A stretch of 64,000 nucleotides of DNA, from positions 62,001-126,000 of the IMG/VR virus record IMGVR_UViG_3300021959_006010, one strand, 5' to 3'. The translations under genes and the position numbers were made by a program. The notes beneath the pieces are model-generated. The model did no database searches and was not told the origin of the DNA. It saw only the letters and a program-made list of their open reading frames with translations. This document shows, in pieces, positions 1 through 64,000 of the stretch (position 1 is the stretch's first letter; each line of letters starts with the position of its first letter).

Positions 1-223
1 AAGCTAAAGATGCAAGCACTGGTTCTTCGTCAACTGTTGTCACGGTATAACAAAGTGTATTATTTTTTAAGTTTTCGTCTATAACATAGTTAGGAGATCT
101 TAACTGATCAGACTTTGCTACTTCTTTAAAAATGTAAATAATTTCTTCAGAAGGAACTTCTGTTGTAAAGGTATTAGAATTACCATCTAGCTTTTCGTAT
201 AGTTTTAAAGGTTTGAATCTCAT
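1..223 (-). CDS. hypothetical protein, 3' end runs off window
   Basis: Manual translation MRFKPLKLYEKLDGNSNTF...; ATG at 221-223 overlaps the stop of the upstream ORF (ATGA); no stop before position 1. Confidence 0.65.
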   Translation of the reverse strand, partial: MRFKPLKLYEKLDGNSNTFTTEVPSEEIIYIFKEVAKSDQLRSPNYVIDENLKNNTLCYTVTTVDEEPVLASLA

Positions 224-936
224 AATGTAAACTTGTTTGATTTTTGGAATAGTCTTTTTCTTGCTTTCAGTAAAATATTTTCGTCTGCTACTTTTAGTTC
301 TAACGGAATTTTTTCTTTACGCACTGGTACTAATTGACACAGAGGAGTTCCTGCAGGAATAGTTACACGACCTTTTGTTGTGTGCCAAAACATATGTATA
401 TTAAAGTCACTTTGAAATCCTTCGCATTTGCCAGGACATGCTGTAAATTTTGGATCGTCATCATAGTAGACAGGAAGGATTTGTAATTCATATCCTTTAG
501 GAATATCAAAACTATAAGGTATAAACACTTTAAAAATATGATTATGATAATTTCCTGTAGGTATCTTCATTGGACCTTTATTTGTATCAAATGTAGTAAT
601 TAACGGGTGTTTAAAATCTATAGTATCGAGAAACTCTTTTAGATTAGTTGGATAAAATATTTCAAATTTATCTCCGTCTGTTTCTATTGTAAAGTCATGC
701 CAAGTAGTAGCTATGTAACCAGATTCCATTACATTACGCACACCTGGACACTTTGCTACACTAATAGTACTTGCTCTGCCGTCTGTGACCTTCTTGTATT
801 TTTGAAACGCTGTAGCACACTGTTTGACCCATTTACGCTTATAATCGCGAGCCGGGTAAATAGGGTACTCGTCTGTAATAGCAGTTGCTTCGCTATAAAA
901 TTTAACGCTAGGCTTTTTCAGAAAGGGTATATTCAT
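220..936 (-). CDS. hypothetical protein, possible dUTPase-like beta-clip fold
   Basis: 238 aa; KCPG motif and C-terminal TIPAGTPLCQLVP resemble a common phage family; coupled to neighbours. Confidence 0.55.
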   Translation of the reverse strand: MNIPFLKKPSVKFYSEATAITDEYPIYPARDYKRKWVKQCATAFQKYKKVTDGRASTISVAKCPGVRNVMESGYIATTWHDFTIETDGDKFEIFYPTNLKEFLDTIDFKHPLITTFDTNKGPMKIPTGNYHNHIFKVFIPYSFDIPKGYELQILPVYYDDDPKFTACPGKCEGFQSDFNIHMFWHTTKGRVTIPAGTPLCQLVPVRKEKIPLELKVADENILLKARKRLFQKSNKFTL

Positions 937-2569
937 AATCGTATGCTCTTAGTGATTTTCTAAACGGTGTTAATTTACGTCCTAGTTCGTCTTGTGCTTG
1001 CTCAAAATTTTCTGCAACATACATTAGTTCGTCTGCCCTAAACATTGTATGGAACCAGTAACGTATTGCTCCTGTGCTACGTATTTTACCCTCGACCATT
1101 GCTTCTCGCCAGTGTGTTCGATGTTCTTCCACACGAGCCTTCCAAAATGGCATTTTGTCTAAGTTGTCAAAAAACTCAAGTATTTCGGCACTTGGTTTTA
1201 AAATATCAGTTAACAATTTTGTGTTATTAAATGTATTCATCCACCAAGTATAATCGTACATTGTTAACAGATCTTCTGTGCTAAAACTAAAACAACTGTT
1301 TATAAGATCTTTTCTTACAATATTTGTTTTATCTTGTTTAGTATCAAAATCTTCAAATATTAAATCTCTGTTTCGGTGATAGAATTTATTTGATGTTTGA
1401 TAGATATTATCTCTGTATGCATATGCATGATGTACTTGTAGTTCGTAATCTTCTCTATGGTTTAACAAAAGCGGCATATTAGGAACTGCTTCTAATGCAT
1501 GGAACGCCTGTGTCTCAACACCATGTCCGAAATCTTTGTCTAGTGTGTATAACCAACTTTCAGGTGTTTCTCCCGGAAGACCGAGAATAAGTTCACTGTG
1601 ATAAGGAATGTTATTTTCTTTATAATAGTTGAGAAGATATTCTAGTTGTTCTGTTTTAATATTACTACGGTCATTATATGCAAGAGTTTTCTTACTCCAA
1701 CTTTGAATACCTAATTTTAATGGTGTCCAATGTCCGCTTTCTGCTGCAAAATTATCTTTAAAAAATATTTTACTAATTTCAGGTACATACTTAACACTAT
1801 TTTTAGCAGTGCCGCATAGACTAATAAACACATCATCACGCTTGTGATCACGCATATACTTTGTCATGTCTAGATCACGCTCATACATTCCCCAATTTGC
1901 ATCTATAATTTTAACACCAGTAATTGACTCGCTTTTTAAAAGTTTATCTATAGTCTGATAGTTTACATCGTTGTCATATTTGCTAACAACACTACCTGTA
2001 GCATCGCCCCAGTCGCAATAAGCACACTTAAAAGGACAGCCTCTGTTTGTTTCTAGTACACCTACAAATTTTTCGTCTGTGCTATTTAGAAACTTATCTA
2101 GTGTTCCGTCAAGATACGGAATAGGTGTTCCGTAACGATACTTACCATCCTTTTGTAGCTTATACCATTTTTGTGTAAAGTTGGGATACTCTTTAAGTAA
2201 TTGCAGGAAAATTTCTTCACCACTGCCCGCAACGAATACATCTACCCAAGGACGCTCACCTTCGTATTCTAACCATTCAGTTGGAGTTACTGGAATATTT
2301 GGTCCACCATAGATAATAACACAATCGGGATTGTTTCGTTTGTGCTCTTCTGCAATTTTGTCTACGTGATCCTGACTCCATACATATACAGTAAGACCTA
2401 AAATGTCTACTGTTGAATCTGGAATGTCCTCGTACTTGTAAATTGGATCAATAAACTCGCATTCAGGAGCATTATCGCTATTTTTAATATATGATTCTAA
2501 TAGAGCAGAGCTATACGGAATATAAGGAAGACTTCTCGGAATACTAAAAGACCCCATTTGAATCTTCAT
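908..2569 (-). CDS. B12-binding domain radical SAM protein (class B methyltransferase-like)
   Basis: TNRGCPFKCAYCDWG (CxxxCxxC); N-terminal LGLTVYVW, IIYGGPN and VAGSGEE typical of a cobalamin-binding domain. Confidence 0.85.
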   Translation of the reverse strand: MKIQMGSFSIPRSLPYIPYSSALLESYIKNSDNAPECEFIDPIYKYEDIPDSTVDILGLTVYVWSQDHVDKIAEEHKRNNPDCVIIYGGPNIPVTPTEWLEYEGERPWVDVFVAGSGEEIFLQLLKEYPNFTQKWYKLQKDGKYRYGTPIPYLDGTLDKFLNSTDEKFVGVLETNRGCPFKCAYCDWGDATGSVVSKYDNDVNYQTIDKLLKSESITGVKIIDANWGMYERDLDMTKYMRDHKRDDVFISLCGTAKNSVKYVPEISKIFFKDNFAAESGHWTPLKLGIQSWSKKTLAYNDRSNIKTEQLEYLLNYYKENNIPYHSELILGLPGETPESWLYTLDKDFGHGVETQAFHALEAVPNMPLLLNHREDYELQVHHAYAYRDNIYQTSNKFYHRNRDLIFEDFDTKQDKTNIVRKDLINSCFSFSTEDLLTMYDYTWWMNTFNNTKLLTDILKPSAEILEFFDNLDKMPFWKARVEEHRTHWREAMVEGKIRSTGAIRYWFHTMFRADELMYVAENFEQAQDELGRKLTPFRKSLRAYDYEYTLSEKA

Positions 2570-2571
2570 TT

Positions 2572-3216
2572 TTAATTACCTCTTACAAATAATTTTTCAG
2601 CAAGCCATCCGCCAGTATCCCATTTGTGCAAACGAACACGCTTTGAATCTTTATGATGCTCTCTATGATATCCTTCGCCTGCTATAAAAAAGTTAAGCCA
2701 AGGTACATTTGCTCCGCCGTCTGTACGATGCCCGATTGTGTTTAACAAACCAAATCCTATTTTAGCAAATACAAATGGTATAGCAGCATATGCTAACCAG
2801 AAATAAGGACTAATCAAAAAACTGATAATATTATGAGCAAATAAGATTTTTACATGGTGTCTATGGAAAAACACTAATCTAGGGTTTGCAAACAAGTCTT
2901 TAGCATACTTAGGCGGAATACTAGGAATATCCCATGTAGTAAGCAATACCTTCCAAAAACCTACGTGTTTGGCACTATGTGGATCTTTTTCACTATCACT
3001 GTGATGATGATGCATTCGATGACTTGCTATCCATCCAATTGGAGTTCTAATATACGCAACACTTAGCATAAACAATCCTACCCATTCAAACCAAACAGGA
3101 ACCTTAAATTGTTTATGACAATAATATCTGTGTAACAGAATACTTGCACCGAAGTGAGAAATAATCTCACTCCATACAATGCCTAAAAATATTGCTATTA
3201 GTAACTCGTAGGTCAT
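2572..3216 (-). CDS. membrane fatty acid desaturase (delta-9-like)
   Basis: His boxes HRYYCH, HRMHHHH and HREHH plus hydrophobic segments. Confidence 0.9.
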   Translation of the reverse strand: MTYELLIAIFLGIVWSEIISHFGASILLHRYYCHKQFKVPVWFEWVGLFMLSVAYIRTPIGWIASHRMHHHHSDSEKDPHSAKHVGFWKVLLTTWDIPSIPPKYAKDLFANPRLVFFHRHHVKILFAHNIISFLISPYFWLAYAAIPFVFAKIGFGLLNTIGHRTDGGANVPWLNFFIAGEGYHREHHKDSKRVRLHKWDTGGWLAEKLFVRGN

Positions 3217-3240
3217 TATTACTCCATCATAGTTTAACTA

Positions 3241-3248
3241 TATTTATA
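3241..3248 (-). promoter_or_regulatory. T4-type late promoter motif TATAAATA
   Basis: Exact T4 late consensus 25 nt upstream of the desaturase, overlapping a sigma70 -10 box. Confidence 0.6.
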
Positions 3249-3276
3249 TTATACTATTACTCGAGAGTAATGTCAA
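3248..3276 (-). promoter_or_regulatory. sigma70-type promoter
   Basis: TTGACA-N17-TATAAT, perfect consensus. Confidence 0.8.
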
Positions 3277-3288
3277 GAATTTATTTTA

Positions 3289-4587
3289 TTAAGTATTTAA
3301 ATTAACCCAAGATGCTCCGTCATAACCTTGGAATCTAGCAGCACCTGTGCCGTCATCGGTTAAGAACACCATCATTCCTGCTACTGGAGAAGCAATGGCT
3401 GCATCTCTAGCGGCTACATCAGCGTAAACACCAGGTTTAATAGCACCACCAACGTCTAATGTTGCTTGTGGCGTAAGTCCTGCACCAACAGATAGACTAC
3501 CATTGGTCCACGCTAGGAATTTGGTTATATCTGCTGTGTTAGCATCTGGATCGTTAAATAGAGCTATAAAATCTCTATTACCTTGTATAAGGCTAGTAGT
3601 TACAATACCGTTGATATCTTTTCTTGAAAATTGCAATCTACCATAAGTTAGATTACTACCACTTATATCAGCAGTTGAAGCTCTTATACTTTGGAATACA
3701 GATAGATTATCTGTACTTTCTACAGTTCCGTATACACTTCCTGGAGTCGGAGAAGTAATAGTAACATTTTGATTTAATGTTTGTAGACTGTCTGTAGTTA
3801 CAGAATTTGCTGTGATTGCTTTAGTAGTAGAATCAATTATAGTAGCTGCATCTGCTGCTATAACATTACCAGTTACATTACCAGTAACTCCACCGATAAC
3901 ATCACCTCTATATACAGGAGCAAGAATGCCATCTTTAACTTCAACTACAATAGTAGTACCGTCTGATGCATATATATCACCTGTTACACTACCTGTAACA
4001 TCACCTGTCATTGTTGTACTTACTACATTTGCAAAACTAGCAGTTGAAGTACCACCGACTATATTAAATCCGTTTAATTGTAGATCTGCACTTAAGGTAG
4101 GATTGTCATCATTTGCAAGATCGGCGTCGATAAATTCTAGGGTTCCGCCAACGCCTTGTGCTAATACTTGTCCTGCTAAACCTTGTACAACGTCAAGTTC
4201 TGCAACACCAACACTATCAGCTGGTATTGTTAACGCTGCTTGATCAGTCCATTGAAGGTTAGTACCGTCATAAAATAAGATTTGGTTTGTTGTTGGGTCA
4301 GGTCCAACATAGCCTATGTTTGCTAGTTGTACTTTAGTGTAAAGTAAATTTCCTGCTCCATCAGATCCTAATAATTGACCTGCATCACCTGCTGGGACAT
4401 TTAACTCACTCTCACCAACAGAATTTACTGGTATACTACCAATTGTTGATGTAAAATTTACACCACCCTGTGTCGAACCGTCACCGACGAATACTTGCTT
4501 TGTATCGGTTGTATAGACTAGTTCGCCTTCTTCGAACGTAAGCTGGATTCGCTCTGCATCAGTTCCTCGTCTTAGACGTAAAGCCAT
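3289..4587 (-). CDS. tail fibre-like protein with Mtd/hyaluronidase-type N-terminal anchor
   Basis: N-term LRLRRGT...EGELVYTTDTKQVFVGDG; GQxLxxDGxGN repeats; GxVTGxVTG beta repeats. Confidence 0.7.
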   Translation of the reverse strand: MALRLRRGTDAERIQLTFEEGELVYTTDTKQVFVGDGSTQGGVNFTSTIGSIPVNSVGESELNVPAGDAGQLLGSDGAGNLLYTKVQLANIGYVGPDPTTNQILFYDGTNLQWTDQAALTIPADSVGVAELDVVQGLAGQVLAQGVGGTLEFIDADLANDDNPTLSADLQLNGFNIVGGTSTASFANVVSTTMTGDVTGSVTGDIYASDGTTIVVEVKDGILAPVYRGDVIGGVTGNVTGNVIAADAATIIDSTTKAITANSVTTDSLQTLNQNVTITSPTPGSVYGTVESTDNLSVFQSIRASTADISGSNLTYGRLQFSRKDINGIVTTSLIQGNRDFIALFNDPDANTADITKFLAWTNGSLSVGAGLTPQATLDVGGAIKPGVYADVAARDAAIASPVAGMMVFLTDDGTGAARFQGYDGASWVNLNT

Positions 4588-4621
4588 TCTTATAACTCCT
4601 AGAATTGTTATTTATTATTAG

Positions 4622-4629
4622 TATTTATC
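4622..4629 (-). promoter_or_regulatory. late promoter-like motif GATAAATA
   Basis: Recurrent intergenic motif, upstream of the tail fibre gene. Confidence 0.55.
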
Positions 4630-4637
4630 CTTTGATG

Positions 4638-4958
4638 CTACTTCTTCTTTTTAAGAAAAATACGAGTTTGTTCAGTAATATCTCTTTTTACCTTCTCAAC
4701 ATCTAGCACAAAACTAACTCCAGAAATTACATCTTCGTACTCACTAAACAAGTCGTCAAGAGATTCTTCTAAGTCATCAAGAATCTCTTCTGTATTTTCT
4801 GTATCAGCTAAATTAACATCAATCACCCAAGTTTTGTCATCCTCAAAAGTAACTTCGATTTGTCGAAGATATTCTATCGGAACAACATTTACGTCAACAT
4901 CATTTAGTACTTCAGGCCATTTGTCTATAATGTCTTTAGGAAGTCTATTCTTTGACAC
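4638..4958 (-). CDS. hypothetical acidic protein
   Basis: 106 aa ORF overlapping the upstream gene. Confidence 0.75.
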   Translation of the reverse strand: MSKNRLPKDIIDKWPEVLNDVDVNVVPIEYLRQIEVTFEDDKTWVIDVNLADTENTEEILDDLEESLDDLFSEYEDVISGVSFVLDVEKVKRDITEQTRIFLKKKK

Positions 4959-5580
4959 TCTCTTGGGTCTTTGATTTGGCTGTTCTCTTTTTAGTCGGAA
5001 CTAGCTCTTCTGCTTGTTCTCTAAGTCTTTTTGCTTCTTTGAACAAAGCATCTGCTTGAGAACGATACTGTGCTGCCAAGTCTTCGTCAGTTAAAACACC
5101 GTCTGTCGCCGTTTGTACGGGCTCTACAGCAGGTGTTGTACTTTCTGTAGTCTTCGGTGCATTTTCTGTTGTTTGAGCTGTTGCTGTTAAATTCGCACTT
5201 AAAGCTAAATCTGCAACGGTAACACCTTTTTGTTCTGCAACCAAATCATTTAATTGTTTTAGGTTAATAGCACTCTGAGAGTTAGGAATCATGTCAACAT
5301 CAGAACTTTTATATTTTACAATCTTTCCGGTACGATGGAATTGTGTCAACATATTACGGCCATCTGGCAATGTTGTTCTTGCCATTGCTTCGCCTAGTTC
5401 GTATGCAGTTTGACCTGTATTTGATTCTACAAGTTTCATAAGTGTGTCGTGTTGATCGGCATCTAATGTTTCGGGATGTACAACTAGGCAACTTTCAGGA
5501 TCGCCTGGGACGACCCTGTAAGCTACAATTAGTTTACGGTTATTAGATGCTAAACGACCAACATGCTTTAGATCGGGCAT
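4945..5580 (-). CDS. hypothetical protein
   Basis: 211 aa; globular N-terminus, low-complexity linker, C-terminal coiled coil. Confidence 0.8.
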   Translation of the reverse strand: MPDLKHVGRLASNNRKLIVAYRVVPGDPESCLVVHPETLDADQHDTLMKLVESNTGQTAYELGEAMARTTLPDGRNMLTQFHRTGKIVKYKSSDVDMIPNSQSAINLKQLNDLVAEQKGVTVADLALSANLTATAQTTENAPKTTESTTPAVEPVQTATDGVLTDEDLAAQYRSQADALFKEAKRLREQAEELVPTKKRTAKSKTQESVKE

Positions 5581-5581
5581 A

Positions 5582-5878
5582 TTAATCTCCTAGTACTGTT
5601 TGCTCCGCAACTGATTGCGAAGTAGCTTCGGCTGCTGTAGCTTCTGGTGCATCAGCAGTTGCTTCTTCTGATGCTTTCTGTTGTGCCGCTACAGCGTTTA
5701 GAAATGTTTCTAATTTTGTGTACGTTGTACCAACAGTAGTCATTTCGTTAGGCTTAAATGCGCCACGCTGACTTGCTACATCAATAATTACTTTTAGTGC
5801 ATTTAGATCCTGTACAGTTAGTTCTGCTGGTGCAGCCTGTGTTGCTTCAGTTTCTGGTGCAGTTGTTTGCTCGCTCAT
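5582..5878 (-). CDS. hypothetical protein
   Basis: 98 aa; GGAG RBS; Ala/Glu-rich ends. Confidence 0.75.
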   Translation of the reverse strand: MSEQTTAPETEATQAAPAELTVQDLNALKVIIDVASQRGAFKPNEMTTVGTTYTKLETFLNAVAAQQKASEEATADAPEATAAEATSQSVAEQTVLGD

Positions 5879-5916
5879 ATTTTACTCCTTTTGTATAATT
5901 ATATATGCGATGTTAT

Positions 5917-6198
5917 TTACTTATATTTTAAATGTGGACAAGCTAGCATAAAGTAGCTAGCTTCTTTTGGATCTTCAAATCCAATTTTTATAACACTTAC
6001 AATTTTGTTATCACTATCTATGTCAATGCTTTTACCGACGTAGTATCTTCCTTTTAAGTGTTCGTCAATCCAATTAGACATACTGTCTTGTATATTATAT
6101 ATCATAGGTTGACTTAAAACTTCAAAATGTGGAGGTAAGTACTCTGACTTCCGCAGATTAAAAAATTCCAAAGGATTTGGTTTTTTATTTTTTATCAC
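5917..6198 (-). CDS. hypothetical protein
   Basis: 93 aa; start overlaps upstream stop. Confidence 0.7.
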   Translation of the reverse strand: MIKNKKPNPLEFFNLRKSEYLPPHFEVLSQPMIYNIQDSMSNWIDEHLKGRYYVGKSIDIDSDNKIVSVIKIGFEDPKEASYFMLACPHLKYK

Positions 6199-7541
6199 GC
6201 AGCTTCCTCATAATGTGCAGTCTGACCAAATGGTGCTTGTAGCTCTTTATTGTGATTAGAGTGTATCACAAACACTGTGTCACAGTAATCTGGATCTCCC
6301 CATGAGTCCCAAGCATACCCGTCTGTAAACATTAGAAACTTCTTAGGCTGAATGTCTTGTTCTTTCATATAAGTCCAGTTTGCCATAAAGTCAGTACCGC
6401 CACCACCGTGGATTTCGTAGTCAAGTAGATCTTCGCCACCATCGGCAGTATAGTCTTGTTCGTTGTAAACGATAGTATCAAAACACCAGATCTTAATTCG
6501 ATAGTCTTTGTATTCTTCCATAATACCTTTAACTTCGCCTAAGAAATCTTGTGCTTGATCGTTGCCAATCGAACCGCTCATGTCTAGTGCAATACAAATG
6601 TCAATTGTTTCGTCAAAGTTCATGCCTGGCAAAATAGCACCTGTGTGCCAGCCTTTGCGTGACGGACGACTAAATGTGTAATCGTTCTTAATAGTTGACT
6701 GAATTTGTTGACGAAGAATCTCACGCCAATTCATCTTAGGCTCTGTAAGCTCTTTAATCATGCGTTGGATTTCGCCTGGTACATTACCTGCGCCTGCACT
6801 TTGAGAAGCTGAAATCATAGCTTCTTTAAGTTCGTCTCGAATCTCACGTAGTTCTTCTTTAGAGTATTTAGGACGACCTTTGCCTTTACCTTCACCTTCT
6901 TTATCAGCGTCATCAGCACTGTTTTCGCCGCCGTCACCGGACTCCCAGTCGTAATGCTCGTCAAGCATTTCGCCTAGTTGCTCCATAAATTCTTCGCCGT
7001 TCTTTTTAGCTTGTTCGAATAAGTCATCATATACTTGTTCTGATGTCCAGTCGTTATATTTAAAGTCTTGGAAACAATCAACAATTTTGGGTTTTTCGCC
7101 AATACGATCACGGACAAGCAAATTGTTTACAATATAATCTGCGGCAATGTTATAAAGCATAGGATTGCGATCTTCGCGGCGTGTTAAGTGATCAAATACG
7201 CAGTGCAAGATTTCGTGCGCAATAACAAACTCAATTTCTTTATTTGTCATTGCATTAAAGAACTGAGTGTTATAATAAAGATTACGTCCGTCTGTTGCCG
7301 CAGTCATGCACCAGTCGTCGCAGTTTTGAATTTTAAGTCGAGTAGCAAGATTGCCAAAGAACGGATGACGCAATAGCAAACCTACTCGTGCAGTAATTAC
7401 ACGATCGTGTACGTCTGCTCTCATTTTTTCAAGAGCTTCGCCTACAATAGTGGGATCAGGTTCCCAATTTTTAAGTTTAGTTTGAGTTTCTTTTGCAGAC
7501 ATGTGCATTGCTACATCTAACATTATTACGCCCTTTGTCAT
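6195..7541 (-). CDS. putative metallopeptidase plus VWA-like domain protein (DUF2201-like)
   Basis: HEILH (HExxH); acidic linker; MIDAS-like DMSGS, GGGTDF and FTDG. Confidence 0.85.
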   Translation of the reverse strand: MTKGVIMLDVAMHMSAKETQTKLKNWEPDPTIVGEALEKMRADVHDRVITARVGLLLRHPFFGNLATRLKIQNCDDWCMTAATDGRNLYYNTQFFNAMTNKEIEFVIAHEILHCVFDHLTRREDRNPMLYNIAADYIVNNLLVRDRIGEKPKIVDCFQDFKYNDWTSEQVYDDLFEQAKKNGEEFMEQLGEMLDEHYDWESGDGGENSADDADKEGEGKGKGRPKYSKEELREIRDELKEAMISASQSAGAGNVPGEIQRMIKELTEPKMNWREILRQQIQSTIKNDYTFSRPSRKGWHTGAILPGMNFDETIDICIALDMSGSIGNDQAQDFLGEVKGIMEEYKDYRIKIWCFDTIVYNEQDYTADGGEDLLDYEIHGGGGTDFMANWTYMKEQDIQPKKFLMFTDGYAWDSWGDPDYCDTVFVIHSNHNKELQAPFGQTAHYEEAA

Positions 7542-7554
7542 TTTCTATACAAGT

Positions 7555-7583
7555 ATAATAGCATTATTTAACAGTTTTGTCAA
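7555..7583 (-). promoter_or_regulatory. sigma70-type promoter
   Basis: TTGACA-N17-TATTAT upstream of the VWA gene. Confidence 0.6.
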
Positions 7584-7587
7584 CCAG

Positions 7588-7622
7588 AAAAAAAGAAAGT
7601 GAGCAGTTTCCTGCTCACTTTC
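7588..7622 (-). terminator. Rho-independent terminator after the MoxR gene
   Basis: 12 bp stem GAAAGTGAGCAG/CTGCTCACTTTC, 4 nt loop, T7 tract on the minus strand. Confidence 0.85.
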
Positions 7623-7630
7623 GTATCACC

Positions 7631-8710
7631 TTAAGCTTGCTGGGCAGCCTTAATGTAATGTCCATACTTGTCGTGGAACTCGTCAAAGCATTCGACTTCG
7701 TCAGGATCAATTGGCAATGAGTATTGAGTAAGGGCAAGTTTAATACCCATTACAACTAGTTCAGTTTCAAAGTTATCCATTGCAAAGCGCAAGAAGTTGT
7801 TAACTTTGTCATCGAACTTTTTATCACCTTTATCGCATGCTTCTTTGAGCTCGTAGCAAAGAGAAACAGTTAAGGAATACATAGCACTGATTTCTTTTGT
7901 TTTAAGCTCTTTGACCTTACCAACAAGAATGTCACTAGGATTAGGCATTTGACCAGCTACTTTACGGTGAGCCATAAACTTAACAGCAAGTCCTTCGCCT
8001 ACAGATCCTGCAACAAGATCAGTAGTTGTCTCGTCGTCTAATTGATCTTCAATTAGTTCTGAAACAAACGACCATGAGCGAGGTGTTGCAAATGAGCGGC
8101 TTGGAGATTTAGGATCGAACGTATACAAATCACCTTTGCTAAACTGTAAGAAACCAACAACATCTTTGTGGATTTTGTTGTCAACAGCCCACTGGAACCA
8201 GTCGTCAAAGTTTACAGCAAGTTCTAAGTGTACAAAGCGGTTTGCAAGCGGAGCAGGCATACGGTAAGTAACGCCTTTGTCTGCTTCGCGGTTACCTGCC
8301 GCAACAATAATTACATTGTCAGGCAGTACGTAAGTTCCAACCTTGCGGTTAAGAATAAGTTGATAGGCAGCTGCCTGTACAGCAGGCGCCGCTGAGTTCA
8401 TTTCGTCTAGGAAAAGAACGATGTATTCGTGTTTTGATGCTAGTTCTGCATCAGGCAATTCTGCCGGAGCACCCCATACCATTTTGCCCTGGTTGGCATC
8501 AAAGTATGGAATACCTTTAATATCTGTAGGTTCCCAAAGAGACAAACGAACGTCAATGACAGGTGCATTAATCGTGTCTGCAATTTGGTGTACAATATCT
8601 GATTTACCAATACCTGGAGGCCCCCAAAGGAAAATCGGACGCTTTTTAAGCATAGAATGACGAAGTGCTTTCTTTGCTTTATTCGGGCTTACTGTACGTG
8701 CTTCTGACAT
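7631..8710 (-). CDS. MoxR-like AAA+ ATPase
   Basis: Walker A GPPGIGKS, Walker B LFLDE, AAGN, PLANRF Arg finger. Confidence 0.88.
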   Translation of the reverse strand: MSEARTVSPNKAKKALRHSMLKKRPIFLWGPPGIGKSDIVHQIADTINAPVIDVRLSLWEPTDIKGIPYFDANQGKMVWGAPAELPDAELASKHEYIVLFLDEMNSAAPAVQAAAYQLILNRKVGTYVLPDNVIIVAAGNREADKGVTYRMPAPLANRFVHLELAVNFDDWFQWAVDNKIHKDVVGFLQFSKGDLYTFDPKSPSRSFATPRSWSFVSELIEDQLDDETTTDLVAGSVGEGLAVKFMAHRKVAGQMPNPSDILVGKVKELKTKEISAMYSLTVSLCYELKEACDKGDKKFDDKVNNFLRFAMDNFETELVVMGIKLALTQYSLPIDPDEVECFDEFHDKYGHYIKAAQQA

Positions 8711-8759
8711 AGTATATTCCTTGTGTTTGGATCAGTGCTTAATTTCTTACTATACATAT

Positions 8760-8787
8760 ATAATAACATCATTAGAGCAAATGTCAA
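8760..8787 (-). promoter_or_regulatory. sigma70-type promoter
   Basis: TTGACA-N16-TATTAT upstream of the MoxR gene. Confidence 0.55.
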
Positions 8788-8793
8788 CCGTTT

Positions 8794-9177
8794 TTAAGAT
8801 TTTTTTTGTCTAGACATTGCTTTAGTTAACCCGTATTTTCGTAAGTCTCCAGAAAACAAAGTTAGTTCGACTGCTTTACGTTCGTTAGTTACTGTAATGC
8901 TTCTGTTTGTAAGATAGTAAGGACAGTCGATAAACTTGTCTAAAAATATAATAACCTGTGTTGTTAACGGCATGTCTTTTGGATATGGTATGTCGTATGT
9001 TGCTATTTCTATTTGTTGCAAAACTTTAAAACCTTCGTCAGTGAGTCTAAGTCCGCCTTGTGCCTTTACTCTGGTGTTTTGCCACCACAAAGGCATATAC
9101 TGAGCTAGTGTTGCTTGGTCAGTACTTTTGTCTAACTGTTTTAGAAAGATCTTGGTATAAGTTTCTTTCCAGTTCAT
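8794..9177 (-). CDS. hypothetical protein
   Basis: 127 aa; coupled to upstream ORF. Confidence 0.75.
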   Translation of the reverse strand: MNWKETYTKIFLKQLDKSTDQATLAQYMPLWWQNTRVKAQGGLRLTDEGFKVLQQIEIATYDIPYPKDMPLTTQVIIFLDKFIDCPYYLTNRSITVTNERKAVELTLFSGDLRKYGLTKAMSRQKKS

Positions 9178-9461
9178 TCTTTTACAATTTCACCTGCTGT
9201 AAGTTTATAAACTTTAAAATCGTCTACATTAAACAATTCGTTTAATTTTTTAGCTAGGTTTAGTGCATGACCTGGATTAGAGAAACTTGTTTTTTTATAT
9301 TTTGGCCCCGGATAGTTGGTAAGAATATTAGAACTCTTTAAGTTAAATGGCTTATCTTTATAAAATACTGCCCAGATTGCTTCAGCATCTAAAATCTGTT
9401 CACTCTTATAATTCTTTTTATTAACATATTCTAATAAAACGTTTGGCTTAGGCCTACTCAT
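9174..9461 (-). CDS. hypothetical protein
   Basis: 95 aa; preceded by a GATAAATA motif. Confidence 0.75.
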   Translation of the reverse strand: MSRPKPNVLLEYVNKKNYKSEQILDAEAIWAVFYKDKPFNLKSSNILTNYPGPKYKKTSFSNPGHALNLAKKLNELFNVDDFKVYKLTAGEIVKE

Positions 9462-9491
9462 ATGCGTAATTCCTTTAATTATATACGCATA

Positions 9492-9499
9492 TATTTATC
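9492..9499 (-). promoter_or_regulatory. late promoter-like motif GATAAATA
   Basis: Recurrent intergenic motif. Confidence 0.5.
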
Positions 9500-9522
9500 T
9501 CAAAAAATAGTTAAGTGCGCAG

Positions 9523-9768
9523 TTATCTCCAATTATTTCCGCCATCTAGTTGAACTTCGATCACTTGTTCGTCTGTGCTCTTTTGTTCTTTTACTAGTTT
9601 TTCGAGATCGCCTTCTAGGCGAGACATAACCTCGCCTAGTGTAAATGCAAGTCGTTTTGCTTGTTCGATGCTAAGTTTAACTTCTTTTGCTCTACTAGCA
9701 TCTGCACCCTTTACCTGTTGTATAAATTGCTGTAAAGGAATAGTGTTAAGAGGTTCAACGGTTTGCAC
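9523..9768 (-). CDS. hypothetical protein
   Basis: 81 aa helical ORF. Confidence 0.7.
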   Translation of the reverse strand: MQTVEPLNTIPLQQFIQQVKGADASRAKEVKLSIEQAKRLAFTLGEVMSRLEGDLEKLVKEQKSTDEQVIEVQLDGGNNWR

Positions 9769-10225
9769 GACTAAGAGCCTCCTTCATTTCGAAATCTGTT
9801 TTAAACGGACCTTGGAAATCGTAACGTTCTAGTGTAATAAGTTTAGGACAAAATGACTTAACCCAGCCTTTATCAAAACGAATAATATAATATCCTGCAC
9901 AATAAACGCTTTTAGATTTTTCGCTTTTAGTAAACAACGGAAGTCTACGCTTTACATCGTACATTGGATTGCTAGGTTTTGTAGCTGTTTTGTATCCTTG
10001 TACTTCGTTTTCGTCTACAGATTCTTTCTTTTCTTTAATGTATTTTTCAAATAAATCTTTGCCAAACGTTTTTTCAAGATGTCGTTTACTATTAAAGAAT
10101 TGTACATCTGATTGGCTACTCAAAACAAATTTGTCGTCGCTAATTCCAAGAGTTCCTACTCTTACACCGTTTTCTTCTACAATCCAAAAACGGTCTTTTA
10201 GAACCGGTTTTGCTTTAAAACTCAT
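9755..10225 (-). CDS. hypothetical protein
   Basis: 156 aa; ATGA overlap with the exonuclease gene. Confidence 0.75.
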   Translation of the reverse strand: MSFKAKPVLKDRFWIVEENGVRVGTLGISDDKFVLSSQSDVQFFNSKRHLEKTFGKDLFEKYIKEKKESVDENEVQGYKTATKPSNPMYDVKRRLPLFTKSEKSKSVYCAGYYIIRFDKGWVKSFCPKLITLERYDFQGPFKTDFEMKEALSRANR

Positions 10226-11205
10226 TTAGGGTACCTCGCTTGTAATGGTTCTGCAAAAGATGCTGCCTGGTCTGCAATACGTTGCATATCCCATTTAGCA
10301 CAAAATTTCATAAGACGCATACCAACTTGTGATATTTCTTTAGGTTCTACTTCTGCAATAGTAGTATTAATTATTTCTCTAATTTCTGTAGGTTGTGCAG
10401 TTAAATCACATAATGTAACATTGCGTGTATAATCATCTAGCACACGATGTTCTTCACCGTTGTGATCTACCCAACGCTGTAGCATCATGTTATTCCAGTT
10501 AAAGCCTTTTGTTTGTTTATCAGCAAATGCTTCTAACAACCCTACTTTATTTTTTGTGCCTTTTTTGCGCACACCAGGATAGGCACTAAACACATTGTCG
10601 CTAGTGTCGCCACGCATGCATTTCTCAAAAAGAAGCCATTCAGGGTCGGGAGCAGACTTTTCTTGTCCTGTTTTCTTATCAAGCACGGGCTTGCCTTTGT
10701 CATCAAAATATCCTTCGTGAGTAATAGTAGTATTACTTACCCCATTGTATTGTTTTACATTAGGTGCAATCAGCTGTGCAAAGTCACCATCAGTTGAAAT
10801 AATAACATGATTGTCATTAGGGTGTGCTTGCACCCAACCTGCAATCAAATCATCTGCTTCTAGTTGCGGATGACGCATCATAGTGCAGTTAGTTTTTGTA
10901 CCAATAAAGTCTTTAAACTCGTCAAAGATTTCCCAAAACACAGTATCTTCTTCTGCTTGTGTAGGAGTAAGTGCATCACGTGCTTCTTGTCTATTACGTT
11001 TGTAAGGCTCGTAATAGTCTTTGCGCCAACTACGTCCTTCTAAACAGAACACAACGTGATCTGCATTAAAGTCTTGCCAAGCCTTTTTAACACTGTTAAG
11101 TGTAATATGTAGCGCCATACCTACTTTAGTATCAATGTCGCCGCGTACAACATGACGAGCTCTAAAGAAAGTGTTTGCTGTATCAACTAGTACATAAGTT
11201 GCCAT
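10222..11205 (-). CDS. 5'-3' exonuclease / T4 RNase H-like flap nuclease
   Basis: YVLVDTAN, EADDLI, STDGDF and GDTSDN acidic motifs of the FEN/5'-nuclease family. Confidence 0.9.
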   Translation of the reverse strand: MATYVLVDTANTFFRARHVVRGDIDTKVGMALHITLNSVKKAWQDFNADHVVFCLEGRSWRKDYYEPYKRNRQEARDALTPTQAEEDTVFWEIFDEFKDFIGTKTNCTMMRHPQLEADDLIAGWVQAHPNDNHVIISTDGDFAQLIAPNVKQYNGVSNTTITHEGYFDDKGKPVLDKKTGQEKSAPDPEWLLFEKCMRGDTSDNVFSAYPGVRKKGTKNKVGLLEAFADKQTKGFNWNNMMLQRWVDHNGEEHRVLDDYTRNVTLCDLTAQPTEIREIINTTIAEVEPKEISQVGMRLMKFCAKWDMQRIADQAASFAEPLQARYPK

Positions 11206-11234
11206 TGTTTGCCTCTGTTTGTTGTTTCTTTATT

Positions 11235-11263
11235 AGTATAATACATAATGGATGATTTGTCAA
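11235..11263 (-). promoter_or_regulatory. sigma70-type promoter
   Basis: TTGACA-N17-TATACT upstream of the exonuclease. Confidence 0.75.
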
Positions 11264-11676
11264 GAAACTTCTGAACGTCCCTTATCGATAGGTACAACAT
11301 TAATATATCCTGCACCTCTATCGGTATCCATGCCTTCTGCTTCGAGCATGTTGTAAACAATGTCTCGAAACCAACGATCTACAATTTCTTCTTCTGGATC
11401 GTTATCGACACCATAACCATTTTCAATTAGTTGTGCAATAAAGTAACTGTTCCAATCAAGTTCAAAGAAACCGTTACGAACATTTTCTTCGTTTACTTTA
11501 ACATCAAGCACACTTACCCAAGGTTCTTTGCGTCTAGTAGCGTATTCCTTAGGATCTTTCTTTTTAAGAAACTCTAGTTTCTCTTGTTCGAACTGTGCCT
11601 TTTCTTCTTCGGCTTTTTTGTCTCTTACGAGTTTATTCCACCAACCCATTAGTATTCCACCGTTTGCTTTAGCCAT
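11260..11676 (-). CDS. hypothetical protein
   Basis: 138 aa (start may be a downstream Met). Confidence 0.7.
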   Translation of the reverse strand: MAKANGGILMGWWNKLVRDKKAEEEKAQFEQEKLEFLKKKDPKEYATRRKEPWVSVLDVKVNEENVRNGFFELDWNSYFIAQLIENGYGVDNDPEEEIVDRWFRDIVYNMLEAEGMDTDRGAGYINVVPIDKGRSEVS

Positions 11677-11831
11677 TGTATTTCGAATTCCTTCGATTCT
11701 AACGTTTCGTTATAACCGTCATTTAGTCTATACGAAACACCTTCTTTGTATAACTTAACATTTAGCTTGTTTAGTTGTTTAATTAATGTGTTAAGCTCTT
11801 TAACCATTTCTGCAACTTTTGGATCTTTCAT
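11649..11831 (-). CDS. hypothetical protein
   Basis: 60 aa coiled-coil ORF. Confidence 0.6.
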   Translation of the reverse strand: MKDPKVAEMVKELNTLIKQLNKLNVKLYKEGVSYRLNDGYNETLESKEFEIQWLKQTVEY

Positions 11832-11968
11832 AGTCCTGCCTCCCTAGCACGTTTTTCTATGTCTGTATCGTAATCTGGTTCTTTACGATTAACCGCCTCG
11901 TATGACGGATATCCTTTTTCAAATACTGGAGCAACCATTGCTTCTTCGTGTTTAATTGTCTTTTCCAA
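11828..11968 (-). CDS. small hypothetical protein (3' part of track ORF 11828..12391)
   Basis: Fills the gap after queE, ending ...DIEKRAREAGL; start codon and start coordinate uncertain. Confidence 0.35.
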   Translation of the reverse strand: MEKTIKHEEAMVAPVFEKGYPSYEAVNRKEPDYDTDIEKRAREAGL

Positions 11969-11972
11969 TGTC

Positions 11973-12869
11973 TTAGGTCCCCCATGCATTTCCGAATAGT
12001 GATATGTGGAGTCGAGGGCTGAATCGCCATCCTCGTTCCATACACGCTTCTGCCACATCTTTAACGTTGAGACTGTATTCTTCTGAACGTCCGCCAAGCG
12101 GCATAAGATATACTGGACACTCAACGCCTGCATCGCGGTATTCTTGAACAGCTCTACTAACTTCCTCAAAGTCGTCCATAGTAGCAACAACAAATTTAAA
12201 GTAAATATCGCTGCCATCCACAAGGGAATACTCACGAGCAACGTCAGGCTTAATAGCATCAGCCCAAGGTTCGCCTGAAACGGAGAGCTTTGGTGAGCAG
12301 CTAAATGTGACTTGAATTCTATCATTATCGTTGAGATAATTGAAGAAGTCATCGTGTAAAGGTTGTGTAGTATTAGTTTCAATTGTGACATTTTTCAAAT
12401 CGGCCATTTTAGGATGTTCGAACAACTCTACATAAAGTCGTTGCCAAGCTAGTAACGGCTCTCCTCCTGTTAAAATAAGATGGATATCTTGACCATTATC
12501 CATAGTCCACTTACCTTCCGGCAATAAACTAATCAAATGATCTACAACTTCGTCAACTTCTGCAAGTTTGTTAAAGTCTTTAAACTCTGGATAGATACTT
12601 GCGTATGTATCACAGCCTGTATGGATAATAGGCAAGTCTTCAAACTTTTCTGTAGTTTTGTGTACACCTGCATCGATCAATGCTTTTACTTCTGCATTGT
12701 AACGCTGACCTTCTTTGTGTTGCTCCCAACGATCTTTTTTAGTATCAACACCAAAGTTCATACAACGAAAGTTACAACCAAAGGTACGTAGGAACACACT
12801 AGGTACTCCTACGTATTTGCCTTCGCCTTGTACGCTATAGAACGCTTCACTATACCTCAGTTTCATCAA
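11973..12869 (-). CDS. queE: 7-carboxy-7-deazaguanine synthase (radical SAM)
   Basis: YSEAFYSVQGEG, VFLRTFGCNFRC...GCDT, LTGGEPL, TIETN, SPKL, RLHISL. Confidence 0.93.
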   Translation of the reverse strand: MMKLRYSEAFYSVQGEGKYVGVPSVFLRTFGCNFRCMNFGVDTKKDRWEQHKEGQRYNAEVKALIDAGVHKTTEKFEDLPIIHTGCDTYASIYPEFKDFNKLAEVDEVVDHLISLLPEGKWTMDNGQDIHLILTGGEPLLAWQRLYVELFEHPKMADLKNVTIETNTTQPLHDDFFNYLNDNDRIQVTFSCSPKLSVSGEPWADAIKPDVAREYSLVDGSDIYFKFVVATMDDFEEVSRAVQEYRDAGVECPVYLMPLGGRSEEYSLNVKDVAEACMERGWRFSPRLHISLFGNAWGT

Positions 12870-13140
12870 CGTCCTCCATAATATTTTCTAAATCATCAAA
12901 CGATGCTACATATTTTTTATTTGATTTGTCATCTAATACTTCTACTAAACGACTAGCAGTATCACGGGCAACCAATGCACCTGTGCTTGTGTAATTACCG
13001 TATTTTGCAATAGGTAAGTCAGCCATGCTATACATACCACCTGGACGACCAAATTGATCTAAAGGAATATCTTTAACTGTAAATGTGCAGTTATAAGATT
13101 TACCTGGTGTAATTTTTTCAATTGAAATACTCATTAGCAA
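12850..13140 (-). CDS. hypothetical protein (SH3-like?)
   Basis: 96 aa between folE and queE. Confidence 0.65.
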   Translation of the reverse strand: MLMSISIEKITPGKSYNCTFTVKDIPLDQFGRPGGMYSMADLPIAKYGNYTSTGALVARDTASRLVEVLDDKSNKKYVASFDDLENIMEDVDETEV

Positions 13141-13817
13141 GCAAACTCCTGTTGCAGTTTAATGTTGTCAAAGAACTCTTTCTTTGTTGCAGGATCGCTT
13201 TTAAAACTACCTTCAAGTACAGTTGTTTGTGTAAGACTGCTATGTGCCATAATGCCGCGGTTCTCACAGCAACCGTGTGTTGCTTGGATATAAACACCTA
13301 CGTTATGTGCGCCAGTTGCAGACTTAATCTCGCGTGTAATATCATTTGCAAGTTCTTCTTGTAGTGTACCACGTCGAGCACACCACTGGGCAATACGTGT
13401 GTATTTAGAAAGACCAATTAGTTTAGGACCTGCAATAATACCAATGTACGCTACACCGCTCACTGGCTGGTGATGATGCGAACACATACTTTTTAGTTCG
13501 CTTCGTACAACTAGCATACCATCATAGCGTTCGTCTGAATCGTTTGGAAATGCTGTTGCATCTGGACGACCATCATAACGGCCTGCCATAATTTCGTTAA
13601 AGTACATTTTAGCAAGTCGCCGTGCTGTACCTTTACTGTTAGGATCGTTGTGTCGATCGATGATCAATGTATCAAGAACAGTTTCAAATGCTTCTGTTGC
13701 TTCTTCGATTAATTGCTCTTTTTCGCCTGGATGTATCAGACGATGCACATTGTCTCCTGCCCAAAAGCGTTTATCAGCAGCCTTGCAACGTGCAATAATT
13801 TCTTCGTATTTCTTCAT
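13134..13817 (-). CDS. folE: GTP cyclohydrolase I
   Basis: SMCSHHHQP, GLSKYTR, LQEEL, HGCCENRG zinc/active-site motifs. Confidence 0.95.
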   Translation of the reverse strand: MKKYEEIIARCKAADKRFWAGDNVHRLIHPGEKEQLIEEATEAFETVLDTLIIDRHNDPNSKGTARRLAKMYFNEIMAGRYDGRPDATAFPNDSDERYDGMLVVRSELKSMCSHHHQPVSGVAYIGIIAGPKLIGLSKYTRIAQWCARRGTLQEELANDITREIKSATGAHNVGVYIQATHGCCENRGIMAHSSLTQTTVLEGSFKSDPATKKEFFDNIKLQQEFAC

Positions 13818-13875
13818 CTATTTCTCCGAGTTAGTGACGAGGATGTCATAAAAAATGGTATACTCTCATAATAAA

Positions 13876-13904
13876 AGTATACCATATATTTAGGTTTTTG
13901 TCAA
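13876..13904 (-). promoter_or_regulatory. sigma70 promoter with nested CCTAAATA motif
   Basis: TTGACA-N17-TATACT; spacer contains CCTAAATAT. Confidence 0.75.
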
Positions 13905-14101
13905 CCAAAATGTTTGTTTAACATTTCGATACGGTCTTCAGCACTTGCCATTTTATCTAATTCTTCTTGAATGGCTTCAACAATGTCGCTATGCTCACCG
14001 ATTCCTACACTATGATTCATATAAACCATAATATTTGTTTTTGCTCTTTCAAGCTCTCCTTCGGCATGCATCCGTGCTGCCTTAATTAATTGATCACGCA
14101 T
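13901..14101 (-). CDS. small hypothetical protein, resembles a family common in marine myoviruses
   Basis: 66 aa with GIGEHSDIVEAI motif. Confidence 0.75.
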   Translation of the reverse strand: MRDQLIKAARMHAEGELERAKTNIMVYMNHSVGIGEHSDIVEAIQEELDKMASAEDRIEMLNKHFG

Positions 14102-14102
14102 T

Positions 14103-14528
14103 TTAAATTCCTTCCATTGATTCTACTGCATACTCAACAAATCCAGAAGAAAGTCTAGTATAATCTCCCTTACCAGGAACACAATGACGTATGCCTCCCT
14201 TTGGATTTTCGCAATCTCCGTGTCTACGGAATATTAAATGTATATGAGGATACATGCAAGTTTGTCCTGCACTTTCTCCGACATTAATTCCTATATTGTA
14301 ACCTGTAATATTGTTTGTCGAACTACTGACATTTTGTTTACCCATTTCGAGTGCAAATTTAAAACATTTAAGAATTTCTTCCTGGGTATTTATTTTAGGA
14401 ACAACAAGAGTATGACCCTCTGTGACAGGAAAGCCGTCATTGAATACTACAAAATCTCTAGTATTCAATTGTATATCAGTCCAAGGAGCACGACCTTCTT
14501 GTTGTGCTAATTCTAAAGTATCATTCAT
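14103..14528 (-). CDS. HIT family nucleotide hydrolase
   Basis: FPVTEGHTLVVPK, YNIGINVG, PHIHLI triad; start re-called to MNDTLE. Confidence 0.88.
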   Translation of the reverse strand: MNDTLELAQQEGRAPWTDIQLNTRDFVVFNDGFPVTEGHTLVVPKINTQEEILKCFKFALEMGKQNVSSSTNNITGYNIGINVGESAGQTCMYPHIHLIFRRHGDCENPKGGIRHCVPGKGDYTRLSSGFVEYAVESMEGI

Positions 14529-14796
14529 CTTCGTCAAACCCTTCCCAATTCTCAATATCGTCTTCATAAAAATCAGCATCGTCTAATTGGTTAAGTAAAT
14601 TACTAAAACCGATTTGCATTACACTATATTGATTTAGATCATTATTACGAAAATTTTCAATTTCGTTTATCTGCTCTTCAGTAAGATCCCAGATTTCTTC
14701 TACGCTATAATGATCAAGAACTTGTCCGATGACATCGTCGGTAATGTCACGTTCGTAGTTTTCTTCCCATTTGTGTATTCTATTCCACTCAAACAT
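14521..14796 (-). CDS. hypothetical acidic protein
   Basis: 91 aa; overlaps both neighbours. Confidence 0.65.
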   Translation of the reverse strand: MFEWNRIHKWEENYERDITDDVIGQVLDHYSVEEIWDLTEEQINEIENFRNNDLNQYSVMQIGFSNLLNQLDDADFYEDDIENWEGFDEDE

Positions 14797-15358
14797 TTCC
14801 TACATTCTCCCAAGGATATACAAGCCAAACATCTTCTTCAGCTTTGTTAAGTTCGTATGCGTGATAGTTTACTTCTCCAAATTCGCTGCTTAAATTCTCT
14901 GTCATTACTGCAAAGCGAACATTTTCTCCCCATACTGTCTTCCATGCCGGACTGTCTGGCAAACAGGTTGATTTCCAATCTTGTTTAATCCAGTTAAATG
15001 TAGCACCAGTATCGTTAATATCATCTAAAATAAGAATGTTTTTACGGTTTTCTTTACTGGCTTTAAAATGTCCTAACATAGGGTCATACATTTCTTCAGT
15101 GTCGTTATAACCGTATGCATCTTCACTCATCCAACAGTTACTTTCACTAGACTCACCTTCGTGGTTGTCACGTAGACTAACCTTTAGTGCTTCACAACGG
15201 ATACCTAACATATTGCTTAGGATAGTAGCAGGAACATTGCCGCCTCGTGTAATACCTACAATGTAGTCAGGCTTCCAATTATCGTTATACATCTGTAGTG
15301 CAATGTTTAGACATGCACGTTCTACATCTTTCCAACTATAATAGTGTTTCTTAATCAT
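14789..15358 (-). CDS. type I phosphoribosyltransferase (Gpt-like)
   Basis: IVGITRGG; PRPP loop ILILDDINDTGAT; C-terminal WLVYPWE. Confidence 0.9.
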   Translation of the reverse strand: MIKKHYYSWKDVERACLNIALQMYNDNWKPDYIVGITRGGNVPATILSNMLGIRCEALKVSLRDNHEGESSESNCWMSEDAYGYNDTEEMYDPMLGHFKASKENRKNILILDDINDTGATFNWIKQDWKSTCLPDSPAWKTVWGENVRFAVMTENLSSEFGEVNYHAYELNKAEEDVWLVYPWENVGNV

Positions 15359-15579
15359 TTTTTCCAGTCATCCATTTTAGTTCTAATTTCTGTGCCATCT
15401 TTGTCTTCTGCAATAAGTCTTGCCATGCTTTGAATATCATCTAGTAATGCTTGAGCGTATGCTTTGTCGTATGTTTTACCACTCAGTTCGCTGTATTGGT
15501 TGCGCACACGATGCAATTCAATTGCTTTATCCTTCATTACATTAAGACGTTCAATAAGATCTTCAACAGTATGTAACAT
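15355..15579 (-). CDS. hypothetical protein
   Basis: 74 aa helical ORF. Confidence 0.65.
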   Translation of the reverse strand: MLHTVEDLIERLNVMKDKAIELHRVRNQYSELSGKTYDKAYAQALLDDIQSMARLIAEDKDGTEIRTKMDDWKK

Positions 15580-15591
15580 TATTTTATTCCT

Positions 15592-15987
15592 TTAGAACGG
15601 TATCTCATCATCATCATCTTGCCGACCCTTCCAGTCTTGATGTACTAAAGCATATATGCTTTTAAAATTTTCATATGCTTTAGCTAATGCTGGATAGTCA
15701 TTACACATGTCTTCTATTTTAGCTACACTTGGCATTTTATCTTCAAATTCAACTTCTTCTACACCCCAAGTGATAGTATAATCGCTATCGTCTACTATAC
15801 CACTAAGATCAACAGTATCTACAGTAATACTGCTAATATCAAATGTAGATGTAGATGACATACTATTATACAAGCTCTCACAATTAGCACTAATAGTAAT
15901 AGTACTATCATCTATTGTTGTAGTATCTAAATTTATTGAAGTATAATCTGACATATCAATCCAAATGTCGTTCTTTGATTTGCTCAT
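15592..15987 (-). CDS. hypothetical acidic Ser/Thr-rich protein
   Basis: Start re-called to MSKSKND; ends DDDEIPF, an SSB-like acidic tail. Confidence 0.6.
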   Translation of the reverse strand: MSKSKNDIWIDMSDYTSINLDTTTIDDSTITISANCESLYNSMSSTSTFDISSITVDTVDLSGIVDDSDYTITWGVEEVEFEDKMPSVAKIEDMCNDYPALAKAYENFKSIYALVHQDWKGRQDDDDEIPF

Positions 15988-17023
15988 ATAGTGTTGCTCC
16001 ACTAAAAAACTCTTTGTTTAGTTTAGTACGTTGCTTGTCTAAACTTACCATATAGTCATCATAGTTTTCCATATAGTCTCGGACTTTTGCAACAAGATCA
16101 CCTCGATGCGTTCTATAACTACCGTAGTCTTCAGTCCATCGACTTGGATATTTAAATTCAGGAAGTGCCATTTCTGAATAACTTAATCTATCTGGCACCA
16201 TAGGAATAGCATTTACAAGAGCACCTTCGTACCAACTAATACCAAGTGTTTCTTGCAGGTTAGCAGAAAATATCATCTTTGCTTCGCCTAGCAAGTTATG
16301 ATACTCGTTCTTAGTAAGTGTTTGATCTTGACATACTACAAACTCATATTCTGGCAGTTGTTCTGCTAGATCGCGGAAAATGTCTACCTGTTTCTCTGGA
16401 GCAATGCGATGTGGGAATAGTATAAGATTACGCTTATCCATACCGCTGTATGTAACAAGGCTTTCTTTTAGATACTCCATAGGCCAACCTACACGATGTA
16501 TTTTATCATAATCAATATTATAGTCTTCCATCATTACATCTGTAAACATATCAATATGGAAGTCAGTTGCAAAGAAGTTATCGTCATAGCATTGGAACAT
16601 TGACATTTCTGCATGACGCACCCAAGGCTTATCACCAATTAATCTTCCGAGGAAGTCTTGCGGATCGTATGATCCGGCATGCCATAATCCCCCAATGCGT
16701 ACATCCACGCCGAGTAGTTCCGCCATGTAACGTAGTTGTATAACAGTAGGGTTCCAAGCATCTGTGTATAAAAAGTAGTCACCGGTTTTAACTTTTCCAT
16801 TACAAAACATTTCTCCTATTGTTTCAAGTTGCTTAGACTTGTAAACATTAGTGCCACCGAAATTGAGAAACGCCCCAGGCGTAGTAGCCTGAGGTGTATC
16901 TCCTCCACTAATAACTTCTACATTTGTATTTGTAGCCCGTTGCAGTTGCTTTGGAAGATATTCTTTCCATTGTTTAGTATAGCGTGTGTCAACTGCTTCG
17001 ATGTCTACAATATAAATTGTCAT
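15956..17023 (-). CDS. GT-B fold glycosyltransferase (GT4-like)
   Basis: FPHRIAPEKQ and ETLGISWYE (Ex7E motif), then VPDRLSY. Confidence 0.8.
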   Translation of the reverse strand: MTIYIVDIEAVDTRYTKQWKEYLPKQLQRATNTNVEVISGGDTPQATTPGAFLNFGGTNVYKSKQLETIGEMFCNGKVKTGDYFLYTDAWNPTVIQLRYMAELLGVDVRIGGLWHAGSYDPQDFLGRLIGDKPWVRHAEMSMFQCYDDNFFATDFHIDMFTDVMMEDYNIDYDKIHRVGWPMEYLKESLVTYSGMDKRNLILFPHRIAPEKQVDIFRDLAEQLPEYEFVVCQDQTLTKNEYHNLLGEAKMIFSANLQETLGISWYEGALVNAIPMVPDRLSYSEMALPEFKYPSRWTEDYGSYRTHRGDLVAKVRDYMENYDDYMVSLDKQRTKLNKEFFSGATLYEQIKERHLD

Positions 17024-17235
17024 TAGTTTCTCCGCTGATTAATATTACGTCCTGCATTACGAGCTTTCGCACGTAGCCAACCTTGATACTTTTGATAAGC
17101 CTGCCAATTTGGGTCGTCTTTTTTATAAAGAGCAGCCTCATCAAAAACTTTGCCTTCAAAGCGGCAATAATCACGATACGCATCCAAGTCGTTAAATACT
17201 TTCTGGTATGCACTGCGATTAAATTCAATAGTCAT
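17023..17235 (-). CDS. hypothetical protein
   Basis: 70 aa; TAATG coupling. Confidence 0.7.
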   Translation of the reverse strand: MTIEFNRSAYQKVFNDLDAYRDYCRFEGKVFDEAALYKKDDPNWQAYQKYQGWLRAKARNAGRNINQRRN

Positions 17236-17252
17236 TTTTAATATTCCTCTTA

Positions 17253-17702
17253 TTATGACTTAGGGTAAAAAATCGAACAACCATTTTCGTTGTCCTCTGC
17301 GACACTAATTTCTACAAAACGGTTAGGATATTTTGCAGAAATTTCTTTATACAAGTCATCTGCGATCATTTCGCAAGACTTGTGATTTAACTCTAGTACG
17401 CCTTCGACGTCATAGAGTCGTTGCATCCACCGTTTAAATTGAATAAATTCAATATCACGATCGTTGTGGAATACTTCGATGCGAACACGGAAATGGAAAA
17501 TGTGACGATGTGGAATACCAAGGAATGACACATCATCCCAGTCACCGGTTGCTAGTGCAGGATCCTTGTCAGCACCTGGATACATATGTACGCCTTCTTT
17601 TGCAAAGGTTACCCAAATACTGCGCTCTGCGTTTTTCATAAGATCATTCATATCTTCTTCTTTCATTCTACGTAACATATAATCATGATATCGTTCTTGC
17701 AT
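17253..17702 (-). CDS. queD: QueD-like 6-carboxytetrahydropterin synthase (T-fold), divergent
   Basis: H..P...HRHIFHFRV (HxH metal site), EFIQFK, SCEMIA, VAED; context with folE and queE. Confidence 0.72.
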   Translation of the reverse strand: MQERYHDYMLRRMKEEDMNDLMKNAERSIWVTFAKEGVHMYPGADKDPALATGDWDDVSFLGIPHRHIFHFRVRIEVFHNDRDIEFIQFKRWMQRLYDVEGVLELNHKSCEMIADDLYKEISAKYPNRFVEISVAEDNENGCSIFYPKS

Positions 17703-17711
17703 TGTTTATAC

Positions 17712-17740
17712 AGTATACTTTCATTCAATAACTTTGTCAA
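17712..17740 (-). promoter_or_regulatory. sigma70-type promoter
   Basis: TTGACA-N17-TATACT upstream of queD. Confidence 0.72.
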
Positions 17741-18257
17741 GGCCATATTTGCTCCAATCTGTAAACTTTTCTCTATCCATCAGATCGTGCAAACTATGAC
17801 ACCAGACACCTGGGTTAGTTGCCTTAAAGTCTACATCATCAATTTTAATCATTGTGTTGTAGTTCCAAAGTTTCGTGTAAGGCAATGGAACACGAATTTG
17901 TGGAATAAAGTTATCTTTTTCGCAAAGGCCACCGTCGTGGAAGTTTGCTACGTGATCAAGTGGAATATCAAGTGTGCAAAGAATGTCTTTGTCTAGGAAG
18001 TATTCAATCATATCTTCCCATTCTTGCCAACTGTCAAACAAGCTCTTTGGACCTGTTTCATTTGGTTTGAAACTGTGATTAGCACCAAAAAAGATATGCT
18101 CACACTGTTCTTTTTCGTACCAGAATTCAATTTCATCTGTAGGTTGTACACCTGTTACAAACAATGTACGCATACCGTAAGCAGGAGTCTTTTCAACTTC
18201 AACGCCTACAAAGTACTTTACATCAGTTTGTACACCGTCTTCGTAATCTCTTTTCAC
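17721..18257 (-). CDS. hypothetical protein in the deazaguanine cluster
   Basis: 178 aa; GTG start overlapping upstream TGA; HIFFGANHSF motif. Confidence 0.75.
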   Translation of the reverse strand: MKRDYEDGVQTDVKYFVGVEVEKTPAYGMRTLFVTGVQPTDEIEFWYEKEQCEHIFFGANHSFKPNETGPKSLFDSWQEWEDMIEYFLDKDILCTLDIPLDHVANFHDGGLCEKDNFIPQIRVPLPYTKLWNYNTMIKIDDVDFKATNPGVWCHSLHDLMDREKFTDWSKYGLDKVIE

Positions 18258-18415
18258 AATGTTACCTCAAGTGATTGGATTTCTTTTTTAACTGCTTCTA
18301 GTTGTTGCGCAAAAAATTGTGCTTGACCTTCTCTTGCTCGTTCGATTATGCCTTCTAGTTCCTGTTTAGACTCATATAACATTTCGAGCTTTTTAATTTT
18401 TTCTTGGTAATCCAT
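18254..18415 (-). CDS. small coiled-coil protein (53 aa, absent from track)
   Basis: Manual translation MDYQEKIKKLEMLYESK...; abuts both neighbours. Confidence 0.6.
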   Translation of the reverse strand: MDYQEKIKKLEMLYESKQELEGIIERAREGQAQFFAQQLEAVKKEIQSLEVTL

Positions 18416-18625
18416 TTAAGTTAAACCTAGTTGTATTAATTTAGAATTTATTCTATGCATTTCGTCTTTGAGATATAATTTCATAGTCTTCATTCGTCGA
18501 ACTTCTTCAGTGACAGTAACATTACTATAACGCACTTCTATTTCTTTGTCAAGTGCTCTATGTCGTCTTTCAAGTTCTTCGTAACGTGCTCTAAGTTTAT
18601 CTTCATCAGATTCAAAGTTGCTCAT
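18416..18625 (-). CDS. DUF465/YdcH-like small coiled-coil protein
   Basis: L..RY.EL..RHRALD.EI...MK.MKL.LKDE pattern; start re-called to MSNFES. Confidence 0.6.
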   Translation of the reverse strand: MSNFESDEDKLRARYEELERRHRALDKEIEVRYSNVTVTEEVRRMKTMKLYLKDEMHRINSKLIQLGLT

Positions 18626-20138
18626 CTTCCAGTTCCTCGAGTTTAGTTTCATCGAGTTCTTCGTTCTCGTCAATAGTTTCTTCTACTTCAAAAAGATTAT
18701 CGAAGAACGTACTAGCATTTACAGTCTTTTTACCAACTGCACCTCTAGTACCAGGAATAGCCATCCAAAAACGGCTATGCTCATCTACAAGTGCTAGGGC
18801 CTTGTCTTTGTCGTCAGTTGCGAATATTTCTTCCACAATGTCTCTAAAAAATAACCTGTCAAAGCGTTCTTGAACAAGCATGCGCGGAACGCATCCATTG
18901 TCGTATTGTCTGTTTGCTTCTTGTACTGCATTTATGTGACTCCATACGTTGTGCCCCATTTGGATAGCGTAACTAAAACTATCCCAAGACGTTTTGCCTT
19001 CTTTGCCTATTTTATTTAGGTCTCCGGGAGCATAAGTGCAAACGTCTGATACTTTGAGTTCAGCGGTAATTGGCGAGTCTTCAAAGTTTTTAAATATCCC
19101 ATCTGATATAACAGCATCTCTAAAGATGCGGTTGTCCGTAGCATATTTCTTATCGTCAACTGACGGCACCATACGATACGTCCATTTGCTTCTATCTTGA
19201 GTTTCGTTTTGAATGTAGATTTGTCCGTTCGCGGTGGCAAGAAAAGGACTAGCACAATCAAAAGTAATAGTATAGTTTTCATTATGATGTTTCCGTACTG
19301 CTCGTTGAATGTCTGTTAATAGAGTAGCCCATTCTAGTTTGCTTGTACCTAGGAAGTGCATAAAGTCTTGCACACCTTTTTCTAACAAACCATCATAGCG
19401 CAATGCAATCAATCTTTTAAGTACAAGATGCACATCGCACATATTCTGACCACCCATTGACCAACCATTAAAGTGTTCGTTTGGATAGTGTTTAGGATCA
19501 CTATACTTCTTCATACGCTGATACCAATCTTCTGCGTCAGCGTGATTTTCACCTTGTAGAACGTTTAAGAACTTACAGTTACCGTTGCGGTTACGGATAA
19601 ACCAATCGTTATTAATGTAAGTGCCTTGTACAGCTTCCATATAAGTTGTAATACCAGTTGCTTTCTGTCCAGCTGGCGAACGTGCTACCCACGCAGGAAT
19701 ATCAAGTATCATACCATAATCCATGTAAGCATCCATCCACGTAAGAACCTGCTCACGCTTCTTTTGAGCACGAGGACAGTTAGGATCTTTCCAGTCACCT
19801 TCCCAAACACCCTTACCAATCTGGAAGCCGCCTGAGTCACCTAGCACCCAACTGTTTTTACGATCTCTGTTGCGGATCATATCTTCTTTAGGTGCGTGTT
19901 TGTTTACATCTAATTCAGCATGTCCTGCTGAATACAGTGTCCAGTGATAGTTAAACAGACCTTGTTGCTTGTTTAGATAGTTTAAACTTTCAACACCATT
20001 GGTAAAATTACTAGGAATACGAGCCGGATCAACATAGTTGTCAAAACGTTGTTTGCCTACGTAAGTGGCATAAAAGCCACTTAACGCAGGAAGAAAAACA
20101 GCATAATCTTTTTGTGTTGCAGTTAAGTCTTTATTCAT
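18612..20138 (-). CDS. dpdA: TGT-fold guanine transglycosylase, probably DNA-targeting DpdA-like
   Basis: LGDSGGFQ catalytic motif, WSMGG, HFLG, ITFDCASP (second Asp), GHN; lies in the que cluster. Confidence 0.75.
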   Translation of the reverse strand: MNKDLTATQKDYAVFLPALSGFYATYVGKQRFDNYVDPARIPSNFTNGVESLNYLNKQQGLFNYHWTLYSAGHAELDVNKHAPKEDMIRNRDRKNSWVLGDSGGFQIGKGVWEGDWKDPNCPRAQKKREQVLTWMDAYMDYGMILDIPAWVARSPAGQKATGITTYMEAVQGTYINNDWFIRNRNGNCKFLNVLQGENHADAEDWYQRMKKYSDPKHYPNEHFNGWSMGGQNMCDVHLVLKRLIALRYDGLLEKGVQDFMHFLGTSKLEWATLLTDIQRAVRKHHNENYTITFDCASPFLATANGQIYIQNETQDRSKWTYRMVPSVDDKKYATDNRIFRDAVISDGIFKNFEDSPITAELKVSDVCTYAPGDLNKIGKEGKTSWDSFSYAIQMGHNVWSHINAVQEANRQYDNGCVPRMLVQERFDRLFFRDIVEEIFATDDKDKALALVDEHSRFWMAIPGTRGAVGKKTVNASTFFDNLFEVEETIDENEELDETKLEELEDEQL

Positions 20139-20227
20139 CTTCTTTTGTTAATCTCGGTTACTGCAATTACATAAAAGCCTATAATTATAAGAGCAAGTAT
20201 ACTAATTGCTGTTGCTAGTTCGCCCAT
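20135..20227 (-). CDS. 30 aa single-TM peptide (absent from track)
   Basis: MGELATAISILALIIIGFYVIAVTEINKRR; fills the gap exactly. Confidence 0.55.
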   Translation of the reverse strand: MGELATAISILALIIIGFYVIAVTEINKRR

Positions 20228-20956
20228 TTACTTGCTTTGCGCTGGCAGGATATAGTCATACTTGGCCATACCACTGTCTACTGAAATCATCATAGCACCT
20301 TGATCTGAAATGCTCATAGTAATGTCGCCGTCCAAATTTAAGATTGCTTGTACTTGTGCTACTGGCCAACTCCAAGTGTGCTGTAGCGCACCTTCAACAC
20401 CGTGTTGGAATACAAACTCACCTGCATGTGTGCTTGCATCGCCAAAGCTAAACACTAAGTTACCATCAGTAGTACGAACATTAAAGTTAGGTTCTTCCGA
20501 GTGTGCTGCACTCATAAGTTTCATACGACTAATAGCAGCTACGCTCGGTGCAACTTCTACATTCCAATTAGCGCCTTTGAATTTTACAGTCTTTAGTTTT
20601 TCTTCAATAATCGCTTTATTCATAAAGCGGTAATCGTTCTGGAAGTCGCCTGCTGCGTTTTCAAAGTGTATATGTGTCGGAACAGTTTCGCCGTTGCGTT
20701 CTGCCTGTACAACTTCAATTTTTGCATTGTCTTTGTACTCCGGATTTTTTAAGTGTAGCGATAATTTATCTAGATTAGGCATACCAAATGTGCCTAAAAA
20801 CTCTGCTACAGGATTGTGTGTTACTGCTGATAAAATCACAGAGCGGTCCTCTGCCATTGAATCAATTGCTGTGCCATCTTCGTTAGTGACTTTTACTAAT
20901 GATAAGAAGCCTAGTGCGTGAGTATGAGCTACTACGTCTTGCAAAATATCTTTCAT
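20228..20956 (-). CDS. putative DNA polymerase sliding clamp (gp45/PCNA-like)
   Basis: 242 aa, clamp-sized; alternating beta/alpha pattern; C-terminal YDYILPA strand; own sigma70 promoter; a clamp loader is present. Fold inferred only. Confidence 0.5.
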   Translation of the reverse strand: MKDILQDVVAHTHALGFLSLVKVTNEDGTAIDSMAEDRSVILSAVTHNPVAEFLGTFGMPNLDKLSLHLKNPEYKDNAKIEVVQAERNGETVPTHIHFENAAGDFQNDYRFMNKAIIEEKLKTVKFKGANWNVEVAPSVAAISRMKLMSAAHSEEPNFNVRTTDGNLVFSFGDASTHAGEFVFQHGVEGALQHTWSWPVAQVQAILNLDGDITMSISDQGAMMISVDSGMAKYDYILPAQSK

Positions 20957-21723
20957 TCTACTGTTTCTCCATTGAATAAGTTAATTATATTGCCTAAGTT
21001 GTTGTTTGTCAAGAACTTTTCTACTGTGTATTTAGGTTTAAAGCCTAGTGCTTTCATTTTTTCTGTGTTAGCACAAGTCCATTCTCGTTCTCCTGGGGTA
21101 TTTAGACGCACTGGCAAGTCCGGTGCTAAGTCTTGGATCCTAACAGGATTCCCTGTACCAATGTCAATTACACCATTGACATGATCTTTTTCTATTAAAA
21201 TTTCTATAGCGTCTAGTACATCATCTAAATGTATAAAGTCTCTATAATGTCTAGTTACGTATTCTAATGTTCCGTTCCTTAGTTTATTAAAGAACATGTT
21301 TTCTCTAGGACAGTTGTCGCTGTATACTGTATGGAATCTCATACCTAACATATTGCCGGAGTTATATCTCTCAGCTAATTCTTCCATTATGTATTTCGAA
21401 GCGGCATAAGGGTTCAAATCGGGCTCGTAAGCACTTGAACTGCTCGCATACAGTATACGTGTATCTGAGTAACGTTCAAACAATCTACGACTTGCTTCTA
21501 CGTTATTCATCCAATAACTTGCAGGGTCTTGTAAACTCTCACGTACTCCGCTTTTACCTGCTAAGTGTATAATTAAATCATAATCTTCAGTAAAGTCGAC
21601 AGTTAATAAATCTCTATTTGCCCATTTAATATCCAGTCCATATATATCGTGCTTTTTTGAGTCTAATCGATTCATTAATGCACTGCCGATAAATCCCATA
21701 TGGCCTGTAATTAATATTTTCAT
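20953..21723 (-). CDS. NAD-dependent epimerase/dehydratase
   Basis: ITGHMGFIG, YASSSS, YAASK (YxxxK). Confidence 0.9.
   Translation of the reverse strand: MKILITGHMGFIGSALMNRLDSKKHDIYGLDIKWANRDLLTVDFTEDYDLIIHLAGKSGVRESLQDPASYWMNNVEASRRLFERYSDTRILYASSSSAYEPDLNPYAASKYIMEELAERYNSGNMLGMRFHTVYSDNCPRENMFFNKLRNGTLEYVTRHYRDFIHLDDVLDAIEILIEKDHVNGVIDIGTGNPVRIQDLAPDLPVRLNTPGEREWTCANTEKMKALGFKPKYTVEKFLTNNNLGNIINLFNGETVE
20984..21012 (-). promoter_or_regulatory. sigma70-type promoter
   Basis: TTGACA-N17-TATAAT inside the epimerase 3' end, driving clamp and dpdA. Confidence 0.75.
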
Positions 21724-21726
21724 TTG

Positions 21727-22476
21727 CTATTCCTTCCTTATCCTTTTATTATAAGAACAAGCTTCTTTAATTAAACTTAAATCTACCTTGTACTGATTTG
21801 CAGTATTAATAATGGCACTAGTGTCTTTAGGAAAACAAGCACCGCCCCATCCACGTTCGGGCGTAATGTTTATGTGACTGAATCCTATTCTTTCGTCCTG
21901 TGCGATGCCTTGTGCTACTGCATCGTAATTAATACCTGTTGCTTTGCACATGTCGTAAATTTGATTAAAGAAACTTACTTTAGTTGCAAGAAATGCATTC
22001 TTAAAATACTTTATAAGTATAAGTTCTTCTGGATCAGCAACTATAAATCCAGCATTTAAAACTTTTTCAAATACACTAATCCAGAAACTACTGTGTTCTT
22101 CACTTAGATATATAATGCTTACAGTTTGCATATCTTCTAAGTAAGATTCTGCTCGTAAAAATTCTGGACTAAAACATAGCTTATGATCCGGAAATATTTC
22201 TTTAAGAAACTTCCATCCTTCTAAACTAATAGTGCTTTTAATTAGTATAGGAGTATTCTTAGAAATAGATTCTATACAATCATACACATTACTCATGTCA
22301 CACGCACCTGTGCTTAGTTCAGGTGTTGGAACACAAATAATAGCACACTCTTCTTCAAATTCTGGAACAGCTAAATTAGGATATTTAGGATCTATAATAT
22401 TAATATAGTTGCCGTGTCGAAGTACTTCGTAATGCGCCTTTCCAACAAAACCATATCCATATAGATTAATATTCAA
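21727..22476 (-). CDS. UDP-glucose/GDP-mannose 6-dehydrogenase family, lacks C-terminal domain
   Basis: GYGFVG, ICVPTP, IKST, PEFLR, K..KNAFLA.KVSF.N, GGACFPKD. Confidence 0.88.
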   Translation of the reverse strand: MNINLYGYGFVGKAHYEVLRHGNYINIIDPKYPNLAVPEFEEECAIICVPTPELSTGACDMSNVYDCIESISKNTPILIKSTISLEGWKFLKEIFPDHKLCFSPEFLRAESYLEDMQTVSIIYLSEEHSSFWISVFEKVLNAGFIVADPEELILIKYFKNAFLATKVSFFNQIYDMCKATGINYDAVAQGIAQDERIGFSHINITPERGWGGACFPKDTSAIINTANQYKVDLSLIKEACSYNKRIRKE

Positions 22477-23195
22477 TTTGCTATACCTTTTGACTGTAAA
22501 TCAATTAATAGATTGTATGTATCTGTCCAGTCTTTAACATGATACACGTTTCCGTCATGTTCTTTTAAAACTTTTGCTAGAGGAAAATCATTACCGTCGG
22601 GATCTACTCTATCGCCAAAGAAATGTATTTCACTGTATGGAGCGTCAAAGTCGGATAGTATTTGACTTTTGTCTCGACCCTTAGCAGAAATATCTATTCC
22701 AGTCTCCCCTCCAACAGTTGCTTGTAAATCAGGAAACATTGTATTAAAAGCATCGCTTATTATATTTCGTTCGTTTATTGATTTATCAAACTCTACATAC
22801 ATTTTACGTTGTTCTGTATTAGCACCTCTACCTATTACGCTAAAATTACACATTCCTTTTCTGTGTTCGAAGTGTTGTCCTGTACGTAAACTAAACGCAC
22901 TTTCAGTTAAGCACTGAGCTAGAAACGTGTGTGCAGTTTCTGACAAGACCCAGTCTGAACTGTTAACACGTTTTCCTTTAAACCATGTATCATTTCCGTT
23001 ACAGTTATAAACAGTAACAACAGAATCGCAGATTTCTTTACCTAATTGTTCTTTAGTTTTAGGATAATCACTACCAGTCACTAACCAAACTTTATTGTTT
23101 TTGGTAAATTCTAAGAAAAACTTCTCAAAATCAGAATCTACAATTTGTCTACTTGGAGTTAGTGTTCCATCTACATCAAATATAAACTTATTCAT
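22473..23195 (-). CDS. HAD-family phosphomannomutase (eukaryotic PMM type)
   Basis: FDVDGTLT, VTGSD, NFSVIGR, GGETGIDI, FFGDR...GNDF; start re-called to MNKFIF. Confidence 0.85.
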   Translation of the reverse strand: MNKFIFDVDGTLTPSRQIVDSDFEKFFLEFTKNNKVWLVTGSDYPKTKEQLGKEICDSVVTVYNCNGNDTWFKGKRVNSSDWVLSETAHTFLAQCLTESAFSLRTGQHFEHRKGMCNFSVIGRGANTEQRKMYVEFDKSINERNIISDAFNTMFPDLQATVGGETGIDISAKGRDKSQILSDFDAPYSEIHFFGDRVDPDGNDFPLAKVLKEHDGNVYHVKDWTDTYNLLIDLQSKGIAN

Positions 23196-23352
23196 CTGGC
23201 CCTTCACAGTATGCAATCTCGTTTTCCTTAAAGTCCATAGTTACAAGATGCCATTCTATTTGACAACTCATTTTACTATCGTACTCGGCATACCGAGTAT
23301 ATTTAGGTTCGTCTAAACCTATTACACTAGTTATGATCCAAAGTGTCCACAT
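23188..23352 (-). CDS. small hypothetical protein (54 aa, absent from track)
   Basis: MWTLWIITSVIGLDEPKY...CQ...YCEGPDE; TAATG coupling. Confidence 0.55.
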   Translation of the reverse strand: MWTLWIITSVIGLDEPKYTRYAEYDSKMSCQIEWHLVTMDFKENEIAYCEGPDE

Positions 23353-23525
23353 TACGGATTCTCCTTAATCCAAACACATTCACTAATATCTTCTGGTGTT
23401 TCGTACATACTACGACATTCGTCATAAGGATGAGTATATATACCTCCTGCGCCAGTTGCATAATCAATTGCTACTGCCCAGCCACCAAGTGCTAGACCCC
23501 ATGCTATAATTTCACTAAGTTTCAT
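23352..23525 (-). CDS. small membrane protein (57 aa, absent from track)
   Basis: MKLSEIIAWGLALGGWAVAIDY...C...C; overlapping start/stop codons. Confidence 0.6.
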   Translation of the reverse strand: MKLSEIIAWGLALGGWAVAIDYATGAGGIYTHPYDECRSMYETPEDISECVWIKENP

Positions 23526-23710
23526 CCTTGTTGTGCCTTATGCTGTGCTACACTTGCTGCCTTTGCAAGTTCGCTAAAACGATCTGCTGTTTGGCGCATT
23601 TCAGCACCGTAGTTAGGATCACGCTGTTCTAAATCTCTTGCCATATTGTGTAACAGCACAACCATATCGCTGTCTGTTAATGCTTTACGACCTTCAGGCA
23701 GTTGTCCCAT
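23522..23710 (-). CDS. hypothetical protein
   Basis: 62 aa helical ORF. Confidence 0.65.
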   Translation of the reverse strand: MGQLPEGRKALTDSDMVVLLHNMARDLEQRDPNYGAEMRQTADRFSELAKAASVAQHKAQQG

Positions 23711-23711
23711 T

Positions 23712-23891
23712 TTATCTCTCCACTAGCGGCATTGCGTTTTGACTATCGTGATAATCACCGTCTTTGTAATAGTCACGCACTGCTGTTTCTTTTACTAGCA
23801 TACCGTTTTTATAACGATATGTAGTGATCTCACGACGAACTACGCCGTGAGTGTCTGCGTCAAATGCGTTCTTAAAAGGTCCTTCAACCAT
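23712..23891 (-). CDS. small hypothetical protein (59 aa, absent from track)
   Basis: MVEGPFKNAFDADTHGVVRREITTY...; fills the gap. Confidence 0.6.
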   Translation of the reverse strand: MVEGPFKNAFDADTHGVVRREITTYRYKNGMLVKETAVRDYYKDGDYHDSQNAMPLVER

Positions 23892-24303
23892 TATTTTCCC
23901 TTTCTGCTACTCGCTTGCGCAAGTCTGATGATGAGAAGCGGTGATCTCGTTTATTAAAGTAGAGCTGGATACCCCGCTTCTTGCAAATATCCTTGCCCGT
24001 AAAATCCTTTTCTTTATACTCTTCTCCTAATATTCTAACATCAATTTGATACATTGTCAAGATATCTTCTAGATCTTTTTCAGTAGAGTATGGAACTATT
24101 TCGTCTACATAACTTACTGCTTTTAGTTGAGTGTAGCGTTCTACAACAGTTTGTATAGGAGCGTTTTTTTCTGCTCTATCTTGACTAGGATCAAATTGTA
24201 ATCCGCATATTAGATAGTCGCATTGTTCTTTTGCTTCACGCAACATCTGTATATGACCTGCGTGTAACAAATCAAATGTACTACATGTAAATCCTACCTT
24301 CAT
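23884..24303 (-). CDS. cytidylyltransferase (TagD/glycerol-3-phosphate CT-like)
   Basis: FDLLHAGH (HxGH), VDEIVPY, SSSDLR. Confidence 0.9.
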   Translation of the reverse strand: MKVGFTCSTFDLLHAGHIQMLREAKEQCDYLICGLQFDPSQDRAEKNAPIQTVVERYTQLKAVSYVDEIVPYSTEKDLEDILTMYQIDVRILGEEYKEKDFTGKDICKKRGIQLYFNKRDHRFSSSDLRKRVAERENNG

Positions 24304-24407
24304 TTTATATTCTCTGCTAGTTGTTTTAACATTTCAATCAATTCTTCAATGGTATTTAGGTCGTGTTCGCTTTCTGTATCAATTTCTATTTCTACTTTCA
24401 CTTTCAT
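24300..24407 (-). CDS. 35 aa hypothetical peptide (absent from track)
   Basis: MKVKVEIEIDTESEHDLNTIEELIEMLKQLAENIK; overlaps at both ends. Confidence 0.6.
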   Translation of the reverse strand: MKVKVEIEIDTESEHDLNTIEELIEMLKQLAENIK

Positions 24408-25024
24408 AATTTTAACTCAGTTAAATTTCTATGACTGCCAATTGTTCCTTTAAAAAAGGTATTGAATGACAAACTAATTCTTGTATGATCTTGTTCTAAA
24501 GGTCTAACACTATGTACTAGTTTAGATGGAAAAATCAACAATGATCCTGTTTCTGCTGGCAACCACCAAGAACTAGAATTATAAATGTTATAATTGTCTG
24601 ACGGTAGTTCAAATGGCTCCCATTGGTTGTCAAAGAAAAATATTTTATCTTCTTCTGTTGTGTTAATATAAAACACTCCGCTTAAAAAACTATTATTATG
24701 AGAATGAGTATGATGGAATCCACCTTGATCAGTAAAGTTTAACCAACTTTGTGTAATAGTTAGTTCTGCATCAGTTTTAGTAGCAAACACTGTATCAAAA
24801 TATTCATTTATCTTTTTCTCGCAAAAACTTTTAAGACTTTGTAGTTCTTTAGATTCGAGAATATATCGATCAGTTGATGTTAAATTGCCGTCATTTAGAT
24901 CTGATTTTTCTTTTTGTTCTAAACAAAAATTATACTCTTCTTCAGTTAAGTCTCTATCTATTTTTGTGTTACCTACTGGTTTAGGAAACAAAGGTGTTAG
25001 TTCCATATCAATCTCCAAAGTCAA
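24404..25024 (-). CDS. 2OG-Fe(II) oxygenase (TIGR02466-like)
   Basis: SWLN, HHTHSH, LSGVFY, LLIFPS.L.HSV, RISLSFN. Confidence 0.85.
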   Translation of the reverse strand: MTLEIDMELTPLFPKPVGNTKIDRDLTEEEYNFCLEQKEKSDLNDGNLTSTDRYILESKELQSLKSFCEKKINEYFDTVFATKTDAELTITQSWLNFTDQGGFHHTHSHNNSFLSGVFYINTTEEDKIFFFDNQWEPFELPSDNYNIYNSSSWWLPAETGSLLIFPSKLVHSVRPLEQDHTRISLSFNTFFKGTIGSHRNLTELKL

Positions 25025-27680
25025 ACAAACTATTAAAAGTAGTATGCTGTTTTGTATCTTCTAGTGGATAGTCGAGCACACCGATCAAGTTGTCTAGTTT
25101 GTTGTCAATAATAGTTTCAGCCATAGCTGCATCATCAAATGGCAATTCTTTGAACCATTCTGGCAAACGTAGCTCATCTGTAGGATATGCTACACTAGTA
25201 TATCCTAGCGGATTTGGTTTAAGTTTACAAACAATAACTTTCATACCGTCTACAATCTCTTGCGAGTATTTGTCACCGTTCATACGTTTTAGTGTATTCC
25301 AGTTGATACTTGCTCGAACGTGTCCAGGCATGTTTGCTTTGCCTTGCTTTTGCTCAAGACGCTGATAGTGTCCAATCTTGTTTGCACGTTTAGGCGAACC
25401 TTTCTCCCAACCTGGCATTTCTTGGAACTCTTTGCGGAACTGTGTAATACGCTCTAGAACATCTTCTTGTGGAGTATCTGTAAGAACCATTAGTAGTAGT
25501 TCTTTTAAGAAGTCCTGCATAAACACCGGAGTGTCTGATCTACGTAAGTCTAGACCCATTGCTTTTACTTTACCAGGCTTACCGTCTGTGTCAGCTCGAA
25601 AACCTTCTAAATCAGTTACTAGTGCCGCATAACGCTTCTTAGTAATGTACAAGCCTGAACTAGCAACAATCTCACGACCGGCTGCAATAACATCACTTCT
25701 TGTCTTAGGACAATGGAATGCTCTTACCATAAAGTCAGGAAATGTAGTATTTGCTTGCTCACACACTTGATCGTACAATGCAATACATTTGTCAATGTTA
25801 AAATCAAGTTTGCCTGCTTCGACATCATCTTTAAGCACAGGCCATGCACTAAAGTATACAGAGTCAGTATCACCATAGATAACTGCTTTACCTACATGAT
25901 CATACTCGCCTGTAATACAACTATTAACTTCGGCACTCATATGCTTAACAATCTGTCTACCAGTTAAGGTTGTTGATTGTCCAATACGTTTATCAAAGAA
26001 TCTACAGCCTGGGTTAAGAATAGCACCGTACAAGCTATTAAGATTAATTTTCTTAACAAGTTGACGTTTATCCCAGTACTCAATCTCTGCATCAATGCCT
26101 GCATCTTTAGCTTTCTTAAGTTTCTTTTGTAGTTCTTTTCGTTCTGCATACCACCTCTTTAGGATACCTGGAATAACACCTTCAAACTCTGTGGTAAAGA
26201 TAGTACCATTTGCACTAAGCATCCACGGCATTTGACTATCAAATATAAGTTGATAAATTTCTGCGCCGCTTAGTACATCTGAACGTCCATCTTCCCAGTC
26301 AACAGTAAGTGCAATATCTTTGCGTTGTTCCATAACTGCTTCGTATTCTTCTGTTGAAAAACGTCCTTCCCAACTACCTGCAAATGACTTTTTCTTTAGT
26401 GTCATGTCTTCGTGTACACGAGCGTCTGAAATCTCTGGACGAATTTGTCCTATAATTGTTTCTGGCGCCATGTTCAGCGCACGAATCACTGACGGATACA
26501 GTGAGTTCAAGTCCATTGAGCCAATGTACTTGTGCAATCCTTTTTTAGGAAACGCAACATAAGCACCTGCTGCCTGTGTGCTTTCTGACTCATCACGTTT
26601 AGGACGATTAGGAACTTGCAGTCCACGGTTGTGTGCTTCGTTAATAATACCTTGTTCTGTAACAGCAACAGCACCCATTGTAGTTTGTAGTAGTACAGTA
26701 TTCTCGTGTGCAATGCTGTTTGACAAGTCGATAAAACGTAGTTTCTTATCTAGTTTGTCTAGTAGTGCAGTATCCTGAATGTTATATTCAATAAACTTGC
26801 GAAAGTCATTGTTGTATAGTTGATCTAGTGTGCCTTCATACGGTACCTTGTTTTCGCCTACTTCAATCTCGCCAATTGCGTCCAGTCGATATGAGTGACG
26901 TTCTTCATAAGTGTATTTGCGATACAGTTCTAAACTGTCCAAGTGTACACGACCTACCAAGTCAAATGTAACTGCTTGCTTCCCGTATTTTTCATACTCA
27001 CGCTTCTTAGGCAACTGACCCCACAAGCAGAAACGTCTTGTATCGTCTTTACTCAATACACGACTTACACGGTTTACAGTATACGGAATATCGTAACCTT
27101 CACTGTTCCAACCACTTAGGATGTCTGCATCTTGTATCAAGTCTAAGAACGTGTTTAGCATGTCTGCTTCTTTTTCAAACAGTACAACACCTTCTAAACC
27201 TTCTACTTCTTTTTCTGCTTGCTCCATAGTAAGTGTCTTAGGCGGAACAGCAAGACACACCATTGTCTCTAACCATTGCAAGTACACAGACACAGACGTA
27301 ATGCCCATAAATGGATCTGCTGGATCAGCAAAGCCACGTTCTGGGTCAAAGTCTGTCTCAATATCGAAAAACGCAATGTTTAGTTTAGGTGCATCTTGGT
27401 TGAGATAGTTCTCACTCAAACATTGGAAGATTGGATTAATGTCGCTTTCGAACAAGTTCTTGCCTTTGTTAATAGCAACTTCTTTTCGAAAGTCTTTTGT
27501 GTTCTTACAAACAATACGACTTAGAGGATCTCCGTACACACTCTTGTACTTGCCTCGAGGATCTTCATAATAGAACGTATATTTTGCAGGGTATTCGTGG
27601 AAATGTCGCTTTCCATCGCGGCGTTCGACTACTCGAATAATATCTTGATCACGATCAAACATCGCATCTACATATGGCAT
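25008..27680 (-). CDS. family B DNA polymerase
   Basis: Exo I FDIETD, motif A DLNSLYPS, motif B KINLNSLYG, motif C YGDTDS, KKRY. Confidence 0.97.
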   Translation of the reverse strand: MPYVDAMFDRDQDIIRVVERRDGKRHFHEYPAKYTFYYEDPRGKYKSVYGDPLSRIVCKNTKDFRKEVAINKGKNLFESDINPIFQCLSENYLNQDAPKLNIAFFDIETDFDPERGFADPADPFMGITSVSVYLQWLETMVCLAVPPKTLTMEQAEKEVEGLEGVVLFEKEADMLNTFLDLIQDADILSGWNSEGYDIPYTVNRVSRVLSKDDTRRFCLWGQLPKKREYEKYGKQAVTFDLVGRVHLDSLELYRKYTYEERHSYRLDAIGEIEVGENKVPYEGTLDQLYNNDFRKFIEYNIQDTALLDKLDKKLRFIDLSNSIAHENTVLLQTTMGAVAVTEQGIINEAHNRGLQVPNRPKRDESESTQAAGAYVAFPKKGLHKYIGSMDLNSLYPSVIRALNMAPETIIGQIRPEISDARVHEDMTLKKKSFAGSWEGRFSTEEYEAVMEQRKDIALTVDWEDGRSDVLSGAEIYQLIFDSQMPWMLSANGTIFTTEFEGVIPGILKRWYAERKELQKKLKKAKDAGIDAEIEYWDKRQLVKKINLNSLYGAILNPGCRFFDKRIGQSTTLTGRQIVKHMSAEVNSCITGEYDHVGKAVIYGDTDSVYFSAWPVLKDDVEAGKLDFNIDKCIALYDQVCEQANTTFPDFMVRAFHCPKTRSDVIAAGREIVASSGLYITKKRYAALVTDLEGFRADTDGKPGKVKAMGLDLRRSDTPVFMQDFLKELLLMVLTDTPQEDVLERITQFRKEFQEMPGWEKGSPKRANKIGHYQRLEQKQGKANMPGHVRASINWNTLKRMNGDKYSQEIVDGMKVIVCKLKPNPLGYTSVAYPTDELRLPEWFKELPFDDAAMAETIIDNKLDNLIGVLDYPLEDTKQHTTFNSLFDFGD

Positions 27681-27704
27681 CTAGTTCTCCTGTTGCTTAT
27701 GGCC

Positions 27705-27734
27705 AACTTACCATCTACCTGTCCGTAAGTGGAC
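27705..27734 (-). promoter_or_regulatory. candidate H-type RNA pseudoknot in the polymerase 5' leader
   Basis: mRNA GUCC-A-CUUAC-GGAC-AGGUAGAUG-GUAAG, about 15 nt before AGGAGA RBS. Confidence 0.45.
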
Positions 27735-27749
27735 GACTCTATGTATATA

Positions 27750-28028
27750 TTACAATACAAACAACTGTACCAGTGCAATTGAATTCATAATTACAAACCA
27801 ACTACATAGCACAATAACAAACGCTGCTTTTCTAATAACTGCACTTATCACACCTAAAATACTTCCTACCAAATACATGGGAATAAAAATTTTAGTTGCA
27901 GGATCTAACACTGTAAATGTTAGAACAGCTGAGGCACATATTAATAATGTAGCCTCAGCCATTTCTGCATAAAAAGCAATTGGCGAAAAGTTATAACTAT
28001 CTTTTATAAATTGCCTTACTTTGTTCAC
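27750..28028 (-). CDS. small membrane protein (about 3 TM)
   Basis: 92 aa, hydrophobic. Confidence 0.7.
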   Translation of the reverse strand: MNKVRQFIKDSYNFSPIAFYAEMAEATLLICASAVLTFTVLDPATKIFIPMYLVGSILGVISAVIRKAAFVIVLCSWFVIMNSIALVQLFVL

Positions 28029-28285
28029 TTATCATAACCTAGTGTTGCAATAAGTGTTTCAAGATCCTCATGAGCATCAGCATGTGATTCCCAATCACGA
28101 TTTTTAGCAATTTTAATTGCTTTGTTAATTAGACTAGGCTTAACATCAAGTTCTTCTGCAACTGCCTTAACAGTATCTTTTAGTCCTGTCTGCAAATCTT
28201 CTACTTCTTGTAGTACAGTCACACCTTCACGTACTAGTCGTTCGAGTTTTGCTTTTTCTTCTGGTCCGTAGACTCGGTCACTCAT
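28025..28285 (-). CDS. T4 DsbA/GapR-like dsDNA-binding protein
   Basis: Helix pattern L..LV.E....L..VEDL...LKD.VK.VAEELDV....I.K.I.I.K. Confidence 0.55.
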   Translation of the reverse strand: MSDRVYGPEEKAKLERLVREGVTVLQEVEDLQTGLKDTVKAVAEELDVKPSLINKAIKIAKNRDWESHADAHEDLETLIATLGYDK

Positions 28286-28313
28286 ATAGATCTCCTATTG
28301 TTAGTTTAGTATA

Positions 28314-28342
28314 ATTATATGGTATATTTAGGTAATTGTCAA
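28314..28342 (-). promoter_or_regulatory. sigma70 promoter with nested CCTAAATA motif
   Basis: TTGACA-N17-TATAAT; spacer contains CCTAAATAT; heads the replication/modification operon. Confidence 0.8.
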
Positions 28343-28977
28343 GTAGAAAATACTTTTTTATTGTCAAAAGCACGTTCCCATCCAAAGAACTGTGCTTTAT
28401 AATCCGAATGATCGTCTGAACTTAGATTTTCCCATTCGTCCTTACGTTGGTATAAACGCATTGCACCGTCATACCAATCAGTGTCGTCTATAATTTTTTC
28501 TAGACGTTCTTTTGCAGCATAGGCAGATTCTACATTGTCAAAATCTTGTTCTATGTGTATCACTTCCATTACAATGTCGTGTGTAACAAAATCCAAACTA
28601 AAATCAATACCCCATTTGGGTTTAATGTTTAGCAATTTTTGAAGTATTGGGCGATTTTTGCATACTTCTTCTATTTGCTCTCTTGCTTCTCCGGCAAACG
28701 CATAACGAGTTAATAGCATACAGTGATCTAGTACAAGCCCGTGTTCGCTTTGTTCTACGTCCGTGTACCATTCTTGCACCGGAGCAATATGATATTGTAT
28801 TTCTCTGTTGAGTTTAACACCGTTTGCTTCGTAGTGCAAATGTTCTAAAGGAGTTGGAACCTCGTAACCGTCCTTGTCAAAATCTTTAAATGGAAGTGTT
28901 TCGACTTGTAGTCGTGCTATTGGTTTGCGAAGAAATGGATCTGGATCGAACTTAGGGTATAAGTTCTGAAGTATCAT
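28339..28977 (-). CDS. hypothetical protein
   Basis: 212 aa globular ORF. Confidence 0.75.
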   Translation of the reverse strand: MILQNLYPKFDPDPFLRKPIARLQVETLPFKDFDKDGYEVPTPLEHLHYEANGVKLNREIQYHIAPVQEWYTDVEQSEHGLVLDHCMLLTRYAFAGEAREQIEEVCKNRPILQKLLNIKPKWGIDFSLDFVTHDIVMEVIHIEQDFDNVESAYAAKERLEKIIDDTDWYDGAMRLYQRKDEWENLSSDDHSDYKAQFFGWERAFDNKKVFST

Positions 28978-30230
28978 CCGATCTCTTTTGCTCCCATACG
29001 ATCTAATGCCATATCAATTTGAACAGCTAATTTAAAATCATCCGTTGTAAGGCCTTTTGTATCGTGTGTGTATACAACAAGCTCTACTTCGTTATAAAAG
29101 AACTTGATATCTGCAAAATGATCTAATTCAATCTGTGGTTTTTCGATAACCATTAAGAAACGTAGTACAGTGTTGTAATCGTCAAACGCTACTTTCTTAT
29201 ATAGATATTTTCCTTTACGTATTTCCCAATCTTTAGCATATTCTTTACGTAACGCTTCGGCGTCCATGCCATCAACTTTGGTATATGACTCGCCCATTAT
29301 TTTACCTTTGTGTTTTTCTTTTCGTGGTAAAACTTTTTTCTTATCTTTGTGTGCGCCCATTGCACCACTTTTGCGTAAATCTTGCATAGTTTGTGCATTT
29401 GGATCACGTGGTTTAATTTTTGGCTTATCTTTGTATGCTTCTAGTGCTTTTAATAAACTATCTTTAATAGTTCCGGTTCCCTTGGCAGCATCTTTTAGTG
29501 TAAATGGTTTTCCATTTACATCTGTTATTTGTTGTCTGCTGATAGCAAAATTTGCTCCTTTTAGAGTGAGCTTTATCTGCGGTCTTCCTTTACCATCTTT
29601 TTGATTTACTAACAAACCTATTACAGGTGCAGTTCTTTTCTGTCCTGTTGAATTAGTATAGGTAACGTTATCTCCTTTTTTAAGAACATAACCGTTGTCA
29701 CTAACAGGCCAATCTTCTTTTGGTTGAGCGTCTGGAGTTACTTTATCTGCTTGAGGTTTTTCCTTAGGTTCTTTTTTAGGAGTTTTTTCTTTTTTATCAA
29801 AGCTCATAGGAGCCAATGCATCAATTTTATTATATTTGTCAAAGCCTTGTCTAAACGCATCACCTGCTGTTGGATTTTCTTCAAGATCGTTGTCTATACT
29901 ATCTCCAACAAGTTTATCTTTTAGAGGATGTTCTGTACGCCCAGGTTCCGCAGTTGGCCAAGGATCTGATCCTTTTGCTTGACCACTAGAACCTGTTTTT
30001 TGTCGTTCGTCTAATCTTACACCAGCAAGTGCTGCAAAATCTGTTATGGAATAATCTTTATCCAAGCCTAAACTACCTTCGGTCACTTCTGCACTTTCTT
30101 GTAGATAATTTGTTGTAGGTGCTACATTATCTATAGGCTGTCCAGCTTGCGCTTTTAATTTTGCAAGGTCTTCTCTAGGATCACTTGGATCCAATGCAAA
30201 TAGTTTTTGTTGTAGTGCGTGATAATCCAT
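28974..30230 (-). CDS. modular protein with C-terminal pterin-4a-carbinolamine dehydratase (PCD/PhhB) domain
   Basis: Last about 100 aa: W.....YLYKKVAFDDY, DHFADI, YTHDTKGLTTDDFKLA; N-terminal part low-complexity. Confidence 0.7.
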   Translation of the reverse strand: MDYHALQQKLFALDPSDPREDLAKLKAQAGQPIDNVAPTTNYLQESAEVTEGSLGLDKDYSITDFAALAGVRLDERQKTGSSGQAKGSDPWPTAEPGRTEHPLKDKLVGDSIDNDLEENPTAGDAFRQGFDKYNKIDALAPMSFDKKEKTPKKEPKEKPQADKVTPDAQPKEDWPVSDNGYVLKKGDNVTYTNSTGQKRTAPVIGLLVNQKDGKGRPQIKLTLKGANFAISRQQITDVNGKPFTLKDAAKGTGTIKDSLLKALEAYKDKPKIKPRDPNAQTMQDLRKSGAMGAHKDKKKVLPRKEKHKGKIMGESYTKVDGMDAEALRKEYAKDWEIRKGKYLYKKVAFDDYNTVLRFLMVIEKPQIELDHFADIKFFYNEVELVVYTHDTKGLTTDDFKLAVQIDMALDRMGAKEIG

Positions 30231-30861
30231 TATTCTTTAGCCATTTTAGTTGCTGTTGCGTACATTACTGCTTCTGCATCTTTGCCATAGCGTTTTTTAA
30301 AATCGCCTTTGGCTTTCTTCATACCTTTAACGTATTTCTCTTTTTTTTTGATTCGTCCTTAGTAAGTGTACGTTCTGCAAGTTTTGCAGCTAAAGAGCTT
30401 TTGTAATCGCTGTCTCTTAACTTCTTCTTACTTCTTTTACCTGATGCTTTTGCTGCGTGTATAGCTTTGCGTTGTGCAGCAGACTTGAACTTACCTTCGT
30501 TAACAGCATTGCAGTTACAGTGCTTACAAGTCGGCGGACATGTACAATCTTCTGCTTTAACATCAGATCCACAGCATTTGTCTGAACAATGTGTATCCTT
30601 TGCTTCTCCTAGTTCGCCTGTTGCTTGTTCGTAATCTAAACTATGATAGACACTTCCCATGTAATCTGCTGCTTTGGTAATTTTAGCTTGTTGCCAGCCT
30701 TCAATACCTTCTTCTTCAGAAACACCTTTTAGCATATCGTGTAGTTTGATAGCATACTTTGCAATCTTATATAGATCAGCACGAGCCATTTGCACTTCGT
30801 GGTCACGTTCTGCACGATCTGCAAGGTCACCTAAACCCTCTTTGATCTCATTTTCTTTCAT
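30230..30861 (-). CDS. modular putative head protein with Cys-rich domain, interrupted by a frameshift at an A9 run
   Basis: Frame 0 stops at 30319; the -1 frame continues KEKYVKGMKKAKGDFKKRYGKDAEAVMYATATKMAKE to a TAA overlapping the next ATG. Confidence 0.7.
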
Positions 30862-30882
30862 TGAAAAACTCCGTAATTCGCA

Positions 30883-31821
30883 TTATAGTGTATTTATCTT
30901 TTCCTTTGTACAAGTAATATCAAAATTACAATGACACCAATCCTTGTTACACAATATAGGCTCGTTTGGTAACTCTAATTTATCATCAAATATATTTCCG
31001 ATATTACCACCAACGCCGCACCAGCCTCTACTAATTTTACCGTCAAGGAATACAATAAGTTGTTCTATGCCAATATGACAATTCCATCCATTCCAGTTAT
31101 TCATTTTAGAATTAACTAGCTCGTTGGCTCCGTAATCAACATCTTTGTACGTCATTTTTCCTCTCAAATAAGGAAAACGTTTTGTTTTTATGACTTTATC
31201 TTTGATATTTTTTTGTTGATCTTTTATTAATTGATGCTGTTCGTCAGTATATGGATATAAGTCTCCACTTAAATCATATAACAACGGTTGCAACGATATT
31301 GTTAAATTACCTAAGTCTTTTATAGTATCTGCAACATCATAACAATAATCAAAATTCTTAGGATCCATCATAATATTTACATGGGTTCGAAGATCATTGT
31401 GCAGTATTTTAACTACATCTATAAAATGATCTTTGTTTGCATACTCATGATGGAAACTTAAATTAATTGAACTAAAATATTTTTTGTTAGCTTCCCACCA
31501 CCTTAATGATCTACTACCATTACTAATCAGTCCTACTTTAATATTGTTATCTGAACAAAGTTTACACAACTGATCAAAGTGTTTATAAAGCGTAATTTCT
31601 CCACCAGTAAATTCAAAGTAGAGCTTTTTATTAGGAAAAGATGTTTTTATTTTATTAACAAACCTTTCTACATAAGAAATGTCAGGCCACTTAGTTGATC
31701 CATCGTGTAAGATGTCAGGACAATAACTGCAATTAAAATTACAAGTGTTGCCTAAGCACCAATTTACGATAAACCAGTCTTTATGAGAAGGATCTGAATG
31801 TGTTAATGTTTGCATTAACAA
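30883..31821 (-). CDS. radical SAM protein with C-terminal SPASM/Twitch-like Cys cluster
   Basis: CNFNCSYC, FTGGE, ISNGSR, C.IG...GWC...C...C.C..D..C. Confidence 0.85.
   Translation of the reverse strand: MLMQTLTHSDPSHKDWFIVNWCLGNTCNFNCSYCPDILHDGSTKWPDISYVERFVNKIKTSFPNKKLYFEFTGGEITLYKHFDQLCKLCSDNNIKVGLISNGSRSLRWWEANKKYFSSINLSFHHEYANKDHFIDVVKILHNDLRTHVNIMMDPKNFDYCYDVADTIKDLGNLTISLQPLLYDLSGDLYPYTDEQHQLIKDQQKNIKDKVIKTKRFPYLRGKMTYKDVDYGANELVNSKMNNWNGWNCHIGIEQLIVFLDGKISRGWCGVGGNIGNIFDDKLELPNEPILCNKDWCHCNFDITCTKEKINTL
30891..30898 (-). promoter_or_regulatory. late promoter-like motif GATAAATA
   Basis: Recurrent motif, 30 nt upstream of the 30861 start. Confidence 0.5.
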
Positions 31822-31835
31822 TACTTATTTGTAGT

Positions 31836-32216
31836 TTATTTTTGACGTTTACTTTTGGATTTCTTTTTCTTAGTGCGTGTAACCATACCAGGTCCACCAT
31901 TGACAAAGCCGTTCCCACCACCCATACTAGAACCAATATCTCCAGCAACGGTTTCGTTTAGTCCTGCTTTATACCCGTCTTCATACTCGCTAGTGCGTGG
32001 ACCGTATGCATCACTAGCCTTAGGATCCATTTTACCTGTTTTACCATCAGCAAAACCTTTTTTCCAAATTGTGCTCTTATCAGCATGTGGATCATTTATA
32101 TCGTATGCTTTTCCTTTTGACTTTTGTACAGGCTTCGTTTTAGCAAACTTTGCTCTTAAATCAGCAGCAACGGATTTTTCCCAATCCCTACCTTCTAGTA
32201 AATCTCTAATTTTCAT
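31836..32216 (-). CDS. putative capsid-internal protein
   Basis: N-term MKIRDLLEG; internal LNET; basic tail. Confidence 0.6.
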   Translation of the reverse strand: MKIRDLLEGRDWEKSVAADLRAKFAKTKPVQKSKGKAYDINDPHADKSTIWKKGFADGKTGKMDPKASDAYGPRTSEYEDGYKAGLNETVAGDIGSSMGGGNGFVNGGPGMVTRTKKKKSKSKRQK

Positions 32217-32544
32217 CTGTTAATTTCCTTTGTTTATGGTGCGTACCAGACTTAACTCTACAAGTATTATTACATTCTCTAAAAGGTACATCAGACCAGG
32301 AGTTTTCGTATTCTTTAAAAATGCCTTTTTCTACTATTGTATTAACAGAAAACTTTGTTACATCATTAAAGTCGTTGTCAAACTTCTTTTCTTTAAAAAA
32401 TCTTTCTGTAAAACTACTATCTGTATTTAGTATTTGAGTTTCTTGATAGTCAAACGCTGACCAGCAACAATAAAACAATTTTTTATCTGCAGAAAGATAT
32501 ACACTATTTTCTTTTTTAGCAAAGCAATCTATTTTATCCGTCAT
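32206..32544 (-). CDS. stand-alone SPASM/Twitch-like Cys domain
   Basis: C......VYLSAD....CCW...ECNNTC; directly follows a radical SAM core. Confidence 0.6.
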   Translation of the reverse strand: MTDKIDCFAKKENSVYLSADKKLFYCCWSAFDYQETQILNTDSSFTERFFKEKKFDNDFNDVTKFSVNTIVEKGIFKEYENSWSDVPFRECNNTCRVKSGTHHKQRKLTDEN

Positions 32545-33187
32545 AATCTATAACCTTTGTAGCAGGATATATTGTATATAGTTTTTTATAATCTTTATCT
32601 AAAACATCTAAATGATCTTTCCAAAATCTGTTTGAAGATCTTGCTTTAAATTTTTTAAATCCTAATTCTTTTGCTAACATTTTACAGTCATCTACTTGGT
32701 GTTCATTATGGCGGAAAACATTCATAGTCCATATAGCAGTTCCGCCTTCGTTAATAAAACATTTAGCATTATTAATTATAACATCGAATCTAGTATTTCG
32801 TCTATATAAATGATGAGTGTCTTCTAGACCATCTATACCAAATTCAATTAAAACGTTATTAATTCCTAACCATTTCCAAAAATTAATATGTTGTGCTCCA
32901 CCGTTAGTATTAATGTGTACTTCTATATTTCTTTTTAAAAATTCGTTAATAAATTCTTTAGGATGAGTATGCTTAACTATGTCTCCATAATTTCCATTAA
33001 TTAAAACTTTTTTTAAGTTTTTGAAATACGGATCGTCAAGCGTCTTAGCTATGTCCTTTGCTGACCATTCAGTTATAGACAAACCTTCTTTTAAATTAGG
33101 ACTTGCTCCGCTGTGTCTCATACATTGGGGGCACCGAGCATTGCAATCAGTAGTCGGCTCAATGTGCAAACTTGTTGGTAAGGTCAT
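32534..33187 (-). CDS. radical SAM protein (core only)
   Basis: HIEPTTDCNARCPQC, GNYGD, INTNG, FGIDG; start re-called to MTLPTS. Confidence 0.85.
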   Translation of the reverse strand: MTLPTSLHIEPTTDCNARCPQCMRHSGASPNLKEGLSITEWSAKDIAKTLDDPYFKNLKKVLINGNYGDIVKHTHPKEFINEFLKRNIEVHINTNGGAQHINFWKWLGINNVLIEFGIDGLEDTHHLYRRNTRFDVIINNAKCFINEGGTAIWTMNVFRHNEHQVDDCKMLAKELGFKKFKARSSNRFWKDHLDVLDKDYKKLYTIYPATKVIDYDG

Positions 33188-33354
33188 TTTAAGTATTTTT
33201 GGTATGTTTTCCAATAATTCTGACGTTCATTTGTGCTTGCTCGTCGAGCTTCGTGTTCTTTTATTTTAGCAACATAATGACTTGTTTCTATGCCACTATT
33301 GTTCGGATATAGTTCTACTACTTTTTCTTCCGTCCCGACTTCATGTTTGCGCAC
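33184..33354 (-). CDS. small hypothetical protein (56 aa, GTG start, absent from track)
   Basis: Manual translation MRKHEVGTEEKVVELYPNNSG...NYWKTYQKYLK; stop overlaps the next ATG. Confidence 0.45.
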   Translation of the reverse strand: MRKHEVGTEEKVVELYPNNSGIETSHYVAKIKEHEARRASTNERQNYWKTYQKYLK

Positions 33355-34055
33355 CAATGATACATCCTCGCTTTCTCACCTGAGCTATTCTTGGCTCGTT
33401 TTCTTAAACTTGTAACACTACCATTGCAACTAGCACCTGCACGTTTTACACGCCCTGGTCTGCTTTTGCCTTTTTTCTTACCATCTGCAAAGTTTTCTAA
33501 CTGTGCAAATAAATCACTGCGTTTTTTAGTTGTTTCTTCTATACTATGTCCGCCCTCCATAAGAGCAAGTTCCATAGGAGTAAAACGTTCACTATAAGCT
33601 TTATCTGTTGCTGCTTTTGCCTTTTCAGCATCAGGATGCTTTGGATTAATAGTTACAACTTCGCCGTTGATTAATTCTGCTATATTTGCACTCTTACCTA
33701 TAGTATCTAACAATTGATGTAAGTCGTCATTAGGATCATAGTTACCGCTTTCGTAGCCTAGTTTGCCACGTACTTCTGTGCGATGCCCTGTTTCAGTATT
33801 TTTAATATGCAACACAAGCATTTTTTTATCTCTTTCTAGTTGTAACTTATAACCTTCAGTTAATCCTAGATTGAATAGTACGTTAGTTGACTTGCCTTTT
33901 ACCTTAGAACTTAGTGTAGGAGGCTTTCCGTCTTTGTCAACAGTGTTACCAAATTTTGCTGCTTGCTTTTTAATTTCGTTTGGTCCTACATCAGCTGTTG
34001 TATTAACACCTTTAACAATTCTTCCTACAGCTTCGTCTAGATCATAGATTTTCAT
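33318..34055 (-). CDS. modular putative capsid-internal protein
   Basis: N-term MKIYDLDEA; modules separated by LTEG and LMEG; basic C-terminal module with two Cys. Confidence 0.65.
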   Translation of the reverse strand: MKIYDLDEAVGRIVKGVNTTADVGPNEIKKQAAKFGNTVDKDGKPPTLSSKVKGKSTNVLFNLGLTEGYKLQLERDKKMLVLHIKNTETGHRTEVRGKLGYESGNYDPNDDLHQLLDTIGKSANIAELINGEVVTINPKHPDAEKAKAATDKAYSERFTPMELALMEGGHSIEETTKKRSDLFAQLENFADGKKKGKSRPGRVKRAGASCNGSVTSLRKRAKNSSGEKARMYHWCANMKSGRKKK

Positions 34056-34270
34056 TTTAGATCGTCCCTAAACTCTTCTACGTAGTAATCCATAGGTGTG
34101 TCTGATTTAAGTTCGAACCACTCTCCGTCTGCGTTTGTTCCGCTCAGTAACTTGGGTGTTTTCTTTTTAAAATCTTTTACAATAATACGACGATCCTTGC
34201 CACGATGTGTTACTTCTAACACGTACCAAGGGTTCCAACTTCTCCATATTCTTTTAAAAAACATTCTCAT
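34052..34270 (-). CDS. hypothetical protein
   Basis: 72 aa; ATGA coupling. Confidence 0.7.
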   Translation of the reverse strand: MRMFFKRIWRSWNPWYVLEVTHRGKDRRIIVKDFKKKTPKLLSGTNADGEWFELKSDTPMDYYVEEFRDDLK

Positions 34271-34389
34271 TTTTTATCTTCTTTACAGTTACATTTAGTA
34301 CATACGTCATTTACACATTTAGGACAATCTGGAGAATAACAATGACAATCGTGTCCACATGTTTTGCATTCTCTTTTTGATCCTATCAT
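34267..34389 (-). CDS. metallothionein-like Cys-rich peptide (40 aa, absent from track)
   Basis: MIGSKRECKTCGHDCHCYSPDCPKCVNDVCTKCNCKEDKK; 9 Cys, 2 His; ATGA overlap at both ends. Confidence 0.75.
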   Translation of the reverse strand: MIGSKRECKTCGHDCHCYSPDCPKCVNDVCTKCNCKEDKK

Positions 34390-34604
34390 TTTTTACGCCC
34401 TCGAAATCCATTGTTACCTGTTAGTCCTGGTAAACTGAACCATAGTTTAAACCACTCATCTGTACCAGGTTGTATATTTTTCTCACGTTCGATTTTCTTT
34501 TTTTCAGTACCTGATATTGATAAATTTTCTTCTACTTGGTATAACTTGTAACCTGTGTACTTGTTACGTATACCTGCTAAGTGTTGGAGATCTTCGATTT
34601 CCAT
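34386..34604 (-). CDS. hypothetical protein
   Basis: 72 aa; MEIEDLQHLAGI. Confidence 0.7.
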   Translation of the reverse strand: MEIEDLQHLAGIRNKYTGYKLYQVEENLSISGTEKKKIEREKNIQPGTDEWFKLWFSLPGLTGNNGFRGRKK

Positions 34605-35473
34605 GCGTCTTTATCTCCTTTAGCTGCTGCTTTGCGTCTTGCTGCAATCTTGTCTTGTATGCTAGGTTCAAACTTTTCTTTTTTCTTTTTAACTGTAGCT
34701 TTCTTAGAAGATTTACCAGCAGCATATCCCCAAATTTCATCTACTTCTTTTTTCTTCTTTTTCTTTTCGTCTGAACTATGACCAAATGTTTTATGTACAA
34801 GTTTGTCTAGTTTTCTGTGGAATTCATCTTCTTCGTCTGGTGACGCATCTTCGCCGACTGGTGCTTCAGGATCACCTAGTGCTTGATTTAACAATTTTAC
34901 AGCAACAGGAGCACCATTACCGTACATAAGTTTAGCAGCCTTTAGTTTATCTTCGTCTGACATTTCAGGCCAAGTAGCTCTTAGCTCACTTGCACTTTTA
35001 ATCTGCATACCTGAAAAGTCAAAGTTAATAGTAGGACCATATGCCATATAGCCCATTTCATCTGCTGTGTTTAGATCTTTACCTGTGTAACTACGCAAGT
35101 ATCCTGGCTCGCCATTCTTTTTAGTTTGATCTGGAAGCGGCTGTTCAGCTTTATCCTTCTGGCTTCGAACAAATACTAGTGCTGTGTCTCCGTCTAATAG
35201 ATCTGCGTACTCTCTGTTGTTAAAAGGTGACTTAACCTGCATAAAGTTACTTTCAGGAACACCTGCCATTGCTGCTAGTTTCTTTTTAACTTCAAACGGA
35301 AACGGTCTTGCTTTAGTATCGTTAGTTGCTGCAACATAAACATTCTTTTGACCGAATGTTTTTACTGCCCAGTCATATAAACTTTTATGTCCAGGATGGA
35401 ATGGATGGAAACCGCCTGGCATTACAGCTACAATACGTCTTGCTTTCCCTTCAAATAACTCTCTTAATAACAT
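34577..35473 (-). CDS. HxGH nucleotidyltransferase (cytidylyltransferase-like) with capsid-targeting-like N-terminus
   Basis: MLLRELFEG; PGGFHPFHPGH; RPFPFEVK; SASELR. Confidence 0.78.
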   Translation of the reverse strand: MLLRELFEGKARRIVAVMPGGFHPFHPGHKSLYDWAVKTFGQKNVYVAATNDTKARPFPFEVKKKLAAMAGVPESNFMQVKSPFNNREYADLLDGDTALVFVRSQKDKAEQPLPDQTKKNGEPGYLRSYTGKDLNTADEMGYMAYGPTINFDFSGMQIKSASELRATWPEMSDEDKLKAAKLMYGNGAPVAVKLLNQALGDPEAPVGEDASPDEEDEFHRKLDKLVHKTFGHSSDEKKKKKKEVDEIWGYAAGKSSKKATVKKKKEKFEPSIQDKIAARRKAAAKGDKDAWKSKISNT

Positions 35474-35476
35474 AAC

Positions 35477-36565
35477 TTAGTTCGGTTGCCAACGTGATCT
35501 TGGTACTAGTTTAGTTTTAGTATCAAGAGCAACGTAGCCTTCGCCTCCCTTTTCACCTTGTGTTGATTGTTTAACATCAGTATCAGCATCGTCAAGTTGA
35601 TTGATAATATGATCTTTAACAGTCATTACTTTTTTAACAAGACCAAAAATAGCAGGAAGTGCATTAGGCATTGTTTCGTTCATAGCTGCTAATTTTGCTT
35701 GTTGATTTTTGCTAACTTTTGATGTTTCTAGCCAATCAAAGAACCCGTTTTCAATGTCTCCTAGCTTTTGTACTTTACTCATTTGATTCATATATGTGTA
35801 AATAATCCCAGGAACATTACTTAATCCAGCTTGTCCTTCTAAGAACTTATCCATTATTCCAGCATGTCTTTTTGCCATACTTCTAATTTCTTCAACTTCG
35901 CTTGTATCTACACTAGGTTGATGTGTTACATAAGTTTGTCCTAGAACAACAGCACCTTCTGAATTAAGTTCATTTACATCTGAAATAGGTTTTCCAGCTT
36001 TACCCCCAAATTCGTTAATTTTTGTGTGGACAACAACACCAACTTTACTACCTGCTATGCGTTTACCAAGTTCGCTATTTTTGCTCACTGTGTATGTAAC
36101 TTTATTAGGGGTAAATTCTATACTTCCGTCTTTTATTTCGTATGGCTTTCCAGGATGATATAATATATCACCGTAAATATAACCACGGAAACCTTCCGGA
36201 GTAGCTTCTTTCATAACATCAAATATGCCAGCCATTTCGTTTGCAAAACGCTCACGCCAGTCTTCGCCTTTTCCTGTGCTTAAAATAAACTTTTTAAGAT
36301 CTTCTGCACTAGTTGACTTATTTCTTCCCCAGCCGTTTTTACCTACAAGTACAAAATCGCCATTCTCGTCACGACCATAATACATAGTAGGATAACCGTC
36401 CCATTTAATAGCAATGTCTGAACTGTCAGAACCCATTTTTTCTAAGGTATCAGCTGCCTTCATTGCACCTTTAGAACCTTCAATAAAGACAAGGTCTTCT
36501 AAATGTTGATATTCTCTACCTACTTTTGCTTCTGTTAAAATTGGACGGAATTCTGAAAATCTCAT
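35477..36565 (-). CDS. conserved phage protein with a ligase-like KxDG motif
   Basis: MRFSEFRPILTEAK; HLEDL, IKWDGYP, YGDILY, GEGYV, KLV. Confidence 0.6.
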   Translation of the reverse strand: MRFSEFRPILTEAKVGREYQHLEDLVFIEGSKGAMKAADTLEKMGSDSSDIAIKWDGYPTMYYGRDENGDFVLVGKNGWGRNKSTSAEDLKKFILSTGKGEDWRERFANEMAGIFDVMKEATPEGFRGYIYGDILYHPGKPYEIKDGSIEFTPNKVTYTVSKNSELGKRIAGSKVGVVVHTKINEFGGKAGKPISDVNELNSEGAVVLGQTYVTHQPSVDTSEVEEIRSMAKRHAGIMDKFLEGQAGLSNVPGIIYTYMNQMSKVQKLGDIENGFFDWLETSKVSKNQQAKLAAMNETMPNALPAIFGLVKKVMTVKDHIINQLDDADTDVKQSTQGEKGGEGYVALDTKTKLVPRSRWQPN

Positions 36566-36900
36566 TAATAAGTTCCCTTACAAACTTCTTCCAGTTCTTC
36601 TTCTTTTAAACGTTCGATAATATTATCAATATCGCTAGGAGGAAACATAACGCCTGCTGGCTTGGGCATATTGTATTTTTTACAATATTGTTTTGCTGCA
36701 TCAACAACTACTGGACGCATTGTTTCTGCAAAGCTAAATTCTTCTTTATTTCTATAACAATCGCTCATTTTACTTAACGCTGGAAACAAACTTTTGCGAT
36801 AAATCACCGGATCGTTCTTCATAAAAACCATTAAATCCTCTGCAGGATTAAATGGTAAAGAATCATCGATTGGTTGTGTAAACTCTACAATTTTTACCAT
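36565..36900 (-). CDS. hypothetical protein
   Basis: Start re-called to MVKIVEF; 111 aa. Confidence 0.7.
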   Translation of the reverse strand: MVKIVEFTQPIDDSLPFNPAEDLMVFMKNDPVIYRKSLFPALSKMSDCYRNKEEFSFAETMRPVVVDAAKQYCKKYNMPKPAGVMFPPSDIDNIIERLKEEELEEVCKGTY

Positions 36901-37460
36901 TTTCTGCAACTCCAGTAACGTGCTTTAGTGCGTGGACCAGGATTGTCACAGTTGTGTCTAGCACGGAAACTTCTTCTACGTGCTGGATTACTCTTTTTAA
37001 TCTTCATATTAGGATCACCAAAGTTAACTTTCTTAACGTTTTTAGTCTTAGGATCCTTAACATACACTTTAAACTTTTTAACATCGCCACGCATTGGCTT
37101 GCCTAGTTTAACTTTACGACCTTGATATTCCGCTTCGTCCATTTCGTCATCTTCGTTGAACCACATAACACCGTATTCTAAGAAGAAATCATCGCCGTCG
37201 TATGTTTCTTCTGTAATATCTTCACCTAGTTCAGACGAAATTTCAATGTCAAAGTCATCGTAACCTTGTTCAAACATATAGTCTGCTAAACGGTTAGCAT
37301 ATTCATCTGATTCTTCTTCGCTTAGTTGACGAGGAAGTGCAATTTCGTATACTGTAGCACCTTGTTCGGTTTCGTAAACTTCTTGTTCTGCAAAAATACT
37401 CTCGTCTAGTAGTTGAGCATTTTCTTGTTTTTCCATTACTATTCTTACAAAGTGTTCCAT
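36894..37460 (-). CDS. acidic N-terminus plus basic C-terminal module (KKVNFG...SFRARHNC...YWSCRKW)
   Basis: Basic module resembles one common in aquatic phages and follows a MDEA site. Confidence 0.75.
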   Translation of the reverse strand: MEHFVRIVMEKQENAQLLDESIFAEQEVYETEQGATVYEIALPRQLSEEESDEYANRLADYMFEQGYDDFDIEISSELGEDITEETYDGDDFFLEYGVMWFNEDDEMDEAEYQGRKVKLGKPMRGDVKKFKVYVKDPKTKNVKKVNFGDPNMKIKKSNPARRRSFRARHNCDNPGPRTKARYWSCRKW

Positions 37461-37471
37461 AGCGTTACCCT

Positions 37472-37816
37472 TTAATGATTTAAAATTACTGAATTAATTG
37501 TGCCTTCTGTAAACTCTATTACAGTTCTTACCCATACATAGTTTCCAGTAAAATTTGCAATTTTACTTGACGTTTCAGTTGTGGCTGTATAGTCATGCAC
37601 TGTAAACCAATCTGCTTCAGCAGGATCGATTGCAAGTGTTCCTTGAATTTTTATAGTTCCTGAAAAACTATCATAAGAATACTGTACGGTGTGCAGACCA
37701 TCGCTACGTCCATAGTATCCGTCACCTCTGTACTTGTCTCCTGTTACAGTTTGTGTCGGATCTCCAAGTACATCGTATGTTTGTGTTGTTAATATTGTTT
37801 CACTATTTACTGGCAT
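37472..37816 (-). CDS. hypothetical beta-sandwich protein (possibly structural)
   Basis: 114 aa, Thr/Gly-rich beta strands; late motif immediately upstream. Confidence 0.7.
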   Translation of the reverse strand: MPVNSETILTTQTYDVLGDPTQTVTGDKYRGDGYYGRSDGLHTVQYSYDSFSGTIKIQGTLAIDPAEADWFTVHDYTATTETSSKIANFTGNYVWVRTVIEFTEGTINSVILNH

Positions 37817-37820
37817 ACAG

Positions 37821-38519
37821 TTATTTATCTGTATTACCTTTATAGACTAATCGTTCGACTTTACCGATACTATTTTTAGATAACATTTCTATTAATAGCA
37901 TAAGTTTTGAATCTCGAAGATAAAAATAACAATTACACCATTGATAATTTCTTAAATTTTCGAGTGCCTTTTCTGTTATTCTTGATTTATCTTTATTGTT
38001 TTCCAACCAATCAGCAAGTTCAGGATTTTTTCCTGATTTAATATGCACTCTATATTCGTAAGGTAACGGCTCATTTAAAATGTAAACAGATGCATCATCT
38101 AAGAACGAAGAAATATCTTGTTCTCTCGGCTTATGTACTTCTCTAACATAGGGTTTAATACTTGGATCATTTAGTATGCTGTCTAAATCTTCTTCGTTTT
38201 CTAAATAAATGCTTAGTGCATAATAATCAATTCGTAATCTGTAAGAATCTAACTCTTCAAATTTTTCTACTAATTTTTTAGCATAGAAATAGTCATCAGT
38301 AGAGTATTCTTCTACTCTATTTCTATAACCATTTAGTTGCAAAGGATTATTTGACTTGTATAAAAAGTCTAATTCTTCTAAACACTCATACGCAAACTCC
38401 AACTGCGAGTATCTACCGTAACGTGTTGAGAAAATTTTATTAATAGGATTCCTCAAATTAATTTTATACATAAATTTGTTATACCAAAGCTTTCGAGTAG
38501 TATATTTTTTAACCATCAT
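37821..38519 (-). CDS. hypothetical protein
   Basis: 232 aa; AT-rich; overlaps the clpA end. Confidence 0.7.
   Translation of the reverse strand: MMVKKYTTRKLWYNKFMYKINLRNPINKIFSTRYGRYSQLEFAYECLEELDFLYKSNNPLQLNGYRNRVEEYSTDDYFYAKKLVEKFEELDSYRLRIDYYALSIYLENEEDLDSILNDPSIKPYVREVHKPREQDISSFLDDASVYILNEPLPYEYRVHIKSGKNPELADWLENNKDKSRITEKALENLRNYQWCNCYFYLRDSKLMLLIEMLSKNSIGKVERLVYKGNTDK
37822..37829 (-). promoter_or_regulatory. late promoter-like motif GATAAATA
   Basis: Heads the putative head-cargo block. Confidence 0.5.
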
Positions 38520-40767
38520 ATGGTACCTCTAAAGCAGTTTTAGACTTGTAAGACTCTAATACAAATTTATCTTCTTCTGCATTATAATTAATAGTTACAG
38601 TTCCACCATTTTTAAGATCTCCAAAAAGTAATGATCTTGAAAGAGGACGTTTAATTTCGTTATCGATTACACGTTGTAATGGTCTTGCACCCATTTTAGG
38701 ATCGAATCCTTTTTCTACTAGTGCATCTAATGTTTCGTCAGTAACTTCGATATCGACACCTTTTTCTTTAACCATATTTTTAAGTTCAAGCAAGAATTTT
38801 CCAACAATTTTCATCATTACTTCTTTGCTTAAACGTGCAAAAGTAATAATGCCATCTAGACGATTACGGAATTCTGGACTAAAGAAACGTTTAAGTTCTG
38901 TATCTTCGTAGTCGTAATCATTGTCTGTGCTAAATCCAATGGTGTTTTTCTCTGCGGCTTTTGCACCTAGGTTTGTTGTAAGAATAAGTGTGCAGTTACG
39001 AGCATCTGCTTCCCTCCCGTCAGAGCCTGTTACCTTACCATTGTCCATAAGTTGCAATAAGATTTGAGAAACATCTGGGTGTGCCTTTTCAATCTCGTCA
39101 AGCAACAATACACAGTTAGGATGTTCTTGTAACTTAGTAATAAGGATGCCAGCACTATCTTCAAAACCAACATATCCTGGTGGAGAACCAATCAACTTAG
39201 CAACACTATGCTTTTCTTGATACTCACTCATATCAAGACGAACAAGTTTAACACCTAGTTGTTCAGACAATTGTTTAGCAGTTTCTGTTTTACCTGTACC
39301 AGTTGGACCCATAAAGATAAAACTACCAATAGGCTTATCATCTGGTTTAAGACCTGCTTGGCTTACAAGTATTTTATCAACAATTGATTCAATTGCTTCG
39401 TCTTGTCCGAATACTGTTCCTTTAAGGTTCTTTTCAAGATTTATAAGATTGTCGGTTTCTTTTTGACTGATAGTTTCTACTGGAATATTAACCATCTTCG
39501 CGAGTTCAAATTCAATTTCTTCTCTACTAATACGTTTTTCTTCTACGTTTTCTTTTAGATTAAAGCGAGAACACGCTACGTCAATCAAGTCAATTGCTTT
39601 ATCTGGTAGTTTCTTGTCAGTCTGATACTTAACACTTAGTTTAACGGCTGCTTCGATAGCACTTTCTGTAATTTCAGTTGCGTGGAATTCTTCGTAATAT
39701 TTTTTAATTCCACGTAAAATGTCTTTTGTTACTTCAACACTTGGTTCGTCTACACCTACACGTTGGAATCGACGCATTAGAGCACGATCTTTTTCAAAAT
39801 ACTTGCGATATTCTTCCCAGGTAGTAGAAGCAACTACCTTTATATCTCCTTTACTAAGAGCAGGTTTTAGCATATTAGCAAGATCGTTTGAACTGTCTTT
39901 TGATCCAGCACCCGCACCATTCATCATATGTGCTTCGTCAACAAACATAATTGTTTTGCCTTTTTTAGTTAGTGCTTGAATAACTAATTTTAGACGTTCT
40001 TCAAAATCACCACGATATTTTGAACCAGCAAGCATGCCGCCAATGTCAAGATTATACACTTCATAATCTTTTAGGAACTCAGGCACGTTTCCGTTTACAA
40101 TTTTCCAAGCAAGACCTTCTGCAATAGCAGTTTTACCTACACCAGGATCACCAACAAGAATAACATTGTTTTTACTGCGTCGACCTAGTGCAAGAGAAAT
40201 GCTTTCAATTTCCTCTTCACGGCCGATTACAGGATCAATTTTTCCTTTGCTAGCACGATTATTAAGGTTGTCAGTAAATGCTCTTAATGCTTTTTGGGCT
40301 GCACCGCTAATTTCTTCCTCTTCGTAGTCGTCTTCCATTTCTGCATTTATGTAATTAGAGAATTTTTGTTTTTCAATTCCTGCTTTCTCTAACCAATAAC
40401 AACCGATACTTTTCTTTTCACCAAGTATTGCAATAAGAACGTCGGCTAACTCAATTTGCTGACGTCCATGGAACAATACTTGTGTAAATGCTCGATTTAA
40501 GCAACGTTCAACTGTTTGAGTTTTCTTGGGTTTAAAATCTTCAGATTCAATTTTGATATCATCGCAATTATTACGAAGATGATTTTCTAAGTTCTTTTTA
40601 ATAAAAAGAGGATCAGATCCATAACCTTCAATAATTTTTTCGAGATTCTCGTCACATAGCATTGCAAATAGCAAGTGCTCTAGTGTCAAGTATTCGTGCT
40701 TTAATTTTTGTGCATCCTTGATTGCTTTTTCGAACACTAATTGTAGTTCTTTACTAGGTTCAACCAT
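38509..40767 (-). CDS. clpA: ATP-dependent Clp protease ATP-binding subunit ClpA
   Basis: Clp N domain (HEYLTLEHLL), GDPGVGKT, GPTGTGKT, DMSEY.E.HSVAKLIGSPPGYVG, GARPL; 752 aa with no ClpB M-domain. Confidence 0.92.
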   Translation of the reverse strand: MVEPSKELQLVFEKAIKDAQKLKHEYLTLEHLLFAMLCDENLEKIIEGYGSDPLFIKKNLENHLRNNCDDIKIESEDFKPKKTQTVERCLNRAFTQVLFHGRQQIELADVLIAILGEKKSIGCYWLEKAGIEKQKFSNYINAEMEDDYEEEEISGAAQKALRAFTDNLNNRASKGKIDPVIGREEEIESISLALGRRSKNNVILVGDPGVGKTAIAEGLAWKIVNGNVPEFLKDYEVYNLDIGGMLAGSKYRGDFEERLKLVIQALTKKGKTIMFVDEAHMMNGAGAGSKDSSNDLANMLKPALSKGDIKVVASTTWEEYRKYFEKDRALMRRFQRVGVDEPSVEVTKDILRGIKKYYEEFHATEITESAIEAAVKLSVKYQTDKKLPDKAIDLIDVACSRFNLKENVEEKRISREEIEFELAKMVNIPVETISQKETDNLINLEKNLKGTVFGQDEAIESIVDKILVSQAGLKPDDKPIGSFIFMGPTGTGKTETAKQLSEQLGVKLVRLDMSEYQEKHSVAKLIGSPPGYVGFEDSAGILITKLQEHPNCVLLLDEIEKAHPDVSQILLQLMDNGKVTGSDGREADARNCTLILTTNLGAKAAEKNTIGFSTDNDYDYEDTELKRFFSPEFRNRLDGIITFARLSKEVMMKIVGKFLLELKNMVKEKGVDIEVTDETLDALVEKGFDPKMGARPLQRVIDNEIKRPLSRSLLFGDLKNGGTVTINYNAEEDKFVLESYKSKTALEVPYDG

Positions 40768-41266
40768 TCACTTTCCTCTTTTTTAATTTATTTTGTTTTT
40801 TCAACGCTCGGTCCAGTTTAAGTTTACTTACACGATCGGTGTATTCAATACCATTAAGGTGATCAAACTCGTGTAAGAAACAACGTGCATCAATATCATA
40901 TAATTCTATTATACATTCTTTAGCATTTATGTCAAGATATTTGGCAGTAATATATTTAGGTCTTCTTACGTGCAGAAATAATTCGGGATGGCTCAAACAT
41001 CCTTCTATCATTAGCTCAGTTTCTTTGCTAGCAGAAGTTACTTCAGGATTGATAATAACTAAAGGAGTTTTATCTTCTAACAATATAGGTCTCATTACAA
41101 AAATTTGAGCATCAAGTGCAACTTGATTTGCACTCATTCCTAGTCCACTTAGAGTTTGCATAAGTGCTACCATCTTCTCACCTATATCTTTAGCATCTAA
41201 AGCATCAAAGTCAAATGGCTTTACTACCTTCTGTAACCATTCATTCGGTGATTTAACTAATTCCAT
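40760..41266 (-). CDS. def: peptide deformylase
   Basis: GMSANQ, EGCLS, HEFDH. Confidence 0.93.
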   Translation of the reverse strand: MELVKSPNEWLQKVVKPFDFDALDAKDIGEKMVALMQTLSGLGMSANQVALDAQIFVMRPILLEDKTPLVIINPEVTSASKETELMIEGCLSHPELFLHVRRPKYITAKYLDINAKECIIELYDIDARCFLHEFDHLNGIEYTDRVSKLKLDRALKKQNKLKKRKVNG

Positions 41267-42062
41267 CTCTTATATTCCTAATCTTATCTAACAGGGCATC
41301 GTCTTTTATTTTTGGAACAATAACCCTTACTTTAACAAAAATATTTCCTCTTCGACTATCATTAAGATACGGTAAACCATATCCAGCAATGCTTAAAACA
41401 GTATCTGGATTTGTTCCTGCAGGTATTTTAATATTTAATCTTCTTGAATCAAGTGTTTCAATTTCAGTCTCTATACCTAGTATAGCATCAAATGCAGAAA
41501 TGTCTATCGTTGTATGCAAATTTTGTCCATCTCTGCGCCATTTTTTTAATGGAGTAGTAATAAACTTTACAATTAGATCTCCTCTAGACACTCTTGGATT
41601 TCCGTCATCGCCTAAACCTCTATACCTAATCATTTGGTTATCGCCAACACCTCGAGGAACTTCGATTTCTACTCTTTCATTTTTTCCACTTTGCAACCTA
41701 TACTCAAATATTAATAATCGTCCATATAAAACATCCCTCAATTCGATACTAGCTGATACGTGTATGTCTCTATTTTTTGGCTGAGGTCTTCCTCGTGCAT
41801 TTCTAAACATTGAGTTAAAAATGTCATCAAAGTTTCCGTAGGCATTTGTAAAATCCGAAGAGTTCATATTAACTTGCGGATTGTCGTATGCTTGTCTTTT
41901 TTGTGGATCTTTTAGTGTATCGTATGCTTCGTTAATTTCTTTAAACTTCTTCTCATCACCGCCTCTATCAGGATGGTTTTGCATAGCAAGTTTACGATAT
42001 GCGCTCTTTAGTTCTTTATCGGAAGCATTTTTTCCTACACCTAAAATAGAATAATAGTCCAT
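41253..42062 (-). CDS. dnaJ: class B J-domain chaperone (DnaJ/CbpA-like, no Zn finger)
   Basis: DYYSILGV, HPDRGGD, FKEINEAY, G/F region, C-terminal GDL/GN domains. Confidence 0.9.
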   Translation of the reverse strand: MDYYSILGVGKNASDKELKSAYRKLAMQNHPDRGGDEKKFKEINEAYDTLKDPQKRQAYDNPQVNMNSSDFTNAYGNFDDIFNSMFRNARGRPQPKNRDIHVSASIELRDVLYGRLLIFEYRLQSGKNERVEIEVPRGVGDNQMIRYRGLGDDGNPRVSRGDLIVKFITTPLKKWRRDGQNLHTTIDISAFDAILGIETEIETLDSRRLNIKIPAGTNPDTVLSIAGYGLPYLNDSRRGNIFVKVRVIVPKIKDDALLDKIRNIRDGIS

Positions 42063-42107
42063 ACAATTACTTATCGCATGGACTATTAAGGTTTTATGGT
42101 AATGGTT

Positions 42108-42584
42108 TTACTTTTTACCTTTACCGGTATATGCTTGAGCACCAAAGAATGCCATAACAATTGCTGCAACTGAAACGAAATATGTTGCTGCCATTGATCC
42201 TAGTACACTTGCTGCTTGCTCTAAACTTAACCATGTTGCTAGTACTACTGCAAATGGATAAAGTAGCATACCAAATAGTGCAAACCAAGACATTTTACGC
42301 TGTGCATCACGCATTGCATCTTGGTCTTCAAGTTCTTTACGCTTGAATTCAAGATACATTGCTTCTTCTTCTGCACTTACATGACCGTCTCCGTTTGTAT
42401 CAGCAGGATGCCATCCGCCCATTGATGCTGCTGGTGCCGCGTCTTCTTTCATTGAGTACGACACTTCAGGTGCTGCTGCTGGTTTCGGAGCCGCTGCTGC
42501 TGGTTTCGGTGCTGGCTTATCTACTGGTGCAGCTTTTCCCGGTCCGCCATTACTTTTTAATTCTTCTGCTTTTTTACGTGGCAT
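42108..42584 (-). CDS. EF-hand-containing two-TM membrane protein, putative holin
   Basis: DTNGDGHVSAEE loop; two C-terminal TM helices; end of the lysis cassette. Confidence 0.6.
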   Translation of the reverse strand: MPRKKAEELKSNGGPGKAAPVDKPAPKPAAAAPKPAAAPEVSYSMKEDAAPAASMGGWHPADTNGDGHVSAEEEAMYLEFKRKELEDQDAMRDAQRKMSWFALFGMLLYPFAVVLATWLSLEQAASVLGSMAATYFVSVAAIVMAFFGAQAYTGKGKK

Positions 42585-42585
42585 A

Positions 42586-43344
42586 TTAACCCTCCATTTT
42601 TTCTAAGTTAGCAATATAATTACCAATACTGTGATCACTAAAGTTATCGATGCCGCCTTGTTTCAAGCCCATCGCAAAACCACGCCAGCGATCTTTCATT
42701 CTTTGCCATCCTGACATTTTACGTACTTCGCCATAAGCATTCATATAATGCTCTGTACCGTGATGTGTATAACCCATAATTTTCAAAGGCACTCTTGTAA
42801 CAACATCGTTGTTGTTTACCCATCTGTGATGCTCTACTCCTAGGTGTACGCAATATTTTTTCCATCCTACTCTTGGAGAACCGTATGTATATAATTCTAC
42901 AGGATCAGGAACTTTTGTGTTGTACAGACAACGGCTTGCCATAATAGTTGCCATTGCTGCACCTAAGCTATGTCCGCAAAACCATAAGTCTTGTTTTGGT
43001 TGTTTTGACATAAGATCTGCCATTACCATAGGCCATAACTCGTCTACCTCTGCTTTAAAGCCTTGATGCACACGGCTTATGGTCTCTGCTATTACTGGTA
43101 ATGCTTTTAAATCTGCTGCAATATCATTAAATTGTGTTGGTTGTGTTCCACGGCAAGCAATAACCATATCATCCTTACTTGCAAATCTGTATGCTTGAGC
43201 ACCGTGTTTGTCATAAAATTCAACCTCTGTAAATCCCAAAGGTTTAACAAGTTTTTTTACTTCTTTTTGATCATCTTTATATGCGATAGAAGCTAACTTA
43301 GCAAATAGTAAACTTCTGTCTTTGAAACTTAGATCTTTAATCAT
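42586..43344 (-). CDS. lipase class 3 (alpha/beta hydrolase)
   Basis: IACRGT, VHQGF, GHSLG, DVVTRVP, DHS triad. Confidence 0.9.
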   Translation of the reverse strand: MIKDLSFKDRSLLFAKLASIAYKDDQKEVKKLVKPLGFTEVEFYDKHGAQAYRFASKDDMVIACRGTQPTQFNDIAADLKALPVIAETISRVHQGFKAEVDELWPMVMADLMSKQPKQDLWFCGHSLGAAMATIMASRCLYNTKVPDPVELYTYGSPRVGWKKYCVHLGVEHHRWVNNNDVVTRVPLKIMGYTHHGTEHYMNAYGEVRKMSGWQRMKDRWRGFAMGLKQGGIDNFSDHSIGNYIANLEKMEG

Positions 43345-43634
43345 TTTTTGCCCTCCAAGGTTTTGATTCTTTCTTCTAGTTCATCTATTTTCTTAGTAAC
43401 ATAAGGATACTTTTTACGCCACGCATCAGTCGGTTGCTCAAACCACGTTAACCCCCAACGCTCAACTAGATAATCAAGTGTTTGATCTAGTTTAGCGTAA
43501 CACCAAAGACCTGCTCTAGTATCCTTAAAATATGCTAAAAAGGCTGCACCGACTAGTGAGCCCAAAATTGCTGTATAAATCCACAGCGTATCGTCAAATA
43601 ATTTTTCTACAATGCCCATAAATTGCCCCTTCAT
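43341..43634 (-). CDS. small membrane protein
   Basis: N-terminal TM helix, C-terminal coiled coil. Confidence 0.7.
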   Translation of the reverse strand: MKGQFMGIVEKLFDDTLWIYTAILGSLVGAAFLAYFKDTRAGLWCYAKLDQTLDYLVERWGLTWFEQPTDAWRKKYPYVTKKIDELEERIKTLEGKK

Positions 43635-43644
43635 ACGCTAAACG

Positions 43645-43652
43645 TATTTATA
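43645..43652 (-). promoter_or_regulatory. T4-type late promoter motif TATAAATA
   Basis: Exact consensus upstream of the 43634 gene. Confidence 0.55.
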
Positions 43653-44187
43653 CGGAATTACGTCTTATTCCTAAGGCCTTACTAGCTCTGTATGATTCCA
43701 CGCTTACTTTATTTGACTGATTCCCACCTAAGATGTAATAGTACTCAACATCACCAACTTTTACACTTCTTAGGAAAAATCCTACATGCCCTTGCCATCC
43801 TTGATTTCCTCTCGGAAACACTACAATATCTCCTGCTTGGATATCATTTTTATCTACTTCGATACCCCATTCCAAAAAGCTTCTAGCCATTAGAGGAACA
43901 TCGCTAACACTTTCGCTACCTACTATTCCGCTTTCGTTTAATACCGCATTTACAAATGCAGCACACCATTCTGTGCGAACAGGATCAACACCGATAAAGT
44001 CTTTTAATTCTGATCTGTTAGATGCTTCGTGTAATCCGTAATAATTGTATGCTGTTGATGCTGGATTACCAGAGCTTACTTTTAATATATTAGGTCTAAG
44101 CTCTGGTATAGGTATGCCGTTAGAGTCTGTTACTCCACATGCAGATATAAAAGTCGCTAGAAGTAGCGAGATACTTATTACCCTCAT
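43648..44187 (-). CDS. NlpC/P60-CHAP-like peptidoglycan hydrolase (TIGR02594-like), predicted lipoprotein
   Basis: WCAAFVN (Cys), GHVGF (His), LGGNQ; lipobox FISAC. Confidence 0.8.
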   Translation of the reverse strand: MRVISISLLLATFISACGVTDSNGIPIPELRPNILKVSSGNPASTAYNYYGLHEASNRSELKDFIGVDPVRTEWCAAFVNAVLNESGIVGSESVSDVPLMARSFLEWGIEVDKNDIQAGDIVVFPRGNQGWQGHVGFFLRSVKVGDVEYYYILGGNQSNKVSVESYRASKALGIRRNSV

Positions 44188-44207
44188 AATATTTGCCCTT
44201 TTATTGA

Positions 44208-44669
44208 TTAATTAAATAGATTGAATCCGCTATTTTCTTCTGATGGTTGTGATGTATTTTCTTGACGTTGCGCCTCAGCTTCATCAAGTGCTTGTTCTGC
44301 TTCTTTGTAATAGTTTTCGTATGCTAGTATAATCTGCTGTTGCTGTTGTACTAAAGCACGAATGTCTGAAAAGTTTAAACCTAGTTTACCATATCCATCA
44401 CCTGTTAGTGCGTAAAATGCAAATGCTTTGCCTTCGCTTTCAAGGCGTGCTCTTACTTCTTCGATGTTAGATTCATTGATAACAATCCACTCAACACGGC
44501 GCATATTAACTTCGTCAACAGGCGGTAGAACTAGTTCCGGTTTATCAATCGGTTTGCTGGTTACTTGTATCGTTTGTGGGGTCGTTGAGCATGCCGCGAG
44601 ACTTATAATCATCATAAAGCCAAGGGCACTCTTTGTTAAAAGACCTTGCATTTTCTGCATTTTTCTCAT
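44208..44669 (-). CDS. o-spanin-like lipoprotein
   Basis: Lipobox SLAAC then Pro-rich segment; 5' end overlaps the i-spanin (true start probably a later Met). Confidence 0.7.
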   Translation of the reverse strand: MRKMQKMQGLLTKSALGFMMIISLAACSTTPQTIQVTSKPIDKPELVLPPVDEVNMRRVEWIVINESNIEEVRARLESEGKAFAFYALTGDGYGKLGLNFSDIRALVQQQQQIILAYENYYKEAEQALDEAEAQRQENTSQPSEENSGFNLFN

Positions 44670-45048
44670 CCTCTGTTAATTCGGCTCCGCTTAGTAATTC
44701 AAAACATCTGCCTGCATTGTATGTACCTCTATTTACAGCACGTTCGATGCCTTCTGGATTTGCAATAGCTGCTGCTGTCATATCAATTTCTTGTAATTTA
44801 TTAGCAAGTTGCTGGTTTTGTCGACGAATGTTAGCAAATTCCTCATTTACTTTTCTTAACTCTTCATTGGCGGCAGCAAAATCCGCCGCCATTGTTTTGA
44901 TTGTTTCTTCGTTGGTTGCTACTGCCAGTTCTAATTTAGCATTATTTTCAGTCAGCACAGAAATGGTTTTCTGAGTTTCAGTGTAATACCAGTATCCGAT
45001 ACCGCCCATAGTTATTATAACAATTAAAAGTATCCCTGACAGTTTCAT
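44545..45048 (-). CDS. i-spanin-like protein
   Basis: N-terminal TM, long coiled coil, two Cys; directly after the endolysin. Confidence 0.7.
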   Translation of the reverse strand: MKLSGILLIVIITMGGIGYWYYTETQKTISVLTENNAKLELAVATNEETIKTMAADFAAANEELRKVNEEFANIRRQNQQLANKLQEIDMTAAAIANPEGIERAVNRGTYNAGRCFELLSGAELTEDEKNAENARSFNKECPWLYDDYKSRGMLNDPTNDTSNQQTD

Positions 45049-45050
45049 TT

Positions 45051-45899
45051 TTATTCCCCAAACATCATAGCAAGTGATTTAGGACCCATAACACCATCCG
45101 GTGTAAGTCCATTTTCTTCTTGCCACGCTTTTACATGTGCTTCAGTGCCACGTCCAAAAATTCCGTCTGCACCAATTTCTAATTCTTCTTGTACTGCTTT
45201 AACAGTTGGTCCTTTTGAACCTAAGCGAATTGTTTCATAAACAATAGCACTTGGATCCCAGTCGCCACCTAATACTTCCATTGCATGATGATAGTGTTTT
45301 TCTCTATCTTCAAGTCCGATGTATCCACCGTTAATGCGTTTTGTAGCACCTTTAATATCAAGGGCATCGGCATATTTGTTAAGGTCGTTAGTGTCCCAGA
45401 ACCAGCAAGCACTATCTAAAGCACCCTTTTTAGTACGCACATATTCTACCGCTTCTTCTGGGGACATTTCCATTTCTTCCCCAAATTTTGTATAATTGTA
45501 TCGTCCAGTGAGTTGTAGAATGCCGCCTCCCCTAAAGGTCCAGCCGTCCCCGCTATCTGTATCGCCGTTGTCCATTCTATTTGCGTAAATAACGTTTGCA
45601 ATTTTACGAGGTTGTCTGTGATATTCTTGAGCATCTCTTCCTGCCCTTTCAAAATATTTTCCGAATATTGCATTAAGTGCTTTTGCACTGTAATTTAAAT
45701 TTTCTGTTAGTACTTTAAAGTTGTTTGATTCGTGTCCGCATTGTGCGATAAACATTGCTACACGTTCTGGTGTGTCTACTTCCCAAAGCGGAAGTATTTC
45801 ACACATAGCGTCATACCAATCTTCTGCTTCTTCGTTACCTCTTAACAGTTCAATGACCATTTCTTCGGTAAATTCAAATTCAAAGTCTTCAGCTGCCAT
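45051..45899 (-). CDS. endolysin: GH19 muramidase plus C-terminal peptidoglycan-binding domain
   Basis: FIAQCGHES, RGGGILQLTGRYNY, SACWFW, INGGYIGLEDR; DGIFG...DG.MG PG-binding motif. Confidence 0.92.
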   Translation of the reverse strand: MAAEDFEFEFTEEMVIELLRGNEEAEDWYDAMCEILPLWEVDTPERVAMFIAQCGHESNNFKVLTENLNYSAKALNAIFGKYFERAGRDAQEYHRQPRKIANVIYANRMDNGDTDSGDGWTFRGGGILQLTGRYNYTKFGEEMEMSPEEAVEYVRTKKGALDSACWFWDTNDLNKYADALDIKGATKRINGGYIGLEDREKHYHHAMEVLGGDWDPSAIVYETIRLGSKGPTVKAVQEELEIGADGIFGRGTEAHVKAWQEENGLTPDGVMGPKSLAMMFGE

Positions 45900-46062
45900 T
45901 TTGATTTTCCTTTTGTTGACAATTGTTACATCTACAATGATTGCAAACTACTACTTCGTAGATACCAACATCATGTGCATTTACGCTCATTTTAGCATCA
46001 GATCCACAATGTGATTCTCGACCACAGTTTTCGCAATAACTTCTTTTATAGACGTGTTCCAT
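45889..46062 (-). CDS. small Zn-finger-like protein (57 aa, absent from track)
   Basis: CENCGRESHC...CNHCRCNNC; TAATG coupling. Confidence 0.65.
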   Translation of the reverse strand: MEHVYKRSYCENCGRESHCGSDAKMSVNAHDVGIYEVVVCNHCRCNNCQQKENQNGS

Positions 46063-46781
46063 TATGTTTGTATACGTTCTAAAACTAGAGTGTTTCCTTC
46101 GTTTTCAAAAGTAAGTTTACTACCATATTTAGTAATATTATAATCGCCGATATATTTAGATAGGAAGATAATTTCGCTAAAATCTTGTACGTTTAGCGAT
46201 TCAGTGAGGTTATCAATAATATTTGAAGTTTCGCCAAAATCTATAAAATTAAAAAACACAGGATCAGCATAAGACTTTTTAATTCTAATAATGTCATCCC
46301 ACATATCTATAGTTTCTACAAAACTTCTATTAAAGAAATTTTTGTAATTATTTAAATTACTTTCAGTAACAGTTTGATCGTAATCGTTTGGGTCTAGAGG
46401 TAATTGTTCTGCTAAATTATCACTAGTTAACTGCGCACTTTTAAAGTTTTTATAATAACGGAATCTAAGATTGTTTATGTCGCTTACTTTTTGCACTCCG
46501 TCTGCAAGTTCTAAGATATTATCAGCAGCATGTTTGTCTCTTTCAATTTCAACAAATACTTTATACGTGCCATCTGATTGTTCACCTTTAGTAACATCAG
46601 CATCGAGTACAAAATCATATCCTTTTTCTAAAAAGTTCATTAAGTCTTCTGCTGCAACTTGTTCTTTTACGCTAAAACTTAGTGTAACAATATCTTTGTC
46701 ATCGCCCATTTTACTTTTAAACGAATCTATTTCAAAAATATTATAAACTAAATCTCTTAAATCTTTTGCTTTTAGTCCCAT
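46062..46781 (-). CDS. hypothetical protein
   Basis: Start re-called to MGLKAKD; 239 aa. Confidence 0.75.
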   Translation of the reverse strand: MGLKAKDLRDLVYNIFEIDSFKSKMGDDKDIVTLSFSVKEQVAAEDLMNFLEKGYDFVLDADVTKGEQSDGTYKVFVEIERDKHAADNILELADGVQKVSDINNLRFRYYKNFKSAQLTSDNLAEQLPLDPNDYDQTVTESNLNNYKNFFNRSFVETIDMWDDIIRIKKSYADPVFFNFIDFGETSNIIDNLTESLNVQDFSEIIFLSKYIGDYNITKYGSKLTFENEGNTLVLERIQT

Positions 46782-46782
46782 A

Positions 46783-47313
46783 TTAGATACCCGCCTCCTG
46801 CGCTGCGTCTGCGCCTGCTTCTGCTGCATCTTCTGCTGGTTGTACATCACTTGTTAAATTTGGATCAGTAGCGGCTTCTCTATCAAATATATTATTTTCC
46901 TTCCAGCCTGTAAAAATTTCCGATATTAATTTTTTCGGCATTTGAATTTCTACGACCCATATAGGCATACGATCAAGTTTACCTTTTTTAGTTCCTGGAC
47001 GCATATCATCTGGTGATTTGATTTTACGTGGTACTACTAGTTCGTCTTTTTTATAAGAAACTTTGCAGTCATAATCAACAAGACGCTTACCTCCCATTGG
47101 GTCAGGCATCTTATCTCTTGGCCACATAAAGGAACATGTGACCCAATGTCTTTCAATATTAGGTCCAGATGCTAATTCGCCATCTTCCCAATTTTCGTAT
47201 ACATATAAATCTAAGTCATCTAACACTCTTTCAAAGTCTTTCAATACTTGAAAGCTAGTATTAGAATTATAAATCATTTCTACGTTTTTAATAATGTCTA
47301 GTGTATCGTGCAT
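46783..47313 (-). CDS. hypothetical protein
   Basis: 176 aa; first gene of the late/lysis transcript. Confidence 0.78.
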   Translation of the reverse strand: MHDTLDIIKNVEMIYNSNTSFQVLKDFERVLDDLDLYVYENWEDGELASGPNIERHWVTCSFMWPRDKMPDPMGGKRLVDYDCKVSYKKDELVVPRKIKSPDDMRPGTKKGKLDRMPIWVVEIQMPKKLISEIFTGWKENNIFDREAATDPNLTSDVQPAEDAAEAGADAAQEAGI

Positions 47314-47335
47314 GCTTTACTTCCATCTCTATACT

Positions 47336-47343
47336 TATTTATC
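47336..47343 (-). promoter_or_regulatory. late promoter-like motif GATAAATA
   Basis: In the divergent intergenic region. Confidence 0.55.
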
Positions 47344-47466
47344 GAGATCAGAAACTTATAATATAGTTTTTGTCTGCACCTTCTATGGTAAATACAAATG
47401 TAGGGCAAGCATGTTCTACTGAACTTGAACTACCCTGCGTCATATTCCACCAAAGGAGGACCTTTA

Positions 47467-48186
47467 ATGGGTGCAAAAAGGAAAGCACAATCACGTGCAA
47501 ACAAAAACTACAACAACGTAGTTGACATTAACTTTCATCAAAAAAAGCAACAAGTACAAATCCTTCCAAGAAATAGAAACCAAGAAACTTACGTGTTAAA
47601 ACTGCTAGACGAAACAAAAGATATAGTCTTTGGCATAGGTCCAGCAGGAACAGGCAAAACTCTATTGGCTGTGCAAGTAGCGGTTAAACTATTTAAAGAA
47701 GGAAAAGTTGATAAAATTATTGTTACAAGACCGGCAGTAAGTGTAGATGAGGACCTGGGATTCCTACCAGGTACACTAGAGCAAAAAATGGCTCCGTGGA
47801 CAAGGCCTATTTTTGATGTATTAAGAGAATATTTTGATGCTCGTCAAATTGAAGGGATGATAGAAGAAGGGATTATCGAAATCGCACCGCTTGCATATAT
47901 GCGAGGACGTACATTTAAAAATTCCTTTATTCTAGCAGACGAGATGCAAAACGCAACTCCTAATCAAACAAAAATGTTACTAACACGTCTCGGAGAAGGT
48001 TCTATGATGGCTGTGACTGGTGACCTAGCACAGGCAGATAGATTAAAAGACAACGGTCTAATAGATTTTACAAACCGCTTATTAGAATCAAATTTAACAC
48101 ATATCGACATAGTCAATTTTGGTCAAGGAGATATTGAAAGACATGAGGCAGTTAAAGAAGTTTTACAAGTTTACGGAGACGACTAA
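47467..48186 (+). CDS. phoH: PhoH-like ATPase
   Basis: GPAGTGKT, TRPAV, LGFLPG, YMRGRT, DEMQN, TRLG, GDLAQ; AGGAGG RBS supports the 47467 start. Confidence 0.95.
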   Translation: MGAKRKAQSRANKNYNNVVDINFHQKKQQVQILPRNRNQETYVLKLLDETKDIVFGIGPAGTGKTLLAVQVAVKLFKEGKVDKIIVTRPAVSVDEDLGFLPGTLEQKMAPWTRPIFDVLREYFDARQIEGMIEEGIIEIAPLAYMRGRTFKNSFILADEMQNATPNQTKMLLTRLGEGSMMAVTGDLAQADRLKDNGLIDFTNRLLESNLTHIDIVNFGQGDIERHEAVKEVLQVYGDD

Positions 48187-48608
48187 GTCTTTATAACTTC
48201 AATATTAGATTGATTTAAAAAATCAATGCCCTGTGTACTACGATAATCATTTTTGTAGTACACAGTGGCTATTCCTGATTGATAGATTAGTTTTGCACAA
48301 TCAATACAAGGTGAGTGTGTAATAAAGATACTTGCGCCTTCACCACTTTCAGGCGAACGTGCTAGTTTAGCGATTGCGTTGCTTTCTGCATGGAGGACCT
48401 CTGGCTTAGTTGTTAATTTAAAATTTGCACCATTACCTGAATGTGTTTCGCAACAGTTATCCCAGCCACTAGGCATACCATTGTAACCAATACTGATGAT
48501 ACGATCGTCCTTTACAACAATTGCACCTACTTGTAAACGAGCTGCTGAACTTAGTTGTGCAAATCGTTCTGCAACATCCATGTATGCATTAATAAACTTT
48601 TCTTTCAT
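48183..48608 (-). CDS. dCMP deaminase
   Basis: IGYNG, LHAESNAI, SPCIDC. Confidence 0.92.
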   Translation of the reverse strand: MKEKFINAYMDVAERFAQLSSAARLQVGAIVVKDDRIISIGYNGMPSGWDNCCETHSGNGANFKLTTKPEVLHAESNAIAKLARSPESGEGASIFITHSPCIDCAKLIYQSGIATVYYKNDYRSTQGIDFLNQSNIEVIKT

Positions 48609-48858
48609 TGTGGGGATCTCTTGATTTACTACCTGATTCTCTTTTTATTTGATATAACAAATACTCATTGCGAGTATATATTAAATCCCAACTACGTCCT
48701 TTAATAGGAGGTCGACCCATGTCGTCGAATGTAATTTCTAGTAATATGTATTTTTTTAACCAAATACGCTTTTTACTAAAGCTACTTCTTACAGGCCACC
48801 AGGCAAACTTTTCATGTGCTGTCTCTACTTGATCAAAGTATGCACTTATATGTTTCAT
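48589..48858 (-). CDS. hypothetical protein
   Basis: 89 aa coupled ORF. Confidence 0.65.
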   Translation of the reverse strand: MKHISAYFDQVETAHEKFAWWPVRSSFSKKRIWLKKYILLEITFDDMGRPPIKGRSWDLIYTRNEYLLYQIKRESGSKSRDPHNERKVY

Positions 48859-49721
48859 ACAGCCATTGGTGCTTTAATTGAATCCATTGGATTGTAATTG
48901 TGTAATTTATATTGACTAGGAACAGTTTCTATTAGATCTTCTAAATTTTTAAATACAGGCATTTCAAGTATAGGACCTTTTTGAGGCTCGCGAGTAATTT
49001 GTTCTTTTACTTGATCCATATGATTTTGATAGATATGACAATCTCCACCTGTCCATACAAAGTCTCCTGGTTTTAAATTAAGCAATTGTGCAAACATGTG
49101 TGTAAGCAAACTATAACTGGCAATATTAAATGGAACACCTAAAAACATATCAGCACTGCGTTGGTATAATTGACAACTTAGTTCGCCATCCTGTACATGG
49201 AACTGAAAAAGTGTATGACACGGTGGTAAAGCCATTACACTTACCATATCAGCATTCCATGCACTTACAATATGTCTACGGCTTTCGGGATTATAATGCA
49301 AACTTTCTAATACATTTGCTATTTGATCGACATGGCCGAACTTGGCATCCCAACTGCGCCATTGGTGCCCGTATACCGGTCCCAAATCTTTACGAAAATC
49401 ATTATTAATATAACCTAAATCTTTTGCTTGTGCATCTGCATTTGCAGTCCAAATAGTGTTTTTATCTACTAGTTCTGTTTTGTCTTTTTCAAAAGTAATT
49501 TCTGCAAGTCGACGCTCGTCTGCACTTCCTTCGAGCATCCAAAGTAGTTCTCCAACTACTGCTCTCCATGCCAGTTTCTTTGTTGTAACAGCTGGAAATT
49601 CGTTGCGTAAATCAAAACGCATTTGATAACCAAAAACGCCCCGTGTGCCTACACCTGTTCTGTCATCGCGATCCTTACCGTGTTCTAATATATGTTCTAG
49701 TGCATCAAGATATTGCTTCAA
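48855..49721 (-). CDS. thyA: thymidylate synthase
   Basis: DRTGVGT, ELLW, GPVYG.QW, LPPCH, YQRSAD.FLGVPFN, HIY.NH. Confidence 0.96.
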   Translation of the reverse strand: MKQYLDALEHILEHGKDRDDRTGVGTRGVFGYQMRFDLRNEFPAVTTKKLAWRAVVGELLWMLEGSADERRLAEITFEKDKTELVDKNTIWTANADAQAKDLGYINNDFRKDLGPVYGHQWRSWDAKFGHVDQIANVLESLHYNPESRRHIVSAWNADMVSVMALPPCHTLFQFHVQDGELSCQLYQRSADMFLGVPFNIASYSLLTHMFAQLLNLKPGDFVWTGGDCHIYQNHMDQVKEQITREPQKGPILEMPVFKNLEDLIETVPSQYKLHNYNPMDSIKAPMAV

Positions 49722-49731
49722 TTATTTTCTC

Positions 49732-50334
49732 CTATATTAACGAAAAGTTTCCAGATACTGATGTTCTAGTGCAGTCGCTTTTAAATGATGCAACTGAATG
49801 ATACAAAGACGCAGGAAATATAAAAATGTCTCCTACTTCCGGAAAAAAACTACGAGTGTTTATTGAGTAGCGTTGGTGACTACTGTGTAAAAATTGTATA
49901 GATCCTGGACCTGACTCTATTAATTCTTTTTTAGCCGCACTTACATGTTTTTGATATTCTTCTTTTAATTCTTCTGGAACTTCTAAGTATATTACAAAAG
50001 ACATATCGTGCGAATGTGTGTGCCAAGGATTAAATTCTTTTGCTTGCATAAAATTAATCCACAGTGTACCGAGATTAAAATTAGAATGATTTGCTCTCCA
50101 ACCATAATAATGTTCAAATACATTAAAGTAATCGTCTAACACGGGGTGCATCTGATCAACAAACCATTTCTGATCTTCTTGATTATACAAATATTCTTTA
50201 TCTAAAATTCCAGCTAAGTCAGGTCTAGCATCAATAGTTGAGTTTTTACCTCTTTCTAGTAATCCGTCAACTACGTGTTGAGGAACTTTATTTCTATATA
50301 ACAAAGGTCCCCAATAATAAAAAAATCCTGACAT
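49732..50334 (-). CDS. 2OG-Fe(II) oxygenase
   Basis: WINF, FNPWHTH, SFVIYL, FIFPASLYHSV, RTSVSGN; start re-called to MSGFFY. Confidence 0.82.
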   Translation of the reverse strand: MSGFFYYWGPLLYRNKVPQHVVDGLLERGKNSTIDARPDLAGILDKEYLYNQEDQKWFVDQMHPVLDDYFNVFEHYYGWRANHSNFNLGTLWINFMQAKEFNPWHTHSHDMSFVIYLEVPEELKEEYQKHVSAAKKELIESGPGSIQFLHSSHQRYSINTRSFFPEVGDIFIFPASLYHSVASFKSDCTRTSVSGNFSLI

Positions 50335-50828
50335 TATACTTTTTTCTTCCAAATTTGAAATATTACGTTTTCGGGATCACCTTCTAAATGATCTAATTCA
50401 AATAGTGTTTGTATTTTCATTAGTGGTAAAAATGTATCGCAATCGTATTCGCCTGGTATACGGCTTATATAAAATTCATCAATAACACCAAGACATTGTT
50501 CAACAATGTTAGGTCCGCCAATAACCCAAATAATTAAACCCGGACATGTTGCTTCAAGTTCTTTTAGTTCTGCATTTAAATCACCACTAATATATCCATC
50601 TGCGCCAGGATAATCTTCTTTACGTGTAGTTACTAATACGTTTGTACGTTTAGGCAAAGGCCGTGGCATATGAGGATCTTCCCAAGTAGTAGACCCCATA
50701 ACAACAATATGACCTGCTGTATTTTCTTTGAACCATTTTAAATCTGTTGAATTGTTAGGCCATGGTAGTGTTCCGTCCTTGCTTACGCCACCTTCGTCGT
50801 CACATGCTAAAATTGCTTTAATCGCCAT
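50334..50828 (-). CDS. folA: dihydrofolate reductase
   Basis: LPWP...DLKWFK..T, VMGSTTW, PLPKR.N.L, VIGG; start re-called to MAIKAI. Confidence 0.92.
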
Positions 50829-51165
50829 CACCAGCCTCTTCTGAAAAGTGTTCTTCGTACTTATTGGGTACACCGTCCCACTGTTCGTGATCTGGTAACG
50901 GATCTTTTTTACCTGTAATTACAGGCCAAATTAAACTATATTTGTGATTAATTTGTGTCCATTTATCTCGTTCTGCTTCGTCTAGATTCATATCCGGAAC
51001 AATAGCGTCCACAGGACATTCCGGCTCGCAGACTCCACAATCAATGCATTCGTCTGGATTAATTGCTAAAAAGTTTTCTCCTTCGTAAAAACAATCTACA
51101 GGACAAACTTCTACACAGTCTGTGTGTTTACATTTTACACAATTATCTGTTACCAGATAAGTCAT
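50818..51165 (-). CDS. fdxA: 7Fe ferredoxin (FdxA type)
   Basis: [18 protein letters not shown]...[12 protein letters not shown]. Confidence 0.93.
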
Positions 51166-51730
51166 TTATTACCTCCATAAAAGCTTCGGCGCCTTTGTTA
51201 ACGTTTTCTTGCCAGTTATCCATTGCATTCTCATCTGCAAAATCACTAACATATTTGTAACAACTAAATTTAAACTTTAAGACATTTGCAGCCTTTGCAA
51301 TAGCATAGCCTTCCATGTCGACTAAATCTACATTTGCATATTCAAACCACGGATCGTGTTCCATAACAAAACTATCACCGGTACCTAATGTAATATTTGT
51401 ATTAGTGTTTAACAAAATAGGACCGGCTGTATCATCATGTTCAAAAGGAGTGGTTCCTCTAGGTGCTTGAGGTTCAGCAATCATGTCTCTCTGTATTATA
51501 ACATCAGGCTGAACTAATTGACCTATTAAATTTTTCTGGCTAACAATTCCAGCGGTACCATAATTAATTATTTGTTGAGTGCCAGGTAACTTTACTAAAC
51601 CACAAGCAGCAATTGCAGCATTTACTTTTCCTACACCAGTGTATGCAATCTGCCAACTAGTATCTGGACGATTGTTAAAAAAGTAATTCCTGTCAAGTTC
51701 GCTTTCTAATGCAACTAGAACCCAATTCAT
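51143..51730 (-). CDS. MTA/SAH nucleosidase-like (PNP/UDP family)
   Basis: [31 protein letters not shown]. Confidence 0.82.
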
Positions 51731-52644
51731 TACAACCTCGCTAGACGTATCAGTGTTGCAGCTAAATTTATCTCTGGATCTGCTACTAGTGTATGATCAA
51801 CTAGTCCTTGTTTAATTACAAGTACTGCTTGATCTTGTTGTTCTTCACTTCCGAACAGTTCAATGTTATCATACAACCAGCGATAAACTTCTTCCATTTC
51901 TTCTGGACGAATAGCACCGCACAACAGTTTACGTGCTTCTTGGATCTTGCCTGCTTTAAACAGTTCAACCATATCCAACTTCCAGTCGCTCTCGCCTGTG
52001 TCGCCTTGTTGTGGAGCAACTAATACTCCGTCGACTGAATTCATTTGCACCATATTGATGCATTTTCTTAAATCTGGATATGTTGCTTTGACATACGTGT
52101 CCAAAGTATCAAGGTCCGGGCTAACTCCCTCCGTAATAAGTATTTCCGCGACCCTCGCAGTAAACTCTGTCTGGTCGATTTTGGCAATATGGAAACCTTG
52201 GCACCTGCTGTGGATAGCCGGTATAATACGGTTTGGATAGTTACACGTGAGTATAAAACGAGCAGTGCTATGATATTCTTCCATAACACCACGTAACGCT
52301 GCTTGAGCGTTTGGAGATAAGTAATCAGCCTCATCTAATAGTACCACCTTAAAGTCCCCAAATGGGATCATTTGTACAAAGTTTACAATTTTATCACGAA
52401 CATCATCTACAGAGTTTGTTCGCGATGCGTTAATTTCTAGTACGTCTAAATCGTTGACGTCTAGTTCGTTGAACAACAATTTTGCCAACGTTGTTTTTCC
52501 TATTCCAGCATTGCCTGAAAACAGCAAGTGCGGGATTGTTTTGTCTTTTATCCAAGTTTTTACCTGCGCTTTTTGTGCTTCGTCTCTAAACACATAACCG
52601 TCTACTGTCTTCGGACGATACTTTTCTACCCATAATTCTTTCAT
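51730..52644 (-). CDS. clamp loader ATPase subunit (RFC small subunit/gp44-like)
   Basis: WVEKYRP, GNAGIGKT, EINAS, LDEAD, SRC, PDLRK. Confidence 0.92.
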   Translation of the reverse strand: MKELWVEKYRPKTVDGYVFRDEAQKAQVKTWIKDKTIPHLLFSGNAGIGKTTLAKLLFNELDVNDLDVLEINASRTNSVDDVRDKIVNFVQMIPFGDFKVVLLDEADYLSPNAQAALRGVMEEYHSTARFILTCNYPNRIIPAIHSRCQGFHIAKIDQTEFTARVAEILITEGVSPDLDTLDTYVKATYPDLRKCINMVQMNSVDGVLVAPQQGDTGESDWKLDMVELFKAGKIQEARKLLCGAIRPEEMEEVYRWLYDNIELFGSEEQQDQAVLVIKQGLVDHTLVADPEINLAATLIRLARL

Positions 52645-53171
52645 TGTGTGATCCCTAATTCTTTATATGCCATTTGTACACCTTTTGCTTGGAAGTATGC
52701 ATCTGCTAGTGCATTGTGTAAATCACTTTGTCCTATTACTTTACGTGGATCAACTTTACAGCAAGCAAAAAGTGTGCGACTATCTCGCACTTGCCAAAAC
52801 TGCCACGGTATAGGTTTGCTACACTGTCGCAACATATCTTCTAAAATTGTAATGTCAAAGCCATAACCGTGACCCCAAAGAACATCAACACCATTCATCC
52901 ATTTAGGCAATGTGTCAATAAAAGTGTCCATAGCAATTCGTCCTTCTTCTGAGAACGCTTCTTCTTGTGCTTTAGGATCCTGTTGCGACCACCAATTAAT
53001 AGTAGCATCACTTACTTGACGATATTGACTGTCGATGTCTAATTTATAATAAAACTCACTATGCGGTTCAGTGTCTGAAAGTGGATCAAATTTTACACCA
53101 CCTACACTAAGCACTGTTGCACCGGGTGTTGTATGCAGTGTCTCTAAATCGATCATTGCATGTATTGTCAT
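52641..53171 (-). CDS. DEDDh 3'-5' exonuclease
   Basis: IDLETL, FDI..L, RDSRT, HNALADA. Confidence 0.85.
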   Translation of the reverse strand: MTIHAMIDLETLHTTPGATVLSVGGVKFDPLSDTEPHSEFYYKLDIDSQYRQVSDATINWWSQQDPKAQEEAFSEEGRIAMDTFIDTLPKWMNGVDVLWGHGYGFDITILEDMLRQCSKPIPWQFWQVRDSRTLFACCKVDPRKVIGQSDLHNALADAYFQAKGVQMAYKELGITQ

Positions 53172-53362
53172 TTTGTTACCTTGTTTTTACGATTTTCTTG
53201 ACCGATGCCTGCAATAATTAAGAAGACATATAGTATGGGCCATGCCCACCCCGTCAAGTAACCTGTTATATGTAAAATTAATAGTGCGATGCCAGTCGCA
53301 CCTGTTGTACCGATGCCACTTGCTTGTGGTCCTACAGTAATAGCATATTCTGGTAGTTTCAT
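53168..53362 (-). CDS. small two-TM membrane protein
   Basis: Start re-called to MKLPEY. Confidence 0.65.
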   Translation of the reverse strand: MKLPEYAITVGPQASGIGTTGATGIALLILHITGYLTGWAWPILYVFLIIAGIGQENRKNKVTK

Positions 53363-53386
53363 GAGATCTCCTAATAATTTATACAT

Positions 53387-53415
53387 ATTATAACGTATAA
53401 ACTATTAGGAGTCAA
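53387..53415 (-). promoter_or_regulatory. sigma70-type promoter
   Basis: TTGACT-N17-TATAAT. Confidence 0.7.
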
Positions 53416-53422
53416 GTGTTTT

Positions 53423-54094
53423 TTATTCGCGATTTCCGAGTAGTGATAATAGCATCTGGAATAGGTTTATAAAATTCAAATATAAACTAATTGCAAATTG
53501 TATTCCGTATCTTGGATCGCCGCCATGACTTATATAAATGTTTTTAGCGTTTTGTGTGTCCCAAGCAGTTAATCCTGTAAACACAACAACACCAATAATA
53601 CTAATTACAAACTGTAACGCACTACTTGCTAAAAAGATATTAACAACCATTGCAATAATGATACCAATTAAGCCCATAAGCAAAAAGTGTCCAAATCCTG
53701 TAAGGTCACGTTTAGTAGTATAACCCCATAGACTTGCACTTGCAAAAGTTGCTGCTGTAATAAAGAAAACTTGTGCAATGCTTGCGCCTGTATATATAGC
53801 AAAAATTGGTGCAAGTCCGACACCCATCACTGCTGTAAAAGTGTAGTAGAATGTGCGAAGTGTATCATAACTCCAATTTTGTCCTGCAAAGCTATACCAC
53901 AAGATCATTCCTAATGGCGCTAGTGCAAAAATCCATATTGCTCCTGCCATTGCAGCAAGCATTCCGGTTGAATAAACTAGCCATGCTACAATTCCACTAA
54001 CAGCAAGTCCTGCCGCAGTATGGTTGTACATGTTAAGCATAAACTCACGTAAACCTTCGTCGTACTGTCTACGTGCTTCTGTAATTGTACTCAT
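53423..54094 (-). CDS. Bax inhibitor-1/YccA family membrane protein
   Basis: DEGLREFMLNMY, about 7 TM helices, YTTKRDL, WDTQ, LYLNFINLF; GGAG RBS. Confidence 0.9.
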   Translation of the reverse strand: MSTITEARRQYDEGLREFMLNMYNHTAAGLAVSGIVAWLVYSTGMLAAMAGAIWIFALAPLGMILWYSFAGQNWSYDTLRTFYYTFTAVMGVGLAPIFAIYTGASIAQVFFITAATFASASLWGYTTKRDLTGFGHFLLMGLIGIIIAMVVNIFLASSALQFVISIIGVVVFTGLTAWDTQNAKNIYISHGGDPRYGIQFAISLYLNFINLFQMLLSLLGNRE

Positions 54095-54145
54095 TGTATT
54101 TCTCCTCAAATAAAGGTACCGTCCATAAATTAATAGGAGGTAGAT

Positions 54146-54508
54146 TTAATTCTGGCCAAGAAATGGTGCTAGTTCCGGAGCCTTCCAACCTTCTGGTTTT
54201 AATACCTTGCCGTCTTCTCGCTTGATTACTTTGCCTGTTTCTGGATTGATTTTTGCAAAGTTTGTATTCATTACTTCTTTCCATGCACCTTCTCCGTCAA
54301 AGCCGCCTGCTCGAATAGCACCCATAGTAACAACTAGAATGTCAATTAGTGCATCAAGTTGTTCTACTTTATCTTCTTCTTCAACCGCAGTTAAAAGTTC
54401 GTCAAATTCTTCTGCAATTAAACCAAGATACATTTTATAGTTTGCTTCACTCGGTTCTTGATCACATGCAGAACCAAACGTGTCAATATCTTTAAATGGA
54501 TTTGTCAT
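54146..54508 (-). CDS. MazG-like/all-alpha NTP pyrophosphohydrolase
   Basis: LIAEEFDEL, DALID, N..K, DGKVLKPEGW.AP. Confidence 0.85.
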   Translation of the reverse strand: MTNPFKDIDTFGSACDQEPSEANYKMYLGLIAEEFDELLTAVEEEDKVEQLDALIDILVVTMGAIRAGGFDGEGAWKEVMNTNFAKINPETGKVIKREDGKVLKPEGWKAPELAPFLGQN

Positions 54509-54517
54509 TAATACCTC

Positions 54518-54928
54518 TTAATATTGTTGACCCATAAATGAGCTAGGATCAATTGTTGCATGTTCGCCGTCGCTATATTCTGCACCGATTGTAACACCGT
54601 CTGGTTTTTCATCTGAATATGCTAAAACGCTTTCTGTTTCAACCATACGAATTGTAACTTCGTTGCCGTTGATATCCATGTCTACGCCTCGTGTCCAACG
54701 ACCGTGTTCTACAAGGATCCAATCGCCTACTTCGTAAGGTTCGTTATTTTCTGGACCTTTTGCATGTACTCGAGCCCAACGTGGATATATACCTCGGGTT
54801 GTTCCGTCATCGTCTCTAAGGATTAATCCACTCTTTGTTTTTTGTTCTCCAAAATACATATCTTTTACAAGAACTCTATCACCGATAGGTCTTAGATCAC
54901 CTTTAATGCGATTTAAGTTTATAGCCAT
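54518..54928 (-). CDS. groES: GroES/Cpn10-like co-chaperonin
   Basis: LRPIGDRVLV, TKSGLIL, KGP, VGD.ILV. Confidence 0.8.
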   Translation of the reverse strand: MAINLNRIKGDLRPIGDRVLVKDMYFGEQKTKSGLILRDDDGTTRGIYPRWARVHAKGPENNEPYEVGDWILVEHGRWTRGVDMDINGNEVTIRMVETESVLAYSDEKPDGVTIGAEYSDGEHATIDPSSFMGQQY

Positions 54929-55344
54929 TATTCACCTTTTTTTACAAAATTGCCATCTTCGTCTTCTACCCATTCTGCATCCATTTCGTCAAATTCTTTT
55001 AATTCAGATGTTGAAGGGGTAGCTTCTTTTTGTACTTTTTGTTGTGCTCTAGTTGCTTTCTTAGGAGTAGTTTCTACAGTTGTAGTAACTTCTTCTGTAC
55101 TTGCTTGAGCAGCAACAGGCTTAGGAGTTTCTGAAGCAACAGGCTTAGTTTTATAATATTCCTTTGCAACATCTTCTCTCTTTTTAACAATCTTGCCACC
55201 GGGTCCAAGAATATCGCCTCTAGCGTTCATTCTTGCATTACCAACAGCAGGCGTCAATTCGTTCTTTTTACGTAGCAAGTCCATGTCAATTGACTTTCCT
55301 TGCATTGTTTTATAGACTGTACGTCCGTTTCTTCCAGCAGCCAT
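54928..55344 (-). CDS. hypothetical protein
   Basis: 138 aa; N-terminal NARGD.LGPGG motif, low-complexity tail. Confidence 0.75.
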   Translation of the reverse strand: MAAGRNGRTVYKTMQGKSIDMDLLRKKNELTPAVGNARMNARGDILGPGGKIVKKREDVAKEYYKTKPVASETPKPVAAQASTEEVTTTVETTPKKATRAQQKVQKEATPSTSELKEFDEMDAEWVEDEDGNFVKKGE

Positions 55345-55374
55345 TATAGCTCTCCTTTAAGTTATATACGTATA

Positions 55375-55382
55375 TATTTATT
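55375..55382 (-). promoter_or_regulatory. late promoter-like motif AATAAATA
   Basis: Intergenic variant of the recurrent motif. Confidence 0.4.
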
Positions 55383-55935
55383 ATCTCAAAAACTCTCGCC
55401 AATCAAGACTGTACTTGATTGAATTAATACGATGTACACCGATCAAATACAGCACATAACTGGCAACACTTGATCCACGTCCTACACCCCATACAATATC
55501 GTTCTCACGCATAAAGTCTACAAGATAAACCATATAGCGTAATAAGTCATTCATATCACGCTTTTTAAATTCTTGTAATTCTTCGTATGCTCTATCCCAT
55601 TCGGGTGTAGTTTCAATATGGAAATCCTCACACTGTAATTCTTCCATAAGTTTTGCCGCTACCCATTCTTCTATAGCAAGCGACTTATATTCTTCAGGCA
55701 TAAACCATTCGCCTTGACATACGCCGTCAAAAGTCTTTTGATCTACATCTAGTGGGATATACTTCTGTAGCTTGTCAAAGCCTTGCTCTTCCATAGCTGA
55801 GTTGAATTTGTCTACATCGTCTGATTCGTCACATAGTACAACGTGTACCTTATCCGCATGACCACTATAAATCATGTCGATAAGATCGCGATTAGAGAAT
55901 CGTGGAATACCTAGTTCGTCTGTTTTCATAAGCAT
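55381..55935 (-). CDS. truncated DNA polymerase III alpha (DnaE)-like fragment
   Basis: R..EEL...GVGRGSSVASYVLYLIGVHRINSIKYSL...FL matches the DnaE GPGRGS...FERFL block. Confidence 0.75.
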   Translation of the reverse strand: MLMKTDELGIPRFSNRDLIDMIYSGHADKVHVVLCDESDDVDKFNSAMEEQGFDKLQKYIPLDVDQKTFDGVCQGEWFMPEEYKSLAIEEWVAAKLMEELQCEDFHIETTPEWDRAYEELQEFKKRDMNDLLRYMVYLVDFMRENDIVWGVGRGSSVASYVLYLIGVHRINSIKYSLDWREFLR

Positions 55936-55941
55936 ATATGT

Positions 55942-55970
55942 ATTTTACGACACATTTATAAGATTGTCAA
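55942..55970 (-). promoter_or_regulatory. sigma70-type promoter
   Basis: TTGACA-N17-TAAAAT directly upstream of the DnaE fragment. Confidence 0.6.
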
Positions 55971-56187
55971 GAGAATCTTCACCGGAATCTTGACCATCTC
56001 GTTGTCTTTGCATAGCAACGGCACTTCTTGTACGTAACTCTTCTTTATACATATTAAGGACTGTTGCAATTTGACTTTGCAAATCAGGATTGTTTGTAAG
56101 AAAATACTTCCTACTTAATTCATTAATTTTATCATCTATTTGATTGTCTGATAACTCAGAAAAACTATCAACCAAAGGATTAAACAT
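55945..56187 (-). CDS. hypothetical protein
   Basis: 80 aa helical ORF; TAATG coupling. Confidence 0.7.
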   Translation of the reverse strand: MFNPLVDSFSELSDNQIDDKINELSRKYFLTNNPDLQSQIATVLNMYKEELRTRSAVAMQRQRDGQDSGEDSLDNLINVS

Positions 56188-56771
56188 TATGAGAATTGTC
56201 CCAAATATCTAGCAAAAATAGTTACACCACCGTCGTTTGTAAAAAACTCTATAATTGTTGATACATCAGTGTCAGCTGGAGTAGTTAGTGCTGACCCTGT
56301 CCATGCTGCATCTCCGTCAGTTTTAATAGCACCAACAGCACCATTAAAAGTAATGTCACGTGCAGTACCATCATCAATTAATTCAATTCTCATTGTGCCA
56401 AAACGCTCGCTAGTTGGCCAATCTGCTAGTGTAATACTTAATGTTCCAGCAACAGTTACTTTTTGGTAGTGTCCGTTGATAAAACTTATTGTTGTGTCGG
56501 CATCAATAGTTCCGCCAATATAACCTTTAAAAGTTGATTGTTGGAAGTCAGCATCAATAATAAGACTGCCTGCCATATTATTTTCTAATGTGCTGTCTGT
56601 TAATGCGTCCTTTAAAACTGCTTTACTTTGAATATCTTCAATTTCAGCTTTTGCTGCGGCAAGACTGTTTTTGATAGTGCTGAAATTATCTCTAAATCCT
56701 TGGCTATCATTATCTCTGCCAGCAACAGGGTATTCTGCATCAATTGAACTACTATCTATGTTACTTGCCAT
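56187..56771 (-). CDS. putative structural protein
   Basis: 194 aa; N-terminal YPVAGRDNDSQGFRDNF, coiled coil, beta-rich C-terminus. Confidence 0.65.
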   Translation of the reverse strand: MASNIDSSSIDAEYPVAGRDNDSQGFRDNFSTIKNSLAAAKAEIEDIQSKAVLKDALTDSTLENNMAGSLIIDADFQQSTFKGYIGGTIDADTTISFINGHYQKVTVAGTLSITLADWPTSERFGTMRIELIDDGTARDITFNGAVGAIKTDGDAAWTGSALTTPADTDVSTIIEFFTNDGGVTIFARYLGQFS

Positions 56772-56793
56772 TTAAATTTCCTCTTTCTAAAAC

Positions 56794-56801
56794 TATTTAT
56801 C
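56794..56801 (-). promoter_or_regulatory. late promoter-like motif GATAAATA
   Basis: Recurrent intergenic motif. Confidence 0.55.
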
Positions 56802-56805
56802 GACA

Positions 56806-59800
56806 TTATACGTTAAAACTATAATTTGCGAATACAATATATTGCTCTTCTGATTTTCCTAGAGTAGAATCAATAATATACCTATCAGCAGTAAAATCAA
56901 TTTTCTTTAAATCAAAATCTTTATTCTGTATGTTAAGCAAAACTTCTCCACTTTTTCCAGGTTTACAATATGCCAAAGGAACTGCTGGAACATATGCAAG
57001 AGCTCCTATACTTCCTTCTTGTGGTGTTCGCATCCATAACGGTAAAAAGTCTGTTTGAACTGCTCCGATATCTCTAATTCTATCTTGCATATTTTGTAAG
57101 TTAGAAATATACTTTACATTATCTCTAGTTTGGTTAACTTTTATTGCGTTTGAGTCTGCTTTAGTTGTATTTGTTTCTGGTCTAAATCTCCAAGGTTCAC
57201 TATCTGTTGGAGTAGTAGAAACATTTACTTCTGTACTGTCTCTTAGTATAACATCTAAATCATCGTTGTCAACAGATTGTGTAATATCTCCGTCTCGTGT
57301 ACTAACAGTCAAACGCTCATTATCTAAGTCAACTGAATCAGTTGACGATCTTCCTTGTATTTCAATTTGTGGCGTACCAGTTCTATACTTTGTAACATCA
57401 TCTTTTACTGCATAAGAAACACTATCTGCTGTAATATGCTTGCCACCTTTTATTTTAAATTGTTTTGCTGCTTCGCCTTGTTTAGGCTGTGCTGGATCGA
57501 TTATTTCTACATATACTACTTCGTAAACTATCTCATTAGTTCCGGGTTTTTTAGCAAATGCTGTTTTTATTTCTCCGAAACGAAAACGTTTTTTCTTATG
57601 ATTTTTAGAAATAGCACTAACATATTCACTTATATCCTTTGTTTCAACTCCAGCAAAGGCTAGCATTTTAATACTTGTCTGCAATCCAAATTCAGGATCG
57701 TTTGGTCTATAAATTGTTTCTGGAGGAAATATGTCAGGATCGCTAACAAAAACTCTGTATTCATCTCTCATCGATGGTTCAATAAGTGGACTGATGTACA
57801 AGTTACTATACAGTGTTTCCTCTAAGTCGAGAACAGTTAAACTAAATTCTTGTTCAACTGCACTGTATTGAAATCTGTCCTGTGCCTTAATAGTAAACCT
57901 AAATGTCCTGTCAATGCTAGTTGTTGATGTATCAAATAATGTATTCCCCCCATCAAATCTTGTAAGACCGAGTGTAGTTTCTGTTTCAAATTGGGACGGC
58001 TTACCTATTAATTCTCCATCATAACTCAAATACATGCCTGGAGGCATTGTTCCACTTGTTACCTCATATACAAGAGGTGCGTTTGGAATTGTAGTTGTTG
58101 CATCAACTCTAATAGTACTTACAGAATTAGCTTGAATAGTTCCTAGGTTTGAATTTGTAGTAAATTGAATAGTACTGTCAACTTCGCCTAATATGTTAAG
58201 AGTAAATGTTTTAGATGTATAAGGGTTGTTAATATCTTCGTTAGCGTCAGTGGAGATTGATTTAACAAACGAATCTTTTTCTTTCAATGCCCAACTAATA
58301 GTTTGACCTTGTTGGAAACTTCTTGTTAAAACATTATCTAATTTAACTCTTTCAATAGCATCTTCAGTAACTGTATATATTGCTGCATCACCTGGACTAA
58401 CAAAAATAGTTTCTATTCTTGAACGACGAGTTTCTGCTGTTTTTGCAGTTATAAACCTAATTCTATTAGTTGTTGCTTCGTAAACTTCTGCTGAAAATCC
58501 TGTTAATTGTTCTAAAACTCTTTTTATCTTTTCTGCAAATGTTTCAACGATTGGATCACCATCATCATCTGTGATGTTTTCAATTTCTGTTACTACATCC
58601 CAGTTTATTTCTAAATCTGCAAAATCACTCTCAATATCCCATTCTACGTAAGGGAATATACTTTCGATTGTGTAGACTTCGGTATCGGAGTAATTAAATT
58701 TTGTATTTTGTAATAGTTCTCTAGATTGATAATCAACACTATTAATATAAAAGAAGTCAACTCCACTTGGAACAATATCGTATGTTTGTATAAAGAAATT
58801 CGGACGTAATGTATCAGTTAAGTAAACTATATCATACTCTTCTTGAGTGTTATCAACACTGTTTATAATATAAAAGTTTCCTTTAAGTTCGAGTATTTGT
58901 CCTCGAAGAGCAGCAACATCATCTATTCCGTCTGCTGTTCCAATAGGAAGTTTTCCTATTTTAAAATTGTTAACGCCAGCAAACGTATCTTCAAGTACTG
59001 TACCAGTAATTTCTGCATAATCTGTATCACCAGTAAATCGTGTTGCTCTAATAGTAAATTTATATTCTTGTGTTACCGCAGGTTGATAAGGAATTCTTCC
59101 TACAATTTCTCCATTAAGACTGTCTAATGATAATCCTTCTGGTAATCTACTAGGTGTACCATCGTCATTAGTTTCGTCTTCTGTGTAAATTACGTTTCCG
59201 CTTAATGTATAGTCATCAACTATATCAAGGTACAATGTTACATAATTGTTTGCACGTTTATAACCTAAATTAGCAGGGGTTATCCAAACTGGTGTTCTAA
59301 TGTGTGTTATGTCAGCAGTAAATACACCAGTACCAACTTTCATAACAGAGTTGTCTGCACGTAAGAAATCATCACCAACTACGTACATTTCAAATTCTCT
59401 GCGCGATATACTGTCACCGTCTGATACTGATACTGCGAATCTGTAGCGTCTGTTTAATTTTTTAAGACTTTGTGTCTTAAAACTAAAATCATATGTTTCT
59501 GTATCATAGAAAAATGTTCCAAAGCCGTTATCGCTATAGAACGCAAAATCCATAGGAAACTCACCATAAGGATTTGTATCATAACCTCCTGAACCTGCAC
59601 GTTTGTCTAATGCTAATAAAGGTTCCACAACTCCGACTATTCTACCGTCACTAGTAAGTTGTAATCCTGGAGGCAAAATACCATCACCCGAAGCAATAAA
59701 ATATTCTAGCTCGTCTCCGGCTGACGTATCAGAATCGATAGCAACTAATTGATAGTCGATAATTTCTGAATCTAAAACAAATAGTCGAGAATTTATTGCA

Positions 59801-60111
59801 GCTAACAGTCCTTCGTTTGTAATCCATTGCGGATCATCTGGACCTACTACTAAGATATTAAATGTTATATCTTCAAATGTATAATCATTTGTTGCTCTAA
59901 TTACAAATTTGTAATTTGTATCTCTTGGAACTTCAAATGGAGTACCTACAAGCTTTAATCCTTCGATTCTCATTCCAGGAGGCATGTTTCCTGCTATTTT
60001 TTGTAATTGAAGAGATTCATCGTAATCAATAGGTAATTGTATCTCGGTTGTTACTTTTTCTTGTAATGTTGCTATAACACTATTATTGTTTGCTTTCCAG
60101 AGAGATGCCAT
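56806..60111 (-). CDS. large structural protein with Ig-like (He_PIG-type) repeats, baseplate/tail
   Basis: Repeats G.(L/M)P.G(L/M).(L/I)...G.(I/L)VG.P about 4 times (GNMPPGM, GILPPGL, RLPEGL, GTMPPGM). Confidence 0.7.
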   Translation of the reverse strand: MASLWKANNNSVIATLQEKVTTEIQLPIDYDESLQLQKIAGNMPPGMRIEGLKLVGTPFEVPRDTNYKFVIRATNDYTFEDITFNILVVGPDDPQWITNEGLLAAINSRLFVLDSEIIDYQLVAIDSDTSAGDELEYFIASGDGILPPGLQLTSDGRIVGVVEPLLALDKRAGSGGYDTNPYGEFPMDFAFYSDNGFGTFFYDTETYDFSFKTQSLKKLNRRYRFAVSVSDGDSISRREFEMYVVGDDFLRADNSVMKVGTGVFTADITHIRTPVWITPANLGYKRANNYVTLYLDIVDDYTLSGNVIYTEDETNDDGTPSRLPEGLSLDSLNGEIVGRIPYQPAVTQEYKFTIRATRFTGDTDYAEITGTVLEDTFAGVNNFKIGKLPIGTADGIDDVAALRGQILELKGNFYIINSVDNTQEEYDIVYLTDTLRPNFFIQTYDIVPSGVDFFYINSVDYQSRELLQNTKFNYSDTEVYTIESIFPYVEWDIESDFADLEINWDVVTEIENITDDDGDPIVETFAEKIKRVLEQLTGFSAEVYEATTNRIRFITAKTAETRRSRIETIFVSPGDAAIYTVTEDAIERVKLDNVLTRSFQQGQTISWALKEKDSFVKSISTDANEDINNPYTSKTFTLNILGEVDSTIQFTTNSNLGTIQANSVSTIRVDATTTIPNAPLVYEVTSGTMPPGMYLSYDGELIGKPSQFETETTLGLTRFDGGNTLFDTSTTSIDRTFRFTIKAQDRFQYSAVEQEFSLTVLDLEETLYSNLYISPLIEPSMRDEYRVFVSDPDIFPPETIYRPNDPEFGLQTSIKMLAFAGVETKDISEYVSAISKNHKKKRFRFGEIKTAFAKKPGTNEIVYEVVYVEIIDPAQPKQGEAAKQFKIKGGKHITADSVSYAVKDDVTKYRTGTPQIEIQGRSSTDSVDLDNERLTVSTRDGDITQSVDNDDLDVILRDSTEVNVSTTPTDSEPWRFRPETNTTKADSNAIKVNQTRDNVKYISNLQNMQDRIRDIGAVQTDFLPLWMRTPQEGSIGALAYVPAVPLAYCKPGKSGEVLLNIQNKDFDLKKIDFTADRYIIDSTLGKSEEQYIVFANYSFNV

Positions 60112-60134
60112 GCGTTAGTTTCCTTTTACAATAA

Positions 60135-60142
60135 TATTTATC
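60135..60142 (-). promoter_or_regulatory. late promoter-like motif GATAAATA
   Basis: Recurrent intergenic motif. Confidence 0.55.
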
Positions 60143-60145
60143 GTA

Positions 60146-60877
60146 TTAAATAAAGGATCCTAAATCAAGTACAGTAGACGAAGGGTCGGCTAGTGTTCCA
60201 AAATCAACAGGTAAACTTACTTTAACAAGATCATACATTGTGTTAAGCTCTAAACTCAATGATCCAAAATCAACTGTTGTAAAGAACGGATCGTGTGTAC
60301 GAATGTCAATATCGTGTACATTTCCAGTTACATTTCCTACTACTGGTCCTGTTAAGTTACCTTGAAATGCTGCTGCTACTAATGATGCAGTAATTTGCCC
60401 TGCATTAGTTATATTTTGTCCATTTGCATCTAGTTCTCCAGCAAGCTGAGGAGATGTGTCTTCTGCTAGTACTGAAAGTTTAGTATTATCAATTTTAATA
60501 CCCAAGCCATCATAACTAGTTGAAATTCCGGTGTTGCCTTGTATTCTTACAACTTCGCCGTCTGCTACATGTACACTTCCGTTGTCAGTTACAAATATCA
60601 AGTTTTGCAATCCGCCTGTTGCGCTAAGACTTATCTTGTTCTCAAATTCTGTTACTGTTACGTTAGTACCTGCTTCGATACTTTTAAATTCTAAATTATA
60701 TCCTTGGCGTTGTTTAAAGATTCCGGCACCTCCGCCAACATTAGCACCTTCTGTTTTATCGTCAATACGTAAATCAAGGTCTTCAAAATTTTGATTAATT
60801 TTTACAAAAGCCTCGCGGAGATCGTCACCAGTACCATCATTAGCTGCTGCTCCTACGTTAATCATCTCAATTGCCAT
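60146..60877 (-). CDS. baseplate/fibre protein with T4 gp9/gp10-like N-terminus
   Basis: INVGAAANDGTGDDLREAFVKINQNF. Confidence 0.75.
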   Translation of the reverse strand: MAIEMINVGAAANDGTGDDLREAFVKINQNFEDLDLRIDDKTEGANVGGGAGIFKQRQGYNLEFKSIEAGTNVTVTEFENKISLSATGGLQNLIFVTDNGSVHVADGEVVRIQGNTGISTSYDGLGIKIDNTKLSVLAEDTSPQLAGELDANGQNITNAGQITASLVAAAFQGNLTGPVVGNVTGNVHDIDIRTHDPFFTTVDFGSLSLELNTMYDLVKVSLPVDFGTLADPSSTVLDLGSFI

Positions 60878-60900
60878 TTAATATCTCCGTTTATTGTATA

Positions 60901-60908
60901 TATTTATG
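60901..60908 (-). promoter_or_regulatory. late promoter-like motif CATAAATA
   Basis: Variant motif upstream of the 60877 gene. Confidence 0.45.
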
Positions 60909-62568
60909 TGCCGTATTTTCTTACTCTAGGTCTTGGATATGCTTTTGAATATCCAGCTGTATCTCTTATCCAATAGTTTGACTCTGGCCATAAAGTTCCG
61001 TTTTCCGGTCTTTCGTTATAGTGATACAAATATCTATCTGCTGCACCTTGTAAAGCAGTATAGTCTGTGTAGCCACCGCCGGTGTCTCCTATTTGTCCAG
61101 CTTTTGCATGATGGAACAAATAATCCCTTGCATCTTGTTGGGTCATCCATGGATACATTTCCATTGCACACGCAAGTACTCCGCACACTTGAGGACTTGC
61201 CATTGATGTTCCTGTTATTTTTGCAAGTGCATAGGTTGCACCTGTTCTTGGATCTAAATTTCCGCCATAAGATGTAAGAGTATTAACACTACTTTGTATT
61301 TGAGTGCCAGGTGCCCATATGTCTACACGAGGTCCACAGTTACTACTATCTGCTTGATATTCTTGGAATAGTGTTCCAACATTTCCTACACAAATAACAT
61401 CGTCTGCTGCTTGAGGTGCACCACCTTCGTGGAAGTAGTAAGTACTACCTGCTACAAATCTGTTGTCGAAATCATTGCCACCTTGTACATCCATTAAAGA
61501 ATAATTGTTTCCAGCGGCTGCAACAACTAGGATCCCTTCATTAATTGCGTCTCTAATATCTAATTCTAGTGCATTATATCTAGCTGGCACAACAGCAGTT
61601 AAAGTTCCTTGTATATTAAAAACTGTGATTCCATAACTTGCAAGTGTACCAGAACTAAACGGTGCATTTGAATCAGTTACTCCCTGAGATACAACAGAAG
61701 TAATATTTGCAATAGGAATCTGGAAACTATATCCCCAACTGTTATTTGTAATTGTAGGATTTTTTCTTCCAGTATCTGGATTTACTGCTTTGTTTTGATG
61801 CCATACTCTAACATAATCAAAAAGCGATAAAGCACTTAAAGCATTTACATTTGTGCCATACGGGTTAATATTATAAATGTTTGAACGTCGAGCCCACCCT
61901 TGTGTGTTTCCGCAGGCTGTTCCTGCAACGTGCGATCCGTGACTGTTGTCATCAGTTAAGTCGGTGCTTCCGTTATCATATGGAGTATACACATAATTTC
62001 CGTTTGCGCCGCCTGTGACTTGGTTAGTAATACTAAACCAATTGAACTGATTTACTCTACTACCTCCAGTACCATCCGAGTTAACAGCATACTCAGGATG
62101 CGCAGGATCAAAGTGTCCATCAATAATTACAACATCAACATCTTTGCCTGTTGTTTGAACGTTAATTGTCCCGCTTTGGTTTGAAACAAAAACTCCTCCG
62201 TTCGATCCCCAGTTTCCACGTTGTGTGCCTTCGTATACTCTAAGTAATCCCCAGTTGACATCGTTTACATCTTCAATTGAACTTTTATCAAAATTAGAAC
62301 TAGTCTGCTCGTAAAAACGTGTGACTACCATTCCTAATTCTTCCGGAGTAAGAGATACGCCGATTACTCGCGGATCGTTTTTAACTTGTTCTGCTTCTTC
62401 TTCAGTAAGCATATAATGCGTATTTCTACTTGGAATTCTTCTGTTGGCTACGTCAACTGCACGATCAGGAATATATAAATTTCCTCCCGGAGTTTCCATA
62501 TCGTTGTAGAAATCGTCCAGTTCTTCTTTACTTCTTAGTGATACTACATATTCTCTTAATTCAGACAT
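60904..62568 (-). CDS. subtilisin-like S8 serine protease with I9-like prodomain
   Basis: Catalytic triad VIIDG, HGSHVAG, GTSMASP; oxyanion AAGN. Confidence 0.92.
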   Translation of the reverse strand: MSELREYVVSLRSKEELDDFYNDMETPGGNLYIPDRAVDVANRRIPSRNTHYMLTEEEAEQVKNDPRVIGVSLTPEELGMVVTRFYEQTSSNFDKSSIEDVNDVNWGLLRVYEGTQRGNWGSNGGVFVSNQSGTINVQTTGKDVDVVIIDGHFDPAHPEYAVNSDGTGGSRVNQFNWFSITNQVTGGANGNYVYTPYDNGSTDLTDDNSHGSHVAGTACGNTQGWARRSNIYNINPYGTNVNALSALSLFDYVRVWHQNKAVNPDTGRKNPTITNNSWGYSFQIPIANITSVVSQGVTDSNAPFSSGTLASYGITVFNIQGTLTAVVPARYNALELDIRDAINEGILVVAAAGNNYSLMDVQGGNDFDNRFVAGSTYYFHEGGAPQAADDVICVGNVGTLFQEYQADSSNCGPRVDIWAPGTQIQSSVNTLTSYGGNLDPRTGATYALAKITGTSMASPQVCGVLACAMEMYPWMTQQDARDYLFHHAKAGQIGDTGGGYTDYTALQGAADRYLYHYNERPENGTLWPESNYWIRDTAGYSKAYPRPRVRKYGT

Positions 62569-62569
62569 A

Positions 62570-64000
62570 TTACGCCTCTATTTGTACTACTGTTACAGTT
62601 ACAGTAATTGTTCTTGTTGTTCCACTTAAATTTCTTACAATTATTGGAACATCATTTGTAACAGGTGATTCGTCATTAAAACCAATTACCCCTGGTGTTA
62701 ATTTTACAGTTTGTGCGCCAACTGTTACAACTTCAGAGATTAAACCACTAACATTGATAGGATCTACATCAATGGATCTACCACTATCAGTTGATCTCGA
62801 ATTAGCATCGGTATAAATTCTTACCCACGCTGCTGCGTCTGTTTCTATTTTGTATAAAATATATCCTGGGAATGTAAGTGATAAAGTTGCAAGTGCTTGA
62901 CTTTGATCAGTTAAACTAGAAGTAGTAACTTGGAAAGTTGTTCTGCTTCCTAAACTGGTTCCGCCGCCGCCACCACTCGGTGTAACGTTTTGCCAGTCCG
63001 AAGTAGCTGCTTGATATGTTAAAACTTGTCCATCAGTCGGACTTGTAATTTTAACATTAGTAATATCATTGATATCAGCAACAGTTCCGCCACTTGCAGG
63101 AGCATTTGGCTCCCAGTTACCAGTGCTACTATTATACGAAATTATATCTCCGTTGTTAGCTCCAGCACCTAGGTCTACATCTGTTAACGTATCTAATGTT
63201 GTTGCGCCGCCACCGCCGCTCGGTGTTTGGAACGTAAAATTACCTGCGCCATCTGTTGTTAATACTTGCCCGGCAATTAAACCGTCTACTATTCCAAGAT
63301 CGGTTAGTACAGTCGGTACATCTGCATCATTTGCTAGTTTATTCCACGCACCTCCATGTGCAAAGTACATTGCAGCATCTGCGTGGCTATGTGCTATTGC
63401 TCCGTGCCATGTTGTTGCATTTGGAAATGCTAATTGATCTACATAGTATTGACGAACAGGTTGTGCAGCAATAGCTGAATCAGATGCAATATATCCTGTG
63501 TCGTTATCAAAATTAATTGTAAGTGTTTGTCCAGTGATAGTAGTACTTAAATCAATTCCGCCTGTTACTGTTAAAATAGTATTGGTACTATTTGCTGTTA
63601 CACTTCCGTTATCGGAACTTACTGTACTGAAAATGTTTTGTGTTCCGCCGCCTGCGGATATAGTTGTAAATATAAAATTACCACTACCGTCTGTAGAAAG
63701 CACTTGACCGTTTGAACCATCGGCAATACCAAGATCAGTAAGTGTTGTTGGAACAGTAGACGATAGCGCATAGTTAGAAAGAGTTGACGATAAGAAACTG
63801 CTAGTTACATAGTTAGCCAGTTGTCCTGATAAAAATGATCCATCTACAAAATCTTGGTCATTTGTAAATGCACTTAACACTGTTGGTCTATTTATTACAT
63901 CAGTCCATTGTCCTGTAAATGCAAGCGTACTTAAACTTCCTGGCTGTACTGCTGACGTAGCAAGAGCTCCTTGTGCTGCTGTTGCAGCATCAGTAATACC
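62570..64000 (-). CDS. tail fibre-like protein, 5' end beyond window
   Basis: Frame is open to 64000; repeats PT.LTDLGI.DG..GQVL.TDG.GNF; Gly runs; AHSH...YFAHGGAW module. Confidence 0.75.
   Translation of the reverse strand, partial: GITDAATAAQGALATSAVQPGSLSTLAFTGQWTDVINRPTVLSAFTNDQDFVDGSFLSGQLANYVTSSFLSSTLSNYALSSTVPTTLTDLGIADGSNGQVLSTDGSGNFIFTTISAGGGTQNIFSTVSSDNGSVTANSTNTILTVTGGIDLSTTITGQTLTINFDNDTGYIASDSAIAAQPVRQYYVDQLAFPNATTWHGAIAHSHADAAMYFAHGGAWNKLANDADVPTVLTDLGIVDGLIAGQVLTTDGAGNFTFQTPSGGGGATTLDTLTDVDLGAGANNGDIISYNSSTGNWEPNAPASGGTVADINDITNVKITSPTDGQVLTYQAATSDWQNVTPSGGGGGTSLGSRTTFQVTTSSLTDQSQALATLSLTFPGYILYKIETDAAAWVRIYTDANSRSTDSGRSIDVDPINVSGLISEVVTVGAQTVKLTPGVIGFNDESPVTNDVPIIVRNLSGTTRTITVTVTVVQIEA

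Follow-up and report, generated by a model that had tools for sequence, protein, structure and literature searches.

The gene at positions 55381..55935 (minus strand) of the window, by which we mean the whole analysed stretch of 64,000 nucleotides (62001-126000 of virus record G000; 275,366 bp, CheckV completeness 77%), probably encodes one of two subunits of a Pol III alpha-like nucleotidyltransferase without PHP and thumb parts that is typical of group 2.2 (T4-related) jumbo phages, a reading to which we give a probability of roughly 70%. This gene, frag1, would provide the N-terminal nucleotide-binding subunit of a split minimal enzyme, and the catalytic partner, frag2, is encoded elsewhere in the same virus record. 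We consider it highly probable that the two products form a two-subunit enzyme, and slightly better than an even bet that the pair is an active DNA polymerase. frag1 is an environmental member of a family that was already described in 2021.

As the sequence-only reading had stated, frag1 is a clean ORF with a match to DnaE (184 aa plus stop, ATG start, TAA stop). Residues 112-183 matched positions 23-94 of 260 in PF07733 (DNA_pol3_alpha; E 3.2e-10, 40.5 bits, cut-off 23.9), and phrog_11127, a profile of 171 aa, matched with an E-value of 4.4e-39. The NCBIfam DnaE models covered the same stretch as the Pfam match, and all equivalog models among them stayed far under their own full-length cut-offs (TIGR00594, 36.1 bits vs. 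434 bits). With a profile of 30 homologues, residues 68-184 (55384..55734, minus strand) were aligned to residues 267-392 of E. coli Pol III alpha, a stretch that opens with the start of the palm and runs up to FERFL, the equivalent of which is LDWREFLR in frag1. In DnaE, a helix-GS motif-helix element grips the triphosphate of the incoming dNTP. The corresponding triphosphate-binding motif in frag1, GVGRGSS (residues 150-156; 55468-55488, minus strand), is invariant among close relatives, and GxGRGS is kept in 123 of 126 distant representatives. The LDWREFLR end lies 29 residues past GVGRGSS and stands opposite E. coli 392-393, and the catalytic Asp pair, D401/D403 in E. coli numbering, falls within ten residues past this end point. 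The observation that the motif is followed by a stop just ahead of the catalytic aspartates was thus correct, and on these alignments the likeness to DnaE is not a matter of chance.

The first 67 residues (55735..55935, minus strand) make up an N-terminal module without detectable relative, which is predicted to pack on frag2. Neither the profile search against PDB sequences nor the protein atlas gave anything above chance for the N-terminal 67-84 residues. Residues 1-85 had a dN/dS of 0.10 in the marine clade and are divergent across phage clades. A resemblance of this part to the end of the PHP domain was not confirmed, and the profile alignment puts residues 68-80 at the start of the palm. 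The frag1 locus was present in estuary and marine metagenomes, gave no megablast match to cultured phages and was found in none of the RNA runs in the RNA-run search.

In the whole of record G000 one other ORF was found with the Pfam finger model and TIGR00594. This is frag2, a gene of 186 aa located outside the window (G000:C1:237753-238313, equal to L005:1348-1908, minus strand) and 120 kb from frag1. A search of the genome for the PDIDxD-bearing remainder of DnaE had been suggested, and frag2 is that remainder, since its N-terminus, MPDIDIDFADR, begins at the very point of DnaE where frag1 stops. TIGR00594 matched frag1 and frag2 only (model positions 294-391, 397-408 and 592-637), the Pfam finger match of frag2 was under the cut-off (14.5 vs. 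22 bits), and phrog_11778 matched it with an E-value of 5.6e-61. Three blocks were aligned to M. tuberculosis DnaE1: residues 1-12 to 413-424 (MPDIDIDFDDR), residues 49-134 to 565-663, including the third-aspartate strand (KLDFL/KMDFL) and IRPAK/YRPG, and residues 157-171 to 773-787 (FKKAHA/FNKSHA). Compared with DnaE1, frag2 is without about 100 residues between blocks 1 and 2 (thumb) and about 90 residues between blocks 2 and 3 (fingers), and has nothing past the last block. All three catalytic aspartates are supplied by frag2 and are invariant; the invariant residues are D3, D5, D7, D65, R132, P133, K162, K163 and H165. The motifs of both proteins are also kept in the MIJ3 and 121Q copies. 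Because the successive blocks align in DnaE order, frag1 and frag2 are collinear with DnaE, and at their junction (E. coli 393|399) about 5 linker residues are missing.

The models for the PHP and HhH domains (PF02811 and PF14579), which both gave matches in the controls, had zero matches in record G000 (77% complete), and in the same record none of the PHP, thumb, HhH/clamp-binding, OB or tau-binding parts of Pol III alpha was found. Consequently, of the notion that a complementary fragment might rebuild a full DnaE the first half stands, as frag2 exists, and the second does not, as the pair amounts to a minimal enzyme of roughly 370 aa. The description of frag1 as "stand-alone" has to be given up, since its complementary gene is encoded outside the window in the same genome.

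The sequence-only reading had offered as explanations a catalytically dead mimic or inhibitor of the host replisome, a nucleotide sensor, or one half of a split polymerase. A lone and dead fragment, whether it mimics or inhibits the host replisome or senses nucleotides by binding them, would agree with frag1 itself having the GS motif and zero catalytic aspartates, and with its ownership of an early-type promoter. Because the partner gene exists, this explanation is largely refuted and now appears very improbable: the catalytic half is present in the same genome with its three invariant aspartates, co-occurs with frag1 everywhere and is strongly predicted to bind it. None of the surfaces by which DnaE contacts epsilon (PHP), the beta clamp or tau is present, and this weighs against the mimic or inhibitor and the sensor alike; furthermore the hosts span Alpha- to Gammaproteobacteria, and the most conserved part of frag1 has no DnaE counterpart. 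The proposal of a split polymerase is the one that gained support, from the presence of frag2 in the genome, its co-occurrence across jumbo phages and the predicted binding. The corrective result is that frag1 is real and conserved, and neither an orphan nor dead.

The two genes were followed across cultured and environmental phages. Among records of cultured jumbo phages, frag1 was present in 93 and frag2 in 96, always as separate loci inside replication-gene modules. By genus, the tallies for frag1/frag2 were Escherichia 34/34, Pseudomonas 11/11, Klebsiella 10/11, Erwinia 8/8, Salmonella 8/8 and Xanthomonas 4/4, and the distance between the genes within single genomes ranged from 4 kb (RsoM2USA) to 182 kb (Atu_ph07). 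No partner gene was seen within ±3 kb of frag1 or frag2 in 160 environmental viral loci, nor frag2 within ±10 kb of frag1 in 9 loci of a distant clade. An exhaustive search with frag1 returned 1049 representatives at 50% identity, 757 of them at E ≤ 1e-10, which puts the size of the family at about 750-1050 clusters of 50% identity; fused or long forms were absent among the best 150 of the 1049 matches (67-222 aa). In public GenBank records the labels of the two genes are inconsistent ("DNA polymerase III alpha", "DNA polymerase", "hypothetical", "membrane protein"). For orthologues of frag2 in particular, many records give "hypothetical protein" and some give "putative membrane protein" (JN882285.1 and MT939486.1 are among the records).

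The length conservation and dN/dS of homologues, which had been named as a check, showed that the ends of both genes are fixed (81 + 81 relatives) and that median pairwise dN/dS was 0.16 for frag1 and 0.12 for frag2 (NG86; dS was about 1.1-1.5, so these values are approximate). The C-terminus of frag1 lies 29-31 residues past the GS motif in 116 of 126 distant representatives, and frag2 starts with MPDIDIDF in 73 of 81 relatives. By these measures both genes are under purifying selection. The pair could in principle be the decaying remnant of a complete phage dnaE, or exteins or exons that are joined by intein trans-splicing or RNA splicing, and the position of the split inside a domain is shared with the intein-split DnaE of cyanobacteria. 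Decay was ruled out, because dN/dS is low and the ends are fixed, and also the frag1 family, with at least 7994 clusters of 90% identity in its length band, of which the best 120 are 164-187 aa, speaks against it. Neither intein nor intron is present at the split: frag1 stops 29 aa past the GS motif and the Met of frag2 comes directly at PDIDIDF, which leaves no room for an intein, and since there is no spare sequence at either end of the split, joining by an intein is excluded. In addition, the genes lie 4-182 kb apart and, in this genome, in reverse order on the minus strand. We regard the chance that either remnant or spliced product is the right description as negligible.

A two-subunit enzyme is also what the structure predictions point to. 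The complex of frag1 and frag2 was predicted with an ipSAE of 0.92, compared with 0.17 for the best of 3 controls, a score that may partly reflect remembered structures of single-chain DnaE and is to be read as likeness to an intact palm and not as proof of binding. Of 78 solved complexes, 51 attain the mark used for such predictions; of 108 mismatched pairs, 2 do. Contacts agreed by at least 99% between runs, and the pLDDT of the partner was at least 92. The tightest predicted contacts connect residues 149-150 of frag1, in the strand just ahead of the GS motif, to residues 6-8 of frag2, in the Asp-bearing strand, and would look like a Pol-beta-fold sheet rebuilt from two chains. In the same model residues 3-33 and 66-79 of frag1 contact residues 37-45 and 59-62 of frag2. 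The two proteins are thus predicted to bind each other. As monomers, both were modelled by AlphaFold2 with low confidence (pLDDT 68.6 for frag1 and 67.0 for frag2), and the models were poor exactly in the sheet-forming parts, i.e. residues 1-35 and 149-155 of frag1 and 1-11 and 20-64 of frag2; this is a weak indication of what may be an obligate partnership. Foldseek searches with the monomer models gave weak E-values, with DnaE chains ranking first for frag1.

Both genes have a fixed place among replication genes. The phage has, as the sequence-only reading said, a complete family B DNA polymerase (PolB; 890 aa, 25008..27680, minus strand) with exonuclease and polymerase Pfam domains (PF03104, E 2e-18, and PF00136, E 8e-37), which is the main replicase of the phage. 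The frag1 locus reads frag1, a small ORF, a GroES-like co-chaperonin and a clamp loader, all on the minus strand. The small downstream ORF (138 aa, 54928..55344; phrog_14844) is a homologue of 121Q gp57 and comes after frag1 in other jumbo phages too, the GroES/gp31-like co-chaperonin (54518..54928) matched Pfam Cpn10 (E 6e-6), phrog_931 and phrog_3188 and is syntenic with MIJ3 and 121Q, and the RFC/gp44-like clamp-loader ATPase (51736..52644; Pfam AAA, DNA_pol3_delta2) is the conserved end of the module, with tblastn E-values of 4e-122 to 8e-61 for the clamp loaders of MIJ3, XacN1 and 121Q. The frag2 locus reads a RadD/UvsW-type helicase, frag2, a small opposite-strand ORF, a structural protein and primase. 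The gene order is common to Pseudomonas phage MIJ3 (PA5oct-like), E. coli phage 121Q and Xanthomonas phage XacN1. The presence of PolB, and of clamp loader, helicase and primase in conserved synteny, agrees with membership in the group 2.2 jumbo phages of Iyer et al. 2021 (PMC7824862).

In this genome the frag1 module carries insertions of MazG, a Bax1-I membrane protein and an Rv2179c-like exonuclease, and the frag2 module those of a kinase and a cytidylyltransferase-like ORF. The MazG-like nucleotide pyrophosphohydrolase (54146-54508, minus strand; phrog_671, E 1e-33) sits between the GroES-like gene and that of the Bax inhibitor-1/YccA-family membrane protein (53423-54109, minus strand; Pfam Bax1-I, E 6e-56; without PHROG match). 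It is followed by a lone Rv2179c-like DEDD 3'-5' exonuclease (52641-53171, minus strand; E 2.5e-34), which shares the last 4 nt of its gene with the beginning of the clamp-loader gene and could be a proofreading or RNA-processing partner. Directly upstream of frag2, halves of phrog_10255 ("kinase", a 230-aa profile) were matched by two ORFs, L005:1908-2306 and L005:2553-2987 (both minus strand; G000:C1 about 238313-239392), with an ORF of 104 aa between them; one is the P-loop kinase-like part and the other the cytidylyltransferase-like part, and the pair may be another gene encoded in pieces. Upstream of frag1 there is an ORF of 194 aa (56187-56771, minus strand) without PHROG or Pfam match and one of 1101 aa (56806-60111, minus strand) without PHROG match; at the corresponding place 121Q has a virion structural protein. 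The Pfam Gp23 capsid search gave no match anywhere, controls included.

These surroundings bear on the question of what the pair does. One could argue that it is a two-subunit Pol-beta-fold nucleotidyltransferase which is not a templated DNA polymerase at all, and instead serves, for example, in template-independent tailing of DNA ends, in synthesis or sensing of a nucleotide signal, or in modification of DNA or nucleotides. The absence of thumb, HhH/clamp-binding and OB parts, with about 100 thumb and about 90 finger residues deleted relative to DnaE1, fits such a function, as does the fact that genes of nucleotide metabolism (MazG; the kinase and the cytidylyltransferase-like ORF) adjoin both loci. 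Those neighbours are, however, insertions specific to this genome, whereas the neighbours conserved across clades are clamp loader, primase and helicases, and the finger motifs which DnaE uses for dNTP and template (RP.. and K.H) are invariant. We find it unlikely that the pair is something other than a templated DNA polymerase in this sense.

The sequence-only reading had also given frag1 a sigma70 promoter of its own, and this held up. The promoter, TTGACA-17-TAAAAT (55942..55970, minus strand), matches 11 of 12 consensus positions; its -10 hexamer ends 6 nt ahead of the ATG and its -35 hexamer sits inside the last codons of the upstream ORF. Among 43 distinct upstream sequences of relatives, TTGACA was kept in 39, the 17-nt spacer in all 43 and the 6 nt to the ATG in 41. 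The Leu-Asp codons within the -35 are always CTT GAC, although these genes use CTT for 17% of their Leu and GAC for 41% of their Asp, and because of this invariance the constraint appears to act on the nucleotides. From this geometry, an early mRNA with no leader or almost none is predicted. In the 275 kb of G000 we counted 12 near-perfect sigma70 sites, where 40 simulations gave 0.5 on average and never more than 2; all but one of the 12 are located 6-32 nt upstream of an ORF. They have the appearance of a limited group of strong early promoters for the host RNAP. Four are at window positions 3276, 21012, 28342 and 55970 (minus strand), and the 8 others are elsewhere in G000. The only other site with the 6-nt geometry belongs to the primase gene (TTGACA-17-TATAAT, G000:C1 about 236580, minus strand), and the frag1 and primase mRNAs may both be leaderless early transcripts.

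Taken together, the following mechanism for the two-subunit Pol III alpha-like enzyme is proposed. Subunit 1 (frag1) would contribute the helix-GVGRGSS-helix element together with the first part of the palm; from subunit 2 (frag2) would come the two strand aspartates, the third one in KLDFL and, as finger motifs, IRPAK and FKKAHA. The chains are predicted to associate without a covalent link, and in the predicted complex the strand ahead of the GS motif would pair with the Asp-bearing strand, thereby creating a composite active site. The heterodimer may then be an active, probably distributive, DNA-templated polymerase that assists PolB in replication or repair, e.g. by primer extension or gap filling. 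A role beside PolB is suggested by the fixed place in the clamp-loader and primase-helicase modules together with the early-type sigma70 promoter. Templated synthesis is nevertheless not assured, because the thumb, most of the fingers and the HhH/clamp-binding and OB parts, by which DnaE holds DNA, are absent. Biochemical or genetic work on any member of the family was not found in the literature, including that later than Iyer et al. 2021.

More tentatively, and on balance doubtful, the roughly 370-aa two-chain enzyme could be the smallest active C-family DNA polymerase and a dedicated second polymerase of the replisome that is gated by two-subunit assembly. It would then extend primers made by the neighbouring primase before a hand-off to PolB, similar to DnaE and PolC in Bacillus. 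Gating would come about by expression of the subunits from different transcription units, with frag1 under the conserved leaderless early promoter whose geometry is also found at the primase gene. In a still bolder version, which is the idea of Iyer et al., the pair might retain the form that C-family polymerases had ancestrally. An active heterodimer would be the minimal catalytic core of the bacterial replicative polymerase family, without PHP, thumb or clamp-binding domain, and would mean that a Pol-beta-fold active site can span two polypeptides. The family sits in the replication modules of a whole jumbo-phage lineage, including therapy-relevant phages of Pseudomonas, Klebsiella and E. 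coli.

A split minimal DNA polymerase III alpha of group 2.2 jumbo phages was described by comparative genomics by Iyer, Anantharaman, Krishnan, Burroughs and Aravind (2021, Viruses 13:63, PMC7824862, sections 3.4.1, 3.5 and Fig. 3b), who in these sections proposed that the split enzyme works alongside PolB to synthesise one strand or to carry out repair, and that it can serve as a model for the ancestral enzyme. The pair found here is like the system in those sections: one gene encodes the N-terminal unit for NTP binding and another, far from it, the C-terminal unit for binding of Mg2+ and template, a family B polymerase is present alongside, and further Pol III alpha domains are lacking (in a record that is 77% complete). 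Relative to the same sections and figure of that paper, our analysis adds the precise position of the junction and the size of the deletions, the fixed termini and the purifying selection, the size and environmental abundance of the family, a heterodimer that is predicted with strong support, a clade-specific N-terminal module predicted to lie in the interface and a conserved promoter of the leaderless early type. Direct homologues with the same gene neighbours are found in PA5oct/MIJ3, RaK2/121Q-like phages, XacN1, Atu_ph07 and RsoM2USA. The copy described here is from an uncultivated estuarine/marine phage. In full-length matches to cultured phages its identity is 32-41%, and in the conserved C-terminal half it reaches at most about 52%; its 67 N-terminal residues are clade-specific.

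Like bacterial Pol III alpha (DnaE1; 2HNH, 5LEW, 3E0D), the pair has a Pol-beta-like palm with the GS motif and three aspartates in collinear order, and the DnaE1 finger motifs RPG and FNKSH have counterparts in frag2. Unlike in single-chain DnaE, the GS motif and the three aspartates are divided over two chains, which have about 370 aa in total vs. about 1160 in one chain, are without PHP, thumb, HhH/beta-binding, OB and tau-binding parts and fall below the family cut-offs. In cyanobacteria (Synechocystis/Nostoc) DnaE is encoded by two distant genes with an intein half on each, and the chains are ligated. A C-family polymerase on two distant genes is thus common to both systems, but in cyanobacteria the split lies elsewhere and has intein halves, whereas frag1 and frag2 are without intein sequence. 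The PolB gp43 is split in some T4-related phages. Split beta/beta' subunits of RNA polymerase in phiKZ-like jumbo phages are described in PMC7824862. As in split gp43 and the phiKZ-like RNA polymerase, the frag1/frag2 pair would have a catalytic domain built from separately encoded polypeptides; the folds are unrelated, however, and in those systems the pieces are usually adjacent or belong to a larger complex.
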